Of a DNA stretch of 64,000 nucleotides, positions 1-64,000 are shown piece by piece. The stretch spans positions 25,544,001-25,608,000 of the forward strand of contig NC_135658.1 of NCBI RefSeq assembly GCF_964188315.1. The letters are read 5' to 3'. The position numbers and the translations under genes were made by a program. Source of the stretch: Podarcis muralis. Its lineage: Eukaryota. The notes under the pieces were generated by a model. The model was given only the letters and a program-made list of their open reading frames with translations. It did no database searches and was not told the origin of the DNA. How positions within the stretch are numbered: position 1 is the stretch's first letter; each line of letters begins with the position of its first letter.

Positions 1-1688
1 ACACTGATGACAATTATGCATTCTTGTGACACGTGCATTCTCACAATAGCTTATCCTTTTCACATCAAGGCATGCACGCCACTGCAAGATGTTAACCATT
101 TCACACCAAGTCCTGTATATCATCCTGCCCAGAGTGGCTGGGGATGGGCGGCAGAGCAATCCTATAGTGGTGGTGGGAGATTCTATGGCAGAGCTTACTG
201 CAGCTTCTTAAGCCCTGACAGCCCCAAAAATATACTCCAGAGGGTTTGGGGAGCCACCAGAGGAGATTGGAGGCATGGAGAATACAAGGGGGAGGTGAGG
301 ATGGGAAGTAGCATTGCATCTGAGGATGTGATGTTGGATCTCACCCTAAATAAATATTATAGAGACAAAAATTGCATGGATATTGTGGATAAAAGCATTA
401 AGACATGGTGGAAAGTCCTTAGGTGCAATAATGATTTCTAGTACTGGAGCAACCAGACAATTCTACCATGACTTTTGATATAATCAGCGAAGGAGGACAC
501 TTATAACACAACATTTCCCTGTACTGAGATCCACCGTGTTTCACTGATAGAATATTTTCTCTTCTAATGAGTGAAAATGAACAGATGTGTTTATCTTTCA
601 TGGTTAATTATGGCTTTGTTTGTTGTTTTAACCCCCGACTATTAGACTAATCGATTCAAATTACCACAGTGTTCAGGAACCCATTAGGATACTTTATTGG
701 AGAACAGGATACTAATGGAATGTCATTTCAATATATTGGATCCTTTACTGAAATATTTTTCAGCACGAAACACTGGAAGAACTCATATTTCAAAACACAA
801 ACATGACAATCTAATCGCCATCCCTGCATCCCAATTATCTATTTCATTAATTCACAGAAATATTATGATTTATGCAAACGTATAATCTCTGTACACTGTC
901 TGCCACAGCAGGCTAACATTCAAACAGAAATTGAGCTAAGACTGGGACCACTGCCCAGTCAATTTCCTAAGATAAAGTGGAGCAAAAACACTGCCTTCAT
1001 CATAACATATGTTTATTGCCCAAAACTGAGCAGCTTGAAAAACTGGGAGATGACAACCCAACGCTTTGAAGGCAATTACAGCTGTGCAAACCCAGAATAA
1101 ATCAATTAAGGGCCACTGCACATGGAATTATTTGCCACTGAGAGGCCAGTATTCAAAAAGGTCACAGACAAATTCATTACAGAATGTCATATTGTCGTTT
1201 GTTTCTTAGTGAAAATAATTAAAGCATTAAACCCTCAGATTCCCAGCCTGAACTCCAGAGTGGGAGCAGCAGGTTCATTCTTCTTCCTCCTCCATGAATT
1301 TTGTGTAGAAGCAAATGTTATTTGGAAAAAAGAAAAGAAAAACCTACTTTTGGCTTGGGTAGTTCAGATGCTAGGCAGCCAATGAGGCAACTGCTTCTGT
1401 ATTGCATAGGTGGGGGGAAACACATGCACACATAAAGACACCTATGAATGTGTCTCCTTTGAAATTAAATAAAAAAAATGTTCTGACATATACAGCAACA
1501 GGGGGAGGATTAACTTCCAGACTTTTATTTGGAATTGCTGTCTGTTTTTAACTCTTTTCTTTCAATGAAGCATCCAGACAACAGCATTGTCAGCCCATTG
1601 CATTGTAATGTTTTATGTATTATCTATGGGTAAGGCCAATGGGGATGGAACATGCTTGGTGGGTATGGGATTCTGACAGAGTCCAAGC

Positions 1689-2033
1689 TGTTAGATAAAT
1701 TCAGCTCCGGTCCTCCGAGCTGATACAGCTCATCTTGGCTTGAGCCCAGCAGAGTAACACCCAGAGTCCGCAACGAAAGGATGAGGCAGGTATGGCTACA
1801 TTGCTAAGCTTTATTACTAAGCTATGCAGAGAGCATACAAATATACATCTTGTCTCTGTGAGAAGCAGAGAGCAACTCCAACAAAGAAACGACAGTACAA
1901 AGGAAACAGGAAACCAGTAACATCACATCCCGTCTCCCTTTCCCGTGGGAATCCAACAGTATCTGGACTGTGGAATGAAAACATAGTCCTGTGACTACCA
2001 GCAGCTGCTCAGTGAGGGAAACAGAAACCAACA
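1689..2033 (-). mobile_element. Solo LTR (345 bp)
   Basis: Termini TGTT...AACA. Exact 5-bp TSD CAAGC at 1684-1688 and 2034-2038. TTTATT near 1810 is a minus-strand poly(A) signal. Confidence 0.75.
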
Positions 2034-3531
2034 CAAGCCTCTCCCCACCCCGCAGAAGGGTGCCTCGCTTTTCTCATTGTCTTTGTGGGTGCTCGTCCCC
2101 CACTATTATATTATCGGGGGTGCCCAAGCACCCACATCCCCCTGGAGTTTGCTCATATGCAACCATGTGACAAAGAAGAAGGCATTGCCAAAATGGAAAT
2201 AACCAATGCTGAACTATTCCATTTCACTACAAATATATGTATACCGAAAAGAATCTGGATATAACATTGTATTCCCACTCCTTTTTATTTGAACATCCGT
2301 AACTGAAAACATTTGCAATGCTATGGCTCCTCTTTCTTATCTCGTCCCAACAGCGATAGCAGAATGAATAATTTGTTTATAATATTTGAGAATCATTGCA
2401 CTGATTTGCTTTCCTGTCCTTTGCCTGATGCATTCTTAAATCGCAATGTCGCTCAAAAGAGCCAATTAGAAGGCAACAATCCCACAAATTGCACTCCGTC
2501 ACTGTAGCTTAGTTTGTGCAGCCGTAGATTGCTAGTGCTGTCAATCAGCATTCCTAAAGGGTTGTTTGGTTCCATATTGCCCATCGTAGCATGTCTTGAG
2601 GTGAATTGCTATTTTCAGAATAAGCCCAAGCGGCTAAGTTTAGTCTACGTTTTAAGGTGGGCTGGATGGTGCAAATCCTGAAATGAAAAGGACATTTTCA
2701 GAATTTTGAACCAGTACAATGGAGTATCCTGACAGAGGGCGAGTTGGCTGGCAGGGCTGGTGAACATGGGCACACTGCAACTTTAAACAAAAAAACAAAC
2801 AGGTCTTACTTCTGTGTACTTACAGCAAACAATTCAACATGTCCAAAATGGAATGAACTTCAGTTCACGCCCATCCATTTCCAAAATAAATGAGTTCATT
2901 TCATGTTCAACTCAAGTTCACCCAAATGATCTTTGGTAACTGAACATGCGAAAGAGTGGGTGGTTTATGAGGAAGGGGACTGCTGGATTGAGTGGTCTGG
3001 GGCTGAGTGCTGAATTCTAAGTTAAAGAATGGCTGAGTCGGCAGGTATCCCCCATGTGACTGTAAATGTGTGAAGTGCACAGGTGAGTTCCCAGAGATGT
3101 GTGCAACAAGCTGGTAGTCAAAGTCCATTTTAAAGATAAAGACCCATAAGAAGGGAGAGTCGGAAGGGGTCTTGAAGTTGCCCATCAACAGTTAGCACCT
3201 AGACATCAGACTAAGCAGGCACACAGGTTGCTTGGTTACTGCCTGACCCACTGTGGTATCGTATTTCCATTAAAATTACGATTATTATGGGATTAAGGAT
3301 TATGGGAGTTGTAGTCCAGCAGCATCTGCACAGCCACAGCTTCCCCATCCCTGCCATAAATAAATAAATAAATAAATATTAAGTTGCAGTTGCCTCTTAT
3401 TATTACTACAGCAAAACCCATCCTCCCAGCTTTCTGAAGAGGTGAGGTCAGTTTTCGTCAGAGTTCACATCCCTTAAATTGTCATGTTACAGTTGTGTGG
3501 CAGTTCCTGTTAACCACGTGCAATCATAGCA

Positions 3532-3608
3532 AAGAAGAAGAAGAAGAAGAAGAAGAAGAAGAAGAAGAAGAAGAAGAAGAAGAAGAAGAAGAAGAAGAAG
3601 AAGAAGAA
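3532..3608. repeat. (AAG)n microsatellite, about 25 units
   Basis: Uninterrupted AAG run read directly from the sequence. Confidence 0.98.
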
Positions 3609-4722
3609 ACCTCCTTCTTTGCACTATGCTAATCCACAGAAAATGTTTCTTTTTTGTTTCACCTCCCTTGCTATTTTTAGTTTTTAGTAGTTAAGTTTTC
3701 TATCAATGCTAATTGCCACACTTGTCACTGTCACATGCTCTAAGAATTTCCAATGTTTAGTTATTACTAGCCTGGCTGCTAATAAGATCTGGGCGATAAA
3801 ATGCTTAAAACACATGTTCATATATGATTAGGTAAAATTTAGTTTTAAATTGTTGTCATTTCAAAATTTCATCTTGGGCTTTCTATCCAAAACCATTTTA
3901 TTTCTCACATTTATCCATCCCACCATTTATCCTCAAAGCAACTTGATGTTTGCAACATGATGTTTAGACAGAGACATGGAGACTGGTCCAAGGTCACCCA
4001 GTGAGTTGTTGTGGCTGGCTAGGCACAAACTGGAACCCAGATATTTTCCAGTGATGGATCCAGTTTCTGTAGACAGAAAGTGCCTTTTAATAAAGTTCCA
4101 TTCTCCTCACTCAAATCCCAGGGGGCGTGGAGGGTTTCCTTGCTTTATTTTAACACACATAAATAATCACAGAGTTCCATTGTTTTCCTTCCCACTAATA
4201 TTTCCCCATTCTAGTACATTGAAATCTCTATGCTGTCATTTCGAACAATGCTTTTAAGAGGGCCTTTATGTGCCTCTCTGTGTATTTAATATAATTTATC
4301 CCCCTAATTCTGTATCCTAACAATCTGTGGTTATTCTCTTGTTTTCCACTTTGCTATGTGAAACAGTTTATTTTACTCACTCCCTCTCTGCTTGTTTTAT
4401 ATGGTTATAAACCATATAAGCACACAATGTTCTATCCAAACCAGGCATCTCTATTTTATCGTTTGCCTGCAAATAGGCTTCTATTATTTTACTTTATGCG
4501 CATGTAAGGATACAGATTTCCCCCCCTCTACTTAATGTTCCACAGCTCTTTTTTTATATCTCTGCATATTCATTTTACTTCAGTTGCTATACTATATATG
4601 TCTCAGTTAATTTTCAAAAGAGCTCTGAAAGCTAGTTAAAGAACAAATCCATTAACAGATGCAGGATCATTGCATTAACTATGAAGGGCTAGCATAAAAT
4701 TGTTAATGTGAACAGGGTAGGG

Positions 4723-4742
4723 ATATATATATATATATATAT
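4723..4742. repeat. (AT)10 microsatellite
   Basis: Read directly from the sequence. Confidence 0.95.
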
Positions 4743-5060
4743 CCTGAAATGGAACTGTTACAGGTGCCACAAAATGCCAATTGATATCAGGCAGACATAT
4801 TCACTGTCATCTTTTGAGCACCTGCTAAAAACTTATTTGTTTGGTCAAGCTGAACCAGAACATTGGCATGTGTTTTAAACAGGTTTTTAGCTTATTGGTG
4901 ATTTTAATTGTTTGTGAATGTGCTCAGTCAATGGTTCCCAATTAGCTAAGTACCGCAGACCCCCTGATTTTCAAAAGCCAAGCCATCTCAAACTTTTGAA
5001 AATGTGGATATCTCTAGAGTAGTTTTTGTGATGTGTATGGTGCTGCAGACCCCCTGTGGT

Positions 5061-5284
5061 CAGTGGCGAAGCTGCATGCTCTGGCATCGGGGGGGGGGGG
5101 TGGAGAGCAGGTGGGGGCATGGCTGGTGTGCGTCCCAGGGGTGTGGCGCACCACCTGTGGGGGTGTGGCGCCCAGCATGGTGGGGGATACGCGGCGCGTG
5201 TCCGGGCAGCAGCATTAATGGTACCCTCCCCTCCCCGATGGTGCCAGGGGCGGTGCGCTCCTCCCCCCGCTTCCTCTGCCAGTG
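5061..5284. mobile_element. GC-rich non-autonomous hAT element
   Basis: Starts CAGTGGCGAAGC. Exact 8-bp TSD CCTGTGGT at 5053-5060 and 5285-5292. Confidence 0.7.
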
Positions 5285-5940
5285 CCTGTGGTAGTTGTTT
5301 TTACTGATAATTTCATTATTTTATTCTTGTCGTAAACCACTTTGTGGTTTGTTTATAATCAAGCAGTACATAAATGCTGTAAATAAATCATTGACTCCAG
5401 TAGTGGATGAATGGAGGAAATGTATGGACACAATTTAGCTGTTAATATTAGCCATGCGATAATGGTAGTCAATACGACAAGGGTTTTCTCTGCCCAAGCC
5501 ACACATGTCTCTGCCACTGAACTCACACCCTCCTGGATCACTTTTGCCTGGTTGTGATGTGTCCACGCACTTAAGGGGCCATAGGATGATGGTGATCAAC
5601 CTGGGACTGTCTTCCTCAAACCAGTCACACCCACGCCCAAAAGACCTGTCTCACTAGGGTCCTAGCACAAAGAAGGTAGCTTAATGGTTTCAGGTTTTTG
5701 TTTTTTTTGTTTGTTTTTTTTGCAGCTCCTATGGAAGGACAGGAAAAGATCTCCTTGGGAGTAAAGTGGACTGGCTGGACAGTAAGCCATCTCCTTCCTC
5801 CAGTTTCTGCTTCACCAACTTTCTCATGCAGCTGCTGAAGTTATGGGTAACCCAGAGGAAGCAAGGTGGTGGAAAGGTCAGAGAGCTTGGCTGCCCAGAG
5901 AATACTGAGATGGGAGATGTGGTAGAGTATCTGTAGAAAC

Positions 5941-6270
5941 AGGGACGCGGTTGGCGCTGTGGGTTAAACCACAGAGCCTAGGACTTGTCGATCAGAAGGT
6001 CGGCGGTTCGAATCCCCACGACAGGGTGAGCTCCTGCTGCTCGGTCCCTGCTCCTGTCAACCTAGCAGTTCAAAAGCACGTCAAAGTGCAAGTAGATAAA
6101 TAGGTACCGCTCCGGCGTTTCCGTGCGCTGCTCTGGTTCGCCAGAAGTGGCTTAGTCATGCCGGCCACATGTACGCCGGCTCCCTCGGCCAATAAAGTGA
6201 GATGAGCGCCGCAACCCCAGAGTCGGCCACGACTGGACCTAATGGTCAGGGGTCCCTTTACTTTTACCTT
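5941..6270 (+). mobile_element. Sauria SINE, near full length
   Basis: tRNA-derived head GGGACGCGG... with B box GGTTCGAATCC, ACCTTT-type tail, and exact 13-bp TSD TATCTGTAGAAAC at 5928-5940 and 6271-6283. Confidence 0.92.
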
Positions 6271-7739
6271 TATCTGTAGAAACGGTCATTTAAGTGGCCA
6301 AGGAGTGGTGGAAGAGCTTGTTCATTATGTATTCAGAAGTTGTTTTCTGTGCAGGGTAATGGTATTTCCCTGACCTCCTGTCACTGGCACCACTGCAGTT
6401 TACCAGGAGGAGGAAAGCGGAGTTAATAAACAGAGGAAACAGAGCACACAGATCAAGGATTGTCTTCTCACACTTGTCTCCAACCTTCACAGGTGCCCCG
6501 TGCAAGAGAGAATATTGGAGATGAGCCTGTGGAACTCCTGCAGAGGTTCATCCTAGCCACCCTCTGGAGCCAGCCATGATTCCAAATATGTCACACCAAA
6601 TTCTCAGATCAGTATGCTGCATTTGATGCATGGCTGCCTCTGAAAGCAGCAGCCCAGGTCTCCTCCTCCCATGGGTCAGTTTCTCTGCCCACTGCTCAAG
6701 TGCGGCTAATGAAATGGGGCAGGAGCAGGGAATGCGATGACACATTGAGTGCTCTTAAAGGAAGCAGAAGAGACACACAGCTGCTGTTTTCAATAGCAGA
6801 CCTGTGTCCAACGTAACATCTAATCCTGGCTCAGAATGATTGCATTGCTCGCTGTGACATTCCTGTTAACCAGTTCTGTTTCCTTCTCTTTTTCTCCCTA
6901 TTGACAAATCTTTGTTCACTTTCAAAAGAACCAGCATTTCAGGTCAAGGAAGAAATGTCATTTATCTCACGACCTTGTTCTACTCTTGCTCCCTCTCCTA
7001 CAATCATAAGGAAACTGATGTCAAACTGTGAAAGAGCCTTTTCGTTAAATTGTGTTTAGTTCTGCAGAATCCTGCTTCTACTACTGGGGTCACCTACATT
7101 TTTGTCACTTAAAAACTGGGTTTTATTTTACTTTTGTCTCCTTGGACATCAGCATGCATAAGATTGCATGGATGCGTTTAGCTTTGCAAAGGGCTGTTCA
7201 TTCTTTTTGTAAATTCTGGGCTGGCTGTTTTATATTATAATGGATTGTTTCCCAATGCAGTGCAAATTTGAGTCATAAATCTGTAAGATGATGTGTATCA
7301 GCTTCCTTGTCCTTCTGGTGGGGGGGGAGGAAATGGAGTGCATCTATGAGAGATATCTGCTAGCAACTGTGCTACACAGTCAATCAACTAATGAAGTATT
7401 TTCCTGAGAAAGCTATTAAGCGAATGACTGCATGACTGGACACAATACTGTGTCAATCCTAGCATCAAAGACAGATGAGAGTTGAAGCTAAGAGGGAAAG
7501 TGTAGGTAATCTTCTGCACTGTATTTTGGGTTTTATAGTGAATGTGTTTAAAGAAATCAGTTGCCGTATTTCACCACATAATTGTCGCCACCACATTTTT
7601 CCAGCCCTAAAATTGGTTCCATAGCTTTCATGCCATAATAGTTGCAGAGTATAATTCAATAGCAGGAGGATCCACAGAGCCGGGCTAGCAGTAGCCTTGA
7701 TTCAAACCTATTACACTTCTTAGGTGTGTATACATCTTT

Positions 7740-7805
7740 GGACGTGGGTGGCACTGTGATCTAAACCACTGAGCCTCTTGGACTTGCCAATCAGAAGGTT
7801 GGCGG
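7740..7805 (+). mobile_element. Sauria SINE 5' fragment
   Basis: Matches the head of the 5941 copy, then runs directly into a TAGG repeat. Confidence 0.75.
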
Positions 7806-7844
7806 TAGGTAGGTAGGTAGGTAGGTAGGTAGGTAGGTAGGTAG
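7805..7844. repeat. (GTAG)10 microsatellite
   Basis: Read directly from the sequence. Confidence 0.95.
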
Positions 7845-8289
7845 ATTATAGATAGTTAGTTATTGGTATGTGTTTTCCTTTTTGTAAATCTACCAAATAA
7901 TAAAATAAAATTGGGATTAATGGGTTTTCTCAGGACGGTGGAGGGTGTGTGTTCTTTGGGCCCTCGGTTAAGTGGTTGTGACACTCACCCTTCTTCTGAT
8001 AGGAAATGTTTTGCGGGGGAGATGGCAAAAATGGGGGGTTAGTTGGGGAGGGGAGTGAGATCCATCTGAGGAATGTTGGGGGGGAGTATGGGCTGTATGC
8101 CTATGAGTGGCTGAACACAACCACTGCTGGTATGTGGCTCCCAGAGGGTTGGCTAACAGGGAATGCGACCCTTGAACCTAGAGATTAGTCACCCTTCCGC
8201 TACACCATGGTTGAAGCAAACAAATGGAGATACGAAATGTCCTGGGCGAGGAAGGATGGAGGGGCAGGGATGGGGGGAAATCTCTCTTT

Positions 8290-8870
8290 CCTAACCATGT
8301 TCTGCCTGCACTGACTCTGTGGCTATGATGAGCTTGTTGGCATCCGTCTGCCTCGAGAGACAATGAAGTGCACCGCGGGAGTCAAACTCTGTTGTTTTTG
8401 CTGCATTAGCAGCACCAAAGTGACCTCTCCGGGGACAAAACCTGGGCAGTGTGTGTGGAGGTCCTGGGCTGCCCAGATGACAAGATGCCCCTCCTAGCCT
8501 CACTGATGGTGGTCCAAAGGAAAGAAGAGCAATATGTTTGGCACCAGCCTGGCTTCAGGAGTTGCTGAAAGAAGGCAGACAAGGTGCCATAATTGTCTTA
8601 GGGACGCCACTCTGGATTTGTGTAGGGTTTCTTTTTTACTCCTTAGCCGTTTCTTCTCCCGAAGATGTCCCACAAGACAGCAGAGGTTTGGGATCAGATA
8701 TTTCCTTCTCCTGGGTGGGCTGCCTTCCCATCTGCACCCCACTTTCCTCTACAGCACGTGCAGAAACTGCCATTGAACTCACTGTTGGTCTCACCAGAGC
8801 CTCACTGAGGGTTTGTGACCCATTGGCTACCCTCAGCTGGTTTATCCAGCCAGCAAAAGCCGCTTCCCAG
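8290..8870 (-). mobile_element. Probable degraded 5' leader of an RTE-clade LINE
   Basis: Minus-strand motif GGGAAGGCAGCCCACCCAGGAGAAGGAAA...CTGATCCCAAACCTC resembles vertebrate RTE 5' UTRs as I recall them. No intact ORF. Confidence 0.4.
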
Positions 8871-9062
8871 CAGTGGCGTCGCAAGGGGTGGTGGGGGGCA
8901 GTGCGCCCCGGGTGCCATGTCTGGGGACTGACAAGAAGGCACCCCGCAGGGACTCCCAGTGGCACGAGCAGCCATCGCGTTGCCACAGCTGCATGTGGGG
9001 GGTCCTCCGCAGCTGCAGCCATGAGCAGAGGATCCCGGAGTTGGCAGTAAACCACTATTTAC

Positions 9063-9348
9063 AGCGCATGTGTGGCATCGCACGCATGCGCTGTACGTAA
9101 CGGTGCTGCACGTGTGCTGTACATAGCGGTTTGCCGCCAGCGCTGTATGGACGGCATTGTGATCCCTCTGTTGCTGCTACAGCTGCACGTAGAGGATCCT
9201 CTGTTCGCAGCTGTAGTGGCAGCGGAGGGATCCTGGAACCGTCCATACGGCGCTGGAGTGGCAGCGGCGGCAAACCAGTATGTATAGTGCATGTGCAGCA
9301 TTGCTATGTATGGCGCATACGTCATACATAGTGACGCCACACATGTAC
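9063..9348. repeat. About 290-bp imperfect palindrome, probably an old MITE
   Basis: Arms pair around the 12-bp centre AGAGGATCCTCT (9191-9202). For example 9161-9186 pairs with 9207-9232, and 9103-9125 with 9279-9301. Confidence 0.85.
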
Positions 9349-9373
9349 CCTATGTAGCGACTCCCCACCCCTG

Positions 9374-9823
9374 TGTCAGGAGTTCAGCCTACACTCAAGT
9401 AGGACCCTGGCAGAGACACATGCCCGACTCACATGTTCCCTCCCTCCTGGTCGATCGTTCGGGAGCTTCATAAGATTTCTTCAGCCCGAACATCACAGCG
9501 ACTGATGCCAACCAACACTGGCACACTTAGGGATCCGCAGAGTTTGCACATCATGCGCGTGACAGAACCCCAGCAACTCAGCATTTTGACTAATCTACTT
9601 TATTTACATATTAACACAGAGAGAGCACTGCAACATGGCTCCCTCTCTCTCTAGCATCAGACAGCAAAGAGAGAAAGAACAAAGGACAATAGTCCCACTT
9701 CACGGAACACAGTAACATAAACATCCTGTCTCCGTCACTTCCCACTTTGTGGAGTCAAAATATATACCATCATGCGATAGACAAAAATCCTATGATTGCA
9801 ATCATGGATCAAGAATTCTAACA
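9374..9823 (-). mobile_element. Solo LTR (450 bp)
   Basis: Termini TGTCAG...CTAACA. Exact 5-bp TSD CCCTG at 9369-9373 and 9824-9828. TTTATT near 9599. Confidence 0.75.
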
Positions 9824-10854
9824 CCCTGGTGTCACGAAGCCTTCGTTTGCCCCTGCTTCCCAGCATGTGGCTGCAGTTGCATACAGACAGCTTCTAGGAG
9901 CCACAGATGAGAGCTGAGTGCAAGTGGGGACAAAGCTGGACAAACTACCCCAGAAGAAGCCCGACATGTCCGCCACCAGAGGTACTATCTCTACCCTAAC
10001 ACTCAAACCATAGCTTCTTTTTTTCAGGGGCTTTTTGGCTTAGCATTGAAAGAGAGCAGCAGAGTTATGACCTAGGTAATTCCCCCTTAGAAGTGCTGGC
10101 TGCCTTCTGGGCTCTATCTAATTGCTAACGAGCCACCACAGGGAAACTAAGGTAATAAGACTCCGTTGCCAGTCACCTTGGCCAGTGGAGCAATTTGAAG
10201 TTATAGCTGTACGAAGATATGAGGGTTTTTTCCCAGTGTGTGCTATGAAGCTATTGGATATTGCAAGGAATGCCCTACAGAGAAGACGTGCTTATTCCAC
10301 AGTGCCTCCCAAACTTTCGAAAAACATGCCCTCCTTGATTCCTTTGAAGACAATAGTAATGACATGGCAAGTCAGAATATTGCTATGATTTTGTTAGATT
10401 TGCCAGTTTGGGGCTAATAGCTTAGCAGGTTGCTGTCTGACAGGTGCTAACAAGAGTATGCAAATCCTTCCATTCCTCACTCGCTTAGCTATTATCAGAG
10501 TAAGAGGAAATCGAGCTTCTGAAATACCTATAAACTTTGATTGAACTAAATTATTTAAATACTAGAATTTTATAGGCTATTTTTAGCCTAGGACTTGTTG
10601 AATCTTCCAAGCGACCTCCTCGTGTCTGTAGCAGCAGCGATCAAGGCACTGGTTTAGCCAAATCCATATGCAACGCAAGTGTCTAATGCAGATACGGTTC
10701 AAAGAGGCACTTTGCAGAGGGCAAACCCATCTGCGTATCAAGCTGATCTTAACACAGCCACCCAGGTGCTCTGGTGTGGAATGCAAGACTTGCATTTTGA
10801 GTACAGTAGAGCTACTCTAGTACTTCCTGGTTTATACAGAGCAACCCAAAGCAG

Positions 10855-11017
10855 CAGAGGAGCCAGCTCCTAGGGGCCAAGGAATCTTCAACACACATCC
10901 CCTAAAATTGATGGGCTTTGCCATTCAAATGGTGTGCGTGCACCGCATCATGTGATCAGTTATGCAGGGCAGGGCTTACCTGGGCCCCGCGGTATCTCAT
11001 TCAAGTTGGCACCCCTG
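10855..11017. mobile_element. Non-autonomous hAT element, same family as 32413-32610
   Basis: Ends CAGAGGAGCC...GGCACCCCTG. Exact 8-bp TSD CAAAGCAG. Confidence 0.8.
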
Positions 11018-11289
11018 CAAAGCAGGATGGGTAGGGAAGCGATGGATGAGTGACTACTTCCAAAGCCCTGATGTCTTGCGCCAGCCATGATAGGGGAGGA
11101 GCGTTTATTTTTGTAACGAGTGCTCCAGAATTCCATGGGTAAAATGCCTCTAAGGGAAATGGAGTGGTTTTTAATCTGGTGGATCCAAGGCTGCGTCTGC
11201 CCTGTCCCCAAAATGCCCCATTTGGACAAAATGAACTGGACTTCTTGGCAGGTTTTGAATAAACATTCACAAACCTTTATTGATAACAG

Positions 11290-11495
11290 CTAGTTAGATA
11301 AATGAAGGATCTGTACAATTTTGTAACATGCAGAGAATAACATTTGTTGATAAACCAGAGAGAGGAGCTTAGGGAAGTCTGGGGGGGTTACATTTTGGGG
11401 AGGGGGAGGGGAAATAGGGGGGAATTAAGGATGATATGTATTTTGATAAAATGTTTTGTTGAAATTCCTAATAAAAAAAATATTTTAAAAAACAC
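11290..11495 (+). mobile_element. Possible L1-like LINE 3' UTR and A-rich tail
   Basis: G-rich tract followed by AATAAAAAAAATATTTTAAAAAA. Family assigned by resemblance only. Confidence 0.35.
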
Positions 11496-11682
11496 AGTTT
11501 TAAAAAATGGCCCATTTGGGGCCTCACACTGGCTACCAATTGCCTAACCCCCACCAGAAGTAGAACTGCACCCACAGCCCCATCCACGGGCATAGTCAGG
11601 GCTTCTGCAATGGACATGGCTCCTCTGTCCCAACCTAAATCCCTCCACATGCTACAAAGGATGGATGAAGCTGCATCTAGCT

Positions 11683-11935
11683 CGTGGGTAGGCAAACTAA
11701 GGCCCGGGGGCCAGATCTGGCCCAATCGCCTTCTAAATCTGGCCCACGGACGGTCCGGGAATCAGCGTGTTTTTACATGAGTAGAATGTGTGTTTTTATT
11801 AAAAATGCATCTCTGGGTTATTTGTGGGGCATAGGAATTCATTCATTTCCCCACCCAAAAAAAATATAGTCCAGCCCCCACAATGTCTGAGGGACAGTGG
11901 ACCGGCCCCCTGCTGAAAAGGTTTGTTGACCCCTG
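11683..11935. mobile_element. hAT (Charlie/Buster-type) MITE
   Basis: Inverted copy of 38329-38579. Flanks TCTAGCT and GCTAGCT form a degenerate TA-centred TSD. Confidence 0.8.
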
Positions 11936-13668
11936 GCTAGCTACAGCTATACATTATTGTTAAGACCTAGTAGAATGCACAGTAATGGTGGATTAGTAGT
12001 GGATTTATTCTGCTTTATTCTCCAATGCTTCCCCAAGTTATTGCTGTCTGGAGGGGTATAGCACAAGAAAAACGAGACACACAAAAAAAGAAAAAAAGAC
12101 CAGAACATTTGTGGTGTAGAAAGTCGTGGGATTTCATCAGGAAGTTATAGGATGTGCACTGATTGGAAATGAAGCAGTAGGACTACCCAAAACCTTTGCG
12201 GGTGCAAACAGTATTAAAAGTGGGGTTTGCTTTTGATGACCCCAATAGCATCACGAGCACAAATTATCATGCATGCACAATAAAAAAAAGGATGTCTGAA
12301 GGATCTCTATATTGAGAAACACAGTCTGCAAAACAGAGGAATGCAACTATTTGGCTAATACTGAATTCTGTGTTCATAGATATTTGAGGAGAGATGATAG
12401 GCAAATCCATTAGCGTCCATGAATCATAATCGAGTGAAGCAGAAGCCCTGCATGGGAGCACTCAAGAGAAACTTTAATATTGCCTGAAATCAAAATTGAA
12501 GCTATTGTGCCCAATCATTGATCATTTATATCAAGGCAAAAAAAAAAATCTGCATTTTTTTGTATTCCTGTTCCTTTCTGCTGGTTTCCCCTGTGAAATA
12601 CTAATTTATTTTGCAGATAACAGAATTTAGCTCACAGTTCTTCAGCTGAATAGCATATACAGTGATCTGAGATTCAGGCACTAGAGAAAGGATTTGCATC
12701 TAAGCTTCATGAAAATACTAGTCAGGACAACTGGCGAGAAAGGAGTTGGGTTAGACAGAAAAAAAGCAGAGTGAAACTATTTGACCAACTGTAATGATTT
12801 TTAGACAGCAAAAGTTGCTGACTTACACCTCAGGGTGCTGAAGGAACCAGCAGTGAAAATATCCATTAGCATTTGGAAATCTGTGCAAAACAGTACTGTA
12901 TAAAAATCTCCAGTGAAGGTGAAATAATGAACTTTTTCTTTTTTCAAGAAAAAAAAAAATGTGAGGATTTACAAATCAATGGCCACAACTTAGAAAGTAA
13001 TTTGATTTTTTAAAAGACAAAATCTAATAGCATCTAGAAGAAAAAAACAGACAATCACTAGAAACTCAGGGAGGTTTGAAATACAGTTAGGAGATCAGGG
13101 CAGAAAGCATTTGACTACTCATTTACACATTGATCTTTCTCCAGGACTTATATCTTAAAAGTGTATTGATGACTAGCCCCTGGGCCTGGTCTGAAAGTAC
13201 ATGCAACAAGCTGAACTGAAGCTTAAGTCTGGGACCATATTGTTGCATGCCCCCCCAATCTCTGAGCAGCGCAAGATTCCAGGGGGCTAACCAGGGTTCA
13301 GTTTCCTGGGAATGAGGGACAGCAGTGACTGCGGTGTCTTTAGGATATATGATTTATTTACATACATGTATAGAACCTGAGCCTAAGATGGAGGGGCTCG
13401 CAGCATTAACACCCCAGAAGGTATTGCTTCTCCCATAGACCCAAGCAGAATTCAAGCATGCCACTCACGCTCAGGTTGCTGCCTGCTTCTAGCCCAGCCC
13501 AAACACACACTCTGTGCCTATTGTCCTCACTACCAGCCAGGTGAGAGAGGGAGCACAGAGCCACTTCATTTCTTACACTAAGGAACCATAATCAGGGGCC
13601 ATTAAAAGTGGAGCGATCCATTAGGTTTTAACTCTTGCTGGATCCAAGAATTAGAAAGGACTCAGGCA

Positions 13669-13949
13669 CATGGACATAGCCAGGATTTTTTGTTGGGGGG
13701 TGGGGAAGAACCTCAGTTTGCTATGTATTTTTATCGAATTTTATTTAGGGGAAGGCAGCTGCCCCCCCCAGTGGCGTAGCGTGGGGGGTGCAGGGGGGGC
13801 GGCCGCACCGGGCGCAACATCTGGGGTTAGGGCAAATCCACAGGTTAGGGGGCGCAAATCCACGGGTTAGGGGGCGCAAATTACTTGCCTTGCCCCGGGT
13901 GCTGACAACCCACGCTACGCCACTGCCCCCCCCCTTGGCTACGCCTTTG
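13669..13949. mobile_element. hAT element with a second hAT element (13769-13925) nested in its poly-C tract
   Basis: Outer exact 8-bp TSD CTCAGGCA. Inner TIRs CAGTGGCGTAGCGTGG / CCACGCTACGCCACTG are flanked by C runs. Confidence 0.85.
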
Positions 13950-14584
13950 CTCAGGCATCATTCAGCCTAACTCCCACCCAAACTTACAACACTATGATGT
14001 ATATAATCGGCAGTGCAGATTCATGCATCCTATTGATTTCAATTACATACATAATAGGAATAAGGGGAGAGCGCTGATTGAAACATTTCTAATACTTACT
14101 TTTGTCCATATCTAAATCATGCAAAGCTACATATCAGGTCAGAGACTCTGTTTAAAAACAGTGGGTTCAAACTCCCAATACAGTGGTACCTTGGTTCTCA
14201 AATGCCTTGGTACTCAGACAACTTGGAACCCAAATCTTATTGGTTTCAGGGGTTATACAGTTTATATCAACAGTAGACAATAAACAAAGAGCGAGTTATC
14301 CAAATATTTTGTTAACTCTTTACCTTGGATGGTGGTCTCCCACAAAGGTCTATTGGAGCTTTATAAAATATCATGAACACTTTGAGTGCAATTTTCAGTT
14401 GCATTCTTCTGAAAATCCTGGTATGGCAACAACAGAGTGAATCAATCTTGTAGCCCTGCAGGTTTTGTATGTATTTCACATATGCAAAGTGTTTCTTATC
14501 ATATATTTGTTATAATATATGTCATGGGTGTATGCATTTTACAAACGTGAAGCATTGCTTATTACATATATGTATATATTAAAC

Positions 14585-14780
14585 TTTCTTCTTCTTCTTT
14601 GGCGATCACTCATAGCCGAGTAAGATTGCCTTCCATAAACATGGTTTTAACAGTGAGTCCATAAGTGACTGTGGAGGCCAATTCTGGATCCACACGTCCT
14701 TCCACAGTGGGGACATTGGTTCCCTGGTGGGAGTTGATCACAGTGTGGATTTGCCAAGCTTGCCTTCCTCTTAGCACGTT
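14585..14780 (-). mobile_element. RTE-clade LINE 3' end
   Basis: Minus strand translates ...CPHCGRTCGSRIGLHSHLWTHC-stop (C-terminal C2H2-like motif), followed by an (AAG)n tail. Confidence 0.75.
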
Positions 14781-15279
14781 AACATACCTATTGTGTGTCC
14801 ATTGTTAATCATCCTCAGGTGGACCAACTGAAATCAATGGATGAAGTTTCAAGTTTTAAAACACCTGCTGAAAAGGTTTCTATTTCGTCAGGCTGATGCA
14901 GTCCATCTTTCCATAACAGTTAGCTGGCTTTAGTTGTTTATTTCGTTCCCTAATAGTTAGTTGATTAGTTCTGATTTAAACGCTTTCATGTGTGTGTGTG
15001 TTTTAACTGTACAATTGCTGTGAACCACTCTGATCGCGCTGCAGTATATAAATCTCCTTTTTAATATTAAAACAAACTTGCATCGATTAATTTTAATGTG
15101 TCTGTGCCCATTGGGACTTAGTTGACTTATCACCGTGAATTGTAATATCCATTGCACACACCCACAAACACACCCCTCCTGGTTAAAAATCCCACCCTCG
15201 TTATCAACACAGGTTAAGTTTATTGCAACTTGGGTTATACAGCTCCGCGACCAAAGAATAGGACCCTTCGTCTCCCCCC

Positions 15280-15720
15280 CCCCCTCCTCCCCAACTCCCC
15301 TTCGCCTTATGGAACTGGCGGCGAGGGAGCGAGCAAATGCGCGCGCTCCTCCTCGGCGCCCCCACAGGCCGGCGGAGGCTGCGCGGGGTTCGCTCTCCTG
15401 AAAAGCAGAGGCGCGCGCGCCGGGGCGCAGCCGCCACCTCGGTCTCCCAGCCGCCGCGCGAGGGACGCTGCGTGTCTGCCCGGTCGCCTGGCCCTGCTCC
15501 GAAGTGGCGGGAAGGCGCCGCGGCGGGCGGAAGAGACACTGCCTGTGGGGTTGCTGCGTTGTTTTTTGGCGCGCGTTTTGGGAAGGCGCCGCTTCCGACG
15601 GGGAAACGGGATAAAAGAAGGAGGCTGGTGTCCCCGGGTCGCCCTCGTGCCAGCCTCCCAGAGAAGGAAGGAAGGGACTCTTCGCAGGAAGGCTTCAGGA
15701 GGAGCGGCAGGTAACGACAC
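15280..15720 (+). promoter_or_regulatory. SGCG: CpG island with candidate upstream non-coding first exon of SGCG (donor after 15710)
   Basis: Dense unmutated CpG in AT-rich surroundings, no ATG between about 15402 and 15710, and donor CAG|GTAACG at 15710/15711. Linkage to SGCG is inferred from position and orientation. Confidence 0.55.
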
Positions 15721-15922
15721 CCTCCACTTCTTGTGTCCCCGAGGCACATTTCGCTCTCCTTATAACAGGGCAGTCCCAAGCACGGAATACGAGAGAGAAA
15801 GCCCCGCTGGGTTAAGAGGACGCCTACTTCTGACTAAACGTGTTTATAGGGTTGCACCGCACGCGTGTTGCATGCATCCTGACGATGTCTTGTCTTCTCT
15901 GCACCCTCCCTCTCTTTCAACC

Positions 15923-15924
<2 letters not shown>

Positions 15925-15956
<32 letters not shown>
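15925..15956. repeat. (AC)16 microsatellite
   Basis: Read directly from the sequence. Confidence 0.95.
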
Positions 15957-15959
<3 letters not shown>

Positions 15960-16320
15960 TCTCAGCTGCATACACAGCTGTCCCTCGTTGTTCAGCAATC
16001 CCACAGATGGCTTGTTTTATATTACAGAGCCGTAGCTACGAGGGTGGGGGGCTAGCTGTGTTTTATGCCCCATGTGACGCTTCCAGAGGGGGCGCCATTG
16101 AGGCTCCCAGCCTCTGTTTGTGTGTGTGCACAAATGTCAAACTGGCTCTTGGACCTGGGTGAAATAAAGCCTAGTTTCACCCCTGTTGATTATATCTATA
16201 TATTATCCCACCTTTCTTCTGGGGTATATTTTACTTTCCCCACCTTCCTATTTTATCCTTCCTGTTGAGGTATATGGACTATTTCTAAACATTCAGATGA
16301 TGCTCCTTGGGCATACTATA

Positions 16321-16555
16321 CAGTGGTACCTTGGGTTAAATACTTAATTCGTTCTGGAGGTCCGTTCTTAACCTGAAACTGTTCTTAACCTGAAGCACCA
16401 CTTTAGCTAATGGGGCCTCCTGCTGCTGCCGCGCCGCCCGAGCACAATTTCTGTTCTTATCCTGAAGCAAAGTTCTTAACCTGAAGCACTATTTCTGGGT
16501 TAGCGGAGTGTGAAGCATATGTAACCTGAAGCATATGTAACCCGAGGTACCACTG
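16321..16555 (-). mobile_element. Tc1/mariner (Tigger-like) MITE, copy 1 of 5
   Basis: TIRs CAGTGGTACC(T/C)... with TA on both sides. Reverse orientation relative to the copies at 22573, 24362 and 31320. Confidence 0.9.
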
Positions 16556-18930
16556 TATGTCGAGTTCTCCCCACTCCACTTCCCAGTATCCCTTGACCAT
16601 TCACACTAATCACTGCAGAAGTATCGTTTCCCCCATGGCTTAGAATCTAAACATTCATCTTTCCTTTGGAAGCATCATGCCTTAAGTGTGCAGTGTTTCC
16701 ACACCATGTCCGGAATATGAGGAGACGCAGAATCTGAATGCCTGATTCCGTTGATTGAAATAATTTGACAGAAGAGCATCTTGAGCTTAGCAGATTGCTT
16801 GGCACAAGTATTGTGTGGCCCCCATCCTCATATTTGTTGCACCCAGCAACAAAAACTCAAGCTGCATTCTGTCATTTGTTATATGCATGCAAGCTTGTTT
16901 CCCTTGACTCATCAACTGAATATGATTTGGGTGTTTTATAACATGCATTTTAGTGAATTTAGTAATTTTCTTTGCTGCTGTTGTTTTTTTAAGTGTCATC
17001 CATTTTGCCCAACAGAGTTGGGTAAAATGAAATTTGTGCCCATGGTATTTGAATCATGAATGTAATGGTTAGAAGTAATCACTGGACGTTGCAGCCTTTG
17101 AGTAATGACATGTGGGAACTCACCCATACTGCCAGAGCAAGACGGAATCAAATGTCGTTGGGGCAGTAGCTGAAATCAGCACTGGTATATCTGTTCTGAG
17201 GCAGTGGCAAAGAGCTCTTGCAGAATTTTTGAATTTAGGGAATGCTGTTTTTAAGCACTACTTTTATAAGCATCTGAACATTTTCATATTCATATCTGGA
17301 GCATTTTCATATTCTCACAGCTCTCATATATTAGAATGTTAAGATTCATTGCTATGCAAGCATGTCATAATGATTTGATCCTATCAGGCGATCTGGATAT
17401 ATTTCAATGGTGTTGCTTTGAGTGAACTACTTTACATATCCTAATAAGCATCTCTTTCATCTTTTTAGGGCTGAGTCTTCAATCAAATATTTGTTTGCCT
17501 GGTTCAAGATGTGAACTGTTCACCCATCCACAATGCTCACAGATTACGATTTAATTCCAGCTCTAGCATTTTCTCGGACAGACTAGGTATATTCAGCTGC
17601 AAATATCTTGCATTCAAAAATGCTTTTCCAGCTTTGTCTCATATCCATCACTTCTTTCTAAATCATGTTTTCAAACTCACGTTGCCTATGTCTTATGCGT
17701 AGGGCTGAATATCGGGTCGCATACCATGAGCAAAGAGATCGTGGTGGGGAGATAGACTTGCCTTGATAAAACTAGCCTAAAATAGTCAAGCCGTGCCAGA
17801 AAATAATGTGGGGTCCTATTGAACTCACATCTGCATTCAAACAGTCATGGAGTTAGCATGTGTCCTAGCCTTAATTTATTTTCGCCACAAAGTCTTCTAC
17901 TGATCATGCTTCAAATAGTAATTTAAAGATTATCTACCATAGGTAGGTGGCACGAACTGGCATGGTTTCTCTTTGTAGGTGATATTTAGCCAGAATATAA
18001 CCTCAAGCCATTCAAAGCAAAAACAGGAATTACCCAAAAATTCCTTTTTTCCTAAACTTACTGTTGCATTTTTCAATGCTTTGTAACAATGTATAATCAC
18101 CCCATTGTTACCTGAATTGCAGGGGAGCAATTATCCTCATATTTTTAGCAATCTATAATGAAACATTTAATTGTATCAGAAAAAGCTGGCTATTCTACAG
18201 CACGTAGATGCATTGTCATATTAAAGGCCTGAAACACTCACTGAAAGGCAGTTTTAATCAGCGACAGCAAACTGGTGCATTCTTATTAATTTATCTTTCA
18301 TATCCATTTTTTGTGAGCACTTCATGAAATCATCAAACTAAGGAAATATGGGTGTAAAATTAACTCTTCTGTTCAAAACAATGGGATTTACAGTGTGCCT
18401 ATTCAGAAGTTGAGTTCAGTGGTGCTTACTCCCAGGTAAGTAGGTATAGGACTGCAGCTTCCAATGCTCTTAATGGTGGTTTCATTGAACGTTATCATAG
18501 AACAGTTGGATTTAGAACTATGCCCAGTGACAATAAAATCATTCCATGTGATTCAAACTTTTAATCCAGTAGAGGTCACTGTAGCTCAAGAGGCAAAAAT
18601 TCAGCTTTTTAAAAAAACATACCAACCTCAGACTTTATATCTGTTGTACTTATATCAATCTAATATTTCACTTCTGTCACCGTTTATTTTAATCAGGTTA
18701 TTTAAACTGCAGGGGGGGTGTCTGCTTCAGAGCCACACCTCCCTGTCATTTCACTCTCTCTAGGTTAGGCTGCCCGTGCTGCTTCTGCTAAGGAAATCTG
18801 GATGCTAAGGGGCCAATTGCAGGTGGGCACAGCTTTCTATAATGTGCCAGAGGACTTTACCCCAGCTGGTGTGTAGCGGGGACTATTTGTGAATCCCCAA
18901 CATACATTCGGTAAAATGTAATAATATTTT

Positions 18931-19338
18931 GTTGTTGTTTAGTTGTGTCCGACTCTTCGTGACCCCATGGACCAGAGCACGCCAGGCACTCCTGTCTTCC
19001 ACTACCTCCCGCAGTTTGGTCAAACTCATGCTGGTAGCTTCGAGAACACTGTCCAACCATCTCGTCCTCTGTCGTCCCCTTCTCCTTGTGCCCTCCATCT
19101 TTCCCAATATCAGGGTCTTTTCCAGGGAGTCTTCTCTTCTCATGAGGTGTCCAAAGTATTGGAGCCTCAGCTTCATGATCTGTCCTTCCAGTGAGCACTC
19201 AGGGCTGATTTCCTTAAAAATGGATATGTTTGATCTTCTTGCAGTCCATGGGACTCTCAAGAGTCTCCTCCAACACCATAATTCAAAAGCATCAATTCTT
19301 CGGCGATCAGCCTTCTTTATGGTCTAGCTCTCACTTCC
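18931..19338 (-). mobile_element. 5'-truncated RTE-BovB LINE
   Basis: ORF 18883..19260 (-) reads ...LRLQYFGHLMRREDSLEKTLILGKMEGTRRRGRQRTRWLD...RALVHGVTKSRTQL, the BovB C-terminus. 11-bp TSD AATAATATTTT at 18920-18930 and 19339-19349. Confidence 0.92.
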
Positions 19339-21089
19339 AATAATATTTTAAGTACCGTATATATGTTAAGTTTAACCACTTAATCCTGTCCCCCTGATTA
19401 TTTACTGGGTTGCAAAAAAATATTAATTTAACATATATGTTAAAGTGGATAAAGGATCAGTGGCAGTGAAAGCAAAGAAGTACCTCAGATTTTCATATTT
19501 AATTGGGAATGTGCCAGTCCTCAATTTATGATCTAAAACTGTAAGCAAGAAGCCTCATCTCATCCTACTAGTCTTGTAGTTCCAGGCTTCAGCAAAAGAA
19601 GCACAGAATTGTGTTTTTGGGGGGGCGGTTATTAGGGAGAAGTGAGCAATGCTTGGTAGTGTTCGCACACCAAGTTTATGTTGCCGTTCCCCACTTACAC
19701 ACACACATTTAAACATAAGCAGTTTTCATCATCAAATGTGTAATGTTAATGAAAAACAAAATTTAGGGCTACTGTGGAGTGAGATAATGTGCTCCCGAGC
19801 TGTTCAGTGTATGGATGAGTGTACAGTGTGCAGGATGAGGAGAGCATGGTTAGTATCCACTGTATGCAAAGCTTTAACAGTTCCAGCCTCTAGGCATGTT
19901 ACTTCATGCACAGAGAGCCAGCCTGGTTGGAAGCAGCACTCGGATCTCTGTTGTGCTGCGTGTGTTCTGGGCAATGCTATACTCTGAGCAAATTATACTC
20001 GGAGTGATGTTGGCGAACCCCATACCAGACAATTGATACTGCTGATCTCCAAGAGAGGCAGTCCGTTTTAGTGCTTTGTATATAAAGCCACTGGAAGCCG
20101 TCACCAGGAATAATTGAGTGAAGTGTCACCAATATGCGGAAGACACACAGCTCGTGTATTTGTTCTATCTGAATCGGGAGAGGCAGCCCAGATTCTATAC
20201 AGGTGTTTGTAGACAGTGAAGGACTGGATGTGCCCCAGCAAACAAATCCTGAATCTTGAAAACAATTGTGAAAAGACAGCGGTGTCATGTGTTCAAAGTT
20301 CTGACATTCAGGAGGTGAGAAGGTGGCCTGTTTTGCCTCCTAAAATCTTCTTTTATTTATCAACAAATAAATATTTGTATAGTTCAGAATGTAGCATAGA
20401 ATCTGAAGCTCCAGCCCTAATACACAATGTGCAAGATATTTAACAACACACCCACCTTCGAATTTGCCTCTTTCTCTGCACCAAATCTTAATTTCTGCAA
20501 GTAGCTTATTATGGCTGTCACGCAGCGTCCCTCCTACTTCCAAGTCTGCATAATGAAACCATGTGCACAGACATTCTCAGAGAGGAATGTTATGCTTGAC
20601 ATAAGGCTGCTGCTAAAAATAATGGCATATCTGCACTGAGTTGTCCTTTTCTTCTATATTTATTTGAGAGATTTTCTGTAACACTCCAGCACTGCCAATC
20701 CTGGGTGGGCATTTCCATATGGATTACATCATATAAAAGCTTGGAAATCTAGATAAATTTCAATATGTAAGCTCACTTGCCACATTTTTTGATATAATCC
20801 CATAGGCTCCACAAACAGCAGCCAATGACATGGTGCAAGGGAATGCCTGGTATTATGATGTCATCACACGGGATTACTCATCCTGTATATTACCAGGGGA
20901 GAGGCAAGAAATGAACATGGGGGGGTCCCATTTTAGGTTGCAGCCATATGTTGTATATAAGGCAGTTCTTTCTGCCTTTGCGGATTCCCAGACTTTGAAA
21001 CTCTCTCCTCCCAAGGATAGGGGGAAAAGCATGCATATTTTAATCGAAGCAAGCAAGAGATAGACAGGGGGTTCTTAGAGGTTCCTGTA

Positions 21090-21350
21090 CAGTCATACCT
21101 CAGGTTGTGAATGTGATCCATGCGGGAGGCACGTTTGCAACCCGCAGCATTTGCAGCCTGAAGCGTCGCATCTGCGCATGCGTGTGGCGCAATTCAGCAC
21201 TTCTGTGCATGCGTGTGACATCATTTTGCACTTCTGCGCATGTGTGAGCGCCAAAACCCGGAAGTAACCCATTCCAGTACTTCCGGGTTCGGTGCTGTCC
21301 ACAACCCGAAAATGAGTAACCCGCAGCGTTAATAACCCGAGGTATGACTG
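21090..21350. mobile_element. Tigger-like MITE (second family)
   Basis: TIR CAGTCATACCTC...GAGGTATGACTG with TA TSD. Related to 63709-63942. Confidence 0.85.
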
Positions 21351-22572
21351 TAGTTAACTGCTAGATTCCCTTCAGTGTAGTGCTAATGGATCTGCTCATT
21401 TTCTATCTACATGTCCACATGTATGTCTATGGAAGTACAGTACCATTTTGGGAGTCTTTAATCTGGGCACAGTTCATGCCACAGAGGCTCTTGTGTTATG
21501 CTGCTCCTAATTTAATATTGCCAACACAAGTCTTGTTGATATGGGGAAAATAGCAAGAGCCACGCACATTATTCTACTTGAATACTGTATTTACATCAAA
21601 TTTTGGGCCATAAGTAAAATGGCTTTGTGGCTTAAAGTGCCAAGACAAAAATGCAAAATAGCAAGATGATTAGTTTTTACCCAAAATCCACATTGCCTGG
21701 ACCTTAAGCTTAGTTACTGATGTAGAGATACAAATAGATGGAGAGGAGAGATTTGCCTTTAAGGGGCTGGGAGGGCAATGGGGAACAGAAAGGGCTGCAG
21801 TGGAGGCTTAAATGCATAAGAGGAATATGCTCCAGTGCAAATAACTGGAATTGGGATAACACAATGGTTGAAAAACAGTGAGGCTGGGGAAATGAGAGAT
21901 AGAGGTCAGAAAGAGATGGTAATAATAACTTACCTGAAGGAAGCTGGTGCAGAGATAAGTTATTTCCTGGGTTTCAGCATGCAGGTGCACAGTCATGACT
22001 TGAGTCTTGATAAAACTTTATCTGGTGATTTGAGTCTTTCAAAGAGTCAGCCAGCTGCCTCTGTTTTCTGAAACTTTTGGTTCAGTTGTGGATGGGGTGG
22101 CCAATAAAGGTGGATGGGGTGGCCAATAAAGGCCAATAAAGCCAGATCTGTCCCCCAGTGTTTCTGGACAAGGACATAGCTATTTTCTTTTATCCACTGG
22201 AGGAATTCACCCTGCTTTCTATAAATCCTTCTAACAATGCTCCAAAAACAAAATAATTTCTGGCTTATGCGTCTCACAAGGATCCTGAATAAACCCAAAG
22301 AAAGCAGCAAACATGACTAAGAGAAGGAAATGGGAAAGATGGGGGAAAGGATCTAGCTAAAGCTGAAGAGAAGTTCAGCTCCTTGGGGAAAAGAGAAGCA
22401 TGGAGAAGCCTAGCAAGCCTTATACTCATGAAACCAAAGAGGTTGGGGATTTGAGGAATGCCCAGTTATAGGCGAGGGACTTCCTGTCAGGCATCTGCTC
22501 TAATGCAAAGGGTGATCTTGTTAAGGACAGGGCTAGACAAAGGACACAGGTCTATCTGCTGGCATCACAATA

Positions 22573-22788
22573 CAGTGGTACCTCGGGTTACAGACGCTTC
22601 AGGTTACAGACTCCGCTAACCCAGAAATAGTACCTCAGGTTAAGAACTTTGCTTCAGGGTGAGAACAGAAATGGCGCGGCGGCGGTGGGAGGCCCCATTA
22701 GCTAAAGTGGTACCTCAAGTTAAGAACAGTTTCAGGTTAAGAACGGACCTTCAGAAAAAAATTTAGTTCTTAACCCGAGGTACCACTG
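22573..22788 (+). mobile_element. Tigger-like MITE, copy 2 of 5
   Basis: TIRs CAGTGGTACCTCGGGTTA with TA TSD. Confidence 0.9.
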
Positions 22789-23075
22789 TACAGTTTTCCC
22801 ACTGCAGAATGTCTGCATGGTCATGAAAAAATTCCTGGGCCACTCGCAGCATCCTTCTCAAGTGACTACTCAGGAAAGAGTGGAATGCAAAAAGGGTGTT
22901 TAATCTAATTACCAGCTCGCTGGAGGAAACAATTAGAGAAAACTAATGGCCAAATAAGAGTGTATACTTGCATTAGATATAGCAAAAAATCTGGAGATGC
23001 GCCTAGCCACCATATGCTTGATGACATACCTATTTTAACCTAGCATTTGACACCTGGACTTGCCCTGTTCTTCTG

Positions 23076-23102
23076 AATAATAATAATAATAATAATAATA
23101 AT
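23076..23102. repeat. (AAT)9 microsatellite
   Basis: Read directly from the sequence. Confidence 0.95.
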
Positions 23103-23249
23103 GCTTGCAACTATGTTGTCCGTGTGACTGCTTGCTCCCATGCACCGCTTGCTGCTCTGAGTTGTGATCACACCAATATAGCTTTGTTACTTTGCAATTG
23201 CACTGCACTCACTGCTCTTGCCAAGCCAGAATAGACACACAATTTCAGG

Positions 23250-23596
23250 GCACCTGCAGGGTTTCAGCTGATCTGAGCTTCTCAGTAACAGTGGGATGAA
23301 CAGAAGTCAAAGAAACCCGTGTAAATTCCCCTGCAAATAATAATTATTTTAAGTTTTTCGCCCCTCGTTGAAGCACTAGTGCAGCACTAGCTAGTTTGTC
23401 ATAGATTAAAATTAGCCTTGCCTGTGTTGCCAGTGAAAGGCAGTGGAATGTGAGATCTGGCCAACCATGTAAACAAGCCCAGCCACGCCTCGAATATCTT
23501 CCACTCTAGATTCAAGTGGAGAAAATCATTCTATAAGGCAGGGAGAGTCTGATCCTAGTTAGTTCAGCAAATCGTACTGCTTTCAAATCTTCTAAG
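23250..23596 (+). promoter_or_regulatory. SGCG: Probable SGCG proximal promoter and non-coding exon 1 (3' boundary 23596; start uncertain)
   Basis: Consensus donor AAG|GTAAGT at 23596/23597. The exon ends ...TCTTCTAAG, like the human SGCG leader (...TCTAAG-ATG, from recall). E-boxes CACCTG (23251) and CAGCTG (23265) and an A/T-rich block lie upstream. Confidence 0.65.
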
Positions 23597-24361
23597 GTAA
23601 GTCTTTTACATATGCTTGGATGTATATATGTTATGAGCTGCAACTAAATTGTACGTGTCCTTTTCTTGTTACACTGCTTGCAGTTCTGTTAATCTTCCCT
23701 TTGGGCCTGTTATCTTAACTTCAAGCACCAAACTTAACGTTTAATGTTTTGTATATCATTACTGATTTAAACATTGGTAGAGCTTCAGCTTAGCAAAGCA
23801 AGTTTTCTTCATTGCATTCAATTGCATAATAGATTAGCAATATGTTATTTTTTAAAAATGTTACTCTTTTCTTTTGGGGACAGTCTGATTTACACAGGAT
23901 GAATGGCCTCTGCACTCTCCAAGAAAACTCTGGCTTATTTTGCCTGATAGTTTTCTGTCTCCCCTGCCCACCTCCTCCCCACCCCTAAAACAAATGGCTG
24001 CAACTACATGGATAATTTTCTTACTGAGAAAAATATTATCATTTTTATTTAATAATGGAATTTCACTTGTTCTTGTCACATATGGATGTGAATATAAAAA
24101 CCTGTGCTTCAGTTATATGCTCTTTTAATCAAGTGGTATTATATACACATATGTATCAGCAAGGTTCATTCTGTTATATGTGATGCATCAGCCACAGTTG
24201 AGCTCCGCTGACCTAAACTGTTTCCACAAATGACATCCAAATTAATCCCAGGCATTTAAGCAAGGAGCCTTTTCTATTCATGCGGGATTTTTGTGACTCT
24301 GGAGGTGGGGCTAAACATGCTTCTGCAGCCAGACAGGATCATGTTCTCCCTTAGTTCAGTA

Positions 24362-24587
24362 CAGTGGTACCTTGGGTTACATACGCTTCAGGTTACAGAC
24401 TCCGCTAACCCAGAAATAGTACCTCGGGTTAAGAACTTTGCTTCAGGATGAGAACAGAAATCGTGCTCTGGCGGCGCAGCAGCAGCAGGAGGCCCCATTA
24501 GCTAAAGTGGTGCTTCAGGTTAAGAACAGTTTCAGGTTAAGAACGGATCTCCGGAATGAATTAAGTACTTAACCTGAGGTACCACTG
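24362..24587 (+). mobile_element. Tigger-like MITE, copy 3 of 5
   Basis: Same TIRs and TA TSD. Confidence 0.9.
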
Positions 24588-25499
24588 TAATTCCTGAATA
24601 GTATGGTCAAGATTCAGCTTCAGTTTACTTCTCTGCGTGTTAGCTTTTGTGCGTTGAGCTATTTGCAGGACATCAGGTGAGCACAGACCCTGGCTCTTTG
24701 GTAGGGTTAAGCTTATTACATTATGTCCAGCAGTTGGACAATGGAATGTCTCTCTCCATTTGCTTCCCCCCAAATCTGTGCCAGAGGGTTCCCCAACCCT
24801 GTGGAGCAGATTTTGAGGAGGACAGGAGGCTTGCAAGGGCCTGGAGAGGAGGAGGAGGAAGTTCCATTGCACAAGCAAAAGTTTTGCACCACTGTATCAG
24901 TAAGCTAAGTCCTAGAATTGTGCTCTAGAAAATGAAAAAAAATCCTGAAAAATTAAAGTACTTAATCTTTACTTAGGATGCATTTCTTTATTTTTGGTAA
25001 TGTTTGTCTTCCCGGCTTTTAAATAATTAAAACAGCCCTATCTTGCTTAAACAGAGAACAGCATGCTCCAGTAATATATTGTAGTTTGTAGCTTCTTATT
25101 TCAAAGTAGCCTGTGAGAGGCATTTAATAATCACATCCCACTCTTTTGTGGAACACTGATAAAGGTAGAAATGCATTTCCAATGTAGTGAAACACCATGA
25201 GACATTATTAATGCAGTGTCACTGCAAAACTGATATTTAGCACCCCATATGCTTAACTGGAATTTATTGTTGCTTAGTCGGTAACAGCGCAATCATATAA
25301 TGCCTATTCCTAAGGATGCCTACTCAGAATTAAGTCACATCGAGTTCAACTCGCAGATAAACAAGTATAGGATTGCAAACTCAGGTGTGCTCAGTGGCAC
25401 GGAGTGCCTTCCATCAGCTTCAGCTGGTGGCCCAGCTGTGCCCCATTTGGCCAGGGATAGTGTAAGTACTGTTCATCTATGCTCTGGTAACCTGTAGGT

Positions 25500-25610
25500 T
25501 AGATTTCTGCAATGTGTTGTGCATAGGGCTGCCTCTGAAGACGGTTTGGAAGCCTCAGCTGGTGGAGAATTCAGCAGCCAGGTTCCTCACCAAGACCAAA
25601 CAAGATCTGA
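25500..25610 (+). mobile_element. L2 LINE fragment (C-terminal ORF2 region)
   Basis: Translates DFCNVLCIGLPLKTVWKPQLVENSAARFLT, a degraded LDYCN...GLP...KLQLVQNAAARLLT motif. Confidence 0.7.
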
Positions 25611-27196
25611 TGTGCATCCCCTGTTGTCTCTCTCTCTCCCCGCACCCTTTGCTAAAAGAAGCCACAGGTAGAAAGGGGCTTTGGATTGGGGCAGTGGCAC
25701 AATGAAATCCTTTGCAAAAGCATGCCTCTGCCAGGATATAAGAGCTTTTTTCGGAGAAGGGGCATGTCCCAAGTGCTTATGAATATCTCCACAGTTATGG
25801 CTGGGGGTAGGCCCTGAAATTGGGCATTCTGTAGGTGGACAGAGGACTTGGTGGATCCATGACCCCTTTATTCCTTGAAGAAGTCGTCTCAGGATCAGAC
25901 CTTCCCTCTGTGGCAGCCTGAAGCTGGTATAACAGTTCTCCGCATTATTGGAATGGAAGAGAAGAAAAGAAAAGGAAAAAGAGATGCACGGCAACACGCA
26001 AACCCCTGCTATGCCAACCTCCTGCTCTGACTTGCCAGGAGCCAGCAGGGCTTTGAAAGCGGCTATTTACCGCTTCGTACCCCTCCACATCCCACCTAGG
26101 ATTGCACTCGTACTCACTTTGTTGTTGAGCCTCATAAATATTTACTAGAAATTCAAATATGGGTTTGGAAGACTCGGCGCTTGTTTGCTGATGAGTTTCT
26201 CTCGGGGGAAATTCACACAAGGATTACATCCAGTCCATATTGATTGAGTTCTGTAGTGGTGAAAAGTTGTTTCTTCTTCTTCTGAGTGACACCACAAATA
26301 ACATTGTGGTGGTGATGTTAACTGATTGCAACACTCCTTGCGCTAAATCCTTAGCTTGGGAGCCTTGGAAAGCCCTTTCATGTCTCGCGCGATCCCTGCG
26401 GTGAGCAGTCTGCAGCTGTTTTCAGCTTACGTATATTAACACAAGGAGTTGCTTGTCTGTATTTGGGGCTTCTCAAGGCTCCTACTGTAGATGACAATAG
26501 GTTAGTTTGCATGATATGTGCCTGCCTTTCTGACAGCCCTGATGCATGGATGGGAGTGAGCAGACACATCTCTCCACCCACCCACCTAGCGTGTTGTTCC
26601 CTTCTTATGCACACTGGGACGGATTGCCCTGCTTCCATCTATACATACACAGGGGAGAAGAACATCCCCACAATCCATGCACTTTCTACGTGCATAGCTA
26701 GAAACTGGACTGGTGCCACAAGTACAGATGGAGATGGTACACCAGAGGGATCAGAAACAGCTGTGGGCACTTGATCCCCTCCAAAAGGTGGGCCATTATG
26801 CAAAGTGGCTAGGGCTCCAAAGCCTGGCTCTCTTTTAGATGACTGAAAAGAGTAGCATCTCAAAGAGTACTATGAAACAGCATGGTTGTGCGTAAATATT
26901 TCACATTAAATTGGCAGTGTTCTGAAAGCAAGTATTTTTCCTCCTTTATTGTGCTAGCAGCAGAGGCAGGGCAAACTTACAGTGCTAACTTTTAACAGCA
27001 GGTAGTACACAGTAGGAATCATCTTTATGTTGTAAAATTGGTTGGTGATTGTTATTTGAATTGTTGGGCATGAGATTGAGAGCATGGGGAAAGCTGAGAT
27101 TTCTGTACCTTCTATATGGGTGGGTTTTTTTGTAAACTATTCAGAGGTTCTCTTGCAATCCAGTGCTATACTGTATACATTTTCTTTAAAAAAATG

Positions 27197-27932
27197 CAAG
27201 GTGTGACCAGAAAATTCGGTGAATGGTCACAGAAATCGGACAGTGAGAAATATTCAAACATACATAGCTTACAGGCCTTCAAAGTAGGCCCCCTCTGATA
27301 CAACGCACCGTTGACAACGTTCATAGAACTGTTGGAAACTTCTGGAGAAGTCCTCTTTTCGTACTGCTTTCAGTTCCCTCATCACAGCAGCTTGGACGTG
27401 TGAAATGTTGGAAATTCTTTGCCTTTTCAGTGCAGATTTCAGTTTTTTTTGGGGGGGGGGAATCCGGTGGGGCCAGATCAGGAGAATATGGAGGGTAGGA
27501 CAACTCAGTAACCTCAGTAACGATCGCACACGGAATATGCAATTCTTCTGCCATCATTCGGACGGACAAACGCCAGTCCTGCATCAATAACTCACGAACT
27601 TTGTCGACATTTGAAATATATTTAAAAATTGTCTAGTAGCAATTTTTTTATATATTTTGACTGCGTCAGACCAACACGGCTACCTACCTAAATCTGTTGA
27701 CATTTGCCGCCATTCTGCTCATTGACGGTCTGCCAGACCAAGGGTCATTCTTGATGGTTTGCCGCCCTTCACGGAAATGCTTAAACCATTCATACACTGT
27801 CTTATGAGTTACAGCTTCGTCTCCGTACACAATTGTGAGCATTTTGTGGGTTTCCGATGCCGATTGTATGTTCAAATATTTCTCGCTGTCCGATTTCTGC
27901 GACCATTCACCGAACTTTCCGGTCACACCTTG
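27197..27932 (-). mobile_element. Internally deleted mariner transposon
   Basis: 67-bp TIRs (27197-27263 and 27866-27932) with about 6 differences; TA on the right, TG on the left. Transposase remnants YGDEAV...VYEWFKHFREGR...SGRPS, DWRLSVRMMAEEL and PPYSPDLAP...RCVVSEGAYFEGL. Confidence 0.9.
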
Positions 27933-28713
27933 TAAATAAGTAAATGTGATGGAATCACTTTGCTGACTTGCTCATCTTTCCTTCTCTCCAGCATCCTATT
28001 TGTGTTTTTTAGAAAGAAAGAACAATTCAAGCTCTCCTTATTCAGTTCTGAAGTGCTGTCAAATGTACATTCAAATGGAGTTTTCATTTAAGCGAGAGAA
28101 GAAGTGAGAGGAACATGGGCTGAGATAAGTCAGCACTAGATCTTGTTGGGGGGTAGTCTCATCATATGGTTGTCACTGGACTTGGTTGCATCTGAGAGGA
28201 GTACTTCTTGTTGCTCTTTTCCTTTTAAAGAGAGAGTGAAGTTCTTGCCTAGCTTCCTGACTGCTGGGTCCTTTTATGCTTTCCATGCCGGTTGTGATGG
28301 CTGAATGGCTACAGGTTAATGAATGAACAGTAATCTACAGGTTAATGAATGGAAAACGAAAGGGAGAATCTTCTTAATGAGCAATGAAAAGAAGCTGGAA
28401 GTAGTGGTTTTCTTTATTAGCCACCAAATTGAATTACCTCTTCCTCCCCCTGCCCCCAAAACTTTTGAACATTTGCTTTAAAAAGCCTATTTCTTTGCTT
28501 TCTGGGCACATTGTAAGTAGTGAAGTTCTACTCTTGTTAATTCAAACTGTGTAGCAGCTGCTGTGGCTATTATTAACCAGCAATGTGCCTGGCTATTTTC
28601 TCAGTGTGTCATTAAATAAACACGTTGTCAAGTCTACTGACTTCGCAGACTCTAGAAATTTACTTTTAATCATTAGTTGTTCAATTTCCAAGTTTTAAAC
28701 TACGCAAACTTAG

Positions 28714-28847
28714 CTTCCTTGGGGAGTTTTAAGCAGAGGTTGGATGGCCATCTGCCATGCATGACCTAGTGGAGATTCCTGCATTGCAGGGGGTCGGACT
28801 TGATGACCCTCGATGGGTCCCTTCCAACTCTACAATTCTATGAGTCT
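28714..28847 (+). mobile_element. CR1 LINE 3' end
   Basis: Ends GGTCCCTTCCAACTCTACAATTCTATGA, the typical CR1 terminus. Confidence 0.8.
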
Positions 28848-29299
28848 CGTTCATTTTGAATATAATCCAAGAAAGCCCATGCTTTCAAAGCATGTGGGTT
28901 AAGCAAAATTCATGCTGGAATGTAAATGTCTAAAGATAGGAGTTCTACATGTCTCTAGACTGCCATTAATTTTCAACCCAGTTTTTTATAGCGGCACGGT
29001 TGTAAAATAAAGGTTCAGCCATAGGAGTTGTTGAGTCTTTGAGCTAACAATAGTTGTTGCAGCTCAATGTTACAAATCATGTTACATTGGTTTTGCAGAT
29101 TCCTTACTCCAGTCGTGGGGTAGAGTTTCTCCATATTCTTCTACCATTCCTATTCACTTTAAATAGGATGTGCATGATAGCATCAATATATCCATAATAA
29201 AACCCAAACCCTATAAATTACATGTTTCTTAACGTATAAAGAATCACAGAAGGAATTCATCTTTTATGGATTGCATCCATCTAAGTTCTACTAAGAGTA

Positions 29300-29539
29300 C
29301 AGTGGTACCTCGGGTTAAGTACTTAATTCATTCCGGAGGTCCATTCTTAACCTGAAACTGTTCTTACCTGAAGCACCACTTTAGCTAATGGGGCCTCCTG
29401 CTGCCGCCACACTGCCGGAGCATGATTTCTGTTCTCCACCTGAAGCAAAGTTCTTAACCCTAGGTACTATTTCTGGGTTAGCGGAGTCTGTAACCTGAAG
29501 CATATGTAACCTGACGCGTATGTAACCCGAGGTACACTG
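29300..29539 (-). mobile_element. Tigger-like MITE, copy 4 of 5
   Basis: Same TIRs and TA TSD, reverse orientation. Confidence 0.9.
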
Positions 29540-29540
29540 T

Positions 29541-29706
29541 AAAGTTAAAAGTAAAGGAACCCCTGACCGTTAGGTCCAGTCATGGATGACTCTGGGGTTG
29601 CAGCGCTCATCTCGCTTTACTGGCCGAGGGAGCCGGTGTACAGCTTCCGGGTCATGTGGCCAGCATGACTAAGCCGCTTCTGGCAAACCAGAGCAGCATA
29701 CGGAAA
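29541..29706 (-). mobile_element. Sauria SINE 3' half
   Basis: Reverse complement of the 3' part of 5941-6270. Its tail abuts the MITE end. Confidence 0.85.
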
Positions 29707-30829
29707 CTAAGAATAGGCAAATTGATATTAGTGGGTCCAAATCAGTCATAATTCATTAATTTCAATTGGTCTCCTAGTGAACCAGATATGTATCTCTCCC
29801 CACCCCAGGTCAGCTTCTGACAGGGAATGAGGTCACCCACCTGTCAGTCATCTGACATCATGATATCAGGAGACTGAAAGTTGGGCGTTCCCTCCTTCAT
29901 GTAAACATTGACCTGAGGGGTGGGAACGTGCTGACAAAGCAGCACCCAACAGGATTGACCACCACTCCGCTATACACCCAGCTAATGGGCAGGTATGTGT
30001 GGTTTGGCATTCCAGCCCAAATTTGACCTCCTGGTGGGCCAGTATTGGCCCCTGGGTCAGAGGTTCCCACACCTGCCTTCAGCTGTCAGCATTTCAGGCA
30101 GGGCCAGCCCACCCATTAGGCAGATTGAGTAAGCAGCAGGGAGAGACTAGAGGACAGAGCTGTGTACCCCATGCAACCTGCTATGTACCCCTAAAAGCTA
30201 GCCTGCTTCCCTCAGGTGTGGTGGAGAATGTTGTCCCATTGCCATTGCTGAAGTAAGGTTCAGCTGTCAGCCTGGTCAGCTTCTGTACACAGTATAGGGC
30301 TGTGTCATCTTGTCCTTTGCCTCAGGTCACAAAATTTATTGGATCAGCCCCGAGTTTGAACAGTACAGAGTTGAGGATATGCACAATTTAGACCTAGACT
30401 CTCTCAAACCATAGGCAATAGCTCATAATCCAGAAAAAAGACCAAAGGCCGTCATTTACAGCCAGCAGTTAAAGCATTTTACCGGGGGACGGGACGGACA
30501 AAGCAAGCATAATTTTAGAGCTGTTAAGGAAATCTTAATCATATCATTCTAGATTATTCCATCAATTACCTTTTTGTATTTTTTAATGATGCTTGCATTG
30601 TCATAGCAGACATCATCTCAGAAGAGGTATTTTCTCCTAAAAGGCAGAGTGCTTCTTTTAAAAGATGCTTGCCATCTGCAAATAATGTTGTGGGTTTTTC
30701 CTTCTTAATTGCTTTCCAGTTCATTAGGGGCAATTTTTAAAATCAATTAATGTAGCTAAGTAACTGGTTATGCATTACAGTCCAAAACATTTTAATGATT
30801 TTCTAATGATTATTTTTCTTCTCTAGCAG

Positions 30830-31024
30830 ATGGTACGTGAACAGTATACTACAACAACACCAGGTACTAACCTACAGAGACCAGAAACGCAATATGTCTA
30901 CAACGTTGGCATCTACGGTTGGAGGAAGCGCTGCCTTTATCTCTTCGTCCTCCTCCTCATCATCATCCTAGTTGTGGATCTTGCTCTGACCATTTGGATT
31001 CTTAAAGTGATGTGGTTTTCTCCA
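30830..31024 (+). CDS. SGCG: Gamma-sarcoglycan, first coding exon (cytoplasmic N-terminus and TM helix)
   Basis: MVREQY...[39 protein letters not shown]. 195 nt, acceptor TAG/CAG, donor CCA|GTAAGA. Confidence 0.97.
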
Positions 31025-31319
31025 GTAAGAGTCCTTCATCATCTTTTTTTTTGCATGTGTAACTATTGTCTGAATAAACTGCACCTTTAACCTGATAATT
31101 TCATGGCAAACCAAATTGTAAATAATGCATTTGATGTCCCTAAGCTAATAAAGCAACTTCTGATCCGTAAAGGGTGCTAAGAAAAGAAGTATTGCAGATT
31201 TTCTCATTTCCACAGAAATGTCTGTTTCCTCCCCACAAAAAAATAAATTAGGGGGTTGGACTTATTTTTTCATGGCTTCAGAATTTCTGGAAAGTTTACA
31301 TCTCTACTGAACACCACTA

Positions 31320-31550
31320 CAGTGGTACCTCAGGTTACATACGCTTCAGGTTACATACGCTTCAGGTTACAGACTCCGCTAACCCAGAAATAGTACCTCG
31401 GGTTAAGAACTTTGCTTCAGGATGAGAACAGAAATCATGCAGCAGTGGCAGTGGGAGGCCCCATTAGCAAAAGAGCTTCAGGTTAAGAACAGTTTTAGGT
31501 TAAGAACAGACCTCCAGAACGAATTAAGTACTTAACCCGAGGTACCACTG
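31320..31550 (+). mobile_element. Tigger-like MITE, copy 5 of 5
   Basis: Same TIRs and TA TSD. Confidence 0.9.
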
Positions 31551-31778
31551 TATAAGGAAATGCCTGTTGTGGTTCTTCCCACACCCCATACCCCTAATGC
31601 TGTCTTGTCGTAATGTTGTCGTAATCTTTCCCCTCTTTTCTCATATGGTCAGGGTTACTCTTGCGCATTTTTATCCACTGTTTGAAGAAGGCAGGCATGA
31701 TAATCTGGTGAGAATTTTAAAATCACTTGAGTAAGAAATGCAGTGCATCTAAAAGCTTGGAGTCTTTTGTCATTACAG

Positions 31779-31880
31779 ATTGGAATGGGATACCTTTATG
31801 TTCAAAGCGAAGGACTTCGGCTAGAACGGGAGTCAGAATTTTTATATCCTTTATATGCCAAAGAAGTTCACTCTAGAAAG
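31779..31880 (+). CDS. SGCG: Gamma-sarcoglycan coding exon 2
   Basis: [34 protein letters not shown]. 102 nt, CAG| acceptor, AAG|GTAAGC donor. Confidence 0.97.
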
Positions 31881-32412
31881 GTAAGCAAGTCTGCAGTATT
31901 CTGCTTGCACACACATTCGGGCTTAAACCCCACTAAGTTGAGCGAGGCCTTCTAAGTAAATACGCTTAGATTTGGGCTGTAAGTCAGGTCATCAACAGGT
32001 CGTCTGAAAATTCGCAATGGGTACATGTCATAAATTATCATCTACAAGACTTATGTAGGTTAAAGTCAGCAATGCATTGTGGGTCTAGAGAGGGAGCTGT
32101 TGTCAGTCTGGATTCATTTTTCAATACACCCAGTCACATCAGAAGGTGCTGAAACCAGAGACAAGGTCAAGAGTGACTCTGTCTTGGACCATAGGATGAA
32201 GGAAGTGATAGCTCATTATTGTGTTTGGCTTTTCTAAGAGGCTGTGTACATTTAAAGTGCACCCCCTCTAAGAATCCTGGGATCTGTAGTTTGTTAAGGG
32301 CTCTAGGAATTGTTGTTCTGTGAGAAGTAAACTACACTTCCTATGATTCTTGGGGGGGCGTGTCAGAAATGAAGGACTGGGGAAATGGAGGAAAATAAAA
32401 AGAGACAGGTAT

Positions 32413-32610
32413 CATAGGAGCCAACTCCTAGGGTCTGTGGGAGCATTGACCCCCCCCCCCCCACAATAAAATATTTGAGGACGCTGGGCTCCTGCAAAGT
32501 TGATGAGCATTCCCATTCAAATGGTGTGTGTTCACTGTGTCATGTGATTGATTATGTAGGGCGGGGCTTACCTGGGCCCCCACAATATTTTATTCAAGTT
32601 GGCACCCCTG
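32413..32610. mobile_element. Non-autonomous hAT element
   Basis: Ends CATAGGAGCC...GGCACCCCTG. Exact 8-bp TSD ACAGGTAT. Confidence 0.85.
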
Positions 32611-32823
32611 ACAGGTATATTCAGGAATGGTTTGAATGCTTTTGAACAGGGCTGAGGCAAGCAGGGCCTGCTCAGTTACCCATGAGTAAGAAGTTACTCG
32701 TTTACCAAGGCTATCATAGGCTACTTGAGAGCATTGGAGGCATTAAGATGCTTAGCTTTTCCTGTGGTGAATATCTGAAAGTTTTCTAAATTTGCATCTC
32801 TTTCCCCTCGCCCCTTACACTAG

Positions 32824-32911
32824 GACTCACCTCTGCTTTTGCAATCCACTCATAATGTGACTCTAAATGCACGCAATCCTGATGGGAACGTCACAGGCAG
32901 ATTAAGTGTGG
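32824..32911 (+). CDS. SGCG: Gamma-sarcoglycan coding exon 3
   Basis: [29 protein letters not shown](G), containing the conserved NVT sequon. 88 nt, TAG| acceptor, |GTAGGT donor. Confidence 0.96.
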
Positions 32912-33718
32912 GTAGGTTTAAGCTACGTTTCTTCAGTTTGCATTTTGAAGGTTTTGAATATGCACATTCATTGTGGTGATCCCATGTCTATCCAGAGGCC
33001 ATACAAATGGTCTTGGATAGTCAACTCAAGTAGGGCTGCTGTCCAAAAGGAGCAGGAGTGAGAGACCACCAAATGCAATTGAATAGCCACATCCAGATAT
33101 AAGGGGTAGAGCATTAGGTTTCCCACACCCCTTACAAAATGGGAGGGGGGATTCATGAACTGACATAAATTCTTTCCTGGTTGGGGTGTGTTGGCATCCA
33201 ACATCAGGCCTCTGTCTTCCCCCTTGGAAGGAGATCTGACGCTTCCTATCAGGGAACACAAAACCACAGGACCTGCAAATACTGGAAAAGAAAACCTGAG
33301 CTGATTGCTTTAATCTTTGTCTCCTCCTTTGCAGATCTTCCCCAAGCTGTTTAGCCCTAGAAATGATATCAGTGTCCAATTTGTACAACAATTTACGTGA
33401 TAAGCATGCTACACTGACGTGGATTACATATGGACTAGTTAGAAATTAAGCATCCAGTTTTATACACAGGGAATAGGAAAAATTGAACACAGTGGGATTT
33501 TCTTCTGAGAAAAGATGCATAGGATCATATGCAACCTGTAATTCTAAGGCGTGATTCAGTTCTACACTATATCCATTCTTCTCCACTTTTCACAGCAGAG
33601 TCACATGTGCACATTTTTGCATAGTGTGTTCCACCTAGTATTTTTCCTTTTTATTTCATTAGGAAAATTCTACTTTTTCTCCTAATGAAAGCTGGAAACT
33701 GGGACCATAATCTACAGT

Positions 33719-33800
33719 GCAATCTTATACATCTCTATTCAGACATAAGTCCCACTGTGTTTAGTAGGGCTTATACCCAGGTAAGAAGGAATAGGATTGC
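33719..33800. mobile_element. Short palindromic MITE; related copies near 18385-18460, 25288-25377 and 31915-31982
   Basis: Inverted ends GCAATCTTAT...ATAGGATTGC. Carries CCCAG|GTAAG internally. Confidence 0.6.
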
Positions 33801-34437
33801 AGTCCCAATGTCCTAAACTTTATAAACATATTGTTATAGATCTATGGCTGTTCAATGTTTAGGTTTAACGAATGTTAGAATTTAATTAGAATTGGTACAT
33901 TAGAACCCGGAAATGTGGTGGACCCACTTATAAGCCTCTGTTATTGGCATATATGAAAACTAATTAAGTCAGGCAGATATCTTAAATTGTGCCCCTTAAT
34001 CTTGGGGAAGCAACATGAATCAGGTGTTTATTGAACTCAGCTCTTAGCAAGTCAAAGGGTGAGAGTGCAAATCCCATTTGCAAATGGGTGGGCTTCCTCC
34101 CTCCCTGAACACAGGACTTCATTTAAAAGACAATACCAGTATTCTTGGGGTAGGAATGCTGTGGACCCCTGCATTGTAGGGTTCAAGTTATATATGTGTG
34201 TAAATGAACCATATATCATAAAGACACCACAATCTCTGCTGTGCCTTATTGTCCCACAGGAAACAGATCCTGGGTTAAAGTGCTCCTGGTACCCCTGGAA
34301 TCTATAACACCTGCTCAGATATAGGGGTGGTGTGTCACAGTATATTGTATCATTGGCAGCTCATAAATGCAACTTAAGAAAAAGCAAATGATAATGGTTC
34401 AGTTAAAAAATACTAATAATGCTTGTGTGCTTCTTAG

Positions 34438-34563
34438 GTCCAGACATGGTACAATTTGATGGTCAGGAATTTCAGATCAAGTCCATGAATCTGGATGGAA
34501 AGCCTCTGTTTACAGTGGATGAAGATGAAGTTGCAATTGGTACAGACAGACTTCGAGTCACAG
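34438..34563 (+). CDS. SGCG: Gamma-sarcoglycan coding exon 4
   Basis: (G)[41 protein letters not shown](G). 126 nt, TAG| acceptor, CAG|GTTTGC donor. Confidence 0.95.
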
Positions 34564-35572
34564 GTTTGCATGCAAGTGTAAGGAACAGCTCAAAAACATC
34601 CTTTAAGAAGACATTCTTCTAAAAGCAAAACAAACTCACTGCTGCAGAAAACAGTCATTCATTAACCATAGGTTTCACTTTATATGGTATTTTGTTTACT
34701 GCTGGCCCCACCTTTAGTTGATAGAGACAAAATATCATCTTCCAAATTTCACCCACACTGTTAGATGAAAGCACTTGTTTCAGTTTTATTAATTTGTTGG
34801 TAGAATAAAGATGACAGTCTCTTAATTAAATTTCAGTAAGCTGACGCTCATAGGAAAATGATGCAAGTTGACTAACAATCTTGTTCTAGCAAAAACAAGA
34901 AAGAGTATTGTGGCAGCTAAAAAATAGCACAAGCTTTTCTGGATGAGGGTCCATCAGATGCATGTCGTTTCAGGTATATATACAAAGGGAGTGGAGACAG
35001 GAGGAACGGTAAGCACTGAGGTCAGAGGAAAATGAAATGCAAAAAAATGTGTACAGTAACCCTTTAATTAGAGGTAGAATCTACATGAAATAAGCAAAAT
35101 GATTGTATTAGCATATATCCTTATGATATAAACACCACATCTTCTTATGTTAACAACACACCCTCAGGCCACATCGGCTTCAACATAACATGACATCCGT
35201 GTAAGATCCTAACATCTCACAATCCTGCAAACGAGTTTTTGATTGCTTGGAACCTTCCCTCAATGCAACACAGAATGGGATTTCCCCATCCTCCTCCTTA
35301 TCTCTGCAGCATCCCCCCACAAAGAAAAACTACCTGGGGGTTGGAGGTCCCTTGGAAATTGTTTATGGGTTATGTTGTGGGGCTGCAAATAAAGAGGGAG
35401 TTGTCCCCCTTGCACTTTTAGCAGATGGGCCATAGCTTTGCATGCAAAAGGTCTCAAGTTCAGTCACTTGGGTCTGTAAAAATGGTATAAGGCAACTTCC
35501 TCTGTTGCTCATATACTCAGAAGCTCCGCATACGGTCAAAGCACCAGTAGGTAGAAGCTTCCAACACATGTT

Positions 35573-35776
35573 TAGGTAGGTAAAGGAAAAGGATCCTTAG
35601 ATGGTTAAGTCCAGTCAAAGGTGACTATGGGGTGCGGCGCTCATCTTGCTTCAGGCCGAGGGAGCCGGCGTTTGTCCACAGACAGTTTTTTGGGTCATGT
35701 GGCCAGCATAACTAAACCGCTTCCGGCACACAGAGGACCGTGACTGAAGCCAGAGCGCACAGAAACACTATTTACC
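35573..35776 (-). mobile_element. Sauria SINE 3' half (diverged subfamily)
   Basis: Similar to 29541-29706 and 36691-36880. Confidence 0.75.
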
Positions 35777-36097
35777 TGTATACCAAATCTACATAGGACA
35801 AAGGATCATAGGATCATCACATTTTACAACCTGTAAACACTTTGAACAGAAACGCCTTATGACATGTGAAGCAAGTATCAGAGGTTTCCAAGACCATATG
35901 CAGTCTGAAAATGCTTTCCCTTAAGGCTTGAATTTGTACACACACACATTCCACGAAGGTCAGCGAACCTGATGTTTTGTGAGACCATTATGAGGATCTC
36001 CTACCGTAGTTTGTTTTCCCCCTTGTAACAGGAAAGGGGAGCTGTCTCTTCCCTCTGACACCTAACAGCCACAACTGGTTTGTTTCCTCTCTTCCAG

Positions 36098-36182
36098 GGC
36101 CAGAAGGAGCTCTTTGTGAACATTCTATAGAAACACCACTCATTAAAGGTGTTAGAGGTCTTGACAACGCTAAAGAGCTGAG
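36098..36182 (+). CDS. SGCG: Gamma-sarcoglycan coding exon 5
   Basis: (G)PEGALCEHSIETPLIKGVRGLDNAKEL(R). 85 nt, CAG| acceptor, GAG|GTAAGG donor. Phase fits the flanking exons. Confidence 0.93.
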
Positions 36183-36359
36183 GTAAGGATTTGTCTCAAA
36201 AGCAAATAACCTCTTATGTATTATCAGGCCCTGCATGGCCATATGCACAGTATGTCAAAACGACAAATAAAAAGAATTGATCTGTATAGGTGTATTAACT
36301 ACAGCTTCATGTAACAGAGGGGGAATCTGATGTGATAGCTCTGTCCATGGAATGGAATT

Positions 36360-37400
36360 AGTTTTATGCGAAAGCCACAAACATGACCATATTAAGCTGC
36401 TCTTCCAGAGTTAAAATCGGGATTTCTCTGAAGCTAGCAACCCAAGTACCTAAAGGAGCAATTCCCTGAATATCAGCCATCACTGGCCCTACATTCTTCT
36501 TGGAGTCAACTTTGGGTTCTCCCCAGTTAGCGTTGTCCCAAAAAGGCCTTTTCAGTGGCTGTTTCCTATCCATGAGTGATGACAGACACTGGTTTAGAAT
36601 TGAGACAGTTGCTTTGGATTTAGGTGGGAAAGAGAAATAGTACTGGATGTCATCAGCATCCAAACCCAGAAACTCTGGACAACTCTCCCAGTAAAGGTAC
36701 CCCTGCCCATACGGGCCAGTCTTGACAGACTCTAGGGTTGTGTGCTCATCTCACTCTAGAGGCCAGGAGCCGCCGCCGTCCGCAGACACTTCCGGGTCAC
36801 ATGGCCAGTGTGACATCGCTGCTCTGGCGAGCCGGCACCAGAGCAGCACACGGAACGCCGTTTACCTTCCCGCTATAAAGTGGTACCTATTTATCTACTT
36901 GCACTTAAGGGTGCTTTCAAACTGCTAGGTGGGCAGGAGCAGGGACCGAAAGACAGGAGCTCACCCCACCGCGGGGATTCGAACCGCCGACCATACGATC
37001 GGCAAGTCCTAGGCACTGTGGTTTAACCCACAGCGCCACCCGCGTCCCAGTGGTTTCATGTAAATGTTCATTAGCACAGGAGACAGAACAGAATCCCAAG
37101 GGACCCCGCAGGCCAATTACCCAAGTGTCAAGCAGGAGTCGTTCCCCACCTCCAGCACCACTTTCTGGGTTCATCCTTCCAGGAAGGATCAGACCCACTC
37201 TGTAAAACAGTGCCTCCAAGTCCTGTCTTAGCAAGATGGCCCAGAAGGATACTATGGTTGATTGCATCAAAAGCCACAGAGATGTCCAACAGCACCAACA
37301 AGGACACACAATCCAAATCCTGGCGTAAGTCATCCACCAAGGCAAACCAAAGCCATCTTTGTTCCACAACCAGGCCTGAGGGCAGCTTGAAATGGATCTA
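36360..37400 (-). mobile_element. L2 LINE reverse-transcriptase fragment, interrupted by a Sauria SINE
   Basis: ALVDDLRQDLDCVSLLVLLDISVAFDAINHSILL (37128..37367) and DADDIQYYFSFPP...LNQCLSSLMD (36364..36663) are degraded RT motifs, the latter a YADD-box remnant. Confidence 0.85.
36691..37048 (-). mobile_element. Sauria SINE, full length
   Basis: Reverse complement begins GGGACGCGGGTGGCGCTGTGGGTTAAACC, with B box and ACCTTTAC tail. Confidence 0.92.
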
Positions 37401-37403
37401 GAT

Positions 37404-37541
37404 CAGGCATAGGCGAACTCGGCCCTCCAGATGTTTTTTGAGACTACAATTCCCATCATCCCTGACCATTGGTCCTGTTAGCTAGGGATGATGGGAGTTG
37501 TAGTCCCAAAACATCTGGAGGGCCGAGTTTGCCTATGCCTG
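37404..37541. mobile_element. 138-bp palindromic hAT-Charlie-type MITE
   Basis: Near-perfect hairpin with arms of about 58 bp. Exact 8-bp TSD ATCTAGAT. Confidence 0.92.
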
Positions 37542-38328
37542 ATCTAGATAATACATCTCCTCCAGAAACCCCTGGAGCTGAGATGCCTGCTTAAAGGTGC
37601 ATAATGCACTTCTTCAGCAAAAACATGTCTCAAAAAGTAGAAGCTGTAAAACAATTTCAAAGCATGGAAAATAAGCTCATGTAAGAGCTGCCCAGTTTGA
37701 AGAGGCCTGAAATGCAAACCAACTTCTTAGACACCCACCCACAGGCTGGTCATGCTAGCCAGAAACACAATGGAATGTGTGTCTCAGAGCTGCAGGCTGC
37801 CCACACAATGTCCAGATCCAGATCTGAACTGGGCTGGGCTGTTACATAAATTCCCTATGGCAAGAAGCAGCAGCATGAAGAAGCAAGTTTGCTTCTGACC
37901 TTCTCAATTGCCGTGTCTGCCCTGCAGTTTTGTTTGCTGGTGAGGAAATGCACCCGGTTACATTCCACCACATGTTTAGGCAAATGGCTTTTGGTAGCTA
38001 CCAGAATCCAACTACTCACCACATCTAGAAAAGGATTTTTCTCATGTTTAAAGCAGCAGAGATTCTGGGGTTTCCCTCCTCCCCCTTTCTCTTTCCAGGT
38101 GTGGCTTGGCTCACTTGCATGAGCCACCTCAAGCTGTTTGCCTTGTAAATTAGGTTCCAGGGCCATGAAGTAGTAGAAAGGCTCAAAGAAAGGCTCTCAA
38201 AGAAATGAACAAGGTGAATGGGGGCACAGGTACAATGATGAAAATTTAGTTCGAAACAAAACAAATACACTGGTTATAATGAAAGAGACAAAAATTAGAG
38301 GAAAGGATGTCAAATGTTTTGACTAGAT

Positions 38329-38579
38329 AAGGGGTCATCAAACCTTTTCAGCAGGGGGCCAGGCCACTGTCCCTCAGACCTTGTGGGGGGCTGGACTATA
38401 TTTTGGGGGGGAAATATGAACAAATTCCTGTGCCCTACAAATAACCCAGAGATGCATTTTAAATGAAAGGGCACATTCTACTCATGTAAAAACATGCTGA
38501 TTCCCGGACCGTCTGCGGGCCGGATTTAGAAGGCGATTGGGCCAGATCTGGCCCCCGGGCCTTAGTTTGAGTACCCATG
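38329..38579. mobile_element. hAT (Charlie/Buster-type) MITE
   Basis: Exact 8-bp TSD GACTAGAT. Inverted relative of 11683-11935. Confidence 0.88.
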
Positions 38580-38880
38580 GACTAGATGAATCACAGAACA
38601 ATTTTGCCTACAGGCATAGCTTTTGCCCTAAAAAACCAGAAGCAGAGTGCCAAACAAAATAAGTTTATTTCCTGCCTTTCTTCCAGTATGGGGCTCAGTG
38701 TGACATACGTAACAGTCTTCCAAACACTCTCCCATCGTGGTACTGACCAAACACATGCATTTTTTAGTTTTGCTGCTTCCTTTGCTTTCGGGCTACATTC
38801 CAGTACTAGCGGTGCCTATATTTGGCTGGATTGTGAATACTTGTTTGCATTCAGAAGTGATGCACTTCCTATTGCAGAAA

Positions 38881-38934
38881 GTTGGGCTAGATGACCCTCT
38901 GTGTCCCTTCCAGCTCTACTATTCTATGATTCTA
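38881..38934 (+). mobile_element. CR1 LINE extreme 3' end
   Basis: GATGACCCTCTGTGTCCCTTCCAGCTCTACTATTCTATGATTCT. Confidence 0.75.
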
Positions 38935-39793
38935 AGTTGATGTCAAATTGACTGCTGTCCTTTGCTGCCACCTTGTGGCACTACTGGTTTTCAAGGCTCT
39001 TGTGTATCATAATTTGTTTCTTGGCTTCACTTGAGTTTAAGGTTTACAAAGTGAGAATTAATTTTGTGGCTTCTCTGTACAGAAGTTTTAATTCTCAAAG
39101 CTTATTCAATCTGTACAATGTGATTTACAGCGGAACCAGCACTCCCCCTATCCAATTCCTGGCATAAGTCATCCACCGGCAACCAAAGCCAAATAGATGC
39201 ACCTTGAGCACCAGTTTTGGCCCCTAGGCCTGAGGCTTGCTAGCCCTCATTTGAGGGAGTAGCTTCTTTAGTCTCTGTCTGTCTGTAAGGGAGCTCCCTG
39301 AAAGACACTGTGTGCCTCCATCTCTCTCAGCTTCTCCAGGGTTAGCTGCCTTGGCCTTAATGGAACAAGCTCATTGCAGCAAGCCCACACTTTTGCTGCA
39401 ATACTGCAAAACTTCAGGGGAATCCCACCCACTCATTGCCTTTCCACTTTTCTATCTTTGCATTGCTTCATGTCAAACATAATGTATTGGATTAATGTGG
39501 CGTGGAAAATGGCTTTTGGATAATGTGAAGCTATTGTGGCCTGTTGCTGGTTGTTTCATCTGCTGCATTCTGTTTGAAATTTATATTTGAAGTTTATATT
39601 TAAAATTGCGTTTGAAGTTTATATTTAAAATTGCCTTATGGTAATTGATTTTACAATACGGTGTTGACCTGTTTGGCATCATGTTGTTGTTGTTGTTATA
39701 TTATGATGGACAGGCTTATAAATTATAAATAAATGCAATAAATAAAACCACAATTTATTAAGATGCTAAGATCTTCCTTCTGGTTTCTTTCAG

Positions 39794-39917
39794 GCTTGAA
39801 TCGCCAACTCGGTCTCTCACCATGGATGCTCCACGAGGGATTAATATTAAAGCCGAAAGTGGGACTATTACGGCTCTTTCTCATCTGGATATCAAGTTGC
39901 AGAGCAGCGATAGCATG
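39794..39917 (+). CDS. SGCG: Gamma-sarcoglycan coding exon 6
   Basis: (R)[41 protein letters not shown]. 124 nt, CAG| acceptor, ATG|GTGAGA donor. Confidence 0.97.
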
Positions 39918-40754
39918 GTGAGATTTTAATTATTTCTTAATCTACCATCAACAAACGATCCATTTACAATTGGTATTCAGAGCGACAGCATTGACATTTC
40001 AGACATTGGGCTGTCTTCCTACCAGTTTCCTGCTGGTTTTAGTTTCAGCAAAATATGAGAACTATGCTGGCCCTAAGTAGTTGATTTTCACGAAGAGCCA
40101 ACTAATCCCTTGCAGTGCCTGTGACTCCATTTTATCTAAATGTATAGTCACGATATATTGATGGTGAAATTACCAGTCGACACATTCAGAACTATCTAAT
40201 ATTCCATTCAGCTGTTATCAAGTTCCCATTTTAAAATATGAACATTTTCATTTGTTTCATTTCCCGGCAATCATAGAGCATTTTGCACTCTGTTATCTTG
40301 CCCTCCATGAAGGAGCTTGCTGCTGTGGGAATAAAGTCCACTGACACAAAGCCCTATTGAAATTTGTCTTTTGCATTGAGGTCTCAGCCATGTTTCACGT
40401 CTGGGCTGTTTGTTAAGGTGCCAGCGACCACAAAAAAATTAAGTGTTTCCCCAACTTTGGGGAATCGCCAATCATAGATTCAAATGTTCTGTTTAAATTT
40501 GCAATGTGGCTGTAGTAGAAATTAGTTTTAAAAGGGAAGCTCTGATGTACATTTAATCACCACAATTGAGTCAACGTTTAATTTACTGGGCCCAGCACAT
40601 GTCAACAGTTCTGTGTAGGGCTGGCTCCAGTGAGTTCTCAGGTCCACAAAACTTGCACCGTAATAAATTAACCTTTAAGGTGCCACCACACTTTTTGTTC
40701 CTAAGTTACTGCTACACAAACAAATCCATTCGTGTCTGTCTTTCTTCCATGCAG

Positions 40755-40934
40755 CTTATGCTTAATGCTGGACTGCGGCTGCCCAAATTGCCTCAAGGAA
40801 CAAGCGGAGATTCTGAGATATCCTTTGGGCTCTATGAAGTCTGTGTTTGCACAGATGGAAAGTTGTACTTGGCAGTGGCTGATGTCGTTTCCACTTGCCT
40901 GTATTATAGTCAGGCTTGCGAGATGAGCAGCTAA
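40755..40934 (+). CDS. SGCG: Gamma-sarcoglycan last coding exon
   Basis: LMLNAGLRLPKLPQG...LYEVCVCTDGKLYLAVADVVSTCLYYSQACEMSS-stop, with the four-Cys C-terminal cluster. The seven exons sum to 900 nt (299 aa plus stop). Confidence 0.96.
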   Translation, partial: LMLNAGLRLPKLPQGTSGDSEISFGLYEVCVCTDGKLYLAVADVVSTCLYYSQACEMSS

Positions 40935-41172
40935 CACCCCACGCTGCGTGCTCCCAGCCTGCTGCTATTTTCAGGTGGGATTCAGTCACATACAGGCAAG
41001 CTCAGGTTTTGCAGTTAAAGTTGATCTGGTGCCCTTCCACACATACCCATTTCCCCAAAACTATCAGACTTCTTGTGACAAGGAAAGCAATGGGAAAATG
41101 CATTGGAAAATGTGAGATAACGCTTGCCGTAGCTTCGTATAATATCCCCGCAAACAAATCAGAATGAATGTC

Positions 41173-41178
41173 AATAAA
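41173..41178 (+). terminator. SGCG: Probable SGCG poly(A) signal
   Basis: First AATAAA after the stop codon, followed by a GT/T-rich tract. Confidence 0.6.
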
Positions 41179-42642
41179 CAGCTTGTCTGGACTACTTTCT
41201 TTGGCTGTTTTTAGTCAGGTTTTGTAGTAGCGTCTAGAGTCACTGATGCTACTACACAGCACAGAAATGCAACTTAACATTTACATTTAAAATCGAAATG
41301 CATCAAATGGAGTTGTATTCAGCATAGAACTAAGGAGAGCATTCCTCCAACCTTCCAGAGCAGATGTGGGACAGTGCAGGTCACACAGGAGAGAGTGACA
41401 AAGTCCCATTGGAATAGCATTAATGCAATGCAAATGTTTAGCTGAACACCACCCAAAATATATGGAACCAGGTATACCAAAAGTGCGCGGGGGTGCTCTA
41501 CAGCAGAAATAGAGAACCCCAGGCCCAGGAAACAAATACAGTGCGCCAGGCCTTTTGCTGCCCCCACTCCATGTTCTTGAGATCTTTTGCCTGGCTGAAA
41601 TGTGTCCTTGAACTGTGATCATGCCTTTTGCTTGTCCAGATGGAGGGATGTATGCATGGCTGAAATGTAATCTACTATACAAAGGCCTGGATGGAGAGGG
41701 GTGGGTGGGTGGGTGCAGAGACCACTGTCACATGCATAGTGGAATGTACTTCAGCTTGCTATGCAAAGGATGGGAGTCAGGCCCATTGTTCTGCACCATT
41801 TTGCCTCTGACCCCATCCACCACTGGCATGCAACCCCTGGAAGACTGCCCACAAAGCAATATGGCTCTCAGATTGAAAAAGGTTCTCTAACCCTGTTGTA
41901 AATGCAGAAAGGGAAAGGCAGATGAGCTGGGCAGTTCTTCCCTGCACAATTCCCCTTCTCTGTTACAGTACTCCATATGGTATGGCCATCTGAGGTCCCC
42001 TGCTCTGGCTTGCTTCATGGGCCACAAAGGAAGAGAAGGTTAGCCCTGAGTACTCTTTCTATCCATTAGTCCCCAAAAATACCTTCTACTCATCCTTGTG
42101 AGGCAGTGCTCTCCACAGCATATAAAATGAAACACAGTAGCAAATAGAGGTTAAAATTGATTTATCACAACACACATGGAATAGGCTTCTTTCATAATTC
42201 AGATTTTGCATCGACCCTGGATTTGTGAACTTTAGAGGTTAATAAACATGCATTTTTAATGTTGCTGGGTTTTTTATATTAAAAAAACACAAAGTAAATT
42301 TATATGAACATCCTATGATGAAATTATTTGGAGGTTTTTTAAAAAAAAGATGTGGGCAGAAAAATATGAATATACTGGAATAGTTAGTTTCAGATCATGA
42401 TGGCATTAGAATGAAATAGCCTCTGCATGAGAAAGTAAATCTGCAATGGTTCGCCAAAAGCAATTGGGGTAGTAAATCAATGAATACACATTTTATCATC
42501 ACAAAAAGAGCAGCAGGGATGGGAAAGAGGGCATGGTTGATTCACCAAAGTGAGTTCTCCCCCTCTGCTAAAGGTCCTGGTGAAAGAAGTCTCATATAAA
42601 TATACATAAATAGTCAACACACCAATTTGAAGAATCTTCAAG

Positions 42643-44636
42643 TTTATTATTAAAATCATTTTATGGCACTTAACAACAGAAATAATCATACGGCTTTGCA
42701 ACCAGAAGGTTCAAAGCCTAGATTTTCTTGAGATATTTTCTACACTGAAAGCCCTTTTATTATTTACACATTTTCTTGAAGAGCTTCTGCCAACTATTTT
42801 GTCCTTCTGTATTGCAATAATTTTGGTTGTAATTTATCTAACCTCATCTTACCCCTATTTTATTTTACATTCTTTACATAAAATTATAGTTTCAGTGTAC
42901 TAATCAAGTAAATAATTGTGACAGTTAGGTAATAATGGAACATAAATACTATCCACAGCAGCTTTATTTTACATGTTGTCATGATTTTCTTTACAAATAC
43001 TGAATAATTTACATGGCATTATCAAAAGTATTACAATTTATAAAAGAAAAATTATGAACTAAAAATCAGACATCTCATGTGCCACAGTGTGAGACAAAAT
43101 CAAAAAGCGTAACATTGCAGCACCATTTAATATGTAATAAAAAATTATCCCACTGTATACCAAAATATTTTATGACATTATACTATTTCCAGGGATGGCT
43201 CATGAGAAAAATATATAAACAAAACAAAAAGCTGAAGTAAGACTACTTAAAAAAAAAGTTTTGGTGTGCACTTTCCGTTTCAAAAACCCTAAAGAAAATC
43301 AAGTATTTTACTAGGTAATGCACATGCAATTCTCATTCAACAAAAGATGTAACAATGTCAAAAACACATAAAGTAGGTTATAAGAAAATAATTCTTGCGT
43401 TTAAGTCATCAAACATTAAGGAATAAAATACTGTGCTGTGTCAAAGGTCCCTTAGCAACCTCTGATGTAATGTTTGATGTAAAACTGCAGCAAATCTATA
43501 AATCAGATCCTGCAGATCGTATTACTGTGAGTGAAATGAATGTCCATAGCAAACAAATGAATACAGAATGCTTCAAAGTGACTTTTCTCCAAACTTTTCA
43601 ATTCCTTAAAAGAGAGTAACATACTCAGTCTTATATTAGTACACTGAAAAATGACACCACCTCATACCATAAAACTGAATGGATGCAATCTGGGGATACA
43701 TACATATATATCTCTGCACATACAAACAGATTTTACTGACATAGTCCTAGGCTTTGGTTACATAAAGTGCAGTTCAGCCCTGTGAATTTTACCGTTGCAC
43801 TGTGTACATAACTATATTTTACAGCTCAGTCTCCCTGCAAATCTTTAAATACGTGTTCTACAGTTTTGCTAATAAGAAGCTGTTGCTTAAAACAAGATTA
43901 TGTAACATTTAAATCCTGTGTACCTTGGGCTGAACAAGATGTTCACTACCAGATCCAGGGATGTCATCAAACTGTTGCAAAGCAGCAGTGGGAAAGCACA
44001 GTTTACAATGGAGAAATGTCCGAGAGCAAGGAGCCAATTAATCCTGCTGCCTATCACTTTCCCTTTGCAACATGCCCTCATGTTCCCCAGTCAGGTCCCA
44101 GGCGCTCATTTGCTTTGTTACAGGAGAAAATGGGAGGTCACGAGAAACAAGTATTGGGCCAAGGAAGGATTAAAAACTCCTCTCCCATCAAACACTTTTC
44201 TACTGTAAATCATGACCTTCCCCAGCTGCTTTTGTAGCAAAGCATGTTCAGTGATAGTTGAGTTTCCCAAATCCAGGTTTGCCATGGAACATCTAATTTG
44301 GCCCTCATTGCCACAGAAATATATGCATTTTATTTATAAGCTGCTAGGAACTGCATAGCTTCCAAAGTACAGTAACTGCATAAGTCACATTTTATTCCAT
44401 CACATTAGTATATAGCTTTTGCTAGCAAAAGTGAATTCAGATCTTACCGCATCTGTGACCGTGATTTCCTCCCCCCACCCCCACTGCGTAAGAGGATGAC
44501 TCCCACCCCTGTCACACAAAGCTGTATGGTTGGCTGCATGACACATCAAACAGTAGCATGCCACCAAAAAACAAGAGCTTGGAGAAAACTGGCTGGAAAC
44601 ATGGCATGTCTATATGAAACCACCATGTCTTTAACC
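42643..44636 (-). other. SACS: Probable SACS 3' UTR with candidate poly(A) signals at 44391, 44329, 42963, 42756 and 42643
   Basis: AT-rich region with no recognised repeats after the stop codon. TTTATT on + is AATAAA on -. The true end cannot be determined from sequence alone. Confidence 0.55.
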
Positions 44637-47600
44637 TCATACCTTTTGCTGTATAAAATTTTCAAGTTTTATTATAATACATGCTGTACACTCCATCACT
44701 CTCATAGCAACTTCAGAAGTGAACCTGTCATTTGGAATCTGCGGAAAAGGAAGGAGGTCTGGATAGCGAGTTTTTAAGCTATCGACTCCATATGCTTCCA
44801 GTGTGTGAACATCGTTTGTAAGGCCTTCAAGCTGTTGGCTATATTCCTCGATCTTTTGTGCCAGTGCAGTGGGTTTCACATCTTTATCAGACTTGCCCCT
44901 TACGGCATAATCAGCAGCAATCAAAGCAAGCTTGGTAGACAGGTAACATTTAAAGCAAACCCATTCGTTGGCATTTTTATGAAGGTCATTTCTTGCTGCT
45001 GAAAAGTTTGCTCTAGCTTGCCGTAACCACCTACGAGCCTCAACAGGATTTCCAACTGACTTGAATGTAGGTGGCATAAAAAACCGCTGGGAATATGAAG
45101 GACCTGTAGAAGATGGACATTTTTCTTTAGACTGTTGTCTTTCAGATTTGTGACTCGTTGCTTCCTGGTTCCATGAAGTATAAAACCTTTGAAATGAAAA
45201 TTTGTCTGATTGAAATCGAGAAGCTGATGATGAAAATGTTCTTCTGGATGCCCTATCTGCGTTTTGGTCAATAAAAGCCTGCTTTTCTAATCTGTTGATC
45301 TCATTTTGTAAATGCTTGAAAACTTCATTGGCAATATCAAGGTTCTCTGCATTTTTGTCTGGATGCCACTTAAGATACAGCCTTCTTATGATCTTTTTCC
45401 TTTCAGATTCTGGAAGCTTCCAAGCTTGTTCCATCACAGATGTAACTTCCCTCAAAATCTCTGATAAAGAATTTGCTTTAGCCTTTTTGGGAGAATGATG
45501 TTTAGATGAAGAGGAAGAGGAGGAGGAGGAGGATTTGTGACTCTCTCTTCCGGGAAAATGAGGAGGAATTGTTCTTGGCCCATGCGGTAGAAATTCTGTG
45601 GGACTTGTTGGAGTAGATGGTGCACTGCCCCTGCTCTGAGAACTTTCATCAGGCCTTGAGAACTTGTACAAATCAAGAGAGCTCACTATCTTGTACTCGC
45701 TGTATCCAATGTCAATCTGATAAATCTTGCCCAGGAAACTGGAATTTTCATCATCTTCCCTTTCTACTTCTTGCACAATGATAGCATATGTATAGGTGGG
45801 ATGGTACGACCCATAGATATCACCACCTTCAGCATCGACAAGATAGCCAACGTATTCACCAGGATAGAAAACATTCATTGGATCCATAAGAAGAGTATAG
45901 TGGATTTCAGTTGGTATAGGAGTGCCAGGCATAGGTAGTTCAAGCTTTGATGGTTCTGAAGAGTCATACTTCACACCTAAACTGTCAAGCTTCTCACTAA
46001 TTCTATAAATATCATTGCAACCCAACATAGCAATTAAATAGGATGTATCAGAAATCAGATTATCAGTTGCAGATTTCAGGGTCATTGCTAATGCTAGAAG
46101 GAAATTGATGTCTTTGCTATCTGAGTGCTGTATATAGAGCAATATTACTGCATTTCCATATCTCTTTAAAAAGGCGAATGTTTCACTTCTGCTGTGAGGA
46201 ATAGGAGCAAAACCTTTCACTCTCAGTGTTGTTTGCAACTTCTCAAAACAAGAAACTTTCAAGCCTTCTCTCAAGGTTTTGCAAAGTTTTATGGCTTTCT
46301 CTTCATTGGCTAAGAATGCGTTGTCATTTTCATGTTTCATAATTCTAATTAGTCCCGTGATGAACTGTTCAGAAGACAGCAGTAACTGGAGCCTGCCTTG
46401 GAGAGAACAAAGTGCTCCAAACTGACAAATTTTGGGTGACTCTTCATCCAACTGCTCCTCAAGGATGCTGCTGAGGAGACGGGGTCGCAGCTTCTGGGGA
46501 AACAGCATTATCAGTTTGGTGTGAAAACCATGGTCTTTTCCTAAGTAACACTGGCTAAGATCAACAAGCATTTGAACACCAATGTTTCCTTGTATTCTAC
46601 TTTTGTAATGTGGTGCATCATCAAAAACTAAGATGCTTGATTTCACCAATCTACCATCTTGGCTTGGAAGATAAAGAGCCAGATCTCGCACATTTTCAAG
46701 CTCATTTCTAACCTTAACAGAATCATTTTGAAGGCTTTTAAACAGGCCAGAGACAACTCGTTTAACAGTACGCATTTCGTTAGGATCAAGCTGTTTTCCT
46801 TCAGAGTTCTTGAATATGCGACTCAGAACCTCAACATACTGCTTTGTTGAAATAACATCTTCAGTGCCTAAGTGTTTAAATAGTTGGTGGAAGGTGCCAA
46901 GTTCTAATGGAAGTTTGTACAAGTAAGGTTTGAAGTCAGATTCATACTCAAGATTTATTACGACTTCCTCAGGCTTCAGAAGCTTCCAACCTTCTTCAAC
47001 CATTACAAAAGCAACCCCTCGAAGCTGAAACCGGAATTCTCTTTTGTCTGTACTAAGAAATTCATAGATGCTCCTTAGGACTTTAACCCTTGTTTTTACC
47101 ATATCTTCATCCAAAGTTGTTATATTACATATATTTCTGCAGTTATTTATAACTTTGTCTAGAGGTGGGTCCAAGTTCACATTAAGCATAGTCAAAACCT
47201 GCTCAAGTTGTTCCTGTGGACCAAGACTGCTTCCTTCTTGTTCTCTGATACTTAAAGGCGTAGCTTTTTCTGGAAGGATAGGACACGAAGTCCAAAGGAG
47301 CTGCAAAACGTCACTCTGTTTGAATTTTGGGTTTACTTGGGCTCCACTGAACTTTATAAGAGGGAGGGTTCCATTAACCTCTTGATACTGTGGATGGAAT
47401 CTTACAATTTCTGCCGGGGCACGTTCTGGACACAAGAATGCTATTAAAGACAATTCTTTAAGGAAGTTTCCAGATAGCAAATCAGTTCTTTCTTGAAATA
47501 TGTGATGGAGGAGGACATCCACTGTATTCTGCAGTGTATCCTTAGTCCAGTTTTCAGTGTTGGCTCTCATACTGATCTCTTTCGCAAACTGCAGTAACTG

Positions 47601-60519: not shown

Positions 60520-61446
60520 TGTGGGTAGATCCCATTGAGTGCCCAGGCGGAAACCCCCGACCCCAGGAGCCACCCAGGTGGAATGAATGACTTCTAGCAA
60601 CATGTTATGGGATTAAAATTGGCCACAACTTTATTTAAACTTTCAGATGTAGGAAGACTTTGGCTTAGGCACTGGGCGTTTATCCCTCCCAGTCCCCAGC
60701 CAGGGATCTGAGGCACATCAGGGTTATCATATCTGTCTGGGGAGTGGGTTGGCTCTGGAAGACATATGTTTACCCCGAGAGCCCTCCCCCTATTTCACCG
60801 CAACACAGGAGAGTGCACTGACAACCTTTCAGTGTATGGCCAGTGACTCCCCTCAACACAACCCCTTTAACGGGAAACCCTGGGAATGACGGGGGCGTTT
60901 TGCTACGGGGAAGGCGAAACCTGCCAATGCAGGGAAAATTCCTTCCGGGTCCTTTAACAGCAACCATCGTAACACCGTAGCAGCACCCGCATACCTGTAA
61001 AGAAGTGAACCTGCAATAAAGAGCATAAATAAAGGGAGGATAGGGCGGGTGAAGCTCTGGAGCCAACTGAGAGCTCCCAAATAGGCTTTGCCCGCTTATG
61101 TACACGAAGAGCGGACCGGAGTGAAGACTACTCTTTCTTGGTTTGCTCTCTCTTGGCTCTGCCTCCGCCCGTCGCAACTGGATCATTTTGAACTGAGGTT
61201 TGGCGGGAACCTCAAAGGGCTGTGACGAGCGGAGGTGGACCAGGAGCGCTCTGCCGGGAGTCTTGGAGGATTGGGGGTGCTGGATGTGGGCACAAAAACG
61301 GCACCCTCCGGTTAAGGGGGAGAGCGGTCACTCTTCTGCTCTCCCCTATGCTAAGAATTTGTAATAAAGGTAATCCTAGATTTTATAATTTTATTTCTTA
61401 CACTACTGAGACCACCTGAGGGGTTTGAATGGAATCTCCTGCTACA
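60520..61446. mobile_element. LTR-like GC-richer insertion, boundaries uncertain
   Basis: TGT...ACA ends and poly(A)-like signals on both strands. No matching TSD was found. Confidence 0.35.
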
Positions 61447-62114
61447 ACTTCTTAGGATTATAACATGATTCAGCCATGATAAACTGGCACATCCTATGCC
61501 CTTTTAAAATGTGGTGGGGGGGGTTGGGGGGAGTTATTGGGTTGCTTTTATTTTGATTATATATTTTGTGCTTTTGTGCTTTTATATTTTGATTTTGTTT
61601 TGTGAACTGCCCTGAGACCTCCGGTTATTGGAGGCATATAAATTCTATTATTCTTATTCTTATTATTAATACCATGATTCCTCTTGAAGTGTTAAACTAG
61701 CATAAACTTGCACTGCCACATGTGCCACATTATATTCATTCTGCACACATAAGAAATTTATATTTTATACCATTGCTAAAGTTTGGAGATCTTTAAATCA
61801 TAAACCTGTAGATCCTACCTTAATCACATATTGGTATATTTGTTCTGGAAGCTAATTCTCATGAAAAAACCTGATAGACAAGTAACGTGAGCAAAGAACC
61901 AACAAAAAGTCAGATTTTCTGTAACTTGGTTCAATTTTATTTAATATGAACTTCATAAAAAACATGGATACAGACCACCAACTTCTCACAGGGACTTATG
62001 GGAGTATGTTTTTATTTATTATTTGTATTGTATTTGTTTGGCAAGATGTAGCACTCTTGAAGGCAGGAAGATGTTGTTTGTTCATTCTGAAAACAATAAA
62101 AATTGTTTAAAAGA

Positions 62115-62405
62115 TAAATTAATATTTTAGTGTGGCAGCACCTACATTTTGGAACTCCCTGTGTACTGGGATCAGACAGAAATCTTCATTGTACTCTTTT
62201 AATAACTGCTTAAAAACATTTTTGTTCAGGCAAGCCTATCCAGACAAATAGAGCACTTCCATGTATTTCAATCTCTTTAGCTTACTGTAATTTTTAATTA
62301 TCTTTTGAACATTTTAAATACATGTTTCAAATTGTATTTTAAAACAATTTTAAGTTTTAGTCTTTTTGTAAATTAGAGGTGTGGCATATAAATTTTATGA
62401 AATAA
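62115..62405 (+). mobile_element. Probable L2 LINE 3' end
   Basis: GTGTGGCAGCACC...TGGAACTCCCT...TTAAAAACATTTTTGTTCAGGCAAGCC, followed by an AT-rich tail. Confidence 0.55.
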
Positions 62406-62933
62406 TTCTCTAGAGAACTTGAAGGGCACAGGAAGTGAGATAGGAACTTTTTTGCTTTTTATCTGGGTGTCCTGTTTATTGTTGTCTTTCTCTTTTATGA
62501 ATAAATTGCAATATAATTTAATATAATTTTTAATTAAGATACATGTCCTCTTGCATCAGCTCAACTTATACACACAATCTTTACAAAGCTTTTATAAATC
62601 TATGTGCAGTTCATAGTGGAACACTTTACTAATTCAAATTTGCTCATAATGAAAACTGTTGTGTATAAAACTAAGTATGAACCACATATTGTATAGCATT
62701 CACAAGTTTCTTCAGCTTCCTGAGAAATATTCTTCTTATAACCTTACAGAATTTATTTTTCCAATATGTCCTTAAGCAGTATTAGTATAAGTAATTAAAA
62801 TCTGAAAAAAACACAAGTGAACCAGGGCTGTAACCATTACCATTCTGGAACATGAGTCAAGCAGAACAACCAGTAATCAAACGCACACAAATGCTAGACT
62901 TTTGTTCAGCAGTTACTCAGACAACAGTCCTAC

Positions 62934-62960
62934 CTGAAAATCCCCAGAGAAGCTGTTGGG
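62934..62960 (-). CDS. SACS: Candidate 27-nt in-frame SACS microexon (adds AQQLLWGFS)
   Basis: TTATATTTTAG|CCCAACAGCTTCTCTGGGGATTTTCAG|GTAGGA. Frame-preserving and stop-free in the phase-1 frame of the giant exon. Confidence 0.65.
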
Positions 62961-63708
62961 CTAAAATATAATGAAATGCATTTTAAGGAGGAAATGAAGA
63001 TGATAATAATAATGACACATGGCAACTATGATGTGTGCCAGAGCAAACTGTAACTGCAGTGATTTGTCCATTCTTTTATATAAGGAAATGGCTGCTTTGT
63101 TCGGATAAAAGGGATTCTTCCATACGCACATTAACCATTTTCTTTCAAATAATCAGAATGAAAATTTTCCTGTTATACTAAAGGAATGAGTGACCTTTTG
63201 TATATAGCAACAACTGTCGAAATCTCTGTTGCAGTTCTACTTTTATTCAGCATGTTGCATCATTATTGTATCAATGCATCTGTTATTTCTTTTGGAAGGT
63301 TTTTGTGCAAAGCTAGGCATAAATAAAGACAGTTCTTGTCAGAGTTTGCTAACTTCTACACAGAACACAAGAAAAATAAGGGTAGCACTCACTAGGATGT
63401 GGCTATTTTTCAATATTGTAATCTCAATATTGCATACTGAAGATCCGTACCACGAATTGACATAAAGTGAGCCAGTTCTTCCCAGCAAAAGTTTTAAATC
63501 TGAAGAATGTCTCACACATGTTTTTTTTTTTTTTTTGTCTATGTTGATCAACATGAACAACAGCACATACTAACTGTAGTACACAATGGATATATTTTTT
63601 CCAAGAAGGATATTTGCTTCTAAATTTTCATTTTTTCTGATTCAGTAATAAACCTGACTCTCATGGATACATAAAATGATTATGGATCATTCAAAAAAAA
63701 TTTAATTA

Positions 63709-63942
63709 CAGTGTAGCTTCAGGTTACGTTGCCTCTGACTTACATCACCCTCAGCTTGTGACCAGCACAAACCCGGAATACTGGAACAGGTTACTTCTGG
63801 GTTTGCGCCGTTCGCGTAGGTGCAGAAGTGCTAAATCGTGCCGTGTGCGTGCGCAGACACAACTCTTTGGGTTGGATGCATCGTTTTCAGGTTGCGGCGA
63901 GGCCTCTGGAACAGATCCCCACCATAACCTGAGGTTCCACTG
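63709..63942. mobile_element. Tigger-like MITE, related to 21090-21350
   Basis: TA-flanked CAGTGTAGCTTCAGGTTA...TAACCTGAGGTTCCACTG. Confidence 0.8.
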
Positions 63943-64000
63943 TATTTCATTCCTTTTGCCTTTACTTATGTCCATTCTTAAGTGTTTTGTGTCCTGATTA

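What the first reader, a model, noticed from the sequence alone, without database searches (positions are those of the whole stretch)
62928..63000. Candidate neural 27-nt microexon of sacsin with an SRRM4-type signature
Seen on the - strand: a pyrimidine tract TCATCTTCATTTCCTCCTT, then TGC 18-20 nt upstream of the acceptor (62980-62978), TTTTAG|, 27 nt, and CAG|GTAGGA. It preserves frame and phase 1 and would insert AQQLLWGFS just before GRACTQLQ in the first sacsin repeat. Established: neuron-specific microexons of 3-27 nt are frame-preserving and are activated by SRRM4/nSR100 via a UGC motif near the 3' splice site. Inference: a neuronal sacsin isoform, relevant because SACS loss causes a Purkinje-cell ataxia. 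The first codon assumes the upstream exon ends in G.
Basis: partly seen in the sequence, partly recalled or inferred. Interest (0 to 1): 0.75.

Follow-up and report, generated by a model that had tools for sequence, protein, structure and literature searches.

The report
Ancient 27-base sacsin microexon, wall lizard
The 27-base stretch is a genuine alternative mini-exon of the ataxia gene SACS, conserved from sharks to mammals and already present in gene models of other species, but whether it is neuron-specific or controlled by SRRM4 could not be tested here.

Summary
On the minus strand there is a pyrimidine tract (63003-62985), UGC (62980-62978), an AG acceptor, a 27-nt open exon (62960-62934) and a GTAGGA donor. 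The exon lies 6.7 kb upstream of the giant last SACS exon, which starts at 56215.

The splice signals alone are not special: the pair ranks 3rd of 181 frame-preserving AG..GT pairs, and 46% of AGs in this intron have a UGC within 40 nt. The encoded peptide decides it. AQQLLWGFS is identical to a 9-residue insert, at exactly this exon junction, in annotated sacsin isoforms of Pogona, Anolis, Rhineura, a turtle and a swallow. Close variants occur in snakes, mammals, frogs, gar, teleosts and sharks.

I found the exon with AG/GT in genomic DNA of corn snake, camel, spadefoot toad, turbot and elephant shark. Against the snake, it sits in the only conserved block of the intron. A 27-nt human SACS micro-exon was listed in 2015 (Li et al., Genome Res).

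The window is Podarcis muralis. Its X1 protein model lacks the insert.

Neural specificity and SRRM4 dependence remain untested. The four RNA runs barely express SACS, and the UGC position is conserved only among squamates.

Verdict: a real exon, already known as a kind, with its regulation open.

The parts
62934..62960 (-). 27-nt cassette microexon, phase 1-1, encoding (A)QQLLWGFS(G)
   Evidence: The peptide is identical to the insert in annotated isoforms P0006, P0122, P0124, P0128, P0129, P0130 and P0149. tblastn of P0006 residues 728-738 hits 62961..62929 at 100% identity.
62961..62962 (-). 3' splice site AG (TTTTAG|)
   Evidence: An AG is present at the same place in snake, camel, toad, turbot and elephant shark.
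62928..62933 (-). 5' splice site GTAGGA (CAG|GTAGGA)
   Evidence: The crude PWM ranks it 3rd of 426 GT sites in the intron part. GT is conserved in all six species.
62978..62980 (-). UGC at -20..-18, between the pyrimidine tract and the AG
   Evidence: It is at the same position in corn snake but not in the other species. The background rate is 46%.
62985..63003 (-). Pyrimidine tract with a possible branch point (TTCAT, A at 62995). No AG occurs from -67 to the acceptor.
   Evidence: Only 1.2% of AG-to-AG gaps in this intron reach 65 nt. The branch point is an inference from a yUnAy match only.
62753..62989 (-). Conserved block shared with the corn snake SACS intron (239 aligned columns, 76% identity): about 29 nt upstream, the exon, and about 180 nt downstream
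   Evidence: It is the only intronic match between window 56216-64000 and snake locus L002.
44637..56215 (-). Giant last coding exon of SACS (acceptor ...TTTCAG|GA; 3858 codons plus stop), the downstream splice partner of the microexon
   Evidence: Its translation is 100% identical over 3858 residues to P0123, sacsin isoform X1 of Podarcis muralis.

Best explanation
This is the wall-lizard (Podarcis muralis) ortholog of an ancient alternatively spliced 27-nt cassette microexon of SACS. It lies in the last intron, 6.7 kb upstream of the giant exon. The upstream coding exon lies beyond the window end.

When the exon is skipped, the junction reads ...AAKSR-G-RACTQ. When it is included, nine residues (AQQLLWGFS) are inserted and the junction Gly is rebuilt from the exon's last G. 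The core pattern x-Q-Q-x-L-W-G-x-x has been kept since the common ancestor of jawed vertebrates.

An AlphaFold model of the Pogona inclusion isoform predicts that AQQLLW lengthens the preceding helix by about two turns and that GFSG forms a short linker before a beta strand. The site is about 400 residues downstream of the first Hsp90-like sacsin domain. Local confidence there is low, so this is most likely a surface element that changes a local interface.

Shown here: the exon, its splice sites, its orthology, and its annotation as an alternative isoform in many species. Inferred: that it is used in this lizard, that inclusion is tissue-regulated and probably enriched in nervous tissue (my estimate about 0.6), and that SRRM4 takes part (about 0.4).
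For: Sequence and frame are. The identical or near-identical 9-residue insert sits exactly between ...SR and G-R(P/A)CTQ in 37 of 125 scorable sacsin proteins. These include Pogona X1/X5, Anolis X3/X4, Rhineura X1, Chrysemys X1 and Hirundo X1 (all AQQLLWGFS). Variants occur in snakes (AQQLLWGVK/VQ), bat and cattle (AQQLLWGYS), frogs, gar, teleosts (VQQYLWGCS) and basking shark (VQQHLLGCP).

Genomic copies with AG and GT are at corn snake L002:19931-19957, camel L005:33625-33651, Spea L003:15695-15721, turbot L001:9427-9453 and elephant shark L004:28962-28988. Several of these are not in those species' own protein models. Nucleotide identity to the lizard exon is 19-25 of 27. The exon sits in the only block of the intron conserved with the snake.

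In alignment A1 of 33 inclusion isoforms, R290, Q293, G297 and G300 are invariant, and Q292, L295 and W296 are at least 90% conserved. In the AF2 model, helix 277-296 runs through the first six inserted residues.

Li et al. 2015 (PMC4317164, Supplemental File 1) list a 27-nt 'predicted novel micro-exon' in human SACS, found as insertions at exon-exon junctions in GTEx brain, muscle and nerve RNA-seq.
Against: There is no RNA evidence from this species. In four RNA runs only four reads touched 55916-56515, and none was informative about the microexon. The Podarcis muralis X1 model (P0123) and a Podarcis lilfordi model (P0131) lack the insert. Some RefSeq isoform models could have been propagated by homology rather than by reads. 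AF2 confidence over the insert is low (mean pLDDT 51 for model residues 291-300), so the structural reading is weak. I could not verify that the human exon of Li et al. is the same exon except by its length, its gene, and the fact that a predicted human isoform in the hit list carries an insert at this junction.
Confidence: 0.93

Rival explanations
1. One reading: the microexon is neuron-specific and is activated by SRRM4/nSR100 through the UGC between the pyrimidine tract and the 3' splice site, giving a neuronal sacsin isoform.
For: The layout is pyrimidine tract (-41..-23), UGC (-20..-18), then a weak acceptor and a strong donor. No AG occurs for 67 nt upstream, a gap reached by 1.2% of AG gaps. 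This matches the extended branchpoint-to-3'ss region described for neural microexons (PMC12871342). It also matches the 'UGC between BP and AG' seen in 74-79% of SRRM3/4-dependent microexons (bioRxiv 10.1101/2024.09.17.613571). The UGC is kept at -20 in the snake. The human exon was detected in a data set dominated by brain samples. From my own knowledge, most deeply conserved vertebrate microexons of 27 nt or less are neural (Irimia et al. 2014).
Against: UGC is not positionally conserved outside squamates and is absent within 100 nt in turbot. It occurs upstream of 46% of AGs by chance. The long AG-free stretch is not conserved (nearest AG at -19 in camel, -22 in toad). SACS is absent from the tables of 144 SRRM3/4-dependent microexons, where the control genes APBB1, TAF1 and ITSN1 are found. 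That list is a selection, so this is weak evidence. SACS is also absent from the MicroExonator and Torres-Mendez 2022 supplements that are held. There are no tissue data for this species.
Confidence: 0.4
2. A real conserved alternative microexon whose inclusion is set by other means, for example PTBP1 repression through the UCUU-containing pyrimidine tract. Alternatively it is included at a low to moderate level in several tissues, such as brain, nerve and muscle, without a neuron-specific switch.
For: Li et al. screened brain, muscle and nerve, and attribute micro-exon control mainly to RBFOX and PTBP1. The upstream tract contains UCUU. Both isoforms are annotated in many species whose RNA data are not only neural. 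The conserved block in squamates lies mostly downstream of the exon (about 180 nt), not in the region where SRRM4 acts.
Against: No GCAUG occurs within 220 nt downstream or 100 nt upstream in any tetrapod examined, so RBFOX control is not indicated. PTBP1 motifs were not tested against background. There are no tissue data.
Confidence: 0.5
3. A chance pseudo-exon: an AG..GT pair with an open frame in a long intron that is never used.
For: There are 181 frame-preserving AG..GT pairs in 7.8 kb, and two others score as well or better on a crude PWM. There is no read support in this species.
Against: The peptide is identical to annotated inserts at the same junction. The exon and its splice sites are conserved in six genomes from shark to camel. 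It sits in the only conserved intronic block against the snake, and the better-scoring rivals (59504-59493, 59543-59493) lie in unaligned sequence.
Confidence: 0.02
4. The conserved block is another functional element, such as an intronic non-coding RNA or an enhancer, and the open frame is incidental.
For: About 180 nt downstream of the exon are conserved between lizard and snake.
Against: No Rfam family matches 62500-63300 at E up to 1. Folding of 62750-63010 is no more stable than shuffles (z = 0.22). Beyond squamates the conservation narrows to the exon and its splice sites. The protein-level pattern xQQxLWGxx is kept while nucleotides change.
Confidence: 0.03

Closest known systems
Human SACS 27-nt micro-exon listed by Li, Sanchez-Pulido, Haerty and Ponting 2015 (Genome Res 25:1; PMC4317164, Supplemental File 1)
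   Same: Same gene, same length (27 nt) and same strand sense. It was detected as an insertion at an exon-exon junction in RNA-seq. A predicted human isoform in the hit list carries a 9-residue insert (AQQQLWGYS) at the same junction.
   Different: It appears only as a coordinate line in a list of 310 predicted exons. No tissue profile, regulator or function is given. I did not look up any human DNA, so identity of the two exons is inferred, not aligned.
RefSeq/Gnomon sacsin isoforms carrying the 9-residue insert (for example Pogona vitticeps X1 XP_078246153.1, Anolis carolinensis X3, Rhineura floridana X1, Chrysemys picta X1, Hirundo rustica X1)
   Same: The insert AQQLLWGFS is identical and sits at the identical junction. 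These species also have isoforms without it, so it is treated as alternative.
   Different: The Podarcis muralis X1 model (P0123) lacks it. An older Pogona X1 model (P0002, 4591 aa) also lacked it, while the newer one (4600 aa) has it, so annotation seems to depend on data depth.
SRRM4/SRRM3-dependent neural microexons (for example in TAF1, ITSN1, APBB1)
   Same: Length of 27 nt or less, frame-preserving, deep vertebrate conservation, a strong donor, a pyrimidine tract followed by UGC before the AG, a long AG-free region, and insertion into a low-confidence, probably surface-exposed segment next to folded elements.
   Different: Neural enrichment and SRRM4 dependence are not shown. The UGC position is not conserved across vertebrates. 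The gene is not in the SRRM3/4-dependent table I could search.

Membership tests
Orthologous SACS 27-nt cassette microexon of jawed vertebrates | 27 nt, canonical AG/GT, frame and phase preserved, no stop codon | tested here: met
Orthologous SACS 27-nt cassette microexon of jawed vertebrates | Same position: in the intron directly upstream of the giant exon, inserting between ...SR and G-R(P/A)CTQLQ | tested here: met
Orthologous SACS 27-nt cassette microexon of jawed vertebrates | Peptide pattern xQQxLWGxx | tested here: met
   AQQLLWGFS is identical to 7 annotated proteins.
Orthologous SACS 27-nt cassette microexon of jawed vertebrates | Inclusion in mRNA of this species | tested here: inconclusive
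   only 4 reads in 4 runs, none informative. The stretch that can be laid (6,000 nt at most) cannot hold both the microexon and the acceptor at 56215.
SRRM4/nSR100-dependent neural microexon programme | Inclusion enriched in neural tissue | not testable with these tools
   The runs offered carry no tissue label and barely express SACS. VastDB is not available.
SRRM4/nSR100-dependent neural microexon programme | UGC between the pyrimidine tract or branch point and the AG | tested here: inconclusive
   It is present at -20 in lizard and snake, but at variable positions or absent elsewhere, and the background is 46%.
SRRM4/nSR100-dependent neural microexon programme | Extended branchpoint-to-3'ss region | tested here: inconclusive
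   The AG-free stretch is 67 nt in lizard and 49 in snake, but 19-36 in the other species. The branch point was not mapped.
SRRM4/nSR100-dependent neural microexon programme | Response to SRRM4/SRRM3 gain or loss | not tested
   The only indirect evidence is that SACS is not among the 144 SRRM3/4-dependent microexons in the tables of bioRxiv 10.1101/2024.09.17.613571.
RBFOX-regulated micro-exons | (U)GCAUG within about 200 nt downstream | tested here: not met
   None occurs in lizard, snake, camel, toad or turbot. There are two in elephant shark.

The most novel reading that the evidence does not exclude
The exon is a neuron-specific, SRRM3/4-switched microexon that defines a neuronal sacsin isoform kept for more than 400 million years. 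This isoform would have been overlooked in work on Charlevoix-Saguenay ataxia, which uses the canonical protein without the insert, so the exon and its splice sites would be an unscreened target in unsolved patients and a missing piece in disease models.
Probability: 0.35. Interest if true: 0.55.

Novelty: already known. Interest (0 to 1): 0.3.

Why it matters
SACS loss causes a childhood-onset spastic ataxia with Purkinje-cell degeneration. None of my searches of the open-access full text found a paper that discusses this exon. It appears only as a line in a 2015 supplementary list and in automated gene models.

An insert of nine residues, conserved from sharks to mammals, inside the first repeat of sacsin is very likely under selection. 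If the inclusion form is the main neuronal form, expression constructs, antibodies, variant interpretation and diagnostic panels based on the canonical form would miss it.

For the scan itself, this is a clean positive control. A reader working from raw sequence picked out a true, conserved microexon that the species' own X1 protein model lacks.

Tried and rejected
- **Splice-signal scoring alone** could not separate the exon from two other intronic pairs. Conservation did.
- **RNA reads.** It still returned runs of the species.
- **The one read-laying run** went on the giant-exon acceptor (55916-56515), hoping to read the overhangs. It gave 2 intronic reads in X22 and none in X23 or X24. X20 had 2 reads ending at the 56215 boundary with unmatched continuations, below the tool's 3-read display limit. 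This is no test.
- **Fetching more genomic loci.** The turtle and basking shark genes exceed 100 kb. The bird, two bat or turtle isoforms and the platypus protein are not on record.
- **Literature, main text.** Searches for SACS with microexon, micro-exon, SRRM4 or cassette exon returned only 'yolk sacs' or unrelated acronyms.
- **Literature, supplements.** None are held for Quesnel-Vallieres 2015, Ciampi 2022, the 2026 chick preprint or the CHyMErA-seq paper.
- **Supplements without SACS.** SACS is absent from those of Torres-Mendez 2022, MicroExonator and the SRRM3/4-sensitivity preprint. Irimia 2014 is not held under the id I tried.
- **Second protein word search.** A junction-spanning 161-residue piece found only 4 short fragments, none with the insert.
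- **Internal-repeat check.** BLAST of the region against the later sacsin repeats found nothing aligned at the insert.
- **Foldseek against the PDB.** There was no match at E of 0.001 or better, only weak repeated Hsp90 rows at E 0.2-0.5.
- **Rfam and folding of the block** were negative.

Full report
**1. What is at the coordinates**

Read on the minus strand, the window carries these elements in order:
- a pyrimidine tract at 63003-62985
- AAAA, then TGC at 62980-62978
- ATTTCATTATATTTTAG, with the AG at 62962-62961
- 27 nt at 62960-62934
- GTAGGA at 62933-62928

The giant SACS exon begins at 56215 behind TTTCAG and runs as one open frame to the stop at 44637. In phase 1 the 27 nt read (G)CC CAA CAG CTT CTC TGG GGA TTT TCA G, which is AQQLLWGFS. 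The final G rebuilds the junction glycine with GA of the giant exon.

**2. Chance**

The part of the intron that lies in the window (56216-64000) holds 181 AG..GT pairs that are 3-51 nt apart, a multiple of three, and open in phase 1. The candidate ranks third. Its donor is strong (3rd of 426 GT sites) and its acceptor middling (42nd of 496). A TGC within 40 nt upstream occurs at 46% of all AGs in this intron. The signals alone therefore do not lift the candidate above chance. One feature is unusual: there is no AG for 67 nt upstream of the acceptor, and only 1.2% of AG-to-AG gaps in this intron are that long.

**3. Identity of the locus**

The translation of the giant exon is 100% identical over 3858 residues to sacsin isoform X1 of Podarcis muralis (P0123). 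It is 99.5% identical to the Podarcis lilfordi protein. The window is therefore wall-lizard SACS. P0123 reads ...[16 protein letters not shown] at the junction. Two things follow. And this annotated isoform skips the 27 nt. The upstream coding exon is not in the window: tblastn with the N-terminal parts of three reptile sacsins finds nothing between 62961 and 64000.

**4. The decisive evidence: the same nine residues in other species**

A word search with the start of the giant exon returned 120 sacsins. Locating the junction in each showed that many carry exactly nine extra residues between ...SR and G-RPCTQLQ. After adding members of three clusters, 37 of 125 scorable proteins have the insert.

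| Group | Insert |
|---|---|
| Pogona vitticeps X1 and X5, Anolis carolinensis X3 and X4, Rhineura floridana X1, Chrysemys picta X1, Hirundo rustica X1 | AQQLLWGFS |
| Snakes | AQQLLWGVK or AQQLLWGVQ |
| Bat and cattle | AQQLLWGYS |
| Frogs | AQQLLWGYA, -CT, -CA |
| Gar | VQQLLWGCT |
| Many teleosts | VQQYLWGCS |
| Basking shark | VQQHLLGCP |

A predicted human isoform in the list also has an insert there. I noted it from the tool output and did nothing further with human sequence.

Isoforms with and without the insert differ by 9 residues in the same species (for example 4589 against 4580, and 4588 against 4579), so the exon is treated as alternative. In an alignment of 33 inclusion isoforms, the Arg before the insert, the second Gln, the Gly and the junction Gly are invariant. 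The first Gln, Leu and Trp are at least 90% conserved.

**5. Genomic conservation**

I fetched five SACS loci. All five hold a 27-nt exon with AG and GT in the intron upstream of the giant exon:
- corn snake, L002:19931-19957
- camel, L005:33625-33651
- spadefoot toad, L003:15695-15721
- turbot, L001:9427-9453
- elephant shark, L004:28962-28988, encoding VHRHLWGCP

The snake, toad, shark and camel protein models do not include the exon, so the DNA evidence does not depend on those annotations.

The exons share 19-25 of 27 bases with the lizard. blastn of the whole 7.8-kb intron part against the snake locus gives only two matches. One is the start of the giant exon. The other is a 239-column block at 76% identity covering 62989-62753, that is, about 29 nt upstream, the exon, and about 180 nt downstream. 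The two rival pairs that scored better in step 2 lie in unaligned sequence. Beyond squamates, conservation narrows to the exon and the splice sites.

**6. Other explanations for the conserved block**

No Rfam family matches 62500-63300. The block does not fold better than shuffled sequence (z = 0.22).

**7. Is it used, and where?**

The four RNA runs of this species that I could lay are two studies of unknown tissue, each sampled at 6-13%. They hardly contain SACS. Two intronic reads came from one run. Two reads in a single-cell run stop at the 56215 boundary with unmatched continuations, too few for the tool to print. This says only that splicing at 56215 probably occurs. The joined exon model was not mine to build.

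Elsewhere, Li et al. 2015 list a 27-nt 'predicted novel micro-exon' in human SACS. It was found as inserted sequence at exon-exon junctions in GTEx brain, muscle and nerve RNA-seq, with at least 5% inclusion in at least 15% of samples of a tissue. No paper text in the library discusses the exon.

**8. The SRRM4 signature**

The lizard layout of pyrimidine tract, UGC, then AG fits published descriptions. A UGC between branch point and AG is found in 74-79% of SRRM3/4-dependent microexons. An extended branchpoint-to-3'ss region is reported for neural microexons.

The UGC is at -20 only in lizard and snake. It lies at -10 in the toad, -39 in the camel and -5 in the elephant shark, and is missing in turbot. 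The AG-free stretch is also not conserved. SACS is not among the 144 SRRM3/4-dependent microexons in the tables I could search, where APBB1, TAF1 and ITSN1 are present. That set is a selection, so this is weak evidence. No GCAUG lies near the exon in tetrapods, which argues against RBFOX control.

My estimates are about 0.6 for neural enrichment and about 0.4 for SRRM4 dependence. They rest mostly on what is generally known about deeply conserved microexons.

**9. What the insert may do**

Pfam places the first sacsin (Hsp90-like) domain at residues 101-332 of the Pogona protein. The insert is at residues 733-741. An AlphaFold2 model of residues 443-1002 with the insert has mean pLDDT 75.4. 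It shows helix 277-296 running through AQQLLW, then GFSG as a linker, then a strand at 306-308. Confidence falls to about 51 over the insert, between blocks of 80-91. This suggests a helix extension and a probably exposed linker between two well-predicted elements. It is a weak inference. Foldseek finds no significant solved relative of this region, only weak Hsp90 rows.

**10. Verdict**

It is already present in public gene models and in one published list, so it is not new as a kind, although the wall-lizard X1 model lacks it. The neuronal and SRRM4 reading remains a reasonable but untested hypothesis.

Noticed in passing
window 56001-60000: The part of the last SACS intron just upstream of the giant exon is G+C-rich (0.52-0.54, against about 0.40-0.43 around it). 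The same intron segment, from microexon to giant exon, is 6.7 kb here but 2.3 kb in corn snake, so extra sequence has been inserted here. An ORF of 212 codons lies at 57018-57656 on the plus strand.
   Followed up: partly
window 56213-56205 (- strand): The giant exon starts G-R-A-C-T-Q in Podarcis, where almost all other vertebrates have G-R-P-C-T-Q. The second residue after the junction is Ala instead of a nearly universal Pro. Scomber also has Ala.
   Followed up: no
L002:19931-19957 and snake proteins P0121, P0137, P0145, P0148: Snakes have changed the last two inserted residues from FS to VK or VQ, while the QQLLWG core is kept. The variable tail (FS, YS, YA, CS, CT, CP, VK) may be lineage-specific tuning.
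   Followed up: no
window 62925-62958 (- strand): The minimum-energy fold pairs the exon's CAACAG with CUGUUG just downstream of the donor, a small hairpin enclosing the 5' splice site. The snake keeps only 4 of these pairs and the camel none, so it is probably not meaningful.
   Followed up: partly
L005:51573-58950: A sarcoglycan-family gene lies downstream of SACS on the opposite strand in the camel locus, as listed in the gene table. I did not check whether the wall-lizard window holds the same neighbour in 1-44000.
   Followed up: no
P0164 (Logan-derived fragment, 174 aa): This is a degenerate sacsin-like fragment that spans the exon junction without the insert (…ALKEAAQARGRPHTQLHLLN…) and carries many substitutions. 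It looks like a processed pseudogene or a poor transcript assembly from a mammal.
   Followed up: no
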